A stretch of DNA of 64,000 nucleotides, taken from NCBI RefSeq assembly GCF_006345805.1, contig NC_043008.1:75950001-76014000 (forward strand), read 5' to 3'. How positions within the stretch are numbered: the first letter of the stretch is position 1; each line of letters opens with the position of its first letter. Below the pieces are notes generated by a model. That model was not told the origin of the DNA. It made no database searches and was given only the letters and a program-made list of their open reading frames with translations. This document shows, piece after piece, positions 1-64,000 of the stretch. This stretch comes from Octopus sinensis. Lineage: Eukaryota. The translations under genes and the position numbers were made by a program.

Positions 1-1355
1 ACAGCAACATCCTTGAAAACTAAATTAAATGTAGCGGAACATTCTAGAGAATCGGGTTGGATAACATAAGTCAATTGCGTGTGAAATATTAGAATCTCTA
101 AATACTATACAGAGCCAGCTAATAAACGATCCCATAATGTTTCATGAGTTATTTGTTGAGGTACAAAGAGAAGATTAAGTAAAGTTTGAGAAAAGTGGAA
201 TTTGATCCATTGAATCGTCAAACTTGGTATAGGTGTCACAGTTTCAAGAGAAGAACTGTCTTTGGAATATACCCACCTCTAAAACAAAACATTTTAAAAG
301 TATCCCTCAATTTTTATTATTCAGTGATAAAATGGAGATCATACTCCCCTCAATTATTTTAGTCACTAAGTTTAGGCCGTTGTAATTTCCCGTGTCCTTT
401 CGGTGCTTGTTAGAGAACATTTCAAGCAGCAGCTTATATCCAAAATATACCGCAAAGTTGAACGCATTCTCTCATACATGCCATGTATATGATGCCTGAG
501 CCTCATTCCACCTATATGTTGACTCCTTGTCCAGCAATTGAACTGACGTCCCCCAAGCGTACTGAAACATGTAACTCTCTTCAATCTATGCGAAACGTTA
601 TATAGCAGAACTAGCAAACCGAATAAAGAGTGCCACTCTGGCAATATTTTTCTTGCAATAACTATTTCAATTGGATAACATATATTTTAAATTCAGTTAC
701 ATTGAACAGAAACATTCCAATATTGATCATTTGAATTCATTCAAATTACATCGATTTCTTTTGATTATCTCTTTAGCCTATTACAGGTTTTGTACGTATA
801 TTTGAACTACTACTACAACTACTACTACTGCTGCTGCTGCTGCTACTACCACTACTACTACTACCTACTACTACTACTACTTGCGTATTCATTTTAATTA
901 AAATAAGTAGTCGAATCTTGGCGACAAACAATTCTTAAAGGGGTTGATGTGAAAATTATGAAGCGATTTTTTTTATACCTCAGCGAATGTCTTCAAAACA
1001 TGCTTTATCCTTCCTCGTTTTCTATATATTATACATCATTAATGATGATAATAGAATTTTAAATTTTTACGTTCAACTCTTCTAATGAATAATTGTTCAA
1101 AGAATAACTACCTCCACTCTCCCTTATTGTCATTAATTGTATGTGAATGTGCATGCAAGTGTGTGTGTATATATAAGAAAGAAGAAAACAAAGGACCACT
1201 GATGCGGTCACAGGAGTGTGACGAAAGAACTCTGGCCGAAATAAGATTAAGATTAATGTAAAAAATAAATAACACTGAAGCAAAATAACACCAAATATAT
1301 AGTGCGTGTGTTTTTATTGGCTAAACTGGCAATATGACCATTCCGAAATATAACA

Positions 1356-1360
<5 letters not shown>

Positions 1361-1434
<74 letters not shown>
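1361..1434. repeat. (TA)n microsatellite
   Basis: Direct dinucleotide run; source of the spurious YI-repeat ORFs. Confidence 0.95.
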
Positions 1435-1449
<15 letters not shown>

Positions 1450-4400
1450 TGTGTCTGTACGTATATGTATATATGCATACATGTGAGTATATATGTACAG
1501 ACACACATGGGTTTGAATGTATTATTTGTAATCATGGTAATTACTATTTAAAAGTGTGTGCAGTTTCTTTTTGTTGTAGATTTCATTCCCCACATATATT
1601 TCTACTTTGCACTTGTATATCTCCATCACCCTGTCTGGGTCTCTTTGTTTCTCCCTTTCTCTTCCTCTTTATATCTTCTGATTCCCTTGCTCTTTTAGAA
1701 ATGCCCTTACTTGTCACCCATGTTTGTAGTGACTGATTTATTAATCCTGATGCTATTTCATTCATTTGCTCTTAAATGTAATAATCATTGTTATTTTTGC
1801 ATTTCTGTTGCAGTTTTCGTACGGAAATGTAATATATCCTGTATAGTTTGGTTTATTTCCTCTCGTTATACTGTCTGAATTAATACGAACAGCGTTATAG
1901 TAATTCTATAACCTGCACAACCTTCTGATGAACCTCATGGGAGTTGATATAATTCAAAGAAATCTGCGAATTTACGATATTTCTGCTGATGATTTATGCG
2001 TTTCCAATGTGTTCTACTATTTCTGACAAGTCACAATGGATTATTTCAACATATCCATTTTGCCATTAGCTTTATTAGCCGTGAATTGTTTGCTGATGGG
2101 TTCACGATTTAAAATAGTTGTCTTCGCTTAGCTTTATCGCTGAAATAGTGTCTCGGCACTATGATTGCCAGATCAACTATCCAGAATTTTATTTACATAT
2201 GCGATGTGATGTCCAGTACACTCACACTTTCGAACTAACAGAGTCCGTATAACTTTCTAGTTAGATATAAACATATATATATATATTTGTCTACGTGCGT
2301 TTGTATGTATATATGTATATGTTTGTACTTATATAACCATCATCAAAGGTCATAATCATTTTCATCACTATCATCATCAAATCAAACTTTCTCGAATTTA
2401 TGACCAAGTGCAGCCGTAGTAAAGTAATATAAATGCATGTCTTATGAGCCCTTCAACCCTTTTCCACCTCTGACGAGATCATGAATATGCGTATGCAAAA
2501 CTGTATGTTCCTCTAATACCCACTGAGCTAAACGACGTACACTCATTCCCGTTGTTTACTCTAAATATCTATTGTGGTTATCTGTTACCTCTTGAATCTT
2601 GAACTTTACTGATGCTACCCGTTTTCCGATATCATTCACCTCCAGAAATTGACCATGAAATTTTAATGTTTGGTATAAGAATGCCTCCAAAGTATTCTCA
2701 GTTTCCTTTTGCTTCAGTACTGTTCGTCGTTCAATCAATGATATTCTCAACAATCGTCTCCAAAGTCATATATCAAATGTGACTAATTTTTTTATCTGGT
2801 TTGTTAGTTGTCTAGTATTCACTTCCACGTAACATTATTGCATACATCAATGGCTGTAATAATCTCCTCTTTGTTCTACGTCCTTATTCTTTATATTTAA
2901 TAATTCACTATAGTAGCTTTATGGTCTTTCAAAATTGGTGTATAATATAACAATGTATATTTTCATCATTCACTATATTTGTTGCTTTTAAAGTCGTTTC
3001 ATACTTGAATATTGTTGTTTTTGTGCGCGTATATAGGCGTTTGAACAAGTATATAAATATATGGCTTTGTATGAGAAAATCGTGAACAATGAAAGGATTC
3101 ATAAACCTACTGACATTTCACCAGTGCATCAAGAAATTTAATAAACTAAATTTAATAAATTACATATAGTTATAATGTCTTGCTGTTATTTCAATGATTT
3201 TAACATTTGCACAAAATAGATGCAGACCAAATTATATATTTAATTATTATTACGCTATTGTCTAACTTACAATATGTTAGATGAGATTAATTTCTATTAT
3301 GTCTTCTATAATACTTTCCTTCATATATTACACGTACATATTCATGAAAATATATCGGTTGCTTTATCTGATACCCATATTTGTATATTCAGATGTTTCA
3401 AGAAATTCTTACACCATGTTATGAATATCAACAGTGTCACTTTTATTCTGAACAGTTTGTATTTAACATGATTACTTATAAATATTCAAACGTGGGAAAA
3501 TATAAAGACATATTCAGATCCCACCTCATTGATATTAATTGCTGTTTGTTTTAACATCACTGGTATACAAGAAATCCAAGTTTGCTCTGTTTTAAACAAG
3601 TTTATTATTGAAGAGGTATAGAGTCTCGGTGTTGGTGAACTGCAATTGAGTAGGAGTTGTTTTGATCTGTGTAATGTGTAATCTTGATTTTAATGTGCGT
3701 TAATTTGCAAATACTTATTAATTGTTTGCTACCCTTTTTCTCTTGATAGCCATATGTGCATCTCTGATTGCATTAAAAATTGAATTACTCTTTGATGAGA
3801 TTCATAAGTCTACTTCACTGACAATTTTAAGAGCAAACTATCTCAAATTCTCACATATTAATATCCGGCAAATTCCCTATAGATAATACATATTCCTAAA
3901 AGCAGAGTGCAATTATTCAAATTTATTTTGGCTTCATTTCAACTGGTGGCTTTCTGGTTAAATGCCACAAATAATTCCAGGGCCTCGCTTCAAAACTTCT
4001 GTTGTGAGGCTTTCACGAAATTTCTGAATAAGTTTATGATTTCAAAATTTTATAGCAACCAAATGTTCTTATACTCTAAGCTTCTGCAATTTCTATATAT
4101 TTATGTGAAACGTATACGTCACTCGCAAAAAAATATGAGAGTTTCATTATAATTTGTAATTTTTCTGTGATATAATGACTATCGCATCCGTTGACAAAAT
4201 GTAATAAATCACACTACAAAACAATTATTCGTCAACTGTACTATACTATATTCCCACACAATTCGTATTCCACTGAACTACACTATACACAAACCAAGTC
4301 ATCCCTTCTTCAACCGTAGTTTACCAACAAACACCAGAGGAACTAGTGGTCAATAGTACTATAATACATACACGCACACAAGGAAATAGCCATTAGTTTA

Positions 4401-5385
4401 CAATGCTATACAACATACATTGAAGCGACTATTCGATAACTGTAGTTTACCACACATCATAAACATCCGTTTTAAAGTAAATCAGTAAATACATTCATTG
4501 ATATTTTAAATCAAATTTTTGACATGAATATTTGCCTTCGATTTAATTTGTCATATATTCTCTCATCAGCGTTTCACGAACGTATTCTGCACATGTATCT
4601 ATTCCTTAAACTATAGTTGAACAAGGTTTGAACTACATGGGGAGAGTAGCTTTTCTCACTTTTCGTTTTAAGCACTGTTATGTGGTCGTTCATTTAAAAC
4701 TCTGTCATTTACATGATATTTTAGCAATATTGTAAACTACAGTGTCTACTTCTTGCTCTGAATACTGTTAATGTTGAAACCTTCTCTGACATTTGCAGAA
4801 GCGACACAACCGAACTGTCGATCCGTTTACTCCATGCTTTCGACAAATAACCCAGTAGATATGCTCAAAATAATTTTCTTTTTATATTACAGAATTTGCT
4901 GTGGCTTTAAACACCAAATACACTTATGATCTAAACAAATGGAAGACATTGCAAGGAACACATTGCGAATTAAGAAAAACATAGAAAGCTGCATATCTCT
5001 TGCATAACATAATGTATGAATCCAATCTTATCGCCTTTTACACAGCAGTAAAAATATAAATCTGAGATTTACAAGACATAAATAACTCAATGCATAAAAA
5101 AACGTGTATTAATATTCCTACTTTAGAAAAGCATTCTTTGTGCAACTGCTTAGAAGTAGCTTATAAGTTAGAGGATATTTCTAACATTACTCGCCATTTT
5201 GTCAATATTTTGGAACTGAAAACAGGGGCTGATACTTCTGGAATAAAGTATTTGAATATGAAACAAATCACGAGACAGAAAATAGCTTCCTAATCTTCAA
5301 AGTTAGAAATACAATATGGGTGATAAAATATATTTTGGATATCTGACAAACTGGAAAATGGATAAAGAGTTTTATAAATCAAATC

Positions 5386-5460
<75 letters not shown>

Positions 5461-5483
5461 GCTATCTATCTATCTATCCATCT

Positions 5484-5533
<50 letters not shown>

Positions 5534-5548
5534 CATCCATCTAGCTAG

Positions 5549-5579
<31 letters not shown>

Positions 5580-5680
5580 CCTATCTATCTACCTATCTAC
5601 CTATCTGTCTACCTATCTATCTCTCTTTCTCTCTCTCTCTCTATACATTGTGTGTGTATGTATGTATGTATGTATGCATA

Positions 5681-5748
<68 letters not shown>

Positions 5749-5790
5749 TATGCATACATACATACACACACAAACACACACACACACACC
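5386..5790. repeat. Compound microsatellite (TATC)n-(TC)n-(TATG)n-(TA)n-(CA)n
   Basis: Directly visible simple repeats. Confidence 0.95.
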
Positions 5791-6194
5791 AACAATACAT
5801 TCCAGCGTTGCCCAGGTGTTATGACTTACAATCACATTGAATTATTTGTTTCTGTCTTATGGGCAGAATCACCAGACGAGGTGTGTGATGCAAACAACTC
5901 TTCTTTATAAACGTGTTTTTCGTTCATTTTGTGATGATCAATGCTGAAATTGTTGACACCAAAAACATGTTTAATGGCAACTTAGATTAGAATGGAATCC
6001 TAATATTGCCCCGAAAATGACCTAGACTTATGGATTTAAAGAGTTGGATGATGTATGAGGACGTAGAGGTATCCGCATTGCAGAAAGTAAGATACATGGA
6101 AAGAAAGCTGCTTCAATGGGAAAAGCACCATCTCTGTAATATTTGGGCAGACTACACTCTTCAACGTATGTTAAGTGAAACTGACAATGTTTCT

Positions 6195-6562
6195 GGGTAA
6201 ACAATGTTGTGCATAAGCCAAGTATTGATAGAATAACTATATAAGTCATCTGCATTGCTAACTCGAGAGCATGCGACATATAGTTGTCCATGAAAAAAGC
6301 AGGGTATTTGTAAATTGAAACCCACATTTTTAAAGTTTGACCCGGGGCTTTGTTGATTGTCACAGCGAAGCGTAATCGCACTGGGAACTGAAGGTGCTTG
6401 AACTGGAATGAAACAGTTAAGGGAATAAGGGGTATGCGTGGAATGTATGCGATCTCTCCTCGATGACAGCCGACAATAATAGTTGCTTGTAGGACATGAC
6501 TTATCATTGTAGTTATAGTCAATATTGTACTATTGCATAGTCGTGGTGGGTCGAAGTTCCCC
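6195..6562 (-). mobile_element. Helitron RepHel remnant (C-terminus of Pif1-like helicase)
   Basis: Translation LCNSTIL...IPRIPLIP...FKHLQFPVRLRFAVTINKAPGQTLK, then after a frameshift FFHGQLYVACSRV; matches the Helitron helicase motifs LCNGTRL / QFPVRLAFAMTINKSQGQTL / HGQLYVA.SRV. Confidence 0.9.
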
Positions 6563-6566
6563 TTGT

Positions 6567-6977
6567 TCCTCCTGGGGCTACAAGCTACAGCAGCATTCAC
6601 CCTTAAGGGTTAGCCACATTTAATTGGCAAATATACTTCAGGATGTCGTGCAGCTACTATTTATAGCTCTATCAGAGATTTATTATTGCTTGTTTACACT
6701 TTTTCGATATCAATGACTTTTCGTCACTGGAAAAAGGATATATATTTTCAAGGGGAACACATTTTTCATCGACAATCGGTGATTGTCTCACGCTGATGAC
6801 GGGTCAATACCCAGAAACTTGAGTCCGTGTGTATCATGTCAGATTGAAGATGGGAAATACTCATAGGGCACAGAATTGTGTCAATAGCCAGCTAGAGGAA
6901 GTGTCCTCTTGGGGCTACAAGCTACAGTAGCAACCACCCTGAAGGGTTAGTCACATTTAAGTGGTAAATATACTTCA

Positions 6978-6981
<4 letters not shown>
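6567..6981 (+). mobile_element. Retrozyme-like partial tandem repeat (337-bp period) carrying a hammerhead ribozyme
   Basis: An ~78-bp block (tcctc.tggggctacaagctacag...aaatatacttca.gat) occurs at 6567-6644 and 6904-6981, with an HHR motif between the two and no element ORF. Confidence 0.7.
6789..6829 (+). ncRNA. Minimal type I hammerhead ribozyme
   Basis: CACG-CTGATGA-c-GGGT caat ACCC-a-GAAAC ttga GTC-CGTG: stem I CACG/CGTG, intact core boxes, stem II GGGT/ACCC, short stem III, GUC site ending at 6825. Confidence 0.8.
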
Positions 6982-7012
<31 letters not shown>

Positions 7013-7031
7013 TACATATATGGGTGTGAGC

Positions 7032-7104
<73 letters not shown>

Positions 7105-7370
7105 AACATATCTATTTAAGCTTCTCTTTTACTAAACGCCCTAGAAAAATATATTCTTCTATTCTTACTCTACAACCCTAATATACATTACTTTCCTTCC
7201 CTTTCTAAGGTATATACCATGTTTTATAGTATGTTCTTTATGCATACATTTTATCAGTTTACGGTTTGCAGTCGCATACTCTACATGCAGGAATTGAACA
7301 CCAATTTTGTATATCTCAAACTACCTCTGTCCAGATTCGACTTTCAAATAATTTTTAAATTTATTAATTA

Positions 7371-7408
7371 ATTTCCTGAAGGTCCAGATATGAAACAGCT
7401 GTAAGAGA
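7371..7408 (+). ncRNA. Degenerate minimal hammerhead remnant
   Basis: CTGAAGG...GAAAC AGCT GTA; 3' half shared with the HHRs at 40014 and 40248; stem II is broken. Confidence 0.4.
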
Positions 7409-7623
7409 TGTCATTTGTTATATTTACAAAACATGATTTATTAATTACATCTCTATTTTCCTTAGCTTATTTAATTTAATAAATATATATAAACCACGGT
7501 TTATATAGTTACCTTACAGTTGAATATTAATTGTAATGCCCAACATTCTTTGTATTGGCAACTAACCAGTACTTGCATTGGACTTTACTATCCTTTAACG
7601 ATGTTTATGATATTTAAATGAAT

Positions 7624-7657
<34 letters not shown>

Positions 7658-7729
7658 ATATATGAAAGAAGGTTTGAAAATACAATTTTAAAATATGTTT
7701 ATGTACTTTACCGATTTCACTTTTTAGAA

Positions 7730-8026
7730 AAGGCAGCAAATGTCATTTACGCCGTCAGAAATGATAAAAGTCCAAACCACTATTAGGGATAAAACGTCGA
7801 AGGAAATGAAAAGTAAAAACATATACCATCTATGTCCTGGACAATGGTTTCTAACATTTTTTAGCAAATAAAATAATAATTATTTTATTTGCTGAAAAAT
7901 TTCAGAAACCATGGGCCAGAATTTAGATGGTATATGTTCTTATTTTTCATTCCCTTCGAAGTTTTATCCCTAATAGTGGTTTGGACTTTTATCAATTCTG
8001 ACGGCGTAAATGACATTTGCTGCCTT
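7730..8026. repeat. Long inverted repeat (~145-bp arms, centre ~7878)
   Basis: aaggcagcaaatgtcatttacgccgtcag...gcaaataaaataat is mirrored by attattttatttgc...ctgacggcgtaaatgacatttgctgcctt with scattered mismatches; the right arm abuts the Tc1 remnant. Confidence 0.9.
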
Positions 8027-8655
8027 CGGGCAACTAACTCTTCTGCATTGCGTACATAAATCCTGTCATTCTGCCTGTTGATAACTACCACCACGGTGAA
8101 GACCTTTTCGAGGGACCGGATCAACACTTTGTTATCGGTGCAATTCTCAGCTAACATGGTTTTTGTCTCCATCGAGTCATTAATTGCCGGGATTGTTTCT
8201 TATATGCAGTTAGCTTTAAATCCTCCTAAAAATCCTTTGCATTGACGATTTCGAAATATCAAAAGCTGTTGCAGTTTTTCTTGCACTCCTGCGGGAATTT
8301 CAGTTCACTCGCTGCTCCACAGCTTCAATAGTTTGTTTGGTATGAATTGATTGCTTTCTACTTAGAATTGGCTTGCTAGAGGTCTTAGCCAACTGAATAC
8401 ATCGTTTCTAGGTATTGAACAACTGCTTTGTTATGTATTTTTTGCTTGCTCCAGCTGTTTTCAAAGCGACGATCTAGTCATGTTTCGATTTCGACGCCAT
8501 ATTTGTTTGCTAATATGTAATAGACGAACGAAACGGCAGACACGTTAAAAAAGACATATGCAAACCTTTATGAAAAATGTAGATAATATTACCTAAAACG
8601 ATATTCTTTATGAAGAATTTTAAGCATGGTTAAATCTTTCTGGAACACCATATAC
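8027..8655 (-). mobile_element. Tc1/mariner-superfamily transposase remnant (5' half)
   Basis: EKVFTVVVVINRQNDRIY resembles the (FSD)EK.F.V....N.QNDR.Y motif after the first catalytic Asp; TIR-like end TATATGGTGTTCCAGAAAG at ~8637-8655. Confidence 0.7.
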
Positions 8656-8911
8656 ATATATACAAGCAAGTGAACCAAGAAAGATAGTAGTATTCAGTGT
8701 AATGGATTGAATTCAGGTGTATTTAATGACAGATTAACTCATCTCCCACTTACTAAAAGGTACGTGTACACGCAGGACGAGTCTGACTCATTATATGTCC
8801 GAACGCATTGACGGACAATAGGAACACGTCCTACTCGCCCACGAAACACCAAATTATGTGAGACAAACTGTTGTTAAATATATGTACGTATGTTTGGTAT
8901 GTGGAGAGATG

Positions 8912-9890
8912 TATTAGGTTGGAAAGTAATCTCTGTTACGTTGTCACATATTCAATTTAAGTCTACTTTTCCAATATTGAAATTAATACTTTTCTTTCTT
9001 CTACTGCTTATATCTTTTGTTTTGCCCTTGTAAAATCACGTGATATTAGACTCATATTAGATATTGTCTACTCTAGGAATGCAAAAGCGGCAATTCTGCA
9101 ATGGAAACGGCGAGAAATATTCATTGTCAATGGAAATTATACTTCAATCCCCTTCACCTGTCAAAGATGGGCGAACTGTTCTATATGGGAAATTATTCTG
9201 CCGCAGATTACCTGCAATTCGGACGGCCAACCTTTGTTAATATGATGCCACTGAAAACCGTAGCTGACGAAAATCGAAAGGAAGTTGCTCAGGAATTAGT
9301 AAACCAATTCGACCCCATTCACACAACGATTATAATAAACATTCATGAATAAGGAAACATATTTAAACTTGGTCAGTGTTTCCCTTCTAATCTGGCTGAT
9401 TCTCAGAATTATCAGATTAATCCGCTGCATATCAGGGAAGAATACACAGGTTAACGACCCGTGTGTATATAGAATCATCCAAAAGTGATGAATAATATCT
9501 TTTCTATAATCATGCCCAATGATAATGACAATGGTTAGCACTCAATGAAAAAGAAAGTCTATCGCCAAACAAAGTCTACGAAAAGTTATCTGTCATAAGG
9601 TTCTGACCAAAACATATAGACCAAAAACATAACGGTTAATGTGAAGTAGTGGATGTGAAGTAATTCTAAGTTTTACACAACAGTTTGTAGAAAATTACCC
9701 ATGATTGTTAAATCGAAAATGGGTGTTTTTCTACACGATAATGCGCATTCATATATTGTCCAAGATATCCAAGAAAGGATTAAGGCGCTAAAGATGAATA
9801 TTTTACAAGCTATCATCTTTTGAGATCCTTGCATCATTATCAAGATGGAAACTAGATTTTATTATGGTTTTAAAATGATATAGATTATTT
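8912..9890 (+). mobile_element. Decayed mariner element
   Basis: TATTAGGTTG TIR-like start; FGRP and VAQEL in the HTH region; VFLHDNAHSY at ~9724 (mariner LHDNARPH motif); many stops and deletions. Confidence 0.7.
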
Positions 9891-10025
9891 CTTTGATTCA
9901 AAATGACAAGAATTTTGCGCTTCAGGGTTCGAAGATATGATAACGAGAAGGAATCATATCACGTTATCAATAATGAAAGAATGACAGATACTCACCTCAT
10001 AGTCCACATTCTTGCAATTTCCTCT

Positions 10026-10182
<157 letters not shown>

Positions 10183-10620
10183 TAAGGCTGCGAGCTGGCA
10201 GAATCATTACCACACCGGGCGAAATGCTTAACGGTATTTTGTCTGCGTTACGTTGTGAGTTCAAATTCCACCGAGGTCGACTTTGCCTTTCATCCTTTCG
10301 GGGTCGATAAATTAAGTACCAGTTACGCACTGGGGTCGATGTAATCGACTTAATACCTATGTCTGTCCTTGTTTGTCCCCTCTATATTTAGCCCCTTGTG
10401 GGTAATAAAGAAATAGGTGTTTTGTCTGCCGCCACGTTCTGAGTTCAAATTCCGCCGAGGTCAACTTTGCCTTTCGTCCTTTCTGAGTCGATTAGATAGG
10501 TACCAGTTACGCCCTGGGATCGATATAATCGACTTAATTCGTTTGTCTGTCCTTGTTTGTCCTCTCTGTGTTTAACCCCTTGTGGGTAGTAAAGAAATAG
10601 GTATTTTGTCTACTGCTAAA
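10183..10620 (+). mobile_element. tRNA-derived SINE (Meta/MESC-like central domain) with tandem-duplicated body
   Basis: A box TGGCAGAATC, B box GAGTTCAAATTC, central GGTCGACTTTGCCTTTCATCCTTTCGGGGTCGATAAATTAAGTACCAG; body repeated from ~10418. Domain name is from recall. Confidence 0.85.
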
Positions 10621-10764
10621 TTCCACAAATTTTTCGCATTTTGGGGTTTATTATGCTCTGGGATCGATGTGCTCGACTTAATCCCATCCTCTAACTTCCA
10701 GGCGTTGAGCCTGCAGTAGAAAGGATTACTATTATTATTATTATTTATTATTATTATTATTATT

Positions 10765-11855
10765 CAGTAGTATATTTTTATAGCGTGCTTTCACTTCACT
10801 ACCGAGCGCAGCTCTGTGTGCCTTGGGTATGTGCTGTGATTTGTTGTGATGCTCTGATGGTTATTGTATGGAAAGTGTTCTGCGTAGGATGTGTGCAGTG
10901 CCTAGTAGTGCAATTTTCTGTATGTTATATGTGTTTGTAAGTCCTGGTGTTTTTGTTATGTATGTGTCTGAATATTTTTTTATCATGCCTAATGCACCTA
11001 CTATAATAGGAATTGTTTCTGTTTTCAGATTCCACATTCTAATTACCTCTATTTCCACGTCTTTGTATTTTGAGAGTTTCTCCATTTCTTTTAGAGACAC
11101 GTTGTCATCAGCCGGTATTGATACATCAATTAGAAAGCATTTTTTTTCTTCATGATCTCTGACAACTATATCTGGTCTGTTGGCCTTAATTTCTCTATCT
11201 GTGTGTATCGGCATATCCCAGAGTATGGTTGCTTTCTCGTTTTCTGTGACCTTTTCTGGTGTGTGCCTATACCATCTTTTTTCTGTTGTTATTCCATAAT
11301 GTTGGCATAGCTTCCAATGTATGTAGGTTCCAACTCTGTCATGTCTGTGAATATATTCCTGCTTAGCCAGGACTGGGCAGCTAGAGATAATATGATTTAT
11401 TGTTTCTTGTCCATCTCCACATATTCTGCAGTTACTTGTGATATTTCTTTTCATTACATGTTTTTGGTAATCCCTCTGTTTCTGCTTTGAGTCCTGAGCT
11501 TCTCAACCATTGGTGGGATTTTTCTTTGTCTATTTCTTTTGCGTTTAGTTTAGTCCTGTATTTACCATGAAGGGGCTTTTCTTGCCATCGTTTTATCATG
11601 GTTCGTTGCTGTTCTATTTTTGTTTTTAGTTTGGATTTCATTTGTTTTATAGCTTTTGTTGTTTCATCATCTTCTTCTTCTTCTTCATGTTTATTAGGTG
11701 GTATGATTTTTTGTTTGTATTTGTCAGCTTCCTTAAATGCTGAGAACAGTTTTTTGTTTTGCTCGTGTTTTGCCGCTATCTGGATTAGTTTTCCTTCCTT
11801 CTGAAGTAGATATTTTTGCAGTCCTATGGTGGTTATTTTATAGTAGTTTTCCAGT
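10765..11855 (-). mobile_element. R4/Dong-like LINE, subfamily B, 5'-truncated
   Basis: WQEKPLHGKY, WLRSSGLKAETEG, CCHC knuckle CRIC..ETINHIISSC, RHD, RPDIVV..LID..K..KY (RLE endonuclease); (TTA)n on both sides. Confidence 0.92.
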
Positions 11856-11860
11856 ATTAA

Positions 11861-11904
<44 letters not shown>

Positions 11905-12004
11905 TATTATTATTATTATTATTATTATTTTTAATATTACTATTATTATTGTTATCATTATTATTAGTATTATTGTTGTTGCTGCTGCTGTTATCCTTTT
12001 TGCT

Positions 12005-12510
12005 GAGTAAGAAACCAGTGCATGCCATCCAATTGGAATAAAATATACGAAGCTCAATATACCCTTCACTACTACCCGCCTGATGAGGGCACACCAGGGA
12101 CTTGCATCACAAACTTATGTGCGTGACGTATTGATTTCATATCAAAATAAACAGCACATGACCTTACAGATGGGACCCAGTGAGAATTTTCTTCATGTTG
12201 AATAGCCCATCCCGCACTAAAGGTCCCTGAATAAGGGTTATTTAAGGATAATGAACAAAACATTCAGAGGTGAATAATTCAAACCACCAACACATTATTA
12301 TGATGCTCCACCGCTACTCCGGCTAGTGACCAGAGATGCACATATTTTATACCACCAAGGGACATGCTCAATCGATTCTGATTATGCAACTGACATGCAA
12401 ATCTGTGGTTTTAAGAAGAATATTTGCTATAGCCCATCTTTTATACCAAGACAAATCAATGTACATGATAACACTTCCAACCAGTAAGATGAAATGAGAG
12501 CCACTGTCTT
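12005..12510 (-). mobile_element. (TAA)n-associated ~557-bp non-coding element, diverged copy
   Basis: Colinear with the copies at 23325, 40629, 41350, 47356, 55874 and 56781. Confidence 0.85.
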
Positions 12511-14044
12511 GTATATCATTAACAATAATATTAATACACTAACCTTTTTATTTTTGTACCTGTTGTGTGCGTTACACTTAATTCAAAGACGTGGCAAAGC
12601 GAGAGAGAGAGGAAGATAGTAAGAGAGTGAGAGAGTGAAAGCCAAAGGGAGAGTGAGAAAGTCAGAGCGTGAGAGTGAAATGGACTGAGTGATGACGGCG
12701 TTCGTTTTGTGTTTTTAAATGTTTCAGAGAGGAAGTAAGAGAGAAAGAGAGAGAGTAAGAGAGAGAGAGAGAGTGAAAGCTACAGAGAGTGGTGACGGCA
12801 TTCATTTTGTCTTTTTAAATGTTACAGAGAGGACGTAAGAGAGAGAAAAAGTGTGAGAGAGAAAGAGAGTGAGAGCGAGAAAATGTGAGAGAGAAAGACA
12901 GAGGGAAAGAGACAGTGAGTGGTGACGTGTTCATCGCAAGAGAAGTAGATGCATAGATACATATGTACAGTGTCAAATCAAAAGCGGCAGAGAAGGATGA
13001 CACAAAGGACGTGAAAGAGAAATAGGGAAATTGAGAGAGACAGTAGAAACATAAATCCAAAGAAAATTTCATGCGTAGATACATAGACACAGTAAATATT
13101 GGATGTCGGTTTCACTTTTCATTAGCACACGAGGATAAGATTAACTCACAAATGCTTGAGTACTGTACTCACATGCATAATATTAACGTATTCTCAGGGA
13201 GATTCAGCCTCACACAGAATATGACAAGGCTGGTCCCTTTGAATTACAGCTGCAACTAGAGAGAGGAGTGACTCAAAGGAAGGGGTGCTTGTTTTGTTTT
13301 TTCAACCACAGCAAATATTGGAAACCGTATCCTAAACAAAAAGCTGGCTAATACAATCGTATATGGTTTTCAATTGAAGCACCGAATCATTTTGTACATT
13401 TATTGTTTTAATAGGAAGAGAAAAACTGAGAGAGAAAGAGAGTGAGAAAGAAAGAGCTTGAAGACAACTAAAACAATCCTAGTCAGTGGCAAAGAAACAG
13501 GTAGTAAGAGAGAGAGAAAGAGAGATATGAAGTCTTCTTTGTGGACTATCTGAGGCTTACTGTCTGTCTATCTGCCCCTATTTCATGGTATGTGTTTGTG
13601 CACGTGTGCATGTATATGTATGTTTGTATGAATATGATTGTGCGTGTTCCTGTTTTGAATTCCTTTCTGCGACTGACCTTAAACTGCTCTTACAGGCCTA
13701 ATCACACACACACATTTGTTTTAACCCATTTTTATAGCAACCATACACCAAAACACTTGGGCTAAAAAAAAAAAAAAACATCTTTTGGTTTCGGAATACA
13801 ACGTTGTCTTTTTCTTTCTATATATTTTAAGTTAGAATTTCTGGCTCATTTGTTGATGTGTCACCATTACATATCCACATTACATCTTTGGAGATCGGAG
13901 AACCAGTTAGGGGCCCGCTGGATCTCTCTCAGTATACCAGTAAACCACAAAATCGCACCTAGCCAGTATCATCGCTGCCTCAAAGCCCGTCATACATATA
14001 TATGTATTTATGTATGTATGTATGTATGTATGTATGTATGTTTA

Positions 14045-14275
14045 TAAAGGTGTGTGTGTGTTTGTGGTTGTCCCCACCCCCACCCCGCGACCATTGCTTG
14101 ACTACCGATGTTGGTGCGTTTGTGCCTCTGTAATTTAGCCTGTTCAGCAGAAAAGACTGATAGAATAAATACCAGGCTTACAGGGAATAAGTCTAGGGGT
14201 CAAATTCTTCGACTAAAAGGAGGTACTCCAGCATAGCCATCGTCAAATGACTGAAACAAGTAAAAGAATGAGAGA
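14045..14275 (+). mobile_element. SINE 3' half (same family as 39371-39770)
   Basis: ...accgatgttggtgcgttt...ctccagcatagccatcgtcaaatgactgaaacaagtaaaaga matches the tail of the 39.4-39.8 kb SINE. Confidence 0.8.
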
Positions 14276-14454
14276 ATATCAGAAAAAACGCTCTGTACCA
14301 CTAAAACAAGAAGGTTCTTTGAATATGTGCGATGTATTTTAAGGTTAAATAGAAATTCTGTTTACGTTTGTGTGAGATATTTTGGTTGAATTATATAGTC
14401 ATTGGTGTTACGTTACTTTCTATATTCTGTAACTGTCACAATATACTTTTCTAG

Positions 14455-14590
14455 GCCTGAAATTTTTGTGGGGAGTGGGGCCAGTTGATTAGATCGACCC
14501 CAGTACACAACTGGTACTTAATTTATCGACCCCGAAATGACGAAATGCAAAGTCGAACTCGGCAGAATTTGAAATCAGAACGCAAAGACA
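14455..14590 (-). mobile_element. tRNA-derived SINE fragment (Meta/MESC-like family)
   Basis: Reverse complement carries TTCAAATTCTGCCGAGTTCGACTTTGCATTTCGTCATTTCGGGGTCGATAAATTAAGTACCAG. Confidence 0.8.
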
Positions 14591-14710
14591 GACAGTCATA
14601 TTATACAAACATTTCTAATGGCACCAGTATACTTTTGACAGATGCTTATTATTTGTTTCCCGTGAATTTTTCACGGGTTCAGCTAATTATCATTATTATT
14701 ATTATTATTA

Positions 14711-14748
<38 letters not shown>

Positions 14749-14782
14749 ATTATTATCATTATTATTATTATTATTATTATTA

Positions 14783-14821
<39 letters not shown>

Positions 14822-14825
<4 letters not shown>

Positions 14826-15540
14826 TAGTATATTTTTATAGCGTGCTTTCACTTCACTACCGAGCGCAGCTCTGTGTGCCTTGGGTATGGGCTGTGATTT
14901 GTTGTGATGTTCTGATGGTTATTGTATGGAAAGTGTTCTGCGTAGGATGTGTGCAGTGCCTAGTAGTGCAATTTTCTGTATGTTATATGTGTTTGTAAGT
15001 CCTGGTGTTTTTGTTATGTATTTGTCTGAATATTTTTTTATCATGCCTAATGCACCTACTATGATAGGAATTGTTTCTGTTTTTAGATTCCACATTCGAG
15101 TTACCTTTATTTCCAGGTCTTTATATTTTGAAAGTTTCTCCATTTCTTTTAGAGACACGTTGTCATCTGCTGGTACTGATACATCAATTAGAAAGCATTT
15201 TTTTTTCATGATCTCTGACAACTATATCTGGTCTGTTGGCCTTAATTTCTCTATTTGTATGTATCGGCATATCCCAGAGTATGGCTGCTTTCTCGTTTTT
15301 TGTGACCTTTTCTGGTGTGTGCCTATACCACCTTTTTTCTGTTGTTATTCTATACTGTTGGCATAGCTTCCAGTGTATGTAAGTTCCAACTCTGTCATGT
15401 CTGTGAATATATTCCTTCTTAGCCAGGACTGGGCAGCCAGAGAGATTATGATTTATTGTTTCTTGTCCATCTCCACATATTCTGCAGTTACTTGTTATAT
15501 TTCTTTTCATTACATGTTTTTAGTAATTTTTGGTAATATT
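14822..15540 (-). mobile_element. R4/Dong-like LINE, subfamily B, 3' fragment
   Basis: CCHC, RHD and RLE motifs with a frameshift; highly similar to 10765-11470; (TTA)n at the 3' end. Confidence 0.92.
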
Positions 15541-15630
15541 GTTTCACTTCCTTCACCTCTTCTCTCATCTCATCTACACTACTAACCCTTTTTCCTCCAT
15601 TCCGTCTTTCACCCCACCTCACCCTTTGCT

Positions 15631-15667
<37 letters not shown>

Positions 15668-17264
15668 ATTTCTGTCTCCCATTTCCGTCCTCCTAGATAT
15701 TATACCCCATCTGGCCAGGTCCTCTCCTCATCAAGCAGGCGACATAGAGTGCCCCAACCATGTATAAAAGGTGAATTTCATAATTTTCTCTATATTTTGA
15801 AATGCCTGAACTTACAAAAATTTTGCGCATTATGCGTTACCATGAACATATCATTATTTTGCATAATATATATATATATATATATATTATATATGTGTGT
15901 GTTTGTGTGTGAATGTATATATATACGTATATATGTACATATATACATGCACACGTATATACATACATACATTCATACATGCATTCATACATACATGTGT
16001 AATATATGTATGTATATATGTGTGTGTGTGTGTGTGTCTGTGTGTTTGTTTATATGAATATCTGTATGTTCAGTTGTGCCTATTAGAAACAATTGTATGT
16101 CGTTATTTCAATTTTCTCATGTAATCGAACAATTTAATTGAATATCCTAATATCCAAGAAATGGATGATCTAATACAATTGTTATTCTGTTCCAGAAAAT
16201 TAAGTTCACTAGAGAATGGAAAACTATTACCTTACTTCTGACGTCACTAATACATCAAATATCAGCAATTAAATCTATTGCGAGGAATGAAGAATTCTAC
16301 ATATACCAAAGTAATATTATACGAGCACAATAAAAACATAATAATGAGGCGTTATATCAGTATCCCAATTTCGATGAGAGATATGATAATGAAATGGAAA
16401 TAGACGACGTTAGCAGATTTACAGCGAATGTAGTACTCTCACGAAATGAAAAAATGTATTCCACTTATAGTTAGAAAGTGGTTATGAAAAAAAAAACATC
16501 TTTAAAAGGACAATGTTTAATGTGAAATGGTTATATGTAATAGTTTTTCATAGATATTTTGAATTTCTATCAAAATCGTAGTTTCTACATGAACAGTTCT
16601 TATCTCTGTACGTAATTTAGCGGAATATATGAAATATACAATTTTCTTCCCACCAGCAACAAATATTAGAAGCTTATAGTGTTACGAAATATAAAGTGGA
16701 AATTCGAAATTGATATTGTTAAATTGGATGAAACAAGTTTGAGTCAATAAAATATACAATAAAATATACAATAAAATATACAATGTTCCGTGGATAGAAA
16801 AATAAATTTAATATTTGATTGAGGAATGTCGATCTGAAATAACGAAGAGTCAAATTATCTTAACTTGTTGAATTTTAAACAGAGTGGAGGCCGATGCGCA
16901 AAAATGTTTTAATTTTTGTCTGAAATTTTAGTGATTATAAATTAGATTGTAGACCTTCGTGAACATCAATATTACTCATTTTAATTAGTATCCACATTTT
17001 GATCAGCACATCGGGTGGTTTTATTATTTTTCATAAAAATATAGAATAAACAATGAATTTTTGTCTGTTATATTACATGATTTCATTCTAAAGATGCGTA
17101 AAATTATATAAATCAAGATAGAATACACATACAGTAATCCCTACACTATCACGTCCAAAATCTCTCACGATAGGTTAAAATCCACGAAGTAGAAACAGTA
17201 CTGTATGTATTTTTATCATTTTTATAATTTGCATATGTTTATTTTATTATAACTGCTAAACAAT

Positions 17265-17558
17265 GCCATACACTCGTCTCCCGGAGTCGTGGTCGAAGGA
17301 TTGCGTGTTCGAATATCAGATCTGGCGATGCGTGAGTTTATGAGCGGAAACACCTAATCTCCACCAGGCTCCGGCAGAAGGTAATGGCGAACTTCCGATA
17401 ACTCTTTCGCTACAACTTTCTCTTACTCTTTCCTCTTGAATCTAGCAGCTCACCTGCGACGGACCGGCATCCCGTCCAGGTGGGAAACCTATACGCCAAT
17501 GAAACTGGGAATCCTGCCCTTATGAGCCAGGCATGGTTCGAGAACGAACAAACAACAT
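17265..17558 (+). mobile_element. tRNA-derived SINE with V-domain-like segment
   Basis: B box GTGTTCGAATATC; CCTGCGACGGACCGGCATCCCGTCCAGG resembles the V-SINE domain; (AAAC)-like tail. Confidence 0.6.
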
Positions 17559-19225
17559 TAGATATATAAAATTTACCTTTAGAACAAATCAGAAACACGT
17601 TGGTAAGGTTTGTTTGATTACTGATGTTATTATTACTTGCAATAATTTTAGGTTCCAACACGTTAATGGTAAATATTCTGTCATGAGGCATGTATTTCAA
17701 GAAGTGAATATTTAGATGTGTATGAGCGATTATACGCTATATATATTTATAAGTATGTCTCTTTATACATATATTTATGTGTGCGTATGTGCTTGTTTAC
17801 ACGCATACACATACACACGCATATATATTTGTGCATATGTCTATATGTGTGTGCGCGCATGCGTAGTGTGTGTGTGCGTGCGTATATGCATGTGTATTAA
17901 TACCTTTAACTAGACATGCCAAATTCAAGCATTTCAGGTACTCCAAATTTTAAGTATGGATTATATTTTATTATTAATTGCATATCTAAGCTTGAACAGG
18001 AATGTAGACAACCTCGATATCTCATGTCGCCTGAAATGAAGTCAAAGATCTATATGAAATTTAAGGAACTGCTTTGTCTGTTTGTTAACATAGTTGTCAG
18101 TTTTCCCTTATACATATTGTACGCTTTGATTTAAAAGTAATATACCACATAAGAAAGAGAAATATATGTTTTTTTAAACTTTAACGTCTAAATGTGTGTG
18201 TACGCATATACTTTAGCCGAAACCGAAATTTGAAATTGCTGAGTCCTCTTAAATACAAAAAGTAAACTTTTCACTGTTTAATCTTTACTCCTAAACTTCA
18301 TTTTCAGAACCGAATAGAAAATTGCACCAAAAGACTTATCTTCTCTACACAGTAGGAATCTACACCTCGTAGGACATATCTACATGTACGTAAGTTATTT
18401 TTTCTTTATTCAAATATTTTTTAATGATAATGCTTTGTTTGCATGCCTATGATCTCCAATCAATACTGATTTCTAGTTAAATATGATATATAAATAATGT
18501 GTAAAAACTACTGTGATTTCCAATGTTATTAAATTCGGTTACTTATACTGGTTTGGCACACCTTATAAAAATGTTTTTACATTATGGTACGTATTTAGGA
18601 TTTGAATCGCTAACCTTCCTATCGAAACCAGAGTAGGTTAAGATGTTTGCTTCTCAATCACGTTATTCTACATTCATTTTACAGTACTGCATCTTTGGTT
18701 TTATACCACGATCTCAGATTGACAAATACTTTTGAGTAAGATATGGTTGGTGAAGACACTTGAAGCCCATCGTTTGTCTATATTTATGTCTACATATTAG
18801 ACGTTTAAATAATTTATTGTTTATAAGTGAAGCACGTAAACAATGAAGAAAAAAAACGATATATGAAGGAAAAATTGGTCACAGAAACAACCTAGCCATT
18901 TCTGATATCAGAAATGCAGCGACACAGGAAGAAGCATTTTTCATACAGAAAACAGCGACGCTAATTTTCACAATTTCTAGCATAAATAAAAATATAAATA
19001 AATGAAAAGCTAGTAAAAATGAAAATATAAATATTCAGTAAGTGCATATGAAGAGGAATCCTGCAACCTTCGTTTAAATTAGTACACTTCTGCCTTCTTC
19101 TAAACACACATGCATACACTCTCTCTCTTTTCTCTCTCTCTTTCTCTCTCTTCCTCTCAACATATATATATATATATGTATATAGATATATAAATATAGA
19201 TATATATATATACATACATACATAC

Positions 19226-19755
19226 ATGGTGGCTGCCCCCTCGTTATCGAGTATGGCCATTGCAGGAAGCTTAATCAATGTTGTTATCGTGCAATGCCTG
19301 TGCAAGAAGGTTTTTTTTAAAGTGACGAAAGGCTGTGCACTGAGTCAATCCCACTCACTAAGGAACAGCAGCCATAATCCGAAAAGAAGAACAAGTCAAC
19401 GTCATCGGTAACCTCTGAGTCGCAGATTTTATGTCGGAGTTATCCCAGTTACGTGAGTTACCTTCTCCTAGAAGGATGCCCTAACAAAGGCTAGGAGTCC
19501 TTCACTCCCAATGGTTGAACCGCGCGATCGGGTATTCAGTCCGATTATTTCTATGTCCCCGCGCATGATACAGCCTTAAGACATTTATTGGATGGCTGTT
19601 GACTCTCAAGAGTTTCTCTGCCCTTTGATGATGGGTTTTGTTTTTCACCCCGCAGGGTGTCCAATAAACACTCTCCTCACCAAGCAAGCGTGGTGGGGTT
19701 GCCGGTTTAGTCGTCGACGACCCGACCATGCAACAGGTTGTACTGGGCTACATAT
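19226..19755 (-). mobile_element. RTE-related non-autonomous element
   Basis: GC-rich island between (TACA)n runs; minus strand has GGACTCCTAGCCTTTGTTAGGGCATCCTTCTAGGAGAAGGTAACTC, like RTE 5'-UTR motifs. Confidence 0.55.
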
Positions 19756-19785
19756 TACATACATACATACTTATACATATATATA

Positions 19786-19897
19786 AAAGACTGATACCGG
19801 AATGGACATAGCCAATCTGAAAGAAGCGGCCCAGGATAGAACTGACTGGAGGACACTGATCCAACGAGTAATCGAGAGTCGACTTCGACTTAGCGGA
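19786..19897 (+). mobile_element. RTE/BovB-like LINE extreme 3' end
   Basis: Translates KTDTGMDIANLKEAAQDRTDWRTLIQRVIESRLRLSG, like the BovB C-terminus (DREAWRAAVHGVAKSRTRLSD); followed by (TA)n. Confidence 0.75.
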
Positions 19898-20975
19898 TAT
19901 ATATATATATATATATATATATAGTAATTATAGCAATATCTATATAGTAATTTACTCTTCTTAATTACTTCTCTTCATAAAAATAAATCAACTTCTACTA
20001 AACCTATAAAAACCTTTCTTCTTGATTACTCTTCTAGTTTTCCTATTATATATATTTGACCCCTAATATATGCACTTGATTAATAAGACTTTTGTCCTTA
20101 ATTAATGAGTATCATGCCTACTCATAATAAGTGATAGATTTTTCTCCAAAATGAATAAATATTAGATTTATAATTTCTCCTTTAATCCAACGTATCAAAA
20201 TATTCAAAACCTATCACCTAAATATAAAACTGAAGTATATAAGTGTAAAATAATCTCTGTATTCTCTATAAATGGTCACTGTGACCATTTGACATTGACC
20301 TAGTTTTTCTAATACATATTCTGTTTGCCAAATAGTAGTAAACGGCCTCTGTAGCATTACAACCCTTTTTTCTACCTCAATTTCTTTATCTAGTACTTTG
20401 ACATCTATTTCACCCCTATTTCTATAAATAGAAAATCTTTCTTGTCTCCTTTCAATTGATCATTCTTCCCAAACCTCCTAGCAGTTAAAAAAAACTGAAT
20501 ATTCTGAATATTCTTCAGTCAGTTGATAAACTCTATTACCTTAATGTTCTTAAAATTTAAATCGACATCTTTATCTATATATCTACCTTCTCTATAATGT
20601 TATCAATTGATATGAAAATTATGTATTGATGGAAAACCTCTATTAATGACTGATGATTGCTCAACATTTTAAAACTGTTGTAATACTTACAACATTTAAT
20701 AAAATGAAGTAGCGTTAAACGATCTACCAAATTACTGAAGTTATTCTTGTTGCTTATTTTGATTATATATATATATATATATACATATATATTTGTGTGT
20801 GTATCTGTCTTTCGTTTGAAATGTTTCAAGTCTCACCATCAATTATAATATGACCACTTTCATTGAACAGAAAGAAAAATTTCAACGTTTCTAATTTATT
20901 GCCGATATCATTATTAATATGCCCAATAAACACTATAACATCCTACATAACCAGATGCGGCAGATTGCTCACTTA

Positions 20976-21007
<32 letters not shown>

Positions 21008-21455
21008 CGTGTGTGTATGTATATGTGTATGTATGCATGCATGTATGTATGTATGTATGTATGCGTGCATGGATGCGTGCATGCATGCGTGCATATATGC
21101 ATGTGAGCATATATGGAAGTAGCAGATATATAATTGAATTTGTAAAATCGTAATTTCGGCCACTTAATTTTACATTTATATACTTTAACATAAATTCTTA
21201 TTATTATCGGTAAAGTTACGAAGAATTGTAATATACGATGGATTAAATAGTTTACAAGGTATTTAACTGGGTCACAGCATGGTCTGAACAGCAAGCTGCC
21301 TCTTTCTTCAATAGATAAAATATTGAATAAATAGATAATATATGCAATAATTTATAATGCGAATTCGACCAAGTAGAGCAGCCAAGCTATACACATGGGT
21401 TCAGTGTTCCAAGACATTGTAAAACAATTTGTATTACACCTCACATATTATATTG

Positions 21456-21667
21456 AGGCGGCAAGCTGGCAGAATCGTTAGCACGCCGGGCGAAATGCTT
21501 CGCTATATTTCGTCTGCCTTTACATTCTAAGTTCAAATTCCGCCGAAGTCGACTTTGCCTTTCATCCTTTCGGGGTCGATAAACTAAGTACCAGTTGCTT
21601 ACTGGGGGTCGATCTAATCGACTGCCCATGCCAAAAAATGTCGGACCTTGTAACTAGAGTAGAAAAA
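21456..21667 (+). mobile_element. tRNA-derived SINE (Meta/MESC-like family)
   Basis: AGGCGGCAAGCTGGCAGAATCG head, GTTCAAATTC B box, conserved central domain. Confidence 0.85.
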
Positions 21668-22477
21668 ATATTTTAACGAGATATGTAACCACGTCAATGA
21701 TTAACCTATTTTAAACTTTTCACTACATAACACTGCAACAGGTATATTTATTCCGTTTATGCCTTTATGTAGTACATGCCATTTTCTCTGAATATTTAAC
21801 ATATGAAAGTCTTGGGATTCAGGAACTTCCGTGCATACCGTTCCTAATACATTATTATTGCTTAATATAACCCTACTCAGGCTGAATGAAAGTAAAGCTG
21901 ACTCTGGTAGGGTCTGGAATTAGAACGCAGGAATCCGTAACTCGATATCACAAAGCCATTTGGTGGATGCCTGCACGTTTCTACCAATCCACTGCATTGC
22001 GGTTAATCTAAATTAATATTGTTCCATTAAAACAACATAAAACAGAAATTTCTCAGACATGGAAATTAGAAAAAATAATTACATAGTTTCTTGTAAAATA
22101 TCGTTATGGAAATCAACGTCCAAGTAACTACTGCTGTATCCAACGGAAGTCTGTAGTATGATGAATCAGAAAGGGAGTGGAATGATAGTATTAATGCTTC
22201 AGCTTTGTTCATGTAACATACATGATGCGATAATATATGCTTCATCAAATATTCGGAGTTAGAGAAATTAGAGAATCATGAGATGCTGTGTACCATATAG
22301 ATAATAGAATATCGCCTCTGGATTATGTTGACACGATAGAAGTTTTATTGTTATTCTTCAGTATTTACTGTTCTTTGCCTTTTTGCATAGAGAGATATGT
22401 TGATATTTATACAATATCTTGGCCATTTTTTGTTCCCCTTTTCGTATTTCTACTATTTGATCATATAATACAAGGAA

Positions 22478-22552
<75 letters not shown>

Positions 22553-22556
<4 letters not shown>

Positions 22557-22614
22557 TAGTTTTATTTTTATAGCGTGCTTTCACTTCACTACCGAGCACA
22601 GCTCTGTGTGCCTT

Positions 22615-22616
<2 letters not shown>
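22553..22616 (-). mobile_element. R4/Dong subfamily B 3'-UTR tip inside (TTA)n
   Basis: tcagtagttttatttttatagcgtgctttcacttcactaccgagc.cagctctgtgtgcctt equals the terminal ~64 bp of subfamily B; (TTA)n on both sides. Confidence 0.85.
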
Positions 22617-22677
<61 letters not shown>

Positions 22678-22804
22678 ATTATCATTTTTATAGTTGTTGT
22701 TTTTGTTGTTACTGTCATTACTGTTATTATTGAGGTTGATGTGGGTATTATGGTTGTCGTTGTCATCGCCGTTGTTGTTATTGCTGATGTTGTTGTTCTT
22801 ATTA

Positions 22805-23152
22805 AGTGGTTATCGGAATCAGCAGAGCGTCGGACAAAAGCATTGAGGTGATCGTTCTAACTCTCAGCGTACTGAGCTTAAATCTTGCCGATATCAAATT
22901 TGCCTTTCATCGTCCCGAATTGAATAAAATATAGTATCAGCCAAGTAATCGAGACGAGGATATTGAATAAGCACTTCTTTCAAAAACGGTAAAGTCGTGT
23001 TGAAATTAAAAAACGATTATACAAGGGATGAGAATTAGCAGAACCATAAAATTATCCGACAATAACCTTAAGGTATTTCTTCTGGCTTATAGGGTTCAAA
23101 ACACATTGGGGTCGAATTTGCCTTCGTCCTTTTATCGATAAAACTACTACCA
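22805..23152 (+). mobile_element. Two highly degenerate tandem SINE copies (Meta/MESC-like family)
   Basis: Residual aaatttgcctttcatcgtcc and ggtcgaatttgccttcgtcctttt..cgataaaact..taccag motifs. Confidence 0.55.
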
Positions 23153-23162
23153 GAACTTTTCA

Positions 23163-23222
<60 letters not shown>

Positions 23223-23238
23223 GTTATCATCATCATTA

Positions 23239-23273
<35 letters not shown>

Positions 23274-23292
23274 GCTGTTGTTGTTGTTGTTC

Positions 23293-23324
<32 letters not shown>

Positions 23325-23977
23325 GAGTGAGATAGCAGTGCATGCCATCAAAGTGACACTTGGGTAAAATATACGAAGTCCAGTATACCCATCATGACTA
23401 CCCGTCTGATAAGGGTACACTAGGCACGTGCATCACAACCATATACGTGCGACATGGTGATCTGATATCAAGATAAATAGCACATGATCTTGCAGATGGG
23501 CCCAGTTAGAATTTTCTTCTGGTCGAGTAACCCATCCCGCTCAAAAAGTCCCTGAATAAAGGTTGTTTAAGGATGTTCAACAAAACACCTAAGTTTCCAG
23601 AAGTGAATTATTCAAAACCCAAATAATCCCTCTCAACACATGGCTATGATGCTGCCCCACTACTTCAGGATCAGAGATGCACATATCGTCAGCCATTAAG
23701 GGACATGCTCAACTGGTTAAGGTCAAACAACTGACATTAAGGCATTGATGCTGCCCCAGTACTTCTGCTCGTGATCATAGATTCACATGTCGTCAGCCAC
23801 TAAGGGATATGCTCAACTGGTTAAGGTTAAACAACTGACAAGCAAATCTGTGATATGGAGCAGAATATTTGCTGTAGCCCATCTTTTATACCAAGACAAA
23901 ACAATGTACATGATAACACTCCCAATCAGTTAAGATCAGAAGCCACGAGAGCCACTGCCTGGTGCTGCATCAGGGCA
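23325..23977 (-). mobile_element. (TAA)n-associated non-coding element with ~100-bp internal duplication
   Basis: Full-length family copy with (TTA)n on both sides; ~23648-23735 is repeated from ~23748. Confidence 0.9.
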
Positions 23978-23990
23978 TTTATTATTATTG

Positions 23991-24028
<38 letters not shown>

Positions 24029-24055
24029 TTATTATTATTATTAGTATTATTATTA

Positions 24056-24104
<49 letters not shown>

Positions 24105-24237
24105 GACGAAGAGCGCGATTCGATTGTAAGATATTTTATTAGTTGAACGATATTTCAATAGTACTTCTGTCTTTGTCAAGTTCAAAATAAGAAGTTCAAA
24201 ATTACAGAAGTTTAAGCGTAAAGTATGAACGAGAGCA

Positions 24238-24474
24238 ACCAGCGTCCATACATTGATGAAATGACATCATCAGTTTTTAAGTTACAATTTTATAACAGGC
24301 GAAAAGAAAAAGATAGAAAAAAGAAAAAAGAAGACGACAGAAAAAATGAAAGAATAACCAGCGTCCATACATTGATGAAATGACATCATCAGTTTTTAAG
24401 TTACAATTTTATAACAGGCGAAAAGAAAAAGATAGAAAAAAGAAAAAGAAGACGACAGAAAAAATGGAAGAATA
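24238..24474. repeat. Direct tandem duplication (~119-bp unit) 3' of the PLE endonuclease remnant
   Basis: accagcgtccatacattgatgaaatgac...gaaaaaatg.aagaata occurs twice, near-identical. Confidence 0.9.
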
Positions 24475-24516
24475 AGAGAGAAAGAAGAATATTTAATCAA
24501 ATAGTTTTGGGTAAAT

Positions 24517-24984
24517 TTAATGATATTCTACTATCATCTTATTCATTCCTCCAGTGCGTGATGTTAATAACCTGCGAACATATTTCTCCTCATACATACT
24601 GAGAAGTGAAATTGAAACAGATTCAGAATATTTTCTGAGGATATGCACTTTCAATCCTTCTTCAAAATTGCAGCCGCTTGAAACGAAATGTTCAGCAAGT
24701 TCTGTCGAACTACTGACGACGAATCTGTGCCCATTAAACCTTCTGTTTGATTTTTCTGTTCTACAACCAACATAAATTAAGTTGTGTTTTGTGCATTCTG
24801 TAGCGTACACTAAATGGGAATGTTTACATGTTCCACATTCTGTATAACTCATAACACTTCTGTTATGATTTCTGATGGAATTCACTTCACTCATGTTATT
24901 GCACAATGAACAGGGCTTACCTCTCTTGAATAAGAATATAAGAGACTTATTGAACTCTATATCTGACTCCAAGAAAATGAACAT
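24517..24984 (-). mobile_element. Penelope-like element GIY-YIG endonuclease remnant
   Basis: CSLC linker, then CKHSHLVYATECTKHNLIYVGC..RRFNGHR..LAEHF...YEEKY (VY/YVG, catalytic R, H and E). Confidence 0.85.
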
Positions 24985-25019
24985 TGGAGTATCTGCTAAC
25001 TATACCTTAACGAGCAACC

Positions 25020-25590
25020 TTGCGAATTTTAAAGCAATAGAATGTGATGTTTTGGTGCTTTCGTGTTTGCCCACGAGCCGCAGCATCCAGTCTTCTGTAC
25101 TAGATAAGTACTTATTCATTGCTATTGTGGTGTTGTTATAGCAAAGTTCTACCAACATCATTCCGCTTCGCCCATTACTTATAGGTAGGGAGAGACGATC
25201 AACATCTGCTTTGGGTGGTGCATGTTCTTAAACGTAAGTACTTTTCTTGTCTTCCCGCCAACACATTTCAGTAAGATTTCAATAAATGGACTACTGGAAG
25301 TGACAAAGTGTTAATGGTTTCGACTCGATATTTGGAGTTGAGTTCACTTTTTAGTATGAGACGTATTCTTCTGTTATACGCCTTTCGTATTTTCCTCCAT
25401 AGTAGTATGTTGTATATCATCTCTTTCCTTTATTCACAGGTATGTGGACGTTTCTTGTGGGGCAAGCTCCTTGATGTTAGTGTCAGTATCTAATTTAATG
25501 GAAGTTGTTTGCTTGTCTTTTAAAAAAGTTGCTTTTGCACAATTATCAAGGCCAAAATCCATCCATATGTTATTGCTGAACAGTTTTTAA
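25020..25590 (-). mobile_element. Old R4/Dong-like RT-thumb fragment
   Basis: Minus strand gives FSNNIWMDFGLDNCAK, RRIRLILKSELNSKYRVETINTLSLPVV and DVDRLSLP, homologous to the adjacent element's RT but diverged. Confidence 0.75.
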
Positions 25591-25631
25591 CATCTCTATT
25601 AGCGCTTATTATTAGTGTTGTTGTTGTTGTA

Positions 25632-25695
<64 letters not shown>

Positions 25696-28600
25696 TGTTT
25701 TTTTCTTTCTTTCATCAAATTTTCTTCCGGTTCTCGCCGAGTGTTTTCCATACACCTAGGGCAGAGAAGGGCATTGTATGCATTCCCAGATTAAACACGC
25801 AAATTCAGAGATAAAATATGTATTTAAAAATTAATAAATAAATACATTCATGAATGGATGTTATTTTCACAGCGATAGAGCTCTTCTCAGTACATGAGCC
25901 GTTCCAGTTAATACGATTTTTTGCACTTCCTGTAGGGATGGTAAGCCTGGAATCATTTTCAAATAGCTTTCAGTACCTTTTTTTATCATTCCTAGAGATC
26001 CTACAATCACTGGTACTGTAGTCGCCTTGAAATGCCACATTTTTTTCAATTTCTATTAGCAGGTCTTTATACTTACTAATCTTGTCAAATTCTTTCGCCG
26101 CTAAATTGTGATCACAAGGAATACTCATGTCCATTAACAAACACATCCTTTTTGTCCGATCTTTTATAATAATATCCAGTTTATTAGCTTTTATAGTCCT
26201 GTCGGTCTGCACGAGGAAGTCCCATAGAATCGACACATTTTCTCCCTCAGTCACAGCTTCAGGATGTCAGCGGTTTTGATTTTATAATGCTGACATATTG
26301 TCCAATGTAAATACTGGCCGACTCTGTCATGTCTTGCTTTATATTCTGCAGGTGCTAAGACTCTACACCCTGACATTAGGTGGTCTATTGCTTCAATCTC
26401 ATCGTTACAGAATCGGCATTTTGGGTCAGCTCCATTTTTTATCACATTGGCTTGGTAGTTCCGGGTTAATAAGCTTTGGTCTTGAGCAGCTAATATGAAA
26501 CCTTCACTCTCTGCTTTCAGCCATGAACTTCGTAATAGAGTGAAGTCTTTTAGGTCTTTCATGTTTTGCAACAAGTTTAGCATCCAATCGTTGGTTGCTT
26601 CAAGGTATTTGGCCAGTCCGATTGTGGTGGTTTTGTATGTAAGTTCAAGCTGGATCAAACCTCGGCCTCCCTGAGCTCTGGGAAGGTAAAGGCGATCCAC
26701 GTCTGTCTTTGGATGGTGCATATTATTACAAGTCAGTAGCTTGCAGATTTTTCTGTCAATTTTCATTATTTCACTGGTATTCCAGTTAAGCACATTGAAT
26801 CTATAAAGAACAACTGGTACTGCTAAGGAATTTATGGCTAAAACCTTATTATATACATTCAGCCCAGACTTCAGGACTGCTCGTACTCTTCTATAACAGT
26901 ATTTCCTAACCTTCTCTTTCATGCTTGCATGCTGGATATCAGAGCCTTCATTTATTCCTAGGTATTTATAGGTTTGTTCCTGCTCAAGTTCCTTTATTAC
27001 TATTTCGACATCTAATTCGATTGAACTAGACTTTACCAATTTCCCTTTCTTAAAAATGGCTTTGGCACACTTTTCAAGGCCAAACTTCATCCCGATATCA
27101 TCACTGAATCCTCTCACAGTATGTAATAATCCTTCAAGCTCTTCATCATCTTTGCCATATAGCTTTAGGTCATCCATATAAAATAGATGGCTTATTTTCC
27201 TGTTGTCAATTTTGTAGCCACATCCTGTTCTATTCAGTTCTCTTGAGAGTGGTATTAGTACTATGCAGAAAATTAGTGGTGAAAGTGAGTCACCTTGGAA
27301 AATTCCACAGTTTATGCTAATGTTGTTTGAGTGCAATACTCCATTAGAATGATATAATTGGAGCTTCGTGTTCCATAGTGACATATTATACTTTAAAAAA
27401 TCTGAAATCACAGGAGAAATTTTGAAAATGGCCAGTGGTATCAGAGTCCACGAATGTGATATGCTGTCAAAGGCTTTTTATAATCAATCCATGAAGAGCT
27501 GAGATTTCTACGCTTGTTATGGCAGTTCTCAAGTATCATGCAATTAATTAGGAGCTGATCTTTGCATCCGTATGAGCCTCGTCTGCATCATTTTTGTTCA
27601 GTGGGAAAGAGGTTATTCTTTTCCATAAACGTATATGTCTTCTCTACTAGAATAGATGTCAAGATCTTATATGTAGTAGATAAACATGTTATAGGCCGGT
27701 AATTTTCTGGTTCTTTCATTTTGTTATTTTTGGGGTGGAGATAAGTAATATCATTTGCCATCCAATGGGGCGTTTTTTTCGAGTCTTTCACAACACTATT
27801 AAATAGTATTACTAACATTTTGTGTGCGGACGAGAGTGATGAGAGCCAGAAATTTGGTACTCTATCAATACAAGGGGATTTCCACTTATGAGCTTCCGTT
27901 AGTGCCCTCTTTAGGTCGGCGTTTGAGATGTCTTCCCATCCATGTTCTTGTAGACTTTTGTAGTCATCTTGAGTGCGTTTGATCCACTCTGCAGTTTCAG
28001 TGTATGGCTTCTCATCACTCCAGATCCCCTTCCAAAACTTTTCAACTTCTTCCATTAGGGGTGGAATTTCAATGGTTATTTTTTCTTTCCCTATTTCCCT
28101 GTAAAATGGTTTGGCATTGGATTTGAACATCTTATTTTCTTTGTTGAATTTGATTCTTTTCTCAAATTTGCGTATTCTCTGAGCTTTTGCTTGAACTTTC
28201 TATTTTGTTGAGTGTCCATATTTTCTCACAATCTTCCTGCCTTTTCTTGATCTTACATCATTTCCAAAGATTAGCTCAGTTAATATTGATATCTCCCTTC
28301 GCAATGATTCAATTTGATTTTCTTTTCGAATTTGGTATTGTTGGCTTTTTGGGTGTTAAACAGCGTATTTCGATTACCTTAGCGACAGAGTAAATAATTT
28401 CATTTAATTTATTAAGATCGGGTTTTAGTTGGTGTATGATTTCCTGTGTAACGCAGTTGCCATTTTTTATTTGTGTTTTATGTTGGGGTGCATTTGAGAG
28501 TTTATGGAGTGGTTCCCTATCATTCATAGTTGTATGGTCTACAACTGCAAACTCATTCAGAACTTCTTGTTTCATTTCAATGACAGATTTTCTGTGTTGT

Positions 28601-29290
28601 TCAACAAACATGTGGTCTTCAAATTCTGTTTCGACATCATTTTCCGGGCTGTTTTTTCTAGGGTCATTATACTTTACTTTTTCTTCAGGATCTTGAGTCG
28701 CTTCGGCAGATGGTCGCCTTTCAGACAATGCTTGAGGACCAACTTTCCTCTCCTCAGCTTCGTTATTTCTTCCCTGACTTAAATTTAGGTCATTCTCTAC
28801 CTCTTTTTTAATAGGGGTTAATTCCGCATCTGTGAGTCTAGTATTTCTGCAGATATCTCTTCTAACATTTGCTAATCTGTTTTCATCCAGGTTTGGTCTG
28901 CTAGCTGGATTCCGGCTCCTCCAAATTCTGTAGGAGTTTGCAGTGTGTTTTTCTTGGGTTGGCCTACTTAATGCAAAGTAATAAGCATATATTACTTCTT
29001 TATATTCTTCCCGGTTCCATTTAGTTCTTTTACTTTTTTGATTTTCTGGTCGTTGTGGTGGTGAACTTTGGGGGCTTAATTTGAGACAAATCCCGTTTAA
29101 GTGACCTTCCAGGTTCGTATTCGGGGAAGATATTCTGCCATTTGAACATTTTCCGCCATCAGGCTGGCAGCCTCCTGACGGGCGCGCTTCCTTTATAACC
29201 ATTGGACAAGCGATTCGGTGTACTGTTAGAAATTTTCTTTTCAAGTAAATTTAAATTATTATTAAGTTTTCATTGAAAAGAAAAGAAATA
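25696..29290 (-). mobile_element. R4/Dong-like LINE, subfamily A, near full length, decayed (copy 1)
   Basis: Broken single ORF: RTKWNREEYKEVIYAYY N-terminus, NYRPITCL, GIFQGDSLSPLIF, YMDDLKLY, RLYLPRAQGGRGL, ESEGFILAAQDQ, CCHC, RHD, RLE; 3' UTR runs into an (AAT)n tail. Confidence 0.95.
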
Positions 29291-29301
29291 AATAAATAAA
29301 A

Positions 29302-29717
29302 GTTTTAACCACTAATTTTCATATAGGGACCTCGTTCATCATCATTAGCAGCAGCAATGCTAAAACTACCGGGGCTGCTGATGCTGCTAATGATGATGAA
29401 CGAGGCCCCTATATGAAAATTAGTGGTTAAAACTGTCACTACTACTACTATTGCTACCTCTGCTGTTGTTGCTGCTGCTACTGCTGCTGTTGCCACCGCT
29501 GCTGCTGCTACTGGTACTATCACTGCTGCTGCATTGTCAGCAGTTGCAGCGGCAGCGGTAGTAGCAATAGTAATGGCAGCAGCAACAGCAGCAGTAGTAG
29601 TAGCATCAACAGCATCTGCAGCAGCAGTGATAGTACCAGTAGTAGCAGCAGCGGTGGCAACAGCAGCAGTGGCAGCAGCAACAACAGCAGAGGTAGCAAT
29701 AGTAGTAGTAGTGACAG
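29302..29717. repeat. Two adjacent inverted repeats in a CAG/CTG-rich tract
   Basis: 29302-29354 pairs with ~29378-29432; 29433-29533 pairs with ~29617-29717. Confidence 0.85.
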
Positions 29718-30605
29718 CAGCAGCAGCAGTGGTAGCAGCGGCAGTAGTAGTAGTGGCCGCAGTTGTAGCAGCAGGAGTGGTAGCAGCAGCAGCAGTAGTA
29801 GTGGCCGCAGTTGTAGCAGTAGCAGCAGCAGTAGTAGTAGCAGTAGTAGCTACAGCAGCAGCAGCGCCAGTAGCAGTAGTAGTAGTAAGTGTGGCTCATG
29901 TAATTTTTTTTTTTTAGGTGGGATGGGGTTCTATCAGTAAAAAAAAGTTCAAATGTCTAGCGGACAGTGACCTTAACCTTAAGAAAAATTAAGGAAGGCC
30001 GAGTTACTCTGTTCTGTATTATTTGTGAATAGAGAAGTTGTATTCGACCGGACAGAATCTATAATTAGTATCATTATTTTTTTCCATGTGCGTTTGTGTT
30101 ATTGCAATAAAAAGTGTTTGCATATTTCGGGTAAGGTAATATTGTAGAGATTGAAGTTGACTTTTCTAGAGATGTTTGTATGTCCAGTTAGAAGAACAGG
30201 TGTTTTTGCAATAAAAAGTATATGTTTACATTTATATTTGAATATTCAGTGTGGAAGCAAAGAAAAGTCAGATTTTCATAGAAAGTTTTAAGGTTCACCA
30301 AAGATAGTCTTTTGTAAGTCCACGCAAAGAAAAGCGTGATGTTTTTAGAAAGAGAAAAAAAAAGGGATGTTTACAGTGGCAATTGTGGGTATTAAATCTT
30401 TTAAAGCTGATCGATTGTGTGTTTGAAAACTGTAGATATGTAAATTTGTAAATTTCTTAACTTATTTTGTAGATATTCCAGTCTTTGAGAGTTTTTTTTC
30501 CCCGTTGCTAAACTGGGTCATATTAGTGTTTCTATGGCTTTCGGCTACTGAATTGTCAGAGCAGCGACAATATTATTATTATCATTACTATTATTGTTAT
30601 TATTA

Positions 30606-30656
<51 letters not shown>

Positions 30657-30658
30657 GC

Positions 30659-30865
30659 AAGGCGGCGAGCTGGCAGAATAGTTAGCATGCTGGACGAAAT
30701 GGTTTGCGGTATTTTGCCCATCGCTGTGTTCTGGGTCCACATTCTGCCGAGGTCTGCTTCTCCTTTCATCCTTTCGGCGTCGATAAAATAAGTACCAGCG
30801 CTGGGGTCGATGTAATCGACCAGTTCGCTTCCCACCGAACTTCAGGTTTTGTGCCAACAGTAGAA
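30659..30865 (+). mobile_element. tRNA-derived SINE (Meta/MESC-like family)
   Basis: AAGGCGGCGAGCTGGCAGAATAG head and central domain; lies just after (TTA)n. Confidence 0.85.
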
Positions 30866-30927
30866 TGAGTTATTATTGTTGTTGTTAATATTATTTCTAC
30901 TATTACTATTATTATTTCTTTTGTTGT

Positions 30928-31016
<89 letters not shown>

Positions 31017-31737
31017 ATAGTATTTCTGTTATTGTTTTTCATCCTTATTGTGCCTTTTACAATTAACAACACATCCTTATTACAATGTTTTTTTACTATT
31101 ATTTTACTTTTCTATTTCCAACGAATTTTCCTTTGTGGTACCAAGCTTGGTTAACTACTTCTCAGGCAAGCATATTATTGGTGTCGGCATGAATTTTTTC
31201 TGTTTTATGACAAAGCAAGAGAGAGGGGGGAGGGAGGAGAGAAAAATGAAAGGATATTGAAAGAGAAAGAGAGAGTTAGAGTCTCTTTGAAGTAATCAAT
31301 TTATTGAATCAACTCGATATTTTTATGTTCTTTACACAGTAAAGTTATTTTTTCAGTCATGTGAATACATGACATCTGTAATTTGTTTTCTCCGTATTTT
31401 AATGACATATAACTTTACCAATGTTTTGGAACTTCTAGCTTATTGGCCCTAGCAATATCTCTGAATTGCCAGAATCAGTGGTGTATCATGAAAAAGTATT
31501 TTGCAACATTTAGTTTTATATCATATAGCTGTCGCATTTTCACTTCCACTTAGGTCAACTTTTCCTTTCAATATTATAGAGATTCTGAAAGAAGTGTAAA
31601 ATCAGTAATAGGGGCAAACTTAAAAGATTTCAAATTAAATCAAAATGTAAATAAATGTGACTCCATATCAAGAAATAGCCATATTGTTTGAGGAATCATT
31701 TTATGTCTTTTTAGTTTCATAAATCCCTACAGAATAA

Positions 31738-31900
31738 GTGCAGGCGTTATTGTGTAGTAATTTGCTTCCCGATCACATAGTTTTGGATTCATCCCTACTG
31801 CGTGTTACCTTTGACAAGTGTCTTCTACCATAGCCTAAGGTTGACCAAAGCCTTTTGAGAGGATTTGGTAGACGGAAACTGAAAGAATCCCGTTGTATAT
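31738..31900 (+). mobile_element. CORE-like tRNA SINE, 5' half
   Basis: ...gacaagtgtcttctaccatagcc...ggatttggtagacggaaactgaaagaa matches 39600-39770. Confidence 0.8.
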
Positions 31901-32099
31901 ATGTGTGCATATATGGTATAATCTGCCATTTTATTACGTAATAAGCAGTAATTAGTATAATTAAGTTGTTTTAGCAAATTAGATAAGACCCCCCCCCCCA
32001 TTACACAAATATTACTATATATTCTCCCGTTAGAGTTTCCTGTTCTATCCTCTCTATTCTAGACACGATTATAGCTGGCCTGAACAGGAAAAAACATAA

Positions 32100-32967
32100 A
32101 CCCGCCTCGTAACATTAGTCATAATAACCACATTGTCATAAGTAATACTAAGACTAAAATATCAATATCCCCAGTAAATATAATCCCCTTAATGCTGTTG
32201 AAGCTAAAAACATCAATGGGACCGGGCTAGCTACAAATGATAGTAGTAGCAATTGTCTTCGCAGTAAGCATGTTCATGAACTACGCATAGCTGGCTTAGA
32301 ATTATGCCCCAATAAACCCCTATCTATTCCTGATCCATTGCTGATAGACTCTGATTGTATAATCCCTTCTGAGCCTACGCATACTCACCATCTACTAACA
32401 TGAATATAACAAAGAATAATAACGACATTACATGTGTTAAAATTGCTTCTGGCCGTAACTATATGAACACTGTTAGCACCCGCTGTGATAATCCCTTAAG
32501 GCAAAATAGTATAGGAAGTATTACTCATAAATCAATTACGTCATGGCCAACAATATATGGAATTGTTTGGATAAAAATTTCCGTCCGCTTTCGGGTCACT
32601 ATACAGCTGAAGATGTTGTATACATGTGTACTATGATGACAGAGGATAATATTTATGTTTATAAATGTTGCTCCGGAGATATGAAAAACAGGGTACATCA
32701 CCATATGTCATTCTTTAAACTATGACATAGAGATAGCAGAGCATCATTAGCCACGATGTTTTGGGAACTCAAAGACGATAATATCGAATTCATTATTACA
32801 TTGGATGGCAAAACCATACTTCAACAGCAAATATGAGTGCACACCATGCTGTATGGAAATAAAGCATGAGAATAATGAAATTTTGATTAATTATAAACTG
32901 GACCTTCGTATTTCATGCATTCATAAAGTAACCCGTACTTTTAAACATCTTAAAGGTATTCACTAAC
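32100..32967 (+). mobile_element. Naiad-like PLE endonuclease remnant
   Basis: (W)NCLDKNF(R)PLSGH..EDVVYMC, KNRVHHHMSFF, SLATMFWELKD, CTPCCME, SCIHK: same motif order as 62942-63640, decayed. Confidence 0.7.
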
Positions 32968-33609
32968 CTCTCAAATTAGGTTTTAGCCAATGTAGGACAA
33001 GTCTTAGTCTTACTGCTTTTTTATATATAAGTCTGTACAGCCTAAAGACTGGCATGGTCATCTAGCAAGATTTTTCTTATTCTCCTAGTCTCTACCACTA
33101 ATCAATCTATATAACTAGATTCTATTATAGGTGGTGTATGTGATACTGAAGGAACTCATCATGTAACCCTATTAACCTACGAAGGAGTAATCATTTTATC
33201 CCATCAGATCTAATCATATATAATTGTGTCCTATACATTTGACATAACTATTTACCTTCAGGTACCTATAAATCAATACTTATAAACGATAACTTATAAA
33301 CGATACTAATCAGATATATCCTACTCTCTTCTCTTTATTGTGTGATATATATTAGATAATTTACCCACTGAACTCTATAATTTGAATAACAAGTAGTATG
33401 CTAATACCACTACACCTTTTTTCCTCTAATTTCGACCCTAACTAGTGCTTATCAGTTAAGTACCTGATCCCCTGGAGACCTTAATATTCTATATGCAAGT
33501 ATGTTATGTTGTTATGTTTGTTTTTATGTTCACCTAGAGTAAAAAGTATTATATTATACTCTATTCTAGAGTACAAATCTATTGTGTTAAAATAAGATTA
33601 TCTTTAAGA

Positions 33610-33650
33610 GCGACTTCGAAGTTTCGGCCACTTGAGCTATCGTCGGGCAT
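33610..33650 (-). ncRNA. Degenerate minimal hammerhead
   Basis: Minus strand gc-CCGACGA-tagctcaagtggcc-GAAAC TTCGAA GTC-gc; palindromic stem III, U4C core change, weak stems I and II. Confidence 0.5.
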
Positions 33651-34221
33651 GCTTAAATAACTGAAATTTCGATGCTACTCTGAATTGTTATATATACGAA
33701 TATACATAGATACACACACGCATTCACACACTTACACACATACACATACATACATATATAAGTATGTGTATAAGTATGTGTGTGTGTATGTGTGTATGCG
33801 TGTCCTTGTGTGTGTATGCGTGTGAATTAATGATTTTATAAGTGCCCAGCAAATCAAAAAAAACCTTATAGGTAAAACCAGTATATAAATATATAATTAT
33901 GTAGCTATAATTATGATACAGGGCAATGAAGGCACAGCGCCTATATGCTAGAAGTGGACGCCAAATAACTCTATACCACTTCAAATTTCACTCCATTTAC
34001 ACAGGTTGAAAGCGAGAAAAATGGACAATAAAGTTTTACTAAAAACAATACAGCTTACTAATAATGACTTTACCTTCATCAGTAAGGTATACCGAACGTA
34101 CATAAATGAAAATAGACGTAAACACCCATACAGACGCATGCCTATAAATACAAATGTATACAAATATTTACACACACCCATATATTAAAATATACGGAGC
34201 AAATCATATATATATATGTAT

Positions 34222-35067
34222 ACTAGCAGCATAGCCCGGCTTTGCTCGGGATTAAGTTAGGATTATTAAGCTAATCAATCTCTTTATTTCAAACCAAACT
34301 AAGTAACATCGACGTCAAATTTTGGCTGAAAATGAGTTGCTGACAATTTGATTGGGAGATACCATAAGGAATCGGTTTATCGATTTTTTACACTCATCGA
34401 TTTTTTTTCGGTTTTGGAGAACATAAGGCATTCAAAGATCTCAGGAGTCCTAAGTAATGCTGGCATAAAGTTTGAACAAAATACATCAAAATTGGTAAAA
34501 GTTATGGTTGAGAATGGGGTGTAGCCAATTTTAGTGGGAAGTCCTATAAGGAATCGGTTTGTCGATTTTATTTTTAGCCTGATTAAATAGAAAACCTCAT
34601 AAGGAATCAGTTTATTGATTTTTCACTCCAAATAGGACTTATACGCACACAACAACATTGCTGATTCAAAAACATCAATATTTATACTTTAAAGTTGGTT
34701 TTCATACCCAACCCAGTTCTGCAGAATCAGTGTCACGTCGTGAGCGCATGGATTGGGAATTTGATCGGTAGAGGTGATCAGGTTGCATATGCCAACCCTT
34801 TTGAAAACACCACCCCATCATGTAACCCCCCTTTTCCCATGGGTTGGGAACCCTTCCAGCAAAGAAAATAGAACGCCCAAAAGGGCCTCCAATCCCCTGT
34901 GTGAGAAGCGGCTATGTTCAGATCACAACTAAGTATATATATATGGGCATCACACACACACACAAACATATACGTACATACACCTATTTTCGAAACATTG
35001 TTTACAAAATAACAGCTGATCGTTTGCCAAGGAGTGTGTCTCGGGCAACACACACACACACACACAT

Positions 35068-35100
<33 letters not shown>

Positions 35101-35480
35101 CATACAAACATACATACACACGCACAAACACATACGTACATACACCTATTTTCGAAACGTTGTTTACAAAATAATAGCTGATATTTCGCCTATCAACCAC
35201 TCATTAAAAGGAGGAAACTTTTAAAATCTTTTCTCTCTCTCTCCCCCTCTCTTTACACCGTCGCTAGAAAGAGACTTATCTCATATTTGCAAATGGCGTA
35301 TATCCCCGACTTGAAAAATGCTTAAAGATATGGCTAAAAATTATTTTTACCGTTATTTGCTGCTGCCTCGGGGGAAAATAATTTGACGAAAATACTGCTA
35401 GGGTCGAGAAGAATGTCCTCGTAAAATCTGAGTGACATGCGTGCTAATTTGTGGACGTGCATAATTTATATTCACGTACA
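34222..35480 (-). mobile_element. Non-autonomous Helitron-like element
   Basis: Minus-strand 3' end CCCGAGCAAAGCCGGG hairpin + TGCTGCTAG|T; internal repeats (ataaggaatc.gttt three times; ~70-bp repeat at ~34950 and ~35115). 5' boundary approximate. Confidence 0.7.
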
Positions 35481-35504
35481 CACACACACACACACACATC
35501 ATGT

Positions 35505-35583
<79 letters not shown>

Positions 35584-35609
35584 GTGTGTTTGTGTGTGTG
35601 TGAAAAAAG

Positions 35610-37150
35610 AAGAAAATGTTGAAATTTACGTATAGACATCAATTTATACAAAGATATTCAAGTTAATGTATGGAATTCCTATTCCTACAGCCGTTTCCAT
35701 TTCAAATTAATTCAATTCTATCAAATCCGATGGTAGGTTTTTGAATACCAATAATCATGAAAAATTAGTTACCTACTTGTATATAATTTGCAGTATTAAT
35801 ATTTTAATATTAATATTTAATATAATATTTTAATATTAATATATCTACTAAGAATGCTTTAATTCTTTACAGTTATAGATGTACTGAACCCGAAATACCG
35901 ACCGATTCAAACTACGAGTAGCTTTAACATATAATTCATTGTTTCAAATATCTAATGGTAGGAACTGAGAGACCATACTCATATTTAAGAAGAACCACCT
36001 GGAAAATAGAATTTGATACAATTCTTCAAGACAGAAAAGTATAATTTCCAATCTTATAAACTGTAGCCTTACTTATAATTTCCGTCTTCCCAGAAAAGAA
36101 CATTGTCCCAAATAAATTTATTGATGCTAGAAGACTTTTCCTATTGTTAAAGATAGATATATGGTTAGGTATTAGTCTCTTGATAAAATTTTGCGTTGCT
36201 CCTACTTAAAAGAAATTCTTCCCTTCAGATTTTACCTTACATTTGTAAACAACATTTTTTTTGTTACAATAATGTTTAAATAAACATTTATTTCTAGCCT
36301 TGCAATCACAAAATAAATCTTCATTACTACTCGTATTAATATTCTGTTTTATATCATTACCTTCAGTATGATTGCTATTTGCTATATTACTTATATTCAA
36401 GAGGTTGAGATGGTATTTAATTTGGGCTGTTTCCCGTTGTATACTAGACGACTCAAGTATACATTACTTATTAACATTTATTCTAAGAGCATTACCCTTG
36501 GTTCATTTACTACGGTTATAATTATCATGAAAATTATACACTTTTTTGTCGTTAATTGATGAAATAACCCGGGACAAATTATCTGACAGAGAAAAGGCAA
36601 CTTTAAGAAGTCTAGGTTTAATAATATCATTAATATCTATTTTACTTTGCAAAGTGTTTATAAAAAAGCTTGTATAATGCTCCGAGAAAATTAGTCTTGA
36701 TTTAGCGAATGGAATTATGAACCAAATAATGTCGTCCTTAATGTCGTTCTTGCATTATAATTTTAAATTTTTCGAACCTTATTGAATATATAAGAAGGTT
36801 GTTTTTTTACTCTAAAACTCATATTCCTAACCGTATGAGGATAATTAGCAGAACGAAGTAAGACACTGGATGTTGTAGTTTGTATATCATTTTTCTCATT
36901 TAACCTTACCCTGTCTCCCGTTACTGGAACTTTGTTTGAAATCTTTACTAACATGATAAAAATCAATGTTGCTAAAGATTCCGATGTTCATATTTTTAGG
37001 ATAATACTTCAACATTCGTTTATATCCAGCTTTGCTGAGTGTCACATTATACAATTCAGCATATTAGACGATAGATTGGAAATTCTTTTAGAGATATTTT
37101 AAACCGAAACATATTTTTACAGAACTGTAATGATTACTTTCGCCATTTAT
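35610..37150 (-). mobile_element. Naiad-like PLE remnant (copy 1)
   Basis: IIWFIIPFAKS; CDCKARNKCLFKHYCNKKNVVYKCKV..VGAT..KRLIPNH; downstream GAAAC GGCT GTA HHR half at ~35686-35697 (minus). Confidence 0.75.
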
Positions 37151-37158
37151 ACGTATAC

Positions 37159-37233
<75 letters not shown>

Positions 37234-37259
37234 GTGTGTTGTGTGTGTGTGAAAAAAGA

Positions 37260-38800
37260 AGAAAATGTTGAAATTTACGTATAGACATCAATTTATACAA
37301 AGATATTCAAGTTAATGTATGGAATTCCTATTCCTACAGCCGTTTCCATTTCAAATTAATTCAATTCTATCAAATCCGATGGTAGGTTTTTGAATACCAA
37401 TAATCATGAAAAATTAGTTACCTACTTGTATATAATTTGCAGTATTAATATTTTAATATTAATATTTAATATAATATTTTAATATTAATATATCTACTAA
37501 GAATGCTTTAATTCTTTACAGTTATAGATGTACTGAACCCGAAATACCGACCGATTCAAACTACGAGTAGCTTTAACATATAATTCATTGTTTCAAATAT
37601 CTAATGGTAGGAACTGAGAGACCATACTCATATTTAAGAAGAACCACCTGGAAAATAGAATTTGATACAATTCTTCAAGACAGAAAAGTATAATTTCCAA
37701 TCTTATAAACTGTAGCCTTACTTATAATTTCCGTCTTCCCAGAAAAGAACATTGTCCCAAATAAATTTATTGATGCTAGAAGACTTTTCCTATTGTTAAA
37801 GATAGATATATGGTTAGGTATTAGTCTCTTGATAAAATTTTGCGTTGCTCCTACTTAAAAGAAATTCTTCCCTTCAGATTTTACCTTACATTTGTAAACA
37901 ACATTTTTTTTGTTACAATAATGTTTAAATAAACATTTATTTCTAGCCTTGCAATCACAAAATAAATCTTCATTACTACTCGTATTAATATTCTGTTTTA
38001 TATCATTACCTTCAGTATGATTGCTATTTGCTATATTACTTATATTCAAGAGGTTGAGATGGTATTAATTTGGGCTGTTTCCCGTTGTATACTAGACGAC
38101 TCAAGTATACATTACTTATTAACATTTATTCTAAGAGCATTACCCTTGGTTCATTTACTACGGTTATAATTATCATGAAAATTATACACTTTTTTGTCGT
38201 TAATTGATGAAATAACCCGGGACAAATTATCTGACAGAGAAAAGGCAACTTTAAGAAGTCTAGGTTTAATAATATCATTAATATCTATTTTACTTTGCAA
38301 AGTGTTTATAAAAAAGCTTGTATAATGCTCCGAGAAAATTAGTCTTGATTTAGCGAATGGAATTATGAACCAAATAATGTCGTCCTTAATGTCGTTCTTG
38401 CATTATAATTTTAAATTTTTCGAACCTTATTGAATATATAAGAAGGTTGTTTTTTTACTCTAAAACTCATATTCCTAACCGTATGAGGATAATTAGCAGA
38501 ACGAAGTAAGACACTGGATGTTGTAGTTTGTATATCATTTTTCTCATTTAACCTTACCCTGTCTCCCGTTACTGGAACTTTGTTTGAAATCTTTACTAAC
38601 ATGATAAAAATCAATGTTGCTAAAGATTCCGATGTTCATATTTTTAGGATAATACTTCAACATTCGTTTATATCCAGCTTTGCTGAGTGTCACATTATAC
38701 AATTCAGCATATTAGACGATAGATTGGAAATTCTTTTAGAGATATTTTAAACCGAAACATATTTTTACAGAACTGTAATGATTACTTTCGCCATTTATAC
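37260..38800 (-). mobile_element. Naiad-like PLE remnant (copy 2)
   Basis: Duplicate of 35610-37150. Confidence 0.75.
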
Positions 38801-38812
38801 GTATACGTGTAT

Positions 38813-38843
<31 letters not shown>

Positions 38844-38933
38844 GTATAAGGGTGAAAAGGAACACACGAGTTGATATATATGAAAAAACAAGTAAAAATA
38901 GAAAATGCTAAAATAATTTTATAGTGAACATTT

Positions 38934-38971
38934 CAGTACCGGTTTCGGTCATTTTGAGACCTTTTCAACTG
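38934..38971 (-). ncRNA. Minimal hammerhead, U3-A8 core variant (left arm)
   Basis: Reverse complement of 39256-39293. Confidence 0.7.
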
Positions 38972-39255
38972 TAACGATTAAATAATTAAATTTAGAAAAA
39001 TTAGAAGAAAAGTTTTTTTAAAAGAATATTTCTATAGTAGTGTTCAGATTTAAGTGGCATTCTGCCTTTCTCTGACTCCCTTGTTTGCACTTGTGTGTTC
39101 GAGGTAGTTGAACACACAACTACCTCGAACACACAAGTGCAAACAAGGGAGTCAGAGAAAGGCAGAATGCCACTTAAATCTGAACACTACTATAGAAATA
39201 TTCTTTTAAAAAAACTTTTCTTCTAATTTTTCTAAATTTAATTATTTAATCGTTA

Positions 39256-39293
39256 CAGTTGAAAAGGTCTCAAAATGACCGAAACCGGTACTG
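39256..39293 (+). ncRNA. Minimal hammerhead, U3-A8 core variant (right arm)
   Basis: CAG-TTGAAAA-GGTC tcaaaat GACC-GAAAC CG GTA-CTG: stem I CAG/CTG, stem II GGTC/GACC, palindromic ACCGGT stem III, GUA site ending at 39290. Confidence 0.7.
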
Positions 39294-39370
39294 AAATGTT
39301 CACTATAAAATTATTTTAGCATTTTCTATTTTTTACTTGTTTTTTCATATATATATATATATATATATAT

Positions 39371-39770
39371 CTTTCTCTTTCTCTTTTACTTGTTTCAGTC
39401 ATTTGACTGCGGCCATGCTGGAGCACCGCCTTTAGTCGAGCAAATCGACCCCAGAACTTATTCTTTGTAAGCCCAGTACTTATTCTATCGGTCTCTTTTG
39501 CCGAACCGCTAAGTAACGGGGACGTAAACACACCAGCATCGGTTGTCAGGCAATGCTAGGGAGACAAACACAGACACACAAACACACACATATATATATA
39601 CATATATACGACAGGCTTCTTTCAGTTTCCGTCTACCAAATCCACTCACAAGGCATTGGTCAGCCCGGGGCTATAGCAGAAGACACTTGCCCAAGATGCC
39701 ACGCAGTGGGACTGAACCCGGAACCATGTGGTTGGTTAGCAAGCTACTTACCACACAGCCACTCCTGCGC
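39371..39770 (-). mobile_element. Full-length CORE-like tRNA-derived SINE
   Basis: Head GCGCAGGAGTGGCTGTGTGGTAAG (A box), GGGTTCAGTCCC (B box), CTTGGGCAAGTG core-like motif, internal (TA)/(TG) tract, AG-rich tail. Confidence 0.9.
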
Positions 39771-39940
39771 TATATATATATACATATAGATACATATATA
39801 TAGTTGAGGTAATGGTGTCATTGAGACCCAAACTTGTCAGGTAATGCTGAATAAGTGCTATAGACAGACCATAATTAAGTTCCAGATTTGGTAAATTTTG
39901 CGAATAAGGGCTTCAACGTTGGTTCTATATCAGCATGTGT

Positions 39941-40340
39941 ATATAAGAATCTTTTGCGTAATCAGATAAAAAGACAAAGGCTGTGTAGATATTAAAACAT
40001 TTATAGATAGAATGTCTTACAGCTGTTTCCAGGATATTTATTAATTATATCCCTTCATCGGAGTAGGTGTGAGAGGATAGTTAAGTCATAGGTAGTGATA
40101 CAAAATAGAGATTGAGGTAGAGCCGCATATCTAGCATCTATTTTCTTTCCTCCATCTCACTCTCTATTTTGTATATCTAAACTAACTATGACTTAACAAC
40201 TCTCTCACACCCTCTCCGAATAAGGGATAAAATTAATAAATATCCTGGAAACAGCTGTAAAACCTTCTATCTATATATGTTCTAATATCTACACAGCCTT
40301 GGGTTTTTTCATCACATTACGCATAAAATTCTTATATATA
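39941..40340. repeat. Diverged inverted repeat (~185-bp arms), each arm with an HHR motif
   Basis: 39941-40122 mirrors ~40150-40340; minus CCGATGA-A-GGGATAT..ATATCCT-G-GAAAC AGCT GTA at 40014-40061; plus copy at 40216-40259. Confidence 0.85.
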
Positions 40341-40542
40341 TGTTATATATATATATGCAATTGTTGTGTCTGAAGAGAGTCATTATGCTAATGTAGACGC
40401 TCTTATGATTTCATAATGCACACAAGCGGTTTCTGAAATTCATCGCATTTACATATGAAATATGGCAGCTTTGCTTTATATATAGTCATATGGGCACCTT
40501 CAGTCTAAGGCTTGCCTGTCAATGTATTCACAGTAATTATTA

Positions 40543-40628
<86 letters not shown>

Positions 40629-41136
40629 GAGTGAGAGAGCAGTTCATGCCATCAAAGTGACAGTGGGGTAAAATATACGAAGCCCAATATACCCATCATG
40701 ACTACCCGTCTGATAAGGGCACACCAGGCACATGCATCACAACCATATGTGCGCGGCATGGTGATCTCATATCAAGTTAAACTGTACATGACCTTGCAGG
40801 TGGGGCCCAGTTAGAATTTTCTTCAGGTTGAGTAGCCCATCCCGCTCAAAAGGTCCCTGAATAAGGGTTGTTTAAGGATGTTGAAAAACCCACCCATGTC
40901 TCCACAGGTGAATTATTCAAATCCCAAAGAATCCCTCTCAACACATGGCTATGATGCTCCCCCACTACTTCTGCTCGTGATCAGAGATGCACATATCGTC
41001 AGCCACTAAGGGACATGCTCAACTGGTTAAGGTCAAACAACTGACAAGCAAATCTGTGGTATTGAGCAGAATATTTGCTGTAGCCCATCTTTTATACCAA
41101 GACAGAACAATGTACATGATAACACTTCCAATCAGT
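40629..41136 (-). mobile_element. (TAA)n-associated non-coding element, slightly 5'-truncated
   Basis: Family copy flanked by (TTA)n. Confidence 0.9.
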
Positions 41137-41153
41137 TATTATTATTATTATTA

Positions 41154-41213
<60 letters not shown>

Positions 41214-41349
41214 AATATTATTATTATTATTATATTATTATTATTATTATTATTATATTATTATTATCATTATTAGTATTATTATGATAATCATTATTAT
41301 TATTATTATTTTTATTATTATTATTATTATTATCATTATTATTATTATT

Positions 41350-41875
41350 GAGTGAGATAGCAGTGCATGCCATCAAAGTGACAGTGGGGTAAAATATACA
41401 AAGTCCATTATACCAATGATGACTACTGGCCTGATAAGGGTACACTAAGAATATGCATCACAACCATATGTGCGTGACATAGTGATCTCATATCAAGATA
41501 AACAGCACATGACCTTGCAGATGGGGCCCAGTTAGAATTCTTCTCTGGTCGAGTAACCCATCTTACTCAAAAAGCCCCTGAATAAGGGTTGTTTAAGGAT
41601 GTTTAACAAAACACCTATGTTTCCAGAGGTGAATTATTCAAACCACAAAAAATCCCTCAAAGCACATGCCTAATATGCTCCCCCGCCTTTTCTACTCGTG
41701 ATCAGAGGTGCACATATCGGCAGCCACTAAGAGACGTCAAACAACTGAGAAGCAAATCTGTAGTATTGAGCAGAATATTTGCTGTAGCCATCTTTTATAG
41801 CAAGACAAAACAATGTACATTATAAGACTTCCAATCAGTTAAAACCAGAAGCCACGAGAGCCACTGCATCAGGGT
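41350..41875 (-). mobile_element. (TAA)n-associated non-coding element
   Basis: Family copy flanked by (TTA)n; small deletions. Confidence 0.9.
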
Positions 41876-41878
41876 ATG

Positions 41879-41945
<67 letters not shown>

Positions 41946-41950
41946 CATTA

Positions 41951-44900
41951 TGTTTTTTCCTTCTTTCCTCAAATTTTCTTCCGGTTCTCGCCGAGTGTTT
42001 TCCATACACCTAGGGCAGAGAAGCTCATTTTATGCATTCCCAGATTACACACGCAAATTCACAGACAAGATATGTATTGAAAAATTAATAACTAAATAAA
42101 TTCATGGATGGATGTTGTTTTCACAGCGATAATGCTCTTCTCAGTACATGATCCGTTCCAGTTAATACGATTTTTTGCACTTCATGTAGGGATGGTAAGC
42201 CTGGAATCATTTTCAAATAGCTTTCACTACCTTTTTTTATAATTCCTAGAGATCCTACAATCACTGGTACTGTAGTCGGCTTGAAATGCCACATTTTTTC
42301 AATTTCTATTAGCAGGTCTTTATACTTACTAATCTTGTCAAATCCTTTCGCCGCTATATTGTGATCGAAGGGATACTCATGTCAATTAATAAACACATCT
42401 TTTTTGTCTGATCTTTTATAACAATATCTGGTTTACTAGCTTTTATAGACCTGTCCGTCTGTACGGGGAAGTCCCGTAGAATCGACACATTTTCTCCCTC
42501 AGTCACAGCTTCAGGATGGTGTTGATTCCATTTGTCAGCGGTTTTGATTTTATAATGCCGACATATTGTCCAATGTAAATACTAGCCGACTCTGTCATTT
42601 CTTGCTTTATATTCTGCAGGTGCTAAGACTCTACACCCTGAGATTAGGTGGTCTATTTTTTTAATCTCATCGTTACAGAATCGGCATTTTGGGTCAGCTC
42701 CATTTTTTATCACATTGGCTTGGTAGTTCCGGGTTAACAAGCTTTGGTCTTGAGCAGCTAATATGAAACCTTCACTCTCTGCTTTTAGCCCTGAGCTTCG
42801 TAACCATCGGTGCGCGTGTTTCTGGTCAACATCAGCTTGTTTGCTACGGGCCACATACTTGCCATAGAGAGGTTTCTGTCCCCATCTGCTAGCTAATTTT
42901 TCACGTGCTTTTGTCTTTGCAATTAATTTTCTTTTCTTTGCAGCTGCAGTTGGCGCATTTCTGGTGGGTATCTAAGAGATCAGCAGCGAATTTGTTGCTC
43001 TCCTTGACAATAGAGTGAAGTTTCTCAGGTCTTTCATGTTTTGAAACAAGTTTTAGCATCCAATCGTTGGTTGCTTCAAGGTATTTGGCCAGTCCGATTG
43101 TGGTGGTTTTGTATGTAAGTTCAAGCTGGATCACACCCCGGCCTCCCTGAGCTCTGGGAAGGTAAAGGCGATCCACGTCTGCCTTTGGATGGTGCATCTT
43201 ATTACAAGTCAGTAGCTTGCGGATTTTTCTGTCAATTTTTATTGTTTTAATGGTATTCCAGTTAAACGTTGAAGCTATAAAGAACAACTGGTACTGCTAA
43301 GGAATTTATGGCTAAAACCTTATTATATGCATTCAGCTCAGACTTCAGGACTGCTCGTACTCTTCTATAACATTCCTTCCTAACCTTCTCTTTCATGCTT
43401 GCATGCTGGATACCAGAGCATTCAGTTATTCCAAGGTATTTATAGGTCTGTTCCTGCTCAAGTTTCTTTGTTACTGTTTCGACATCTAATTCCATTGAAC
43501 TAGACTTTACCAATTTCCCTTTCTTAAAAATGGCTTTGGCACACTTTTCAAGGCCAAACTCCATCCCGATATCATCACTGAATCCTTTCACGGTATGTAA
43601 TAATCTTTCAAGCTCTTCGTTATTTGTACCATACAGCTTTAAATCATCCTTATAAAGTAGATGGCTTATTTTCCTGTTGTCAATTTTGTAGCCATATCCT
43701 ATTCTATTCAGTTCACTTGAGAGTAGTATTAGTGCTATGCAGAAAATTAGTGGTGAAAGTGAGTCACCTTGGAAAATTCCACAGTTTATGCTAATGTTTT
43801 TTGAGCGCAATACTCCATTCAAATGATATAATTGGAGATTCGTGTTCCATAGTGATATATTATACTTTAAAAAATCTGAAATCACAGGAGAAAGTTTGAA
43901 ACTGGCCAACGATTTCAAAATCTACGAATGCGGTATGCTGTCAAAGGCTTTTTTATAATCAATCCATGAAGAGCTGAGATTTCTGCGCTTGTTACGGCAG
44001 TTCTCAAGGAACATGCGATTAATTAGGAGCTGATCTTTGCATCCGTATGAGCCTCGTCTACATCCTTTTTGTTCAGTGTGAAACGTATGTTTTCTCTACT
44101 AGAATAGACGTCAAATCTTATGGTAGTAGATAATCAGGTTATAGGCCGGTAGTTTTTTGGGTCTTTCGTTTTGTTATTTTCGGGGAGGAGATAAGTAATA
44201 CCATTTGCCATCTTCGAGTCTGTCATAATACTATTAAATAGTATTACTAATATTTTGTGTTCGGACGAGAGTTATGAGAGCCAGAAATTTGGTACTCTAT
44301 CAATACAAGGGGATTTCTACTTATAAGCCTTCGTTAGTGCCCTCCTTATGTCGGCGATTGAGATGTTTTCCCACACCTGTTCTTATAGACTTTTGTAGTC
44401 ATCTTGAGTGCGTTTGATCCACTCTGCAGTTTCATTGTATGGTTTCTCATCACTCCAGATCCCCTTCCAAAACTTTTCAACTTCTCCCATTAGGGGTGGA
44501 TTTTCAATGGTTATTTTTTTCTTTCCCTATTTCCCTGTAAAATTTTTTGGCATTGGATTTGAACATCTTATTTTGTTTGTAGAATTTGATTCTTTTCTCA
44601 AATCTGCGTATTCTCTGAGCTTTTGCTTGAACTTTCTATTTAAGTGTTTCTTTCGCTGACATTAGTTCATCTATTGTTGAGTGTCCATATTTTCTCACAA
44701 TCCTCCTGCCTTTTCTTGATCTTACATCATTTCCAGAGATTAGCTCAGTTAATATTGATATCTCCCTTCGCAATGATTCAATTTTAGTTTCAATTCTACT
44801 CCTCCAGTTTGATTTTCTTTTCGAATTTGGTATTGTTGGCTTTTTGGGTGTTAAGCATCGTCTTTTGATTACCTTAGCCACAGAGTTAATAATTTGATTT

Positions 44901-45510
44901 AATTTATTAAGATGTTTTTTCTACGGTCATTATACTTTACTTTTTCTTCAGGATCTTGAGTCGCTTCGGCAGATGGTCGCCTTTCAGACAATGCTTGTGG
45001 TCCAAAATTCCTCTCCTCAACTTCGTTATTTCTTTCCTGACTTAAATTTAGGTCACTCTCTACATCTTTTTTAATAGAGGTTAATTATGCATCTGTGAGT
45101 CTGGTATTTCTGCAGATATCTCTTCTAACATTTGCTAATCTGTTTTCATCCAGGTTTGGTCTGCTAGCTGGAACCCGGCTCCTCCATATTCTGTAGGAGT
45201 TTGTTGTGTGTTTTTCTTGGGTTGGCCTACTTAATGCAAAGTAATAAGCATATATTACTTCTTTATATTCTTCCCGGTTCCATTTAGTTCTTTTACTTTT
45301 TTGATTTTCTGGTCGTTGTGGTGGTGAATTTTGGGGGCTTAATTTGAGACAAATCCCGTTTAAGTGACCTTCCAGATTCGTTTTCGCGGAAGAGATTCTG
45401 CCATTATACAGGCGCGCTTCCTGTATAATCATTGGACATGCGATTCGGTGTACTGTTAGAAATTTTCTTTTCAAGAAAAGTTAAATTATTATTAAATTTT
45501 CATTTTAAAA
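41951..45510 (-). mobile_element. R4/Dong-like LINE, subfamily A, near full length, decayed (copy 2)
   Basis: ORF fragments 45085, 44636, 43262, 42901 and 42582 are homologous to copy 1; RT YKDD (mutated), CCHC, RLE; (AAT)n tail. Confidence 0.95.
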
Positions 45511-45627
45511 AAATTACCACTAATCTTCATAGAGGGGCCTCAGTCACCATCATTAGCATCAGCAGCCCCATTAGTTGTACCAGCAGCAATATCATTGTCA
45601 GCAGCAGCAGCGCTAGTGGTTGTAGCA

Positions 45628-45681
<54 letters not shown>

Positions 45682-45738
45682 ATTATTATTAATATTAATA
45701 TTATTAATATTATTATTATTATTATTGTTGTTGTTGTT

Positions 45739-45813
45739 CAGGTCACTACTTGAAATCTTGGGATTAGTAGCCCATGCTCTTAACCCAAGGGCATATGGCG
45801 TAGTGAGCTGCCC
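45739..45813. mobile_element. Split, inverted tRNA-like SINE head
   Basis: Plus 45789-45805 GGGCATATGGCGTAGTG (acceptor stem and A box); minus 45785-45739 GGTTAAGAGCATGGGCTACTAATCCCAAG (end of D arm plus anticodon arm). Confidence 0.6.
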
Positions 45814-45862
<49 letters not shown>

Positions 45863-45876
45863 TTAATAATATTAAT

Positions 45877-45919
<43 letters not shown>

Positions 45920-45944
45920 TAATAATAATAATAATAACAATAAT

Positions 45945-46018
<74 letters not shown>

Positions 46019-46041
46019 TAATACTAATAATAATAATAATG

Positions 46042-46097
<56 letters not shown>

Positions 46098-46146
46098 TTC
46101 GAAAAATACCTTAACAATGAGAACCTAGGTCTGAAATTTCCCCCAG

Positions 46147-46192
46147 GACACCTGAAGAAGGCTGGAGGGTATATCAGCCGAAACGTTGTGTT
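46147..46192 (+). ncRNA. Minimal hammerhead with an extra A after A9
   Basis: GACAC-CTGAAGA-A-GGCTG gagggtatat CAGCC-GAAAC GTT-GTGTT: stem I GACAC/GTGTT, 5-bp stem II, loopless palindromic AACGTT stem III. Confidence 0.75.
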
Positions 46193-46269
46193 AGCAAAAA
46201 ACAAGATGAGGACAAATATTTGTCGAATGTAAATAATGTACATAATTCCACATCTCTTAAATATAGAAC

Positions 46270-46339
<70 letters not shown>

Positions 46340-46342
46340 TTT

Positions 46343-47223
<881 letters not shown>

Positions 47224-47248
47224 TATTATTATTATTATTATTATTAAT

Positions 47249-47279
<31 letters not shown>

Positions 47280-47282
47280 TTA

Positions 47283-47344
<62 letters not shown>

Positions 47345-47355
47345 TTATTATTACT

Positions 47356-47912
47356 GAGTAAAAACTAGTGCTTGTCATCAAAGTGACACTGGGATAAAAT
47401 ACACGAAGCCCTGTATACCCATTACGACTATCCGTCTGATAAAGATACACCAGACTGATGCATTACAACCGTAGGTGCGCGACATGGTGAACTCATATCA
47501 AGATAAACAGCGTATGACCTTGTAGGTGGGGCACAGTTAGAATTTTCTTCATATCGAGTAGCCCATCCGACTCAAAAGTTCCCTGAATAAGAGTTGTTTA
47601 AGGATGTTGAACGAAAAACCCATGTTTCCAAAGGTGTATCATCAAAATCCCTTAAGAATACCTCTCAACACATGGCTATGATATCCCCCAGTTCTTCTTC
47701 TTGTGACCAGAGATGCCTTTATCATCAGCGACTAAGTGACATGCTCAAGTGGTTAAGGTCAAACAACTGACAAGCAAATCTGTGGTATTGAGCAGAATAT
47801 TTACTGTAGCCCATACCAAGGAAAACCTATGTATATGTTCACACACCCAATCAATTAAGAAAGGAAGCCATGAAAGCCACGGATTCTCATCTTAACTGAT
47901 TGGAAGTGTTAT
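47356..47912 (-). mobile_element. (TAA)n-associated non-coding element, diverged, with a short inverted 5' piece
   Basis: Family copy to ~47880; ~47886-47912 (tcttaactgattggaagtgttat) is an inverted copy of the head. Confidence 0.85.
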
Positions 47913-47937
47913 GTTGTTATTACTAATACTACTACTA

Positions 47938-47975
<38 letters not shown>

Positions 47976-48049
47976 TTCATATACACTCAACAGATTAGAC
48001 GGTTCGAAAACAAAAAAAAATTGTAACATGGGTCTACAATAAAAAATAG

Positions 48050-48410
48050 ATGACAAGAACTAAGTATCCCAGCTGTCCCTAATAATACTGTTTTCCAAAG
48101 CTGCACTAAACTGGACTTTACGCCTATTTCCTCTATCTATCTGTTCAAATCTTTAAGTATATTTTCACAATACACCTATAACTACTGTGATACATTTTAC
48201 CCACACTTTCCAGTCTCTGTAATTCGTTAGCTAGGTCCCGGTATGTTGCTATTTTTTTATACTTATATTAACTTTGCCATCATTTGGTATTGTAAAATCA
48301 ATTACCTGGCACTTTCTATTCTCTTCATCTACTACTACCAAATGAGGCCTTCTAGTTTCTATTACTCTGTCAGACTGAATGTCGAAGTCCCACAACATCT
48401 TATTTTTCTT
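48050..48410 (-). mobile_element. R4/Dong-like RLE endonuclease fragment, third subfamily
   Basis: MLWDFDIQSDRVIETRRPHLVVVDEENRKCQVIDFTIPND; downstream LWKTVLLGTAGIL. Confidence 0.8.
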
Positions 48411-51400
48411 ACTTCCTAGTACTTCACTATTTTCATCTTCATGCAGTTTCTCAGCATGTCTAAATATGTATTCAATAATAAGGGATTTCTCTATATTTAT
48501 TCCAAGGCAGTCTCTCTTTCCGAATGGCATTGCATATTGTTTTTGCGATAGCGTCGTGTCGCATAGGGAGATAGCCCCTTGTTTTTCTTTTTATGCAAAT
48601 GCTAATCACTTGCGGTATGACTTCCACAGAAATATGATGTAATGTACATAACCTACTTTTGGAACTACAAACCTGGTTTCTTTCCCGAGTTCACTGTTTT
48701 AACCCTATCAAAACTACAGTTAATCCTACGCCAGTGACATTATTTACTCTTTAACTAGTGGTTATGAGTGGGCACTACAGAATTTTCAGAAGTTGCCATA
48801 TCTACAGAGGCAGAGCAATTTTGAGTCCATGTAAAAATTTGTCTGCGACCACAAAATATCCGGTCACTATAGATGACTACGAGAAGTATTGGCTAGGACT
48901 TTATTGTCTGTAAGTTTATGTACTCATTTCACAACTATTCTGAAACACAGTATCTCTTCCACACACATGTACACACACACACACACACGCATATATAATT
49001 TTATGCTTGCATTATTCCATTAGTTATTCGTTTTTTTTGTTTTTTTTGCGCCTAATATTTTTAGGTTAGTGTTTGCAGCAGTCAAGCAGTCGTGTTGGTT
49101 CTTTTGATGTACTTCTTGTCCTTCATGCTGTTGTTGTAATCGCCGTAATTTAATTTTTGTCCCTGCGTGTGTTATAATTTCCTCACGTCCCCCCAGCAAC
49201 TTCAGTTAATATGTGAGTAATATAATTCATTGAAACCTTTATGTACAACCTTTCACAAAGACAAATACTGTATGGTCTGTAAGGATAGGAGCCACTGTAT
49301 ATGTAGAGCACAAGAGTGTAATCATGATTTAAATAAAGGTGAACTTCCAGAATTCTCATCGGATTGTCGTGATCGGAAAATTATTTACATTGGTTGAATT
49401 TGTGTATGTAGTAGGTACACAAAGGAACAGGAAAGGGGGGTTTAAGTGGAGTGTTTTTCCTGTGTTTACGGAACCTTTGTGTTTGAATCGCAAGGAAATA
49501 TCTTATACGCACTAAATAATCACAAACTAAATGCTAAGTTGGTAAAGGAAACCAAAATTTGTCCACCATGTAATGACATATGCAGATCACTTCAAATAAC
49601 TAGTCTTGTTTAATATCAAAGTTGAAAATCAAACATATGATGAGTGAATACAATTGTGGAGATAATTGTTTTAACCTTTAATCCCGGTATATTCTAGAAT
49701 AATCTGTCAAGTTTATATGTTTTATTCTGTATTGTTATAAGACGTTTTGTAGCATTATTTTCTCCGAAGCAATACATTAAGCAATTACCTTTGCTATTCT
49801 TGAGACTGTCTTAACGACTTAATATCAAACTTATATAAAACTTTAGTCGCCCACCTTAGTAACAAGTTTTGAAAGTTCTAATAAATTGCAATAAAATTTT
49901 CTTAACTTCGTTTTTAATCTACTTTCCAAGTACATTTTTTAAACGTGTACTCTTGATAATGTTTGAGGCGGTTGATATGTGTTCATGTGTGAGTGTGGTT
50001 TTTTATGTTCTGAGATTGGGATAAATTCCTTTTGTTTATGAAAATAAATGAGAATTTTGTGCGGGATAAAATATGTTGGTACAAACTGTATTGTAGTCAA
50101 ATCAGAAAATCCAACAATAATATAAAATTCTGACAATGATGTGAAGAGGAAGTTGTGAACTTATTGCCTTTCCTTAAACACAAACGAGAAGGCATTTGAA
50201 CAGTGTTATCAAAATGTATAACGACGATATATTTTGACTCAACTCTTACTGCTATGTGAGAACAAAGTGAAGAATCTTTTCTTATCTGCATAACGGATTA
50301 AGTGTACTGTGAACGTTATCCAAAACCGGATTGGAATGGACATGCATCATTTTATTGTTTCTAGAACCTTTTAGCTGTGTACTTTCGAATAATATTGTGT
50401 TGATAACACAGAAATCGAAGTTGGTAATTCTTGATTCCATAGCCTCTGTCCAGTCTGGACTCCAAATTCTATACACAGTCTACCGGGCACACCACTTTCT
50501 ATACTTATTGTAACGTAGCATAATTAATGAGCGGAAATAGATACAGATTTGCTGAACTGTCAGGGCATCCTTCCTTCGATTTCGGTGTTCAGTTTATTTA
50601 CTGAGGTCTGATAAACAATTGGAGATAGACTAGCAATATATCTAGCAGCTGATTTATCTAGCATACTGTTTTGAGAGCATGCAAAGTGGGAGGAGCAATA
50701 ATACGTGGAAAGGGATAAGCTCTGAAATCCTTATCCTTGTGATACAGAAACATACATATTTTTTGCATATAAGTAACAAGTAAGCAAAGTCTTCGGCTAA
50801 AAATGAGATATTAAAGAGATACAATATAATTCTTTTACTTATGAAACCAAGGAGAGCCCTATGAGAACATCTTACAAATTAAGTATCACTGTCGAATCGA
50901 AAGGTGTAACATTTGGTAAGCCATATGTGAAAGCGACATATACATAAGCACATTAACCTATAAATCGATAGTACCATCTGAACCAGCCAGCGATGATATG
51001 CAAAAATTGATTATATTTTCTAAAATAACGATACTCTGCCACCATGATAATGTTATTACTGAAAGACTATACATTTTTTAATGACATAATCAAGGATATT
51101 TCTGTACAGAAAATACATTAAAGAAACCAATGAACGTTACTTTCCTTCCAATGAATTTTGAACACATTTTAATTTTCCGAAATTAAATACGCAAAGTTAT
51201 TCCACTGTTTCCAATAATCTGCGTTCTCCGAAGCGAAAAATGAATTATAAGAATAGTCTGTATGGAAGGAAACTCCTTATGTAATATAGATTCAGAATAG
51301 GATTCCGTTGGAATCTTGATTTTCTATATGATCTTATAGAGTGAACAGCCAGATCCCATAGAAAGATAAACAACAGAGACAAAGAACTCACTAAAACACA

Positions 51401-52429
51401 CACATACGTAACCTAAAATCATGCTATTATTGTGATAAACGCATGGAATAGAAACAAAGACGCTATGTGAAAAATCATGTTCTTGTTTGTCTATTTTAAA
51501 AATTACTAAATTTGGTTGGTAACAAGTTTTGTCGTTTCACAAAAGTTTTAACAGGCTTGTATTATTCATGCATATAAACCTTTAATTTTAACATTTTGTA
51601 TAAAACAAAATGCATCATGTAAAATCAAAAGTAAATAAATAGAATGGAAGTTGGTCGAATTGTTGTAGAATTTTTTATTATGAAAATTTTTCTTAAAGAA
51701 GCCTAATTTCAAATACTTTATTTCACAGAGAGTCATTTTTATTTGACTCTAAATTATTTGTTGAAAGTTAGAAAGTTATAGAAGTATTTATGCATTATTT
51801 AAATTACTCGAGCGTTTTCCAGGGTATCGTTTCAGTTTTCCAGCATAAATTTCAATGGTTATATATGACTAATGGATATAGACATTAAGTTATTAATATT
51901 TCTATTCGTTTTTTCCTGTGTGAGATAGGCACATAAGCAGAAATAGAACATCGACTCTGAATTATTTATATTATTCAGTGACATTTCACTGCGTAAAATC
52001 ATATCGATGGCTAATTTACATTTTATTGCGTCAAGTCCAATTTATTGTTTATTCACTTTTCTCATCTTCATTCAAATATGAATATAGATATCTCAACAAC
52101 AGCGTATATAGTTTCTTTTTAAAATATTGCAAATTAAAGATATACATAAGGTTCAGAAATTTTGAAAAGATGTTATGAAAAAGATTGGTTTGATTGAACT
52201 CAAACAATTATTAATCTTATTTGTATAACTCATACAAAACAAATAGCACATGTGCTCCAACTCATACCATATACTTTAGTAGTTATCCAATAAGGTATAC
52301 CTTATAAAATACGAAATATGCAATAACTAACTGTATATAAACAATGGTAATAATATATATTGTGTAAACAAGAACAAATACTATAATACATATGATACAC
52401 AAACTGTACGTTATAAACTGGTACACACG

Positions 52430-52466
<37 letters not shown>

Positions 52467-52468
<2 letters not shown>

Positions 52469-52820
52469 CTGTCATAGCCGGAAGTAAACCCCGACAGAAA
52501 ATCCGGAGCTGGAGTCCCTAAGGCAGCCTGACACAACACGACATCACCGGCAACTCCTGCGACGCATCTGGTACCAAGCTGTATCGACCCGTCGTTCCCT
52601 TGGAGCTACCAGCTGCGTGGAGAGGGTGGGATCAAACTGCATGGGCAACAGCTGAACCCTCATACAAACCTGCCCAGGCCTTGTAGCTCAACAGGAAGAG
52701 GAAAAGATGTGGTAGAGACTGCCACTCGATGACTGGACTGCACAGTCACACCAGGAAGTGCAGATAACCCACCACCTTTTCCGAACTACACCATCGCCTC
52801 TCGAGACGGACGGATTCCGA

Positions 52821-52823
<3 letters not shown>
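52467..52823 (+). mobile_element. GC-rich non-autonomous element (RTE 5'-UTR-like) inserted in (TA)n
   Basis: Sharp GC-rich island with (TA)n on both sides; GCATGGGCAACAGC...ACAAACCTGCCCAGG resembles RTE 5' regions (from recall). Confidence 0.5.
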
Positions 52824-52912
<89 letters not shown>

Positions 52913-53896
52913 TGTATATTACGTATATTGTCTTGAGAGTGTCATTACGCTAGACCATTAATAATAAACACACGCAGTGGTTCATTATCACTTCTTCGTT
53001 GTTGGTCAATTGGTTAAAAGTCTAACCAAGTAATAAGTCATGGTTTGCTTAATGTGTTGGATAAACAATGAATGCACCAATGAGGACATTTTCAATAATC
53101 ACTATAATCAGGTCCTCCTCATTAGGGATTTTTCTCAGAAAATTTCTTGCGAAAGATTATTCTGAAAAACAAGTTCGAACTACTGATTCTTCATAACGAT
53201 TATGCTACTTCAACATCCATCTCTGCCACTAGCTCAACTAAGATTACATAGCTCGCTACTTTTTGTCGTTGAAACATAGTTAGTGGAAACTCTGCTAGCT
53301 ATATAACTACAACGATTCATAGCATTTCTTCTCCCTCTCTTCCAACGTCAATACATCTGCCCTTTTCCATCTTACTTATTTTTGTTCTCGACGCAACTGA
53401 CACATTTTGCCGTCTTTATAATTTCTGTGTTTACGTCCTTTTGTAAGTCCTCATGTTGACTATCACTTGTTGCATACTACATGTCTGTTTGTGTGTATGC
53501 TGACCATCCACAAGATTTCCCTTTTTTAATTTCTTTTTCGCTTCACACAGGTCTCTTTTCGATCAAGCCTCTCTAGACTATTTCCCTTTTTATAACCACT
53601 TTTCCTTTTCCAACAGTCTTTCATTATGCGAATCGGTTGTAAAGATAATACTCTATTACTTGATTTATTTGTTTATGCAACATGCCATCTGAAATCATGC
53701 TTTCGGCTTACTATAATGTATCCCTCTTTTTCTGCTCAGAACACCCAACACACGTACCTACATACATACACACACACAATCACTCACTCAGACACACACA
53801 TACATACACACATACACACATACATACATACACACATACAGACATACACACATACATTACAGTTATATACCACTTTATATATGCATTGTAGTATGT

Positions 53897-53947
<51 letters not shown>

Positions 53948-54160
53948 GGGTGTATGGGAGCTATTGGTATCCAGAAGACGCAAGATGGTGGGTAAGGCTA
54001 TGTAATTGCGACGGGGGAGGGGGCGTAGTTAAAACTGTGCGACAATAATACGAGTGAGGAGTCTAATTCGAGTCTTGTGTGAGCATCTATATGTTAAATA
54101 AAATGAGACAACAAAACCAAGATTTTGTGGAATTTATAGAACATTTATAGAGATAAAAGT

Positions 54161-54237
54161 AGTTTTACAGCTGCTTCAAGGATATTAGGGATTTCCTTCC
54201 AGTTAACTCATATCGTCTCTGATGAAGGGATATCCTT
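54161..54237. ncRNA. Inverted, truncated pair of HHR halves (same family as 39941-40340)
   Basis: Minus ATATCCTTGAAGCAGCTGTA; plus GTCT-CTGATGA-AGGGATAT, cut off by (TA)n. Confidence 0.55.
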
Positions 54238-54238
54238 A

Positions 54239-54275
<37 letters not shown>

Positions 54276-54284
54276 ATATATATA

Positions 54285-54620
54285 AACACAGGATGTGTGT
54301 CTGTCTGTGTGTTTGTCGTATCGTTATAACTCGAAATTCAACTAACCGATTTTAATGGAATTTTATACATGCCTTACATAGGGTCCATGCAGTGTCATGG
54401 ACCAAAGTAATTTTCAGCTTCTTGCCTAATGCGGGCACCCAGGCAGATAGACCACATTTTAAAGGCATTTAGGCAGATATAAGTCCCGTAACTTGAAACG
54501 TAACCAGACATATCGAATTGCTACTGATTAAAAAGAATTGCTGCTGACTAAATAGATGTGCCCTCTTGAAGTTTCAGTTTTCCAGTCAAGGGCAACGAAG
54601 CATGGCCCGGTGGCATGTCT
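54285..54620 (+). mobile_element. Probable non-autonomous Helitron-derived element
   Basis: (TGTC)n, ATAACTCG...AACCGATTTTAATGGAATT 5' motif and a GGGC..GCCC subterminal hairpin; CTAG end not clear. Confidence 0.45.
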
Positions 54621-54798
54621 GCTTTTTATGTCATCCATGTCTGAATTATCTAATGCAAAATGTTTATCCACAAATCAAACTACTGTTATAAATCACAACC
54701 ATTTGAGTTTCACTGCGTGACCACTTCCGGCAGCTACTCTCACCACCTACAATTAGTCCCTTCCTGTGTACACTCTCCCATTTAGTCGGACGAGTACA

Positions 54799-55284
54799 TA
54801 AAGGGTGTCCCAGAATAAATGATGATTTTAATGAAATTGCATGCATTTTTTTAACAACTCACTTTTATTTTTGTTTATCATATTTAATATGTTTTAAAAG
54901 TGAATAAAGTTTGGATTTCGTTTATAATTTTACTTTCATTCTTGTTCGATCCCTCTTATTTGTCCATGACAGCGTTTTTTTTCAATTTGGCAGCAATCCT
55001 TTACTTTACCTCCATCCACAAGAAGGAGCAATCGTTTAGCTGAGCTTAAAGGACACATTCGGTTAGCAGTGCAGGAGCTAAATCCTGAAAAGCTTCAAAA
55101 TATTCTTCACAATGCTAAGGAAATGTTTGAAGTACTCAGGGACGCAGATATACTGAAACTTTTCAATAAAGGATTGATGTAAGATTTATAAATCTGTTTT
55201 GGTAATCAACATAAAATTAAGAGTGTTTTTATTTTATTTGCTCAATTTCATTGAATCAGATAGTTAATTCTGGAACGCCCAGTA
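54799..55284. mobile_element. Tc1/mariner-derived MITE
   Basis: Imperfect TIRs TAAAGGGTGTCCCAGAATAAAT and AGTTAATTCTGGAACGCCCAGTA with terminal TA. Confidence 0.6.
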
Positions 55285-55419
55285 TGGTGTAATGTTGATA
55301 GTTGTCGCGCTGCACGAGTAACTATTAAAATCATAGGTCCTCTCCTCGTAAATATTTTATATTTTCGTTAAGCATATTGTATCAAGAAGTATATTTTCCA
55401 AAATGTATCATTCCTTTAT

Positions 55420-55540
55420 AGGCGTGGTTGTGTGGTTGAAAAGCTTGTTCTGCAACCGTATCGCGTTGGGTTCAGTCTAAATATGCGGCCCGTTGGGCAG
55501 TTCATTTTCATTACAACTCGGTGCCGACCAAAGCCTTTTG
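55420..55540 (+). mobile_element. Degenerate CORE-like SINE head
   Basis: aggcgtggttgtgtggt...gggttcagtc...ttgggcag...ccgaccaaagcctt. Confidence 0.6.
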
Positions 55541-55806
55541 CATTATATAATTGCCATTACTGTATTGATATATAAAATAACACATACAACTCATATATTA
55601 TTGTCATATAATAAACAAACAGACGTTTGTGGATGAAATTGATATTTTTGTCTACTTCAGTTATACTTATTATAAAATCCAGACATACAGAAGGATAAAT
55701 CTATATATTAGCACTTTGAATGTGGTTCCCGTGAAAGAGTAAAAGTAATAACTCAATCTACGACGGATATTAGTGTTAGGATACATTATTATTATTATTA
55801 TTATCA

Positions 55807-55860
<54 letters not shown>

Positions 55861-55873
55861 TATTATTATTATT

Positions 55874-56660
55874 GAGTGAGAGAGCAGTGCATGCCATCAA
55901 AGTGACACTGGGGTAAAATATACGAAGCCCAGTATACCCATCATGACTACCCGTCTGATAAGGGTACACCAGGCACATGCATCACAACCATATGTGCACC
56001 ACATGGTGATCTCATATCAAGATGAACAGCACATGACCTTGCAGGTGGGGGCCCAGTTAGAAATATCTTCAGGTTGAGTAGCCCATCCCGCTCAAAAGGT
56101 CCCTGAATAAGGGTTGTTTAAGGATGTTGAAAGAACAACCCATGTTTCCAAAGGTGAATTATCCAAACCCCAAAAAATCCCTCTCAACACATGGCTATGA
56201 TGCTCCCCCACTACTTCTGCTCGTGATCAGAGATGCACATATCGTCAGCCACTAAGGGACAGGCTCAACTGGTAAAGGTCAAACAACTGACAAGAAAATC
56301 TGTGGTATTGAGCAGACTATTTGCTGTAGCCCATCTTTTATACCAAGACAAAACAATGTACATGATAACACTTCCAATCAGTTAAGATCAGGAGCCATGA
56401 GAGCCACTGCCTGGTACTGCATCAGGGCACTGCTCCCCCACTACTTCTGCTCGTGATCAGAGATGCACATATCGTCAGCCACTAAGGGACAGGCTCAACT
56501 GGTAAAGGTCAAACAACTGACAAGCAAATCTGTGGTATTGAGCAGAATATTTGCTGTAGCCCATCTTTTATACCAAGACAAAACAATGTACATGATAACA
56601 CTTCCAATCAGTTAAGATCAGGAGCCATGAGAGCCACTGCCTGGTACTGCATCAGGGCAC
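55874..56660 (-). mobile_element. (TAA)n-associated non-coding element with 230-bp head duplication
   Basis: Monomer 55874-56430; 56201-56430 is repeated at 56431-56660; (TTA)n on both sides. Confidence 0.92.
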
Positions 56661-56725
<65 letters not shown>

Positions 56726-56780
56726 TATTATTATTATTATTATTATTTATTATTATTATTATTATATTATTATTATTATT

Positions 56781-57567
56781 GAGTGAGAGAGCAGTGCATG
56801 CCATCAAAGTGACACTGGGGTAAAATATACGAAGCCCAGTATACCCATCATGACTACCCGTCTGATAAGGGTACACCAGGCACATGCATCACAACCATAT
56901 GTGCACCACATGGTGATCTCATATCAAGATGAACAGCACATGACCTTGCAGGTGGGGGCCCAGTTAGAAATATCTTCAGGTTGAGTAGCCCATCCCGCTC
57001 AAAAGGTCCCTGAATAAGGGTTGTTTAAGGATGTTGAAAGAACAACCCATGTTTCCAAAGGTGAATTATCCAAACCCCAAAAAATCCCTCTCAACACATG
57101 GCTATGATGCTCCCCCACTACTTCTGCTCGTGATCAGAGATGCACATATCGTCAGCCACTAAGGGACAGGCTCAACTGGTAAAGGTCAAACAACTGACAA
57201 GAAAATCTGTGGTATTGAGCAGACTATTTGCTGTAGCCCATCTTTTATACCAAGACAAAACAATGTACATGATAACACTTCCAATCAGTTAAGATCAGGA
57301 GCCATGAGAGCCACTGCCTGGTACTGCATCAGGGCACTGCTCCCCCACTACTTCTGCTCGTGATCAGAGATGCACATATCGTCAGCCACTAAGGGACAGG
57401 CTCAACTGGTAAAGGTCAAACAACTGACAAGCAAATCTGTGGTATTGAGCAGAATATTTGCTGTAGCCCATCTTTTATACCAAGACAAAACAATGTACAT
57501 GATAACACTTCCAATCAGTTAAGATCAGGAGCCATGAGAGCCACTGCCTGGTACTGCATCAGGGCAC
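56781..57567 (-). mobile_element. Apparently identical tandem copy of 55874-56660 (907-bp period)
   Basis: Same length and the same diagnostic substitutions in both sub-repeats. Confidence 0.92.
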
Positions 57568-57644
<77 letters not shown>

Positions 57645-57678
57645 ATTATTATTAATATTATTATTACTATTATTATTA

Positions 57679-57751
<73 letters not shown>

Positions 57752-58627
57752 CATTATTCAATCCAAGGAAAAAACAATTTCCTTCAAACAGATGGAAAAC
57801 TTCACTTGTTCTTTAATTAAATACCACAATATAGTAAAGAAAAAATCGGGACATAAAATGGTATAATTTCAATATATATTAATATTAAAGGAAATAGAGA
57901 AATACAATTGACTTATCATAAAATTATTAAGATTATGATATGATACAATTACAATATAATATAAAATAATATAATATAATATAATACAATATAACAAATA
58001 ATTAAATCAAACATATATCCTACAATTTGTTTTGATGCATATCCATTCGTGAGTTTACAAAAAAATTCACGTTTAGGTATATAAATCTCGTCACAAAAAT
58101 AGACAAAAATGTCATGCAACAAAGGCTAAATCATAAAACAGTCTGATTTAATATATACCTATGTTTACAAACGTGAGCGTAAATAATTTTATATATTATA
58201 AAATCAAAACGAAAATTCTAATAGAAAAATATATTAAATGGACAAATCAGTTAGAACGGTCATAAAATCTTTTTATGCATCTTTCATAATATTAATCTAA
58301 AAATAAAATTTATATAATATAAATTTATATAAAATTTATATAATATTTAGTATGTTAAGAATTTATGGTGGAGTAGAAAATTTACATATAAGCACTATGT
58401 AGATATATTGACGTCTCATAGTGATACTTTTATCCAAGGTACACTTGTTTAATATATTGTTTTTTGAAAAGATATTTCTTCAATGGATATATTATATAAA
58501 ATATCATGAAATATCAAATACTGAAAACGGAGAGATCCAATGGGTATAAATGAATTTATGAAACATACAAACATATACTAAATACACAGACGAACGGAAA
58601 ACGCAGAAGGTCAGTTATCGACCAGAG

Positions 58628-60125
58628 GGTCAAGCGCACTTTCGTCCAGTATCGAACCATGTTTTTTTGAATTCAAGCTCTCCATCCCCTACTCCCAATT
58701 CATCCGTCTGCATAGGATCTACAGAGACAACCTCAACTTTGTGACCGAGTCTCAACTCATGCCTCGCCAATTCGTCCTTCGTAGATATCTTCTCACCAGT
58801 ACCCACACAGTCCTTCTCACAGCATGTTATGAGGACCCTGCATCTGATCTGTCTCCCTGCACCCGCTCCGCCATTTTCTGTATCATATTTTCCGTCAGCT
58901 ACCACCCCTCCAACATGCTCCACAAACGCACCATTCTCCGTGCCTTCCGGCGATTCCATTCCCAACCACTCCACCTTGCATATCTTCCGCAACCTACCCC
59001 TGTCTTCCTTCAAATGAGCCCACAGCCTGCTTGATATCCTGATCAACATTTCCTTCCTTAACCCCACATCCCAACTTGACTCGTTCCCCTGCTCCCACCC
59101 ACGCTGCCGCACTTGCCCCTACCTCTCCAACAACACCTCCTCACAGGCACCCATCATCCTCCCTATCACTCACCGACTTCTTTACCTGTACCTCTAGCAG
59201 CGTTATTTACTGCATCTCCTACTCTTTCTGCTCTTCTCTGTACATCGGTCAAACGGAACGCCGCTTGGCTGACGCTTTCGCGGAGAACCTCCGAGACACC
59301 AAACTCGGCAATGACATCCCGGTGTCGCACCAATTCCGCTCTACTGGTCATTCACTACAATAATTGTCTATGTTCGTATTGTCTTTGAACAGGGGCCATC
59401 CGAACTCCCGCCTTCGCCACGAACACGAATTAATCTCCGCGTTTTTGACGTTCATGGGCTCAAAATTCCTTTCCCTGTTCATCTGACTCAATTCCTCTCC
59501 TCTCTCCACTGGAACCTACTTCCTCACTTAACTCCTACCCACCTCTCCTCTCCTCCCTTCTTCTGACACCTACTTCCTCTCTTTATTTCTACCCACATTC
59601 TCTCTTCATTTATACACCCTCCACCCACACACTCCCCACCACTACCCACACCACACCACACACCTCACCATCACAACACTACACCATATCACACTACTTC
59701 CATAGCAATCGTCACACACTAGCACAGACCACTTCCCAGCATCCACACCACACATCATCATCCGCACACCTACACATAACAGACGCACACCCTAACACAC
59801 GATAAAGTTACTAACCCTTATCCACACGCACTTACACATTATCACATACACAAACGCACGCGCGCATTGTGGGATAACTAAATACATTATTATTTCCCCT
59901 TCTTTCTACCTCTCCTGTGAAACCCTTTTTTTCTAACCTGTCAACATGCGTGACCACTAAATCCACACGTTTTTTATTCTTTCTGTTTATTTTCTCGCAT
60001 TCTTTTGTGGTGCAGAATATAGGCTCGAAACGTAAAAGACTTTCTTACCTTCATGAGCATCAAATTAATACACCTGCTTCTTGTTCATACACCTGTCTTC
60101 GTCTCTTGTTTTCCTGTAAATTTCA
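58628..60125 (+). mobile_element. Neptune-like PLE 3' remnant (GIY-YIG plus pyrimidine-rich 3' region)
   Basis: FPCSHPRCRTCPY linker; FTCTSSSVIYCISYSFCSSLYIGQTERRLADAF.E; PVSHQF; decayed HHR 3' half GCTC GAAAC GTA AAAGA at ~60022-60039. Confidence 0.85.
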
Positions 60126-60138
60126 ACTATATATATAT

Positions 60139-60183
<45 letters not shown>

Positions 60184-60680
60184 CATCTTTAATTTCTTTT
60201 CTGTCAATAACTCAAATGTAAATTTCTTCTCCGTTGACGTAGGCTCGTATTTATCGATGATGGAATCAATTTCCAATCATTATTTTGCACCACCAATCTC
60301 CCAGAAACAGCTGTTGGACTTGTAAATCTCTTAGTCAATCCCTTTAATTCCTGATATCATTTCTTTTCGATGTAAGTCGGGTCGATTTATAAGTAATCAT
60401 ATCCACATTTTTTGTTTTAAACGTATTTAGTATTTTTGTATATTGATTGCTTAACTTGCTTATTCTTCCATTTACTCCTCTACCTGTCCATGTTTTAACT
60501 TCTTGAGCAAAACGAAGGTTTTTCTATGCAGAAAATATCTACCTCACATCTATAAATTATATATACATGTGCGTGCATGTGTGTGTGCTTACATACATAC
60601 ATACATATATGTATCTGAAATTGCGTTATTATCTCGATGATTTGATATTGTCACTCTACCTCCATTTCGTCGTCATAATG

Positions 60681-60845
<165 letters not shown>

Positions 60846-61080
60846 ACACAAACACAAAAATGTAGTCAGTTCAAATAAACAAACAGTTCCTTTAAACGGA
60901 TAAAAATGAAAAAAAAGGACAAAAACAACGAATGTAAGGCCGATGCATAAGAAAGGAGAGAGTTTAACGTCGGAAAGGAGAAAGGGAAAGTCCAAAGAAG
61001 GAAGACAAGAAGGAATCGCCAACAGGTTGCGTGTAGTTACACTGCTGATATATATACATGTATGTGTATGTGTATATGTA

Positions 61081-61133
<53 letters not shown>

Positions 61134-61190
61134 TATATATATATTATATATATATAAAAATAAAAATAAAAACATGAGGCGAAGGATTCA

Positions 61191-61268
61191 GCGGTACATA
61201 TGTTTCGGGCCTTTATTAGACAGATTCATAACAAATCATAATGTATGTCTGTGGCCTTCTTCAGCCGC
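61191..61268 (-). ncRNA. Minimal-type hammerhead with extended stem II
   Basis: Minus GCGG-CTGAAGA-a-GGCC acagac...gtct aataaa GGCC-c-GAAAC ATAT GTA-CCGC: stem I GCGG/CCGC, palindromic ACATATGT stem III. Confidence 0.75.
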
Positions 61269-62941
61269 GCACAACAGCTTCCACAAGGACATGTGTTACT
61301 TCCGAAATTCTTGGTTGGGGATGCAAATCTTCTCGTTCCCGTACGACATAATGCGGCAGCAGCATCGAATTGAATCGTCCATCTCCTTCTTCTCTCAGTG
61401 TAGAATGAGAAAACTTGGATGTTGAGGTAATGTAAATAAATAAATACGTATGTAGAGGTGAAGATGGAGGGGCGAGAGTTCGGGATGAGGGATAAAAATA
61501 TAAAATAATATAAAATAATATAAAAATGTAGAGGATAAAGATATAAAGAGTTGTAAGGAGATGTAAAGGGGGTATAAAGAAATATAAAGAAATATAAATA
61601 AATGTAAAGGCATAATGTTGTAAAGTAAAAATAGAAATGGAAATAATAGTAAAAGAAGTAAAAGAACCTGATAAAAACATGATAAAAGTGTAAAAGAATG
61701 TAAAGATAAGGGATGTATAGAGGTCGCGGACCCAGCATGGTGGTCAGGAGATTGATAAAACCTAGTTGTAGAACTGTCAGTAAATTAACGGTTTCGTCGT
61801 AAATCAGAGCTGATGAGAGTTTAATCTGGTTCCTTGAATTAAATGGACTTCCAGTACATACATATCATCATGGGTACATACACCCACATACACGCGTACA
61901 TATACGTCTCCAAGTCTATAAGCAAACACACGCACTCGCGTGTAAACACGTACATAAACACACACGCACCCACACGCACACGCGCACACACACGTACATA
62001 CAACAGAATATCCGCATATATAGACGGACATTACGCGCGTACACGCTCACATGTATATACGCGCGGCCCTCACTACATACGTACACGTATATGCCCACGT
62101 CTCTAGGTCTAGGTATAAGATATTAAAGGATGTGTATAAGAACGTATGTAAAGAATCCCGTACTCATGTTAATACGCGCACGCACACACGGCTGTGTGTC
62201 CGTATGTGCGTGCACATATATATATTCACATACACACACAGAGACACACGCGCCCATGGGTATAGTCATAAGATATCGAAGTATGCATGTACATATACGC
62301 GCGCGCATATGTATGTATGCGCATACACACGTACGCGGACGCTCGGATACTCAAAAGGCGGATCCATAGGTAAGTAAATAAACATATATAGAGGTGTAAA
62401 GCGATAAATTAGGGGTAAGAATGAGGGTAAGGGTAAAGATTAGAAATAAAAAATACAGTATAAATAAGAAATACAATGTAATAGTTAGAAATGAAATATA
62501 AGAATTATAAGGGTTATAAGAGTTAAGGTAAGGGATGAAAATGAAAATGAGAGTAAATGGCAGTAGAATAAACGTAAAAATAAAAGTAAAAATAAAATTA
62601 AAAATAAAAATAAATGGAAGCAGGATAAAAGTAAAAATAAAAATGAAAATAAAAATAAAAATAAAAATAAAAATAAAAATAAAAATAAAAATAAAATATA
62701 AAAATAAAAAAATAAGGTAAAAATATAATTTTGTAAAGTTTAACATGAGATGGAGGTGGCCCACATATATATATATATATATGTGTATATGTACACACAC
62801 ATACACGTGTGTGCACATACACACGCACACACACACGCACACACACACACATACACACTCACATATAGGAAAACGGGATGTGCTGGAGCCGACAGGTTGC
62901 ACCGGGTGGGAGGAAATAGCATGGGGGAGTTGGTATAAGAC

Positions 62942-64000
62942 CTAAGCATTGTAGTATTTGAAAGTATTAATAAGTTTATGTATACAGGATGGTTTGAACT
63001 CTGACCTTTTGTTAATAAGATTGTGTTTGTCTTTGAATTTCAAGATGTTCAGGAGTTCTACACAGCATAGTTGGCATCCTGCTCTATTATTTAAATAAGG
63101 TGCAGCTGATCCGATGATGGACCATCTGAGTTTGAAGCTTATGCATTTGTCTTTTAATTCCCAAATTCTTTTAGAGAGGGAGGTGCTGTTAGCCTTATGT
63201 CTATGTCTCAGCGAGGACCGGTGGTTGTAGTATCTGGATTTCCAGGAGGTTGAGCAACCAATATAGGTGAGTGTGTTAAATTGAGTACTCACCTCACATG
63301 AGTATATTACGTTTTTCGCCCTGCATGCGCCCTGCAACGGGCACTCTGATGCACATCTGCAGTTGCATTGCATTGCATTATTCGGTCGTGTGCTGCTAAT
63401 CCTAGGCGGAGGTGTTGCAATACGAGTGGGGGCGTTGGTATCCTCCTGGTTGTTGATGGGTGTAGTGTTTCCTCTGTTGTGTTGGCGGGTGTTATTACTA
63501 GCTGCTTGGGTATTATGGTTGCCAGTCTGGTTATAATGCCTACTGTCTAGATGAGGGGGGTTCTGTTGTTCGCTATGGTTTGCTCTTGATCTAGCTGTTC
63601 TAATATTAATATAGTTGTGTTTAGCTAAGAGGCAGCTCATGTTGGGCAGGGTAGAGTAGGAAATCCTAATAGTTTTGTTGGAGAAGATACTTCTATATTT
63701 GTGGGTGGGTGGGAAGTTGTTGGAAATTATAGAGAATATTCTTTTACATAACCTACCCCTAACTGCTAAGTTGAAAGGTATGTTGAACCATATGTATTTG
63801 CGTAATCTACTATTATCCCTTCTATTTCTCCTAATAGGATCTATATTGTTCCCGTCGGGAGGGTTACTATTGTGTGCTGTTCTATTAGTTCGCCTATTTC
63901 CTATACGTTGTTTGGAGTTTGAATTAGACTTATCGGTAGTGTGAGTTGAGTGCTGAGTTCGATTATAATTGGGAGTCTTATGGTCGACGGACGCTCCCGG
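62942..64000 (-). CDS. Naiad-like PLE polyprotein C-terminus (linker + GIY-YIG endonuclease), open past the window edge
   Basis: Frame has no stop from 64000 to the stop at 62942: YIWFNIPF, ISYSTLPNM, CNCR..CPLQGAC, VIY..YIG..RYYNH..SLSKRIWELK, CQLC..E, INKRSE..CIH. Confidence 0.88.
   Translation of the reverse strand, partial: PGASVDHKTPNYNRTQHSTHTTDKSNSNSKQRIGNRRTNRTAHNSNPPDGNNIDPIRRNRRDNSRLRKYIWFNIPFNLAVRGRLCKRIFSIISNNFPPTHKYRSIFSNKTIRISYSTLPNMSCLLAKHNYINIRTARSRANHSEQQNPPHLDSRHYNQTGNHNTQAASNNTRQHNRGNTTPINNQEDTNAPTRIATPPPRISSTRPNNAMQCNCRCASECPLQGACRAKNVIYSCEVSTQFNTLTYIGCSTSWKSRYYNHRSSLRHRHKANSTSLSKRIWELKDKCISFKLRWSIIGSAAPYLNNRAGCQLCCVELLNILKFKDKHNLINKRSEFKPSCIHKLINTFKYYNA

What the first reader, a model, noticed from the sequence alone, without database searches (positions are those of the whole stretch)
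38875..39356. Near-perfect palindrome bearing hammerheads with a compensatory U3-A8 core (UUGAAAA)
Seen: each arm has stem I, stem II, GAAA, a palindromic stem III and a GUA triplet in correct HHR geometry, but the first box reads TTGAAAA instead of CTGANGA. Established: C3 and G8 form a Watson-Crick tertiary pair in the active hammerhead, so U3+A8 preserves it. Inference: a covarying rather than decayed core, which CUGANGA-based searches would miss. The 6-bp-spacer palindrome looks like a very young inverted pseudo-LTR pair and could form a cruciform or dsRNA.
Basis: partly seen in the sequence, partly recalled or inferred. Interest (0 to 1): 0.8.

Follow-up and report, generated by a model that had tools for sequence, protein, structure and literature searches.

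The report
Head-to-head Penelope retrotransposon ends, known hammerhead
This palindrome is two short, back-to-back ends of a young Penelope-type jumping gene that has over a thousand copies in this animal genome, and its 'unusual' self-cutting RNA motif is a variant already in print that likely cannot fold at this spot.

Summary
The palindrome and both TTGAAAA hammerheads are real. They are two 5'-truncated 3' ends of a young Penelope-like element (RT plus C-terminal GIY-YIG), joined head-to-head in (TA)n. Only the left end carries the 30-nt PLE 'tail'.

U3-A8 is the family norm, not decay: 1,692 of 1,703 exact motif copies, none C3-G8. A separate hammerhead repeat in this genome shows both states (58 U3-A8, 35 C3-G8, 7 mixed of 100 listed).

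None of this is new. Perreault 2011 reported natural U3-A8. Cervera 2014 found about 1,300 in Schistosoma PLEs, plus opposite-strand pairs. Arkhipova 2013 described palindromic junctions and tails.

Added here: 58 of 83 mappable tail-anchored insertions are head-to-head, none with two free tails, and 20 of 58 join within 25 nt of symmetry against 4.7 by chance, with either arm longer. This favours priming from both target ends over one fold-back. The two ribozymes lie on opposite strands and are predicted to be locked in the hairpin. Reads neither confirmed nor refuted this junction. Low interest.

The parts
38810..38843 (.). (TA)n microsatellite, left side of the target site
   Evidence: sequence; TA run follows the tail in 53 of 56 mapped insertions
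38844..38873 (-). 30-nt PLE 'tail', on the left end only
   Evidence: 1,069 exact tail matches genome-wide; in full-length copy L031 it precedes the ORF start
38874..39110 (-). Left arm: 5'-truncated 3' end (pseudo-LTR part) of the Penelope-like element, pointing left
   Evidence: 99.6% to the 3' end of natural copy L031
38934..38971 (-). Minimal type I hammerhead motif, U3 at 38968, A8 at 38963, GUA triplet
39111..39116 (.). Spacer AACACA. The last CA continues the right arm; the rest is either one substitution against the family's AACTCA allele or a short templated slip from GAACACACAA 10 nt downstream
   Evidence: no AACACA allele among 74 occurrences of this site in fetched loci, some overlapping
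39117..39354 (+). Right arm: 5'-truncated 3' end of the same element, tail-less, pointing right
   Evidence: 40 of 40 scored genomic places 100% identical over 39117-39345
39256..39293 (+). Minimal type I hammerhead motif: stem I 39256-58/39291-93, U3 39259, A8 39264, stem II 39266-69/39277-80, GAAA 39281-84, palindromic ACCGGT 39284-89, A17 39290
39355..39369 (.). (TA)n microsatellite, right side of the target site
   Evidence: sequence; TA-like run beyond the tail-less end in 50 of 52

Best explanation
The palindrome is a head-to-head insertion of two 5'-truncated 3' ends of a young Penelope-like retrotransposon in a (TA)n repeat, likely made when both ends of the cut target primed reverse transcription of the same RNA, and its U3-A8 hammerhead is the family's inherited, already published variant. 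Shown: element identity, family-wide U3-A8, one tail per insertion, TA targets, excess of near-symmetric junctions. Inferred: the GIY-YIG domain cuts both strands; one end primes at the tail and the other about 30 nt inside; the two cDNAs stop near the same point and are joined there. The ribozyme would work only as a dimer through its ACCGGU palindrome, in tandem or trans copies, probably slowly and with protein help. At this locus a read-through RNA is predicted to bury it in the long hairpin, so this copy is likely a dead-on-arrival insertion.
For: Copies run upstream into an ORF with RVT_1 (E 7.5e-8, above cutoff) and GIY-YIG (E 0.0019, below cutoff) matches, YLDD and a CX4CX2C linker; unit 4.4 kb between direct hammerheads in L031. 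U3-A8 in 1,692 of 1,703. Of 100 tails: 58 head-to-head, 25 with no adjacent inverted arm, 12 unmapped, 4 internal, 1 duplicate. Of the 58: second arm tail-less in 52, continuing into the ORF in 4, unmapped in 2, never a second free tail. 20 of 58 junctions within 25 nt of symmetry vs 4.7 +/- 1.9 (0 of 20,000 permutations); 11 of 45 vs 1.7 outside the truncation hotspot. The tail-less arm is the longer one in 9 of 20 symmetric and 21 of 38 asymmetric cases, and in this window; one fold-back of a tailed strand cannot give that without later deletion. In vitro an Anolis PLE cuts and extends both strands from two start sites that bracket the tail (PMC11167929). Folding: hammerhead bases paired with probability 0.999 in the palindrome transcript, P(G10.1-C11.1) 4e-19.
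Against: No read spans this junction: Logan contigs break at the repeat and the raw-read run laid only 4 reads. Central deletions in palindromes could also make either arm longer after a fold-back (established palindrome instability; recalled, not tested). Private variants shared by both arms are somewhat more common in symmetric insertions (6 in 3,303 sites vs 2 in 5,994; p 0.027), as copy-back or gene conversion predicts. Six of the 20 symmetric junctions have equal arms, two of them with 13-18 nt of overlap, which suits fold-back at a natural hairpin. No cleavage or expression data. The sample is anchored on tails, so insertions without a tail were not counted.
Confidence: 0.8

Rival explanations
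1. Same element, but the palindrome arose by self-priming: one strand (cDNA or antisense RNA) folded back at its 3' end and copied itself, as proposed for PLE palindromes by Arkhipova et al. 2013.
For: Strong excess of near-symmetric junctions (20 of 58 vs 4.7); six with equal arms; weak excess of shared private variants in symmetric insertions; PMC3846280 discussion.
Against: The copied arm cannot gain a tail that its template lacks, so the tailed arm should carry the loop. It does in only 5 of 20 symmetric cases and not in this window. It does not explain the 21 asymmetric cases with a much longer tail-less arm.
Confidence: 0.3
2. The palindrome at this locus is a read fold-back or assembly artefact.
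For: Junction not confirmed in reads; a 1.65-kb tandem duplicate at 99.5% abuts the left flank, a possible sign of local misassembly.
Against: A folded-back read would mirror everything, but the flanks differ and only one arm has the tail. The same one-tail architecture recurs in 52 of 58 insertions with junctions at many positions.
Confidence: 0.05
3. The motif is a catalytically dead or nearly dead relic: with U3 and A17 the core is trapped by a U3-A17 pair, like the C3-G17 trap, and the sequence is kept for protein binding.
For: RNAfold minimum-energy monomer and dimer pair U3 with A17 (dimer -27.1 vs -20.7 kcal/mol for the hammerhead fold). The C3-G17 trap is described in PMC3884650. PLE minimal hammerheads cleave weakly, and cleavage was not needed for insertion in vitro.
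Against: U3-A8 cores are reported active in vitro (PMC3088659 citing Przybilski and Hammann 2007). All core positions, stem II and the palindrome are kept in several divergent families here. G17 variants still cleave, 8- to 100-fold slower.
Confidence: 0.25
4. A palindromic MITE-like or foldback element of its own.
For: Long terminal inverted repeats, small size.
Against: Junction position varies from copy to copy over about 4 kb, and arms run into an RT-EN ORF elsewhere; only 1 of 30 fetched identical copies had a junction near this one.
Confidence: 0.02

Closest known systems
U3-A8 minimal hammerheads of Schistosoma mansoni Cercyon PLEs (Cervera and de la Pena 2014, PMC4209133)
   Same: U3-A8 core in PLE ends, over a thousand copies, G10.1-C11.1 pair, palindromic helix III region, opposite-strand pairs 100-700 bp apart.
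   Different: Here stem II is 4 bp (7-8 there), there is no extra base after A9, and copies are nearly identical rather than heterogeneous.
Natural U3-A8 hammerhead core variants (Perreault et al. 2011, PMC3088659)
   Same: Same compensatory change at the 3-8 pair, described as active in vitro.
   Different: A few examples there; here it is fixed in a high-copy retrotransposon family and paired with A17.
Neptune/Nematis clade EN+ Penelope-like elements (Craig et al. 2021, PMC8557442)
   Same: RT then C-terminal GIY-YIG, CX2-5CxxC linker, (TA)n targets, inverted 5'-truncated copy, 30-40 bp tail at one end, hammerhead near the 3' end.
   Different: Clade not placed by phylogeny here; this locus keeps only about 240 nt per arm.
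Adineta vaga Penelope palindromic junctions (Arkhipova et al. 2013, PMC3846280)
   Same: Head-to-head inverted pLTRs, palindrome at the junction, optional tail on one arm.
   Different: They infer self-priming from few copies; 58 insertions here show either arm longer, which fits two primed ends better.
PAc Poseidon element in vitro (Frangieh et al. 2024, PMC11167929)
   Same: Both strands cut and extended, two RT start sites bracketing the tail, AT-rich target.
   Different: C3-G8 core lying at the ORF start; here the hammerhead ends before the tail and the ORF.

Membership tests
EN+ Penelope-like element | RT domain followed by C-terminal GIY-YIG endonuclease | tested here: met
   In longer copies of the family, not at this locus: RVT_1 E 7.5e-8 above cutoff; GIY-YIG E 0.0019, 18.9 bits, below the 22.6 cutoff; YLDD and QYIGQT motifs
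EN+ Penelope-like element | Pseudo-LTRs in direct or inverted arrangement, 5' truncation | tested here: met
   Direct pair 4.4 kb apart in L031; inverted pairs in 58 of 83 mappable insertions
EN+ Penelope-like element | 30-40 bp tail at one end | tested here: met
   38844-38873; 1,069 copies; no insertion with two free tails among 58
EN+ Penelope-like element | RT phylogeny sister to telomerase | not tested
   No tree built; no named reference RTs were fetched
Neptune/Nematis clade | CX2-5CxxC linker between RT and EN, plus two cysteines inside GIY-YIG | tested here: met
   KCGRPNCGIC at about residue 650 and CSGC at 694 of the 784-aa frame in L032; definition
Neptune/Nematis clade | Placement in Neptune rather than Nematis by tree | not tested
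   No phylogeny run
Type I minimal hammerhead ribozyme | Canonical core C3 U4 G5 A6 N7 G8 A9 ... G12 A13 A14 A15.1, U16.1 H17 | tested here: not met
   C3 and G8 replaced by U3 and A8; all other positions match; no Rfam hammerhead hit
Type I minimal hammerhead ribozyme | Watson-Crick pair between positions 3 and 8 (published U3-A8 variant) | tested here: met
   1,692 of 1,703 copies; covariation in a separate repeat family; literature
Type I minimal hammerhead ribozyme | Stems I and II, palindromic helix III for dimer formation | tested here: met
   3 bp, 4 bp, ACCGGT; dimer fold -20.7 kcal/mol, monomer with helix III closed -0.2
Type I minimal hammerhead ribozyme | Self-cleavage 3' of position 17 | not testable with these tools
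   No RNA raw reads laid; needs an in vitro assay
Non-LTR retrozyme | Tandem short non-coding units each with a canonical type I hammerhead | tested here: not met
   Inverted, not tandem, and part of a coding 4.4-kb element

The most novel reading that the evidence does not exclude
Penelope head-to-head insertions are made by a coupled pair of reverse transcriptases that prime from both cut target ends on one RNA, one at the tail and one just inside it, and stop together. The one-tail rule and the third of junctions that are nearly symmetric with either arm longer are the genomic footprint of this. In addition, the U3-A8 core with A17 acts as a built-in brake that the element's protein releases.
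Probability: 0.3. Interest if true: 0.5.

Novelty: new member of a known kind. Interest (0 to 1): 0.2.

Why it matters
The headline claim, a U3-A8 hammerhead in an inverted Penelope end, has been in print since 2011-2014, so the locus itself adds little. The value is as a data set. A very young family with about 1,000 insertions lets one count the geometry of inverted PLE junctions, which Craig et al. 2021 list as an open mechanistic question. A genome with several U3-A8 families, one caught in both states, offers natural pairs for measuring what the swap costs.

Tried and rejected
Rfam scan of the whole window: no hammerhead family at E<=1. Read check: contigs of X1, X2 and X4 cover the arms but break at repeats, with no record spanning the junction; raw-read run X24 laid 4 reads, none on the element, so it is uninformative. 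Two look-ups of earlier scan findings returned nothing. Three paper ids were not held, so Przybilski and Hammann 2007 is known only through PMC3088659 and PMC3884650, and Lunse et al. 2017 is recalled only. The 1,078 hits are not a clean covariation test: many matched through an upstream TTGAGAA rather than the real core. Rejected: decay of a C3-G8 core (0 of 1,703 C3-G8), palindromic MITE, retrozyme for this locus, cis-dimer of the two motifs. A target-site duplication cannot be read inside (TA)n. No protein fold or large protein search was run; the domain match sufficed.

Full report
OBSERVATION. The window holds an inverted repeat with arms 38883-39110 and 39117-39344 and a 6-nt spacer. The arms pair perfectly for 217 bp and then differ by one base in a T run. 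A window-wide scan found two hammerhead-shaped motifs, U3 at 39259 (+) and 38968 (-), each with a 3-bp stem I, TTGAAAA, a 4-bp stem II closed by G10.1-C11.1, GAAA, the palindrome ACCGGT and a GUA triplet. Rfam reports no hammerhead at E<=1.

WHAT IT BELONGS TO. The right arm gave 856 candidates in the 2.7-Gb own genome; the 40 scored were all 100% identical over 229 nt. Of the 30 fetched, 29 continue upstream into element sequence instead of folding back, and one (L016) folds back near the same point. Longer copies carry an ORF with RT and C-terminal GIY-YIG. L032 has a 784-aa frame (RVT_1 E 7.5e-8; GIY-YIG E 0.0019, below cutoff) with YLDD, CX4CX2C and CSGC motifs. L031 has hammerheads 4.4 kb apart in direct orientation, with the extension just before the ORF start; its ORF is broken across several frames. 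By the definitions in PMC8557442 (introduction and passages read) this is an EN+ Penelope-like element of Neptune/Nematis type, and the extension is the PLE 'tail'. No tree was built.

THE CORE. With positions 3 and 8 left free, the 34-nt motif has 1,703 exact copies, control 0. Four lack A8 (2 U3-G8, 2 U3-U8), seven lack U3 (6 C3-A8, 1 G3-A8), none is C3-G8; so 1,692 of 1,703 are U3-A8. Exact matching selects young copies. No other letter at these positions reached 5% in contigs of runs labelled as three organisms. This is inheritance from the source element. Covariation is visible in a separate repeat of about 360 bp (297 hits): of the first 100 listed, by hand count, 58 are U3-A8, 35 C3-G8, 6 C3-A8 and 1 U3-G8 (Fisher p 1e-19, but copies are related and may reflect one or two events). 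A third family, tied to a related RT-EN (40-60% identity), has U3-A8 in 100 of 100 listed of 385.

PRIOR ART. PMC3088659 (passages read) states that C3 and G8 covary to U3 and A8 in several natural hammerheads and that such cores were already shown active in vitro. PMC4209133 (parts 1-2 of 4 read: results and discussion) reports U3-A8 in Schistosoma Cercyon PLEs, missed by their first descriptor, about 1,300 hits, and opposite-strand pairs 100-700 bp apart; a minimal motif cleaved weakly and only as dimer or trimer. PMC3846280 (passages) describes palindromes at head-to-head junctions, the tail on one arm, and proposes self-priming. PMC11167929 (parts 1-2 of 4) shows both-strand cleavage and extension, two RT starts bracketing the tail, protein-assisted ribozyme cleavage, and no need of cleavage for insertion. 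PMC3884650 (passages) gives the C3-G17 trap. PMC7229834 (passages) and bioRxiv 10.64898/2026.07.22.740005 (part 1 of 5) cover retrozymes. No supplements were opened; supplementary alignments of PMC4209133 and PMC8557442 may already list this family. Seven searches showed no paper counting junction symmetry or naming two-ended priming for PLEs; the library lacks most subscription journals.

GEOMETRY OF INSERTIONS. The tail has 1,069 exact copies. The first 100 were mapped to natural copy L031: 58 head-to-head, 25 without an adjacent inverted arm, 12 not mapped, 4 internal, 1 tandem duplicate. Among the 58 the second arm ends without a tail in 52, runs on into the ORF in 4, was not reached in 2, and never carries a second free tail. 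The two 5' ends lie within 25 nt of each other in 20 of 58, against 4.7 +/- 1.9 when partners are shuffled (0 of 20,000). The excess holds for high-identity copies (12 of 34 vs 2.5) and outside the truncation hotspot where this locus lies (11 of 45 vs 1.7). So the window's palindrome is a common class. Among symmetric cases the tailed arm is longer in 5, the tail-less arm in 9, equal in 6; among asymmetric ones 17 and 21. Here the tail-less arm carries the spacer.

MECHANISM. Shown: identity, counts, geometry. Inferred: both target ends prime reverse transcription, one at the tail and one just inside, and the cDNAs are joined head-to-head; near-symmetry would arise when both stop at the same place on one RNA or the second jumps onto the end of the first. 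A single fold-back predicts that the tailed arm always carries the loop, which fails in about half of cases unless central deletions followed. In favour of fold-back, shared private variants are weakly enriched in symmetric insertions (6 in 3,303 vs 2 in 5,994 sites, p 0.027). For the ribozyme, helix III cannot close in a monomer (-0.2 kcal/mol) but can in a dimer (-20.7); the lowest-energy dimer (-27.1) pairs U3 with A17, a possible brake. In a transcript through the palindrome the motif is paired with probability 0.999, so this copy likely gives dsRNA, not cleavage, if transcribed. Transcription was not shown.

ARTEFACT CHECK. Reads were inconclusive. Different flanks, the one-sided tail and the recurrence of the same architecture argue for a real insertion; a 99.5% tandem duplicate next door is a caution about local assembly.

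VERDICT. Observation confirmed, interpretation largely right, novelty low: a new member of a known kind, interest 0.2. The junction statistics are the only part that may be new.

Noticed in passing
L048-L053, L206-L217 (for example G000:C1:737672-737702): A related Penelope-like family (385 exact pattern hits) has a U3-A8 hammerhead with a 7-bp stem I but only a 1-2 bp stem II (G, 5-7 bases, C); loop letters vary while the closing G-C is kept. Its loci match the RT-EN protein at 40-60%. PMC3088659 mentions a single 1-bp stem II case.
   Followed up: partly
L055, L108-L133: A repeat of about 360 bp, often tandem, with a GUC-triplet type I hammerhead, retrozyme-like, present as C3-G8 and U3-A8 sublineages plus a C3-A8 lineage (6 of 100). 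G8 sits in a CpG in the C3-G8 form, so CpG decay followed by compensation is a possible route (inference).
   Followed up: partly
L061, L064, L066: A further U3-A8 family (TTGATAA core, GAT...ATC stem II, GUA triplet) ending near (TA)n; U3 together with A17 recurs in the AT-rich families.
   Followed up: no
window 35511-37202 and 37162-38848: 1.65-kb tandem duplicate at 99.5% identity, bounded by TA/GT microsatellites, directly left of the palindrome; recent duplication or assembly artefact. Similar duplicates occur at L018, L021/L022 and L076.
   Followed up: no
L031 element coordinates 4105-4160 (window about 39100-39155): 5' truncation hotspot: 28 of 116 arm ends fall in this 55-nt stretch, just 3' of a C-rich, pyrimidine-rich tract.
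   Followed up: no
window 39370-39580: Extremely high-copy short repeat right of the palindrome (depth 100 times that of the element in three runs), SINE-like by recall, not identified by a call.
   Followed up: no
window 39940-40338: Second, older inverted repeat (129-nt arms at 88%, extending to about 200 nt at 81%), MITE-like.
   Followed up: no
window 24517-24999 (-): Frame with a YVG and cysteine pattern that looks like an old GIY-YIG remnant; no Pfam match at 0.01 and no tblastn match to this family's protein.
   Followed up: partly
window 26251-29250 (-), 41888-45480 (-), 10861-12106 (-), 46673-47122 (-): Several broken copies of non-LTR retrotransposon-like reading frames, including two about 90% identical 3.5-kb copies; class judged by eye from RT-like motifs.
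   Followed up: no

Follow-up and report, generated by a model that had tools for sequence, protein, structure and literature searches.

The stretch of Octopus sinensis DNA analysed here, 64,000 nucleotides of contig NC_043008.1 and hereafter called the window, holds a short repeat that occurs seven times on one strand and is associated with (TAA)n microsatellites. This raises the question of what kind of mobile element the repeat is, and which machinery places it there. A preliminary description, made from the sequence by eye, had proposed a SINE3-type element with a head derived from 5S rRNA, which shares its microsatellite target with neighbouring LINEs of the restriction-like endonuclease (RLE) type. 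When the 787-nt copy at 56781-57567 was used as a blastn query against the window, all seven minus-strand copies that had been listed were recovered (7/7 places), and they are arranged with their flanks as follows.

57568..57758, minus strand: target microsatellite, a (TAA)n array that abuts the 5' end on its upstream side
57338..57567, minus strand: head duplication, in which unit positions 1-230 are present once more in tandem on the 5' side of the full unit; period 230, 2.0 copies, 99% match
56781..57337, minus strand: full 557-nt unit, the reference copy, with its 5' end at 57337 and its 3' end at 56781
56661..56780, minus strand: (AAT)n that is both the tail of the upstream copy and the 5' flank of the downstream one
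55874..56660, minus strand: second 787-nt copy (head 1-230 plus full unit), a duplicate of 56781-57567 at 100% identity
55785..55873, minus strand: (AAT)n tail downstream of the 55874 copy
47354..47880, minus strand: older copy, 13% from consensus, from about unit position 24 to the 3' end; blastn 84% over 47367-47880
41350..41876, minus strand: older copy at 11% from consensus, a small deletion lying close to its 5' end; blastn 84% over 41350-41867, and a GCCCTGATGCAG-like start at 41864-41875
40629..41138, minus strand: 5'-truncated copy, unit positions 47-557, 2.5% from consensus, (TAA)n on both sides; blastn 95%
23325..23977, minus strand: copy with the full 5' end, unit positions 2-230 and then 139-557 (a 92-nt internal re-copy), (TAA)n on both sides; blastn 89-93%
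12005..12513, minus strand: old copy, unit positions 15-557, 15.5% from consensus; blastn 78%

The unit of the element measures 555-557 nt and recurs across the genome as a discrete 555-nt sequence, in agreement with the ~557 bp first given for its length, although the two copies within 55874-57567 are 787 nt long because their head is duplicated. Copies begin with (A/G)TGCCCTGATGCAG and end with CTCTCTCACTC, after which (AAT)n follows. The start sequence GCCCTGATGCAG, with at most one mismatch, occurs six times in the window against 0.10 expected, a count reached by 0 of 100 shuffles, and 35 of 41 sampled copies share this 5' end, which bears out the earlier statement that full copies have a single one. 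Read on the minus strand, the region 55700-57800 passes from (TAA)n into a 230-nt segment starting GTGCCCTGATGCAG, then into the same 230 nt again together with 327 nt ending CTCTCTCACTC, and then into (AAT)n, after which the whole 787-nt arrangement is repeated. Each of the two 787-nt copies consists of unit positions 1-230 followed by the full unit 1-557, with 120 nt of (TAA)n as the spacer between them, and Tandem Repeats Finder reported a period of 230 (2.0 copies, 99% match) at 56201-56661 and at 57108-57568. The two copies are 100% identical to each other, differ by 2.7% from the family consensus and have an identical interruption in the first ~33 nt of their tails; they are therefore the product of one duplication rather than of two insertions, and the seven copies in the window represent at most six independent insertions. 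Unequal exchange between (TAA)n arrays, re-insertion of a neighbour transcript or an assembly artefact are possible causes of this pair.

The ends of the copies are highly regular. Among the 41 copies with a complete 3' end, (AAT)n follows directly in 40, and the exception is the oldest copy in the window, at 12005, whose flank has decayed; the earlier statement that the 3' end always lies at or near (AAT)n consequently applies to every copy in the window but that one. Upstream of the 35 complete 5' ends, perfect (TAA)n was found in 25 cases, degenerate (TAA/TGA)n in two, and partial repeats of the element's own head in eight. The last group, which includes the 787-nt pair of the window as two of its eight members, has parts of the head (the first 16-230 nt) repeated one to three times, with 1-5 filler bases in between. 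At the head joints, nucleotide 1-2 is connected to an internal position ~33, 128-138, 267 or 331 nt downstream, and such joints are frequent in sequencing runs X3, X4 and X8. Because the head repeats always restart at nucleotide 1, this position marks a true RNA end, and the RNA of the element is likely, judging from these junctions, to have a defined 5' end there. Truncated copies start at unit positions 9, 15, 21, 47, 87 and 139 while the 3' end is constant. The element thereby displays the hallmarks of retroposition, namely a fixed 3' end, variable 5' truncation and dispersed copies of graded age; target-site duplications are unreadable within a microsatellite. At most of the full-copy loci with a (TAA)n 5' flank, no upstream element is present within 1.5 kb.

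The family was then followed through the assembly (2.72 Gb, 13,516 contigs). The 557-nt unit, used as the query, returned 3947 first-look candidates, and the 40 that were scored are full-length, 96-97% identical and spread over more than 20 contigs. Relative to a 555-nt consensus built from 43 copies (28 genomic loci and the window), 29 copies differ by 0.4-1.4%, and older copies by 4-15.5%. Five copies, all in a TAA context, were present in 600 kb sampled at fixed coordinates on 20 contigs, and extrapolation from this sample gives a copy number of ~23,000 (Poisson range ~7,000-53,000). Some loci hold two or three copies in tandem, and these differ in age, as at locus L004, where the neighbours are 0.5%, 5.5% and 8.9% from consensus; they therefore reflect successive insertions into tails rather than duplications of arrays. 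Near-identical words of the unit are also present in sequencing runs bearing four different organism labels; in four such runs, which between them carry four labels, contigs continue past either end of the unit into TAA-type repeats. In the raw DNA reads of run X24, 4 of 12.9 million reads partly fit the element and none fits the flank, a result that was set aside. The papers searched contain no description of a (TAA)n-specific non-autonomous element, and octopus repeat libraries could well already include the family without a class.

Two further repeats were met along the way. A tRNA-derived SINE dimer lies at 10233-10611 in the window and presumably resembles the common octopus SINE. In the 600-kb sample, two of the seven matches belong to a different family of ~490 bp with terminal and sub-terminal inverted repeats, for which about 5,900 first-look candidates were found and whose copies are ~86% alike. 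The centre of this inverted-repeat family matches positions 102-271 of the element at 96.5%, consensus against consensus, and of the six differences between them, two are due to CpG decay in the inverted-repeat family. Apparently, to judge from this match, a DNA-transposon-like element of ~490 bp captured a fragment of an element copy that was already inserted.

The candidates for the machinery that moves the element are close at hand, for two LINE families are present in the window on the same strand as the element, each with a (TAA)n end.

25695..30580, minus strand: LINE "B", RT-bearing, with frameshifts, (TAA)n at both ends and the polarity of the element
10763..11502, minus strand: 3' part of LINE "A", with a CCHC finger and an RPD..D restriction-like endonuclease motif, ending in (TAA)n

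An intact genomic copy of LINE A is 3967 nt long and has a single ORF of 1226 aa, in which the RVT_1 domain occupies residues 522-784 and a zinc finger residues 1006-1058, and in which no AP-endonuclease domain was found. The C-terminal part of this ORF holds the CCHC finger (CRIC..H....C) followed by RPDIVV...LIDVS, a restriction-like endonuclease signature. For the RT of LINE B, the closest solved structures are R2 proteins (E = 1e-12). LINE A is extremely abundant and young: its endonuclease domain yields 87,005 first-look candidates, and its 5' ends are 99-100% identical. Both LINEs have the features by which R4/Dong elements are recognised, that is, a single ORF, an RT followed by CCHC and PD-(D/E)xK endonuclease motifs, no AP endonuclease and a (TAA)n target, and on the basis of domain order, target and literature they fit the Dong/R4 type. 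Dong elements have been described as targeting (TAA)n in moth, mosquito and snail (PMC3812793), Dong-R4 has been reported from octopus genomes (PMC13282606, PMC9115989), and it is given as the most numerous group of recently active LINEs in Octopus vulgaris (PMC13282606).

The element and these LINEs agree in where and how they insert. The (TAA)n target and strand polarity of the element are those of LINE A and LINE B, and (TAA)n lies on both sides of LINE A in the sense polarity, as it does with the element; the shared microsatellite target that had been suggested for the RLE LINEs was thus found at the flanks of both. One polarity is shared by 20 of the 23 TAA-type arrays in the window, and the seven element copies and six LINE 3' ends (four of A, two of B) are all on the minus strand. 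Moreover, 15 of 30 full-length copies of LINE A show their own first ~12-35 nt repeated in part, one to four times in tandem, between (TAA)n and the true 5' end with short GA-rich fillers, so that reiterated-head junctions are common to LINE A (15/30) and the element (8/35). Since the repeats restart at the same first nucleotide in both LINE A and the element, we read that nucleotide as the real 5' end of the RNA template. These reiterated heads are the best evidence here, circumstantial as it is, that the same kind of machinery may integrate LINE and element. The sequences themselves are unrelated: between the element and LINE A, LINE B or a LINE C fragment, no similarity was found at either end beyond the (TAA)n tail (best blastn E 0.30), as the preliminary description had already noted for the 3' tails of subfamilies A and B, and no 5'-region motif of substance is shared among the element, LINE A and LINE B.

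Taken together, the element is most probably an ORF-less, 555-nt non-autonomous non-LTR retrotransposon that inserts into (TAA)n in one polarity and is likely copied in trans by the RT and restriction-like endonuclease of Dong/R4-type LINEs in the same genome. In the mechanism proposed here, a (TAA)n array would first be nicked by the LINE protein; the element RNA would then pair through its (UAA)n tail with the repeat at the nick, where target-primed reverse transcription would begin. The polymerase, on arriving at the 5' end of the template, would often re-prime further in and re-copy the first 16-230 nt one or more times; the R2 reverse transcriptase is known for template jumping. Each new copy would add a fresh (TAA)n tail as a further target, so that same-strand clusters such as the window, with its 20 of 23 arrays, all element copies and all LINE 3' ends in one orientation, would build up. 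Because no other sequence is shared with the LINEs examined, recognition would operate through the (UAA)n tail, perhaps aided by structure; a shared 3' tail, the classical proof of a SINE-LINE pair, is missing here, and recognition by the tail, like mobilisation in trans, is therefore something that we infer. One locus at first seemed to offer a proof of co-templating, a chimera of an element head fragment fused to the 5' end of LINE A (L086), and was rejected: the LINE matches the query at 99.7%, but the head fragment beside it has diverged and is old, with an inverted copy of itself close by, and a LINE inserted beside an old element copy with a deletion of the target is the better reading.

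Alternatively, a LINE without target specificity, such as an RTE or CR1 element that leaves a microsatellite tail, might have mobilised the element, in which case the (TAA)n flanks would be tails and not targets. An octopus RTE has been reported to end in a microsatellite (PMC9115989), and the element has no tail homology to the Dong-type LINEs. Such an origin is nevertheless improbable, since (TAA)n also precedes the 5' end in 27 of the 35 full copies, mostly at loci where no second element lies within 1.5 kb upstream, and since the reiterated-head junctions of the element recur in LINE A.

The Dong element of Bombyx has been described as carrying a tested 5' HDV-like ribozyme, which cuts read-through transcripts exactly at the (TAA)n junction (PMC3774820), and by analogy a parasite of Dong might be expected to use the same 5' processing. 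The sense RNA of the element folds with a z-score of -4.0 (body alone -3.4), whereas the reverse complement scores +0.9; an RNAalifold run on 17 copies lent no covariation support (term +0.55, double changes in 4 of 92 pairs), and the sense-strand preference is accordingly one of thermodynamic z-scores only. At the element's 5' end, no perfect 6-7-bp partner for an HDV-like P1 occurs within 120 nt, and no hammerhead or twister was matched in Rfam at E<=10 on 56781-57600. A loose home-made double-pseudoknot descriptor, which had no positive control, gave 322 redundant matches in the element against a shuffle mean of 153, and 5 against 6 in LINE A and 12 against 38 in LINE B, and so told nothing apart from shuffled sequence. 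A stricter HDV descriptor, likewise without a positive control, gave 0 in the element, in LINE A, in LINE B and in all shuffles, and Rfam recognised no ribozyme at the 5' ends of LINE A and LINE B. The element RNA might equally well come from a Pol II promoter inside the element, or from read-through transcripts processed in some other way. A bolder proposal, which we hold to be rather unlikely, is that the head (the first ~100-230 nt) is an RNA module not recognised by current libraries, either a new or divergent ribozyme cutting at the (UAA)n/element junction or an internal promoter, and that the element obtained it without any part played by the LINE. In that case the element would mimic the LINE by convergence, with no relation in sequence, and would be recognised only via its (UAA)n tail, and the reiterated heads would be a record of template jumping by Dong-type RTs.

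In addition to its ends, the coding capacity and the possible Pol III promoter of the element were considered. The longest ATG ORF of the element has 50 aa, which amounts to no coding capacity, and the element has no terminal inverted repeat. ARAGORN predicted 0 tRNAs in the whole window, and Rfam at the gathering threshold recognised no Pol III-type head in the window. Within one mismatch, the element contains no A or B boxes except for two poor A-box-like strings. The earlier statement that the element lacks an ORF and a tRNA B box was borne out, and a recognisable tRNA-derived or other Pol III head was rejected on these results.

There remains the 5S rRNA, from which the head of a SINE3-type SINE would derive, together with an internal Pol III promoter made of boxes A, IE and C. 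In favour of this origin are colinear anchors that had been picked by eye only, and a hairpin at positions 37-59 (CTTCTGATC/GATTGGAAG) that is superficially like helix III of 5S. With the 5S genes of the same genome as the reference, however, the local alignment score of the head was 24, within the range of dinucleotide shuffles (21.9 +/- 3.8; 24 was reached by 282 of 1000), while the reverse complement of 5S scored 22. In semi-global alignment, 640 and 372 of 1000 shuffles did at least as well as the head, and when 43 heads were made into an nhmmer profile and run against six 5S loci, nothing was found on the 5S genes at E<=100, the two matches obtained (E = 16 and 29) lying outside the genes. 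On 56781-57600, Rfam at E<=10 returned five chance-level matches (two SNORD97 and three lncRNA fragments) and no 5S. Moreover, the genome's own 5S differs at the anchor positions from the vertebrate-like 5S of the by-eye alignment, and the consensus contains TTTT at 77, 333 and 511, a sequence that tends to stop Pol III. The by-eye colinearity is thus no better than that of shuffled sequence, the outcome that had been named in advance as speaking against it, and the 5S-derived head has to be given up. The SINE3 assignment falls with it, as the head lacks 5S homology and no tail is shared with LINE A, B or C; an origin of this kind can be given hardly any credence, and the element is best read as not being a SINE3. 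Under a strict Pol III definition, which asks for a head from tRNA, 7SL, 5S or snRNA, it would not seem from its sequence to have the head of a SINE at all.

A passenger copied by Dong/R4-type LINEs must also be distinguished from a mere 3' UTR or 5'-truncated remnant of a longer LINE, a suggestion to which its position in the same arrays as the LINEs and the existence of 5'-truncated copies might lend some appeal. It is very improbable, since 35 of 41 copies have one 5' end that abuts (TAA)n or repeats of that same end, in four runs the loose ends on the 5' side consist of (TAA)n, LINE A, B and C show no similarity to the element, and the head repeats always restart at a true RNA end, nucleotide 1. 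Longer copies running 5' into a LINE ORF, which would have pointed to such a remnant, were not seen: contigs of four runs exit into (TAA)n. Propagation as DNA, whether through unequal crossing-over of (TAA)n arrays or through segmental duplication, accounts for the window pair, which is 100% identical with its proximal tail included, and several loci do hold two or three tandem copies, but as an explanation of the family it is scarcely credible, given copies on more than 20 contigs, tandem neighbours of differing age, and 5' truncations with constant 3' ends that fit reverse transcription.

Target-specific LINEs usually live in small numbers in rDNA or at other safe sites; the parasites known for them, the SIDEs of R2, are to our knowledge few and descend from the LINE itself. 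The element described here would be a LINE parasite that is unrelated in sequence to its host, has ~10^4 copies and lands in a microsatellite that is regenerated with each insertion. It would show concretely how (TAA)n-rich repeat islands of a single strand orientation grow in a large invertebrate genome, and would help to account for some of the SINEs that reports on octopus genomes leave unclassified. If recognition needs only a (UAA)n tail, the pair would be a simple natural system for the study of template choice by RLE-type reverse transcriptases, enzymes that are now used for site-specific gene insertion. In addition, the reiterated 5' heads, in LINE and parasite alike, would be a readable footprint of the polymerase at the end of its template.

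Among known systems, SINE3 elements and HaSE3, as presented in PMC3272025, are similarly short, non-coding and LINE-dependent; their heads align to 5S (boxes A, IE and C) and their tails match the partner LINE, whereas the element shows neither feature in comparison with LINE A, B and C. The LINE/SINE pairs of the UnaL2 type, with TGTAA repeats, likewise have a 3' simple-repeat tail that likely pairs with the nicked target, but according to the account in PMC3747384 they also share a 3' stem-loop and are not microsatellite-specific, unlike the element. The SIDEs of R2, in the description of PMC3414825 and PMC3774820, resemble it more closely, in that they are ORF-less, use the machinery of a target-specific RLE LINE together with its target and orientation, and have a precise 5' end. 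They differ in having arisen from their LINE by internal deletion, with the ribozyme and the 3' UTR of R2 retained, while the element has no sequence in common with the LINEs examined; they are, moreover, present in few copies in rDNA, as against ~10^4 copies in microsatellites, and no HDV-like fold was found in the element with descriptors that had no positive control. Dong, of the R4 clade, is autonomous, with an ORF for RT and RLE and, in Bombyx, a tested 5' HDV-like ribozyme as reported in PMC3774820, whereas the element has no ORF and no detectable ribozyme. With Dong, as portrayed in PMC3812793 and PMC3774820, the element nonetheless shares the (TAA)n target, the polarity, the (TAA)n tail and a 5' end that lies exactly at the repeat junction.

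One family that shares sequence with the 555-nt non-coding element is a MITE-like one of about 490 bp (loci L159-L178), with ends CACTGTGTAAC... and ...GTTACACAGTG, sub-terminal inverted repeats of about 72 nt, and about 5,900 first-look candidates, that is, genome search matches counted before scoring. Its 170-nt core corresponds, consensus against consensus, to element positions 102-271 at 96.5% identity; of the six differences, two are CpG decays in the MITE-like sequence. Matches of this kind at sampled loci are as follows.

L125:4534-4697, minus strand, MITE-like match to the element
L137:4869-5038, plus strand, MITE-like match to the element

Because the CpG decays lie on the MITE side, the comparison suggests that the MITE-like family captured a copy of the element that was already inserted.

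At the 5' junctions of LINE A, an RLE-type LINE flanked by (TAA)n, half of the full-length copies (15 of the 30 at loci L069-L098) reiterate part of their own start: one to four partial repeats of the first ~12-35 nt (ACACCGGGGGAC...) in tandem, with short GA-rich fillers, follow (TAA)n and precede the true 5' end. Many of the remaining copies have a GA-rich filler of 3-5 nt. Examples of reiterated heads are as follows.

L070:1430-1500, reiterated LINE A head
L075, reiterated LINE A head
L097, reiterated LINE A head

At L086:1170-1500, a fragment of the element's head (positions 1 to ~60), old and diverged, adjoins a young LINE A copy at its 5' end. About 150 nt upstream, with a change from (ATT)n to (AAT)n in between, the same head fragment is found inverted (to ~125); the TAA array here is the site of a palindromic rearrangement.

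Within the window, a ~90-nt segment (45726-45813) lies between (ATT)n and (AAT)n arrays of opposite polarity at 45628-46096; nowhere else do the large TAA arrays there switch polarity. As well, the apparently unique flank downstream of the element copy at 55874 (55250-55784) is itself an older repeat, with 536 first-look candidates at 78-82% identity. Another repeat is a tRNA-derived SINE, probably the common octopus SINE, whose 5' side on the plus strand adjoins TAA-type and GAT-type repeats at 10062-10232.

Window 10233-10611, two tandem SINE units, 184-nt period, 86% match

In X24, a raw-read DNA run of 2026, only four of 12.9 million reads partly fit a stretch that includes the high-copy element; X24 bears the species label of the best-matching runs, and its label or sampling is out of line with the other runs.

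The 3' part of a third RLE-type family, LINE C, is present upstream of a LINE A copy at L068 (reverse strand), where it likewise terminates in (TAA)n and where, in the same array, the tail of LINE A is followed by a copy of the element. LINE C and LINE B, the window's other RLE-type LINE, have CCCTAGG...TCGGCGAG in common at their 3' ends.
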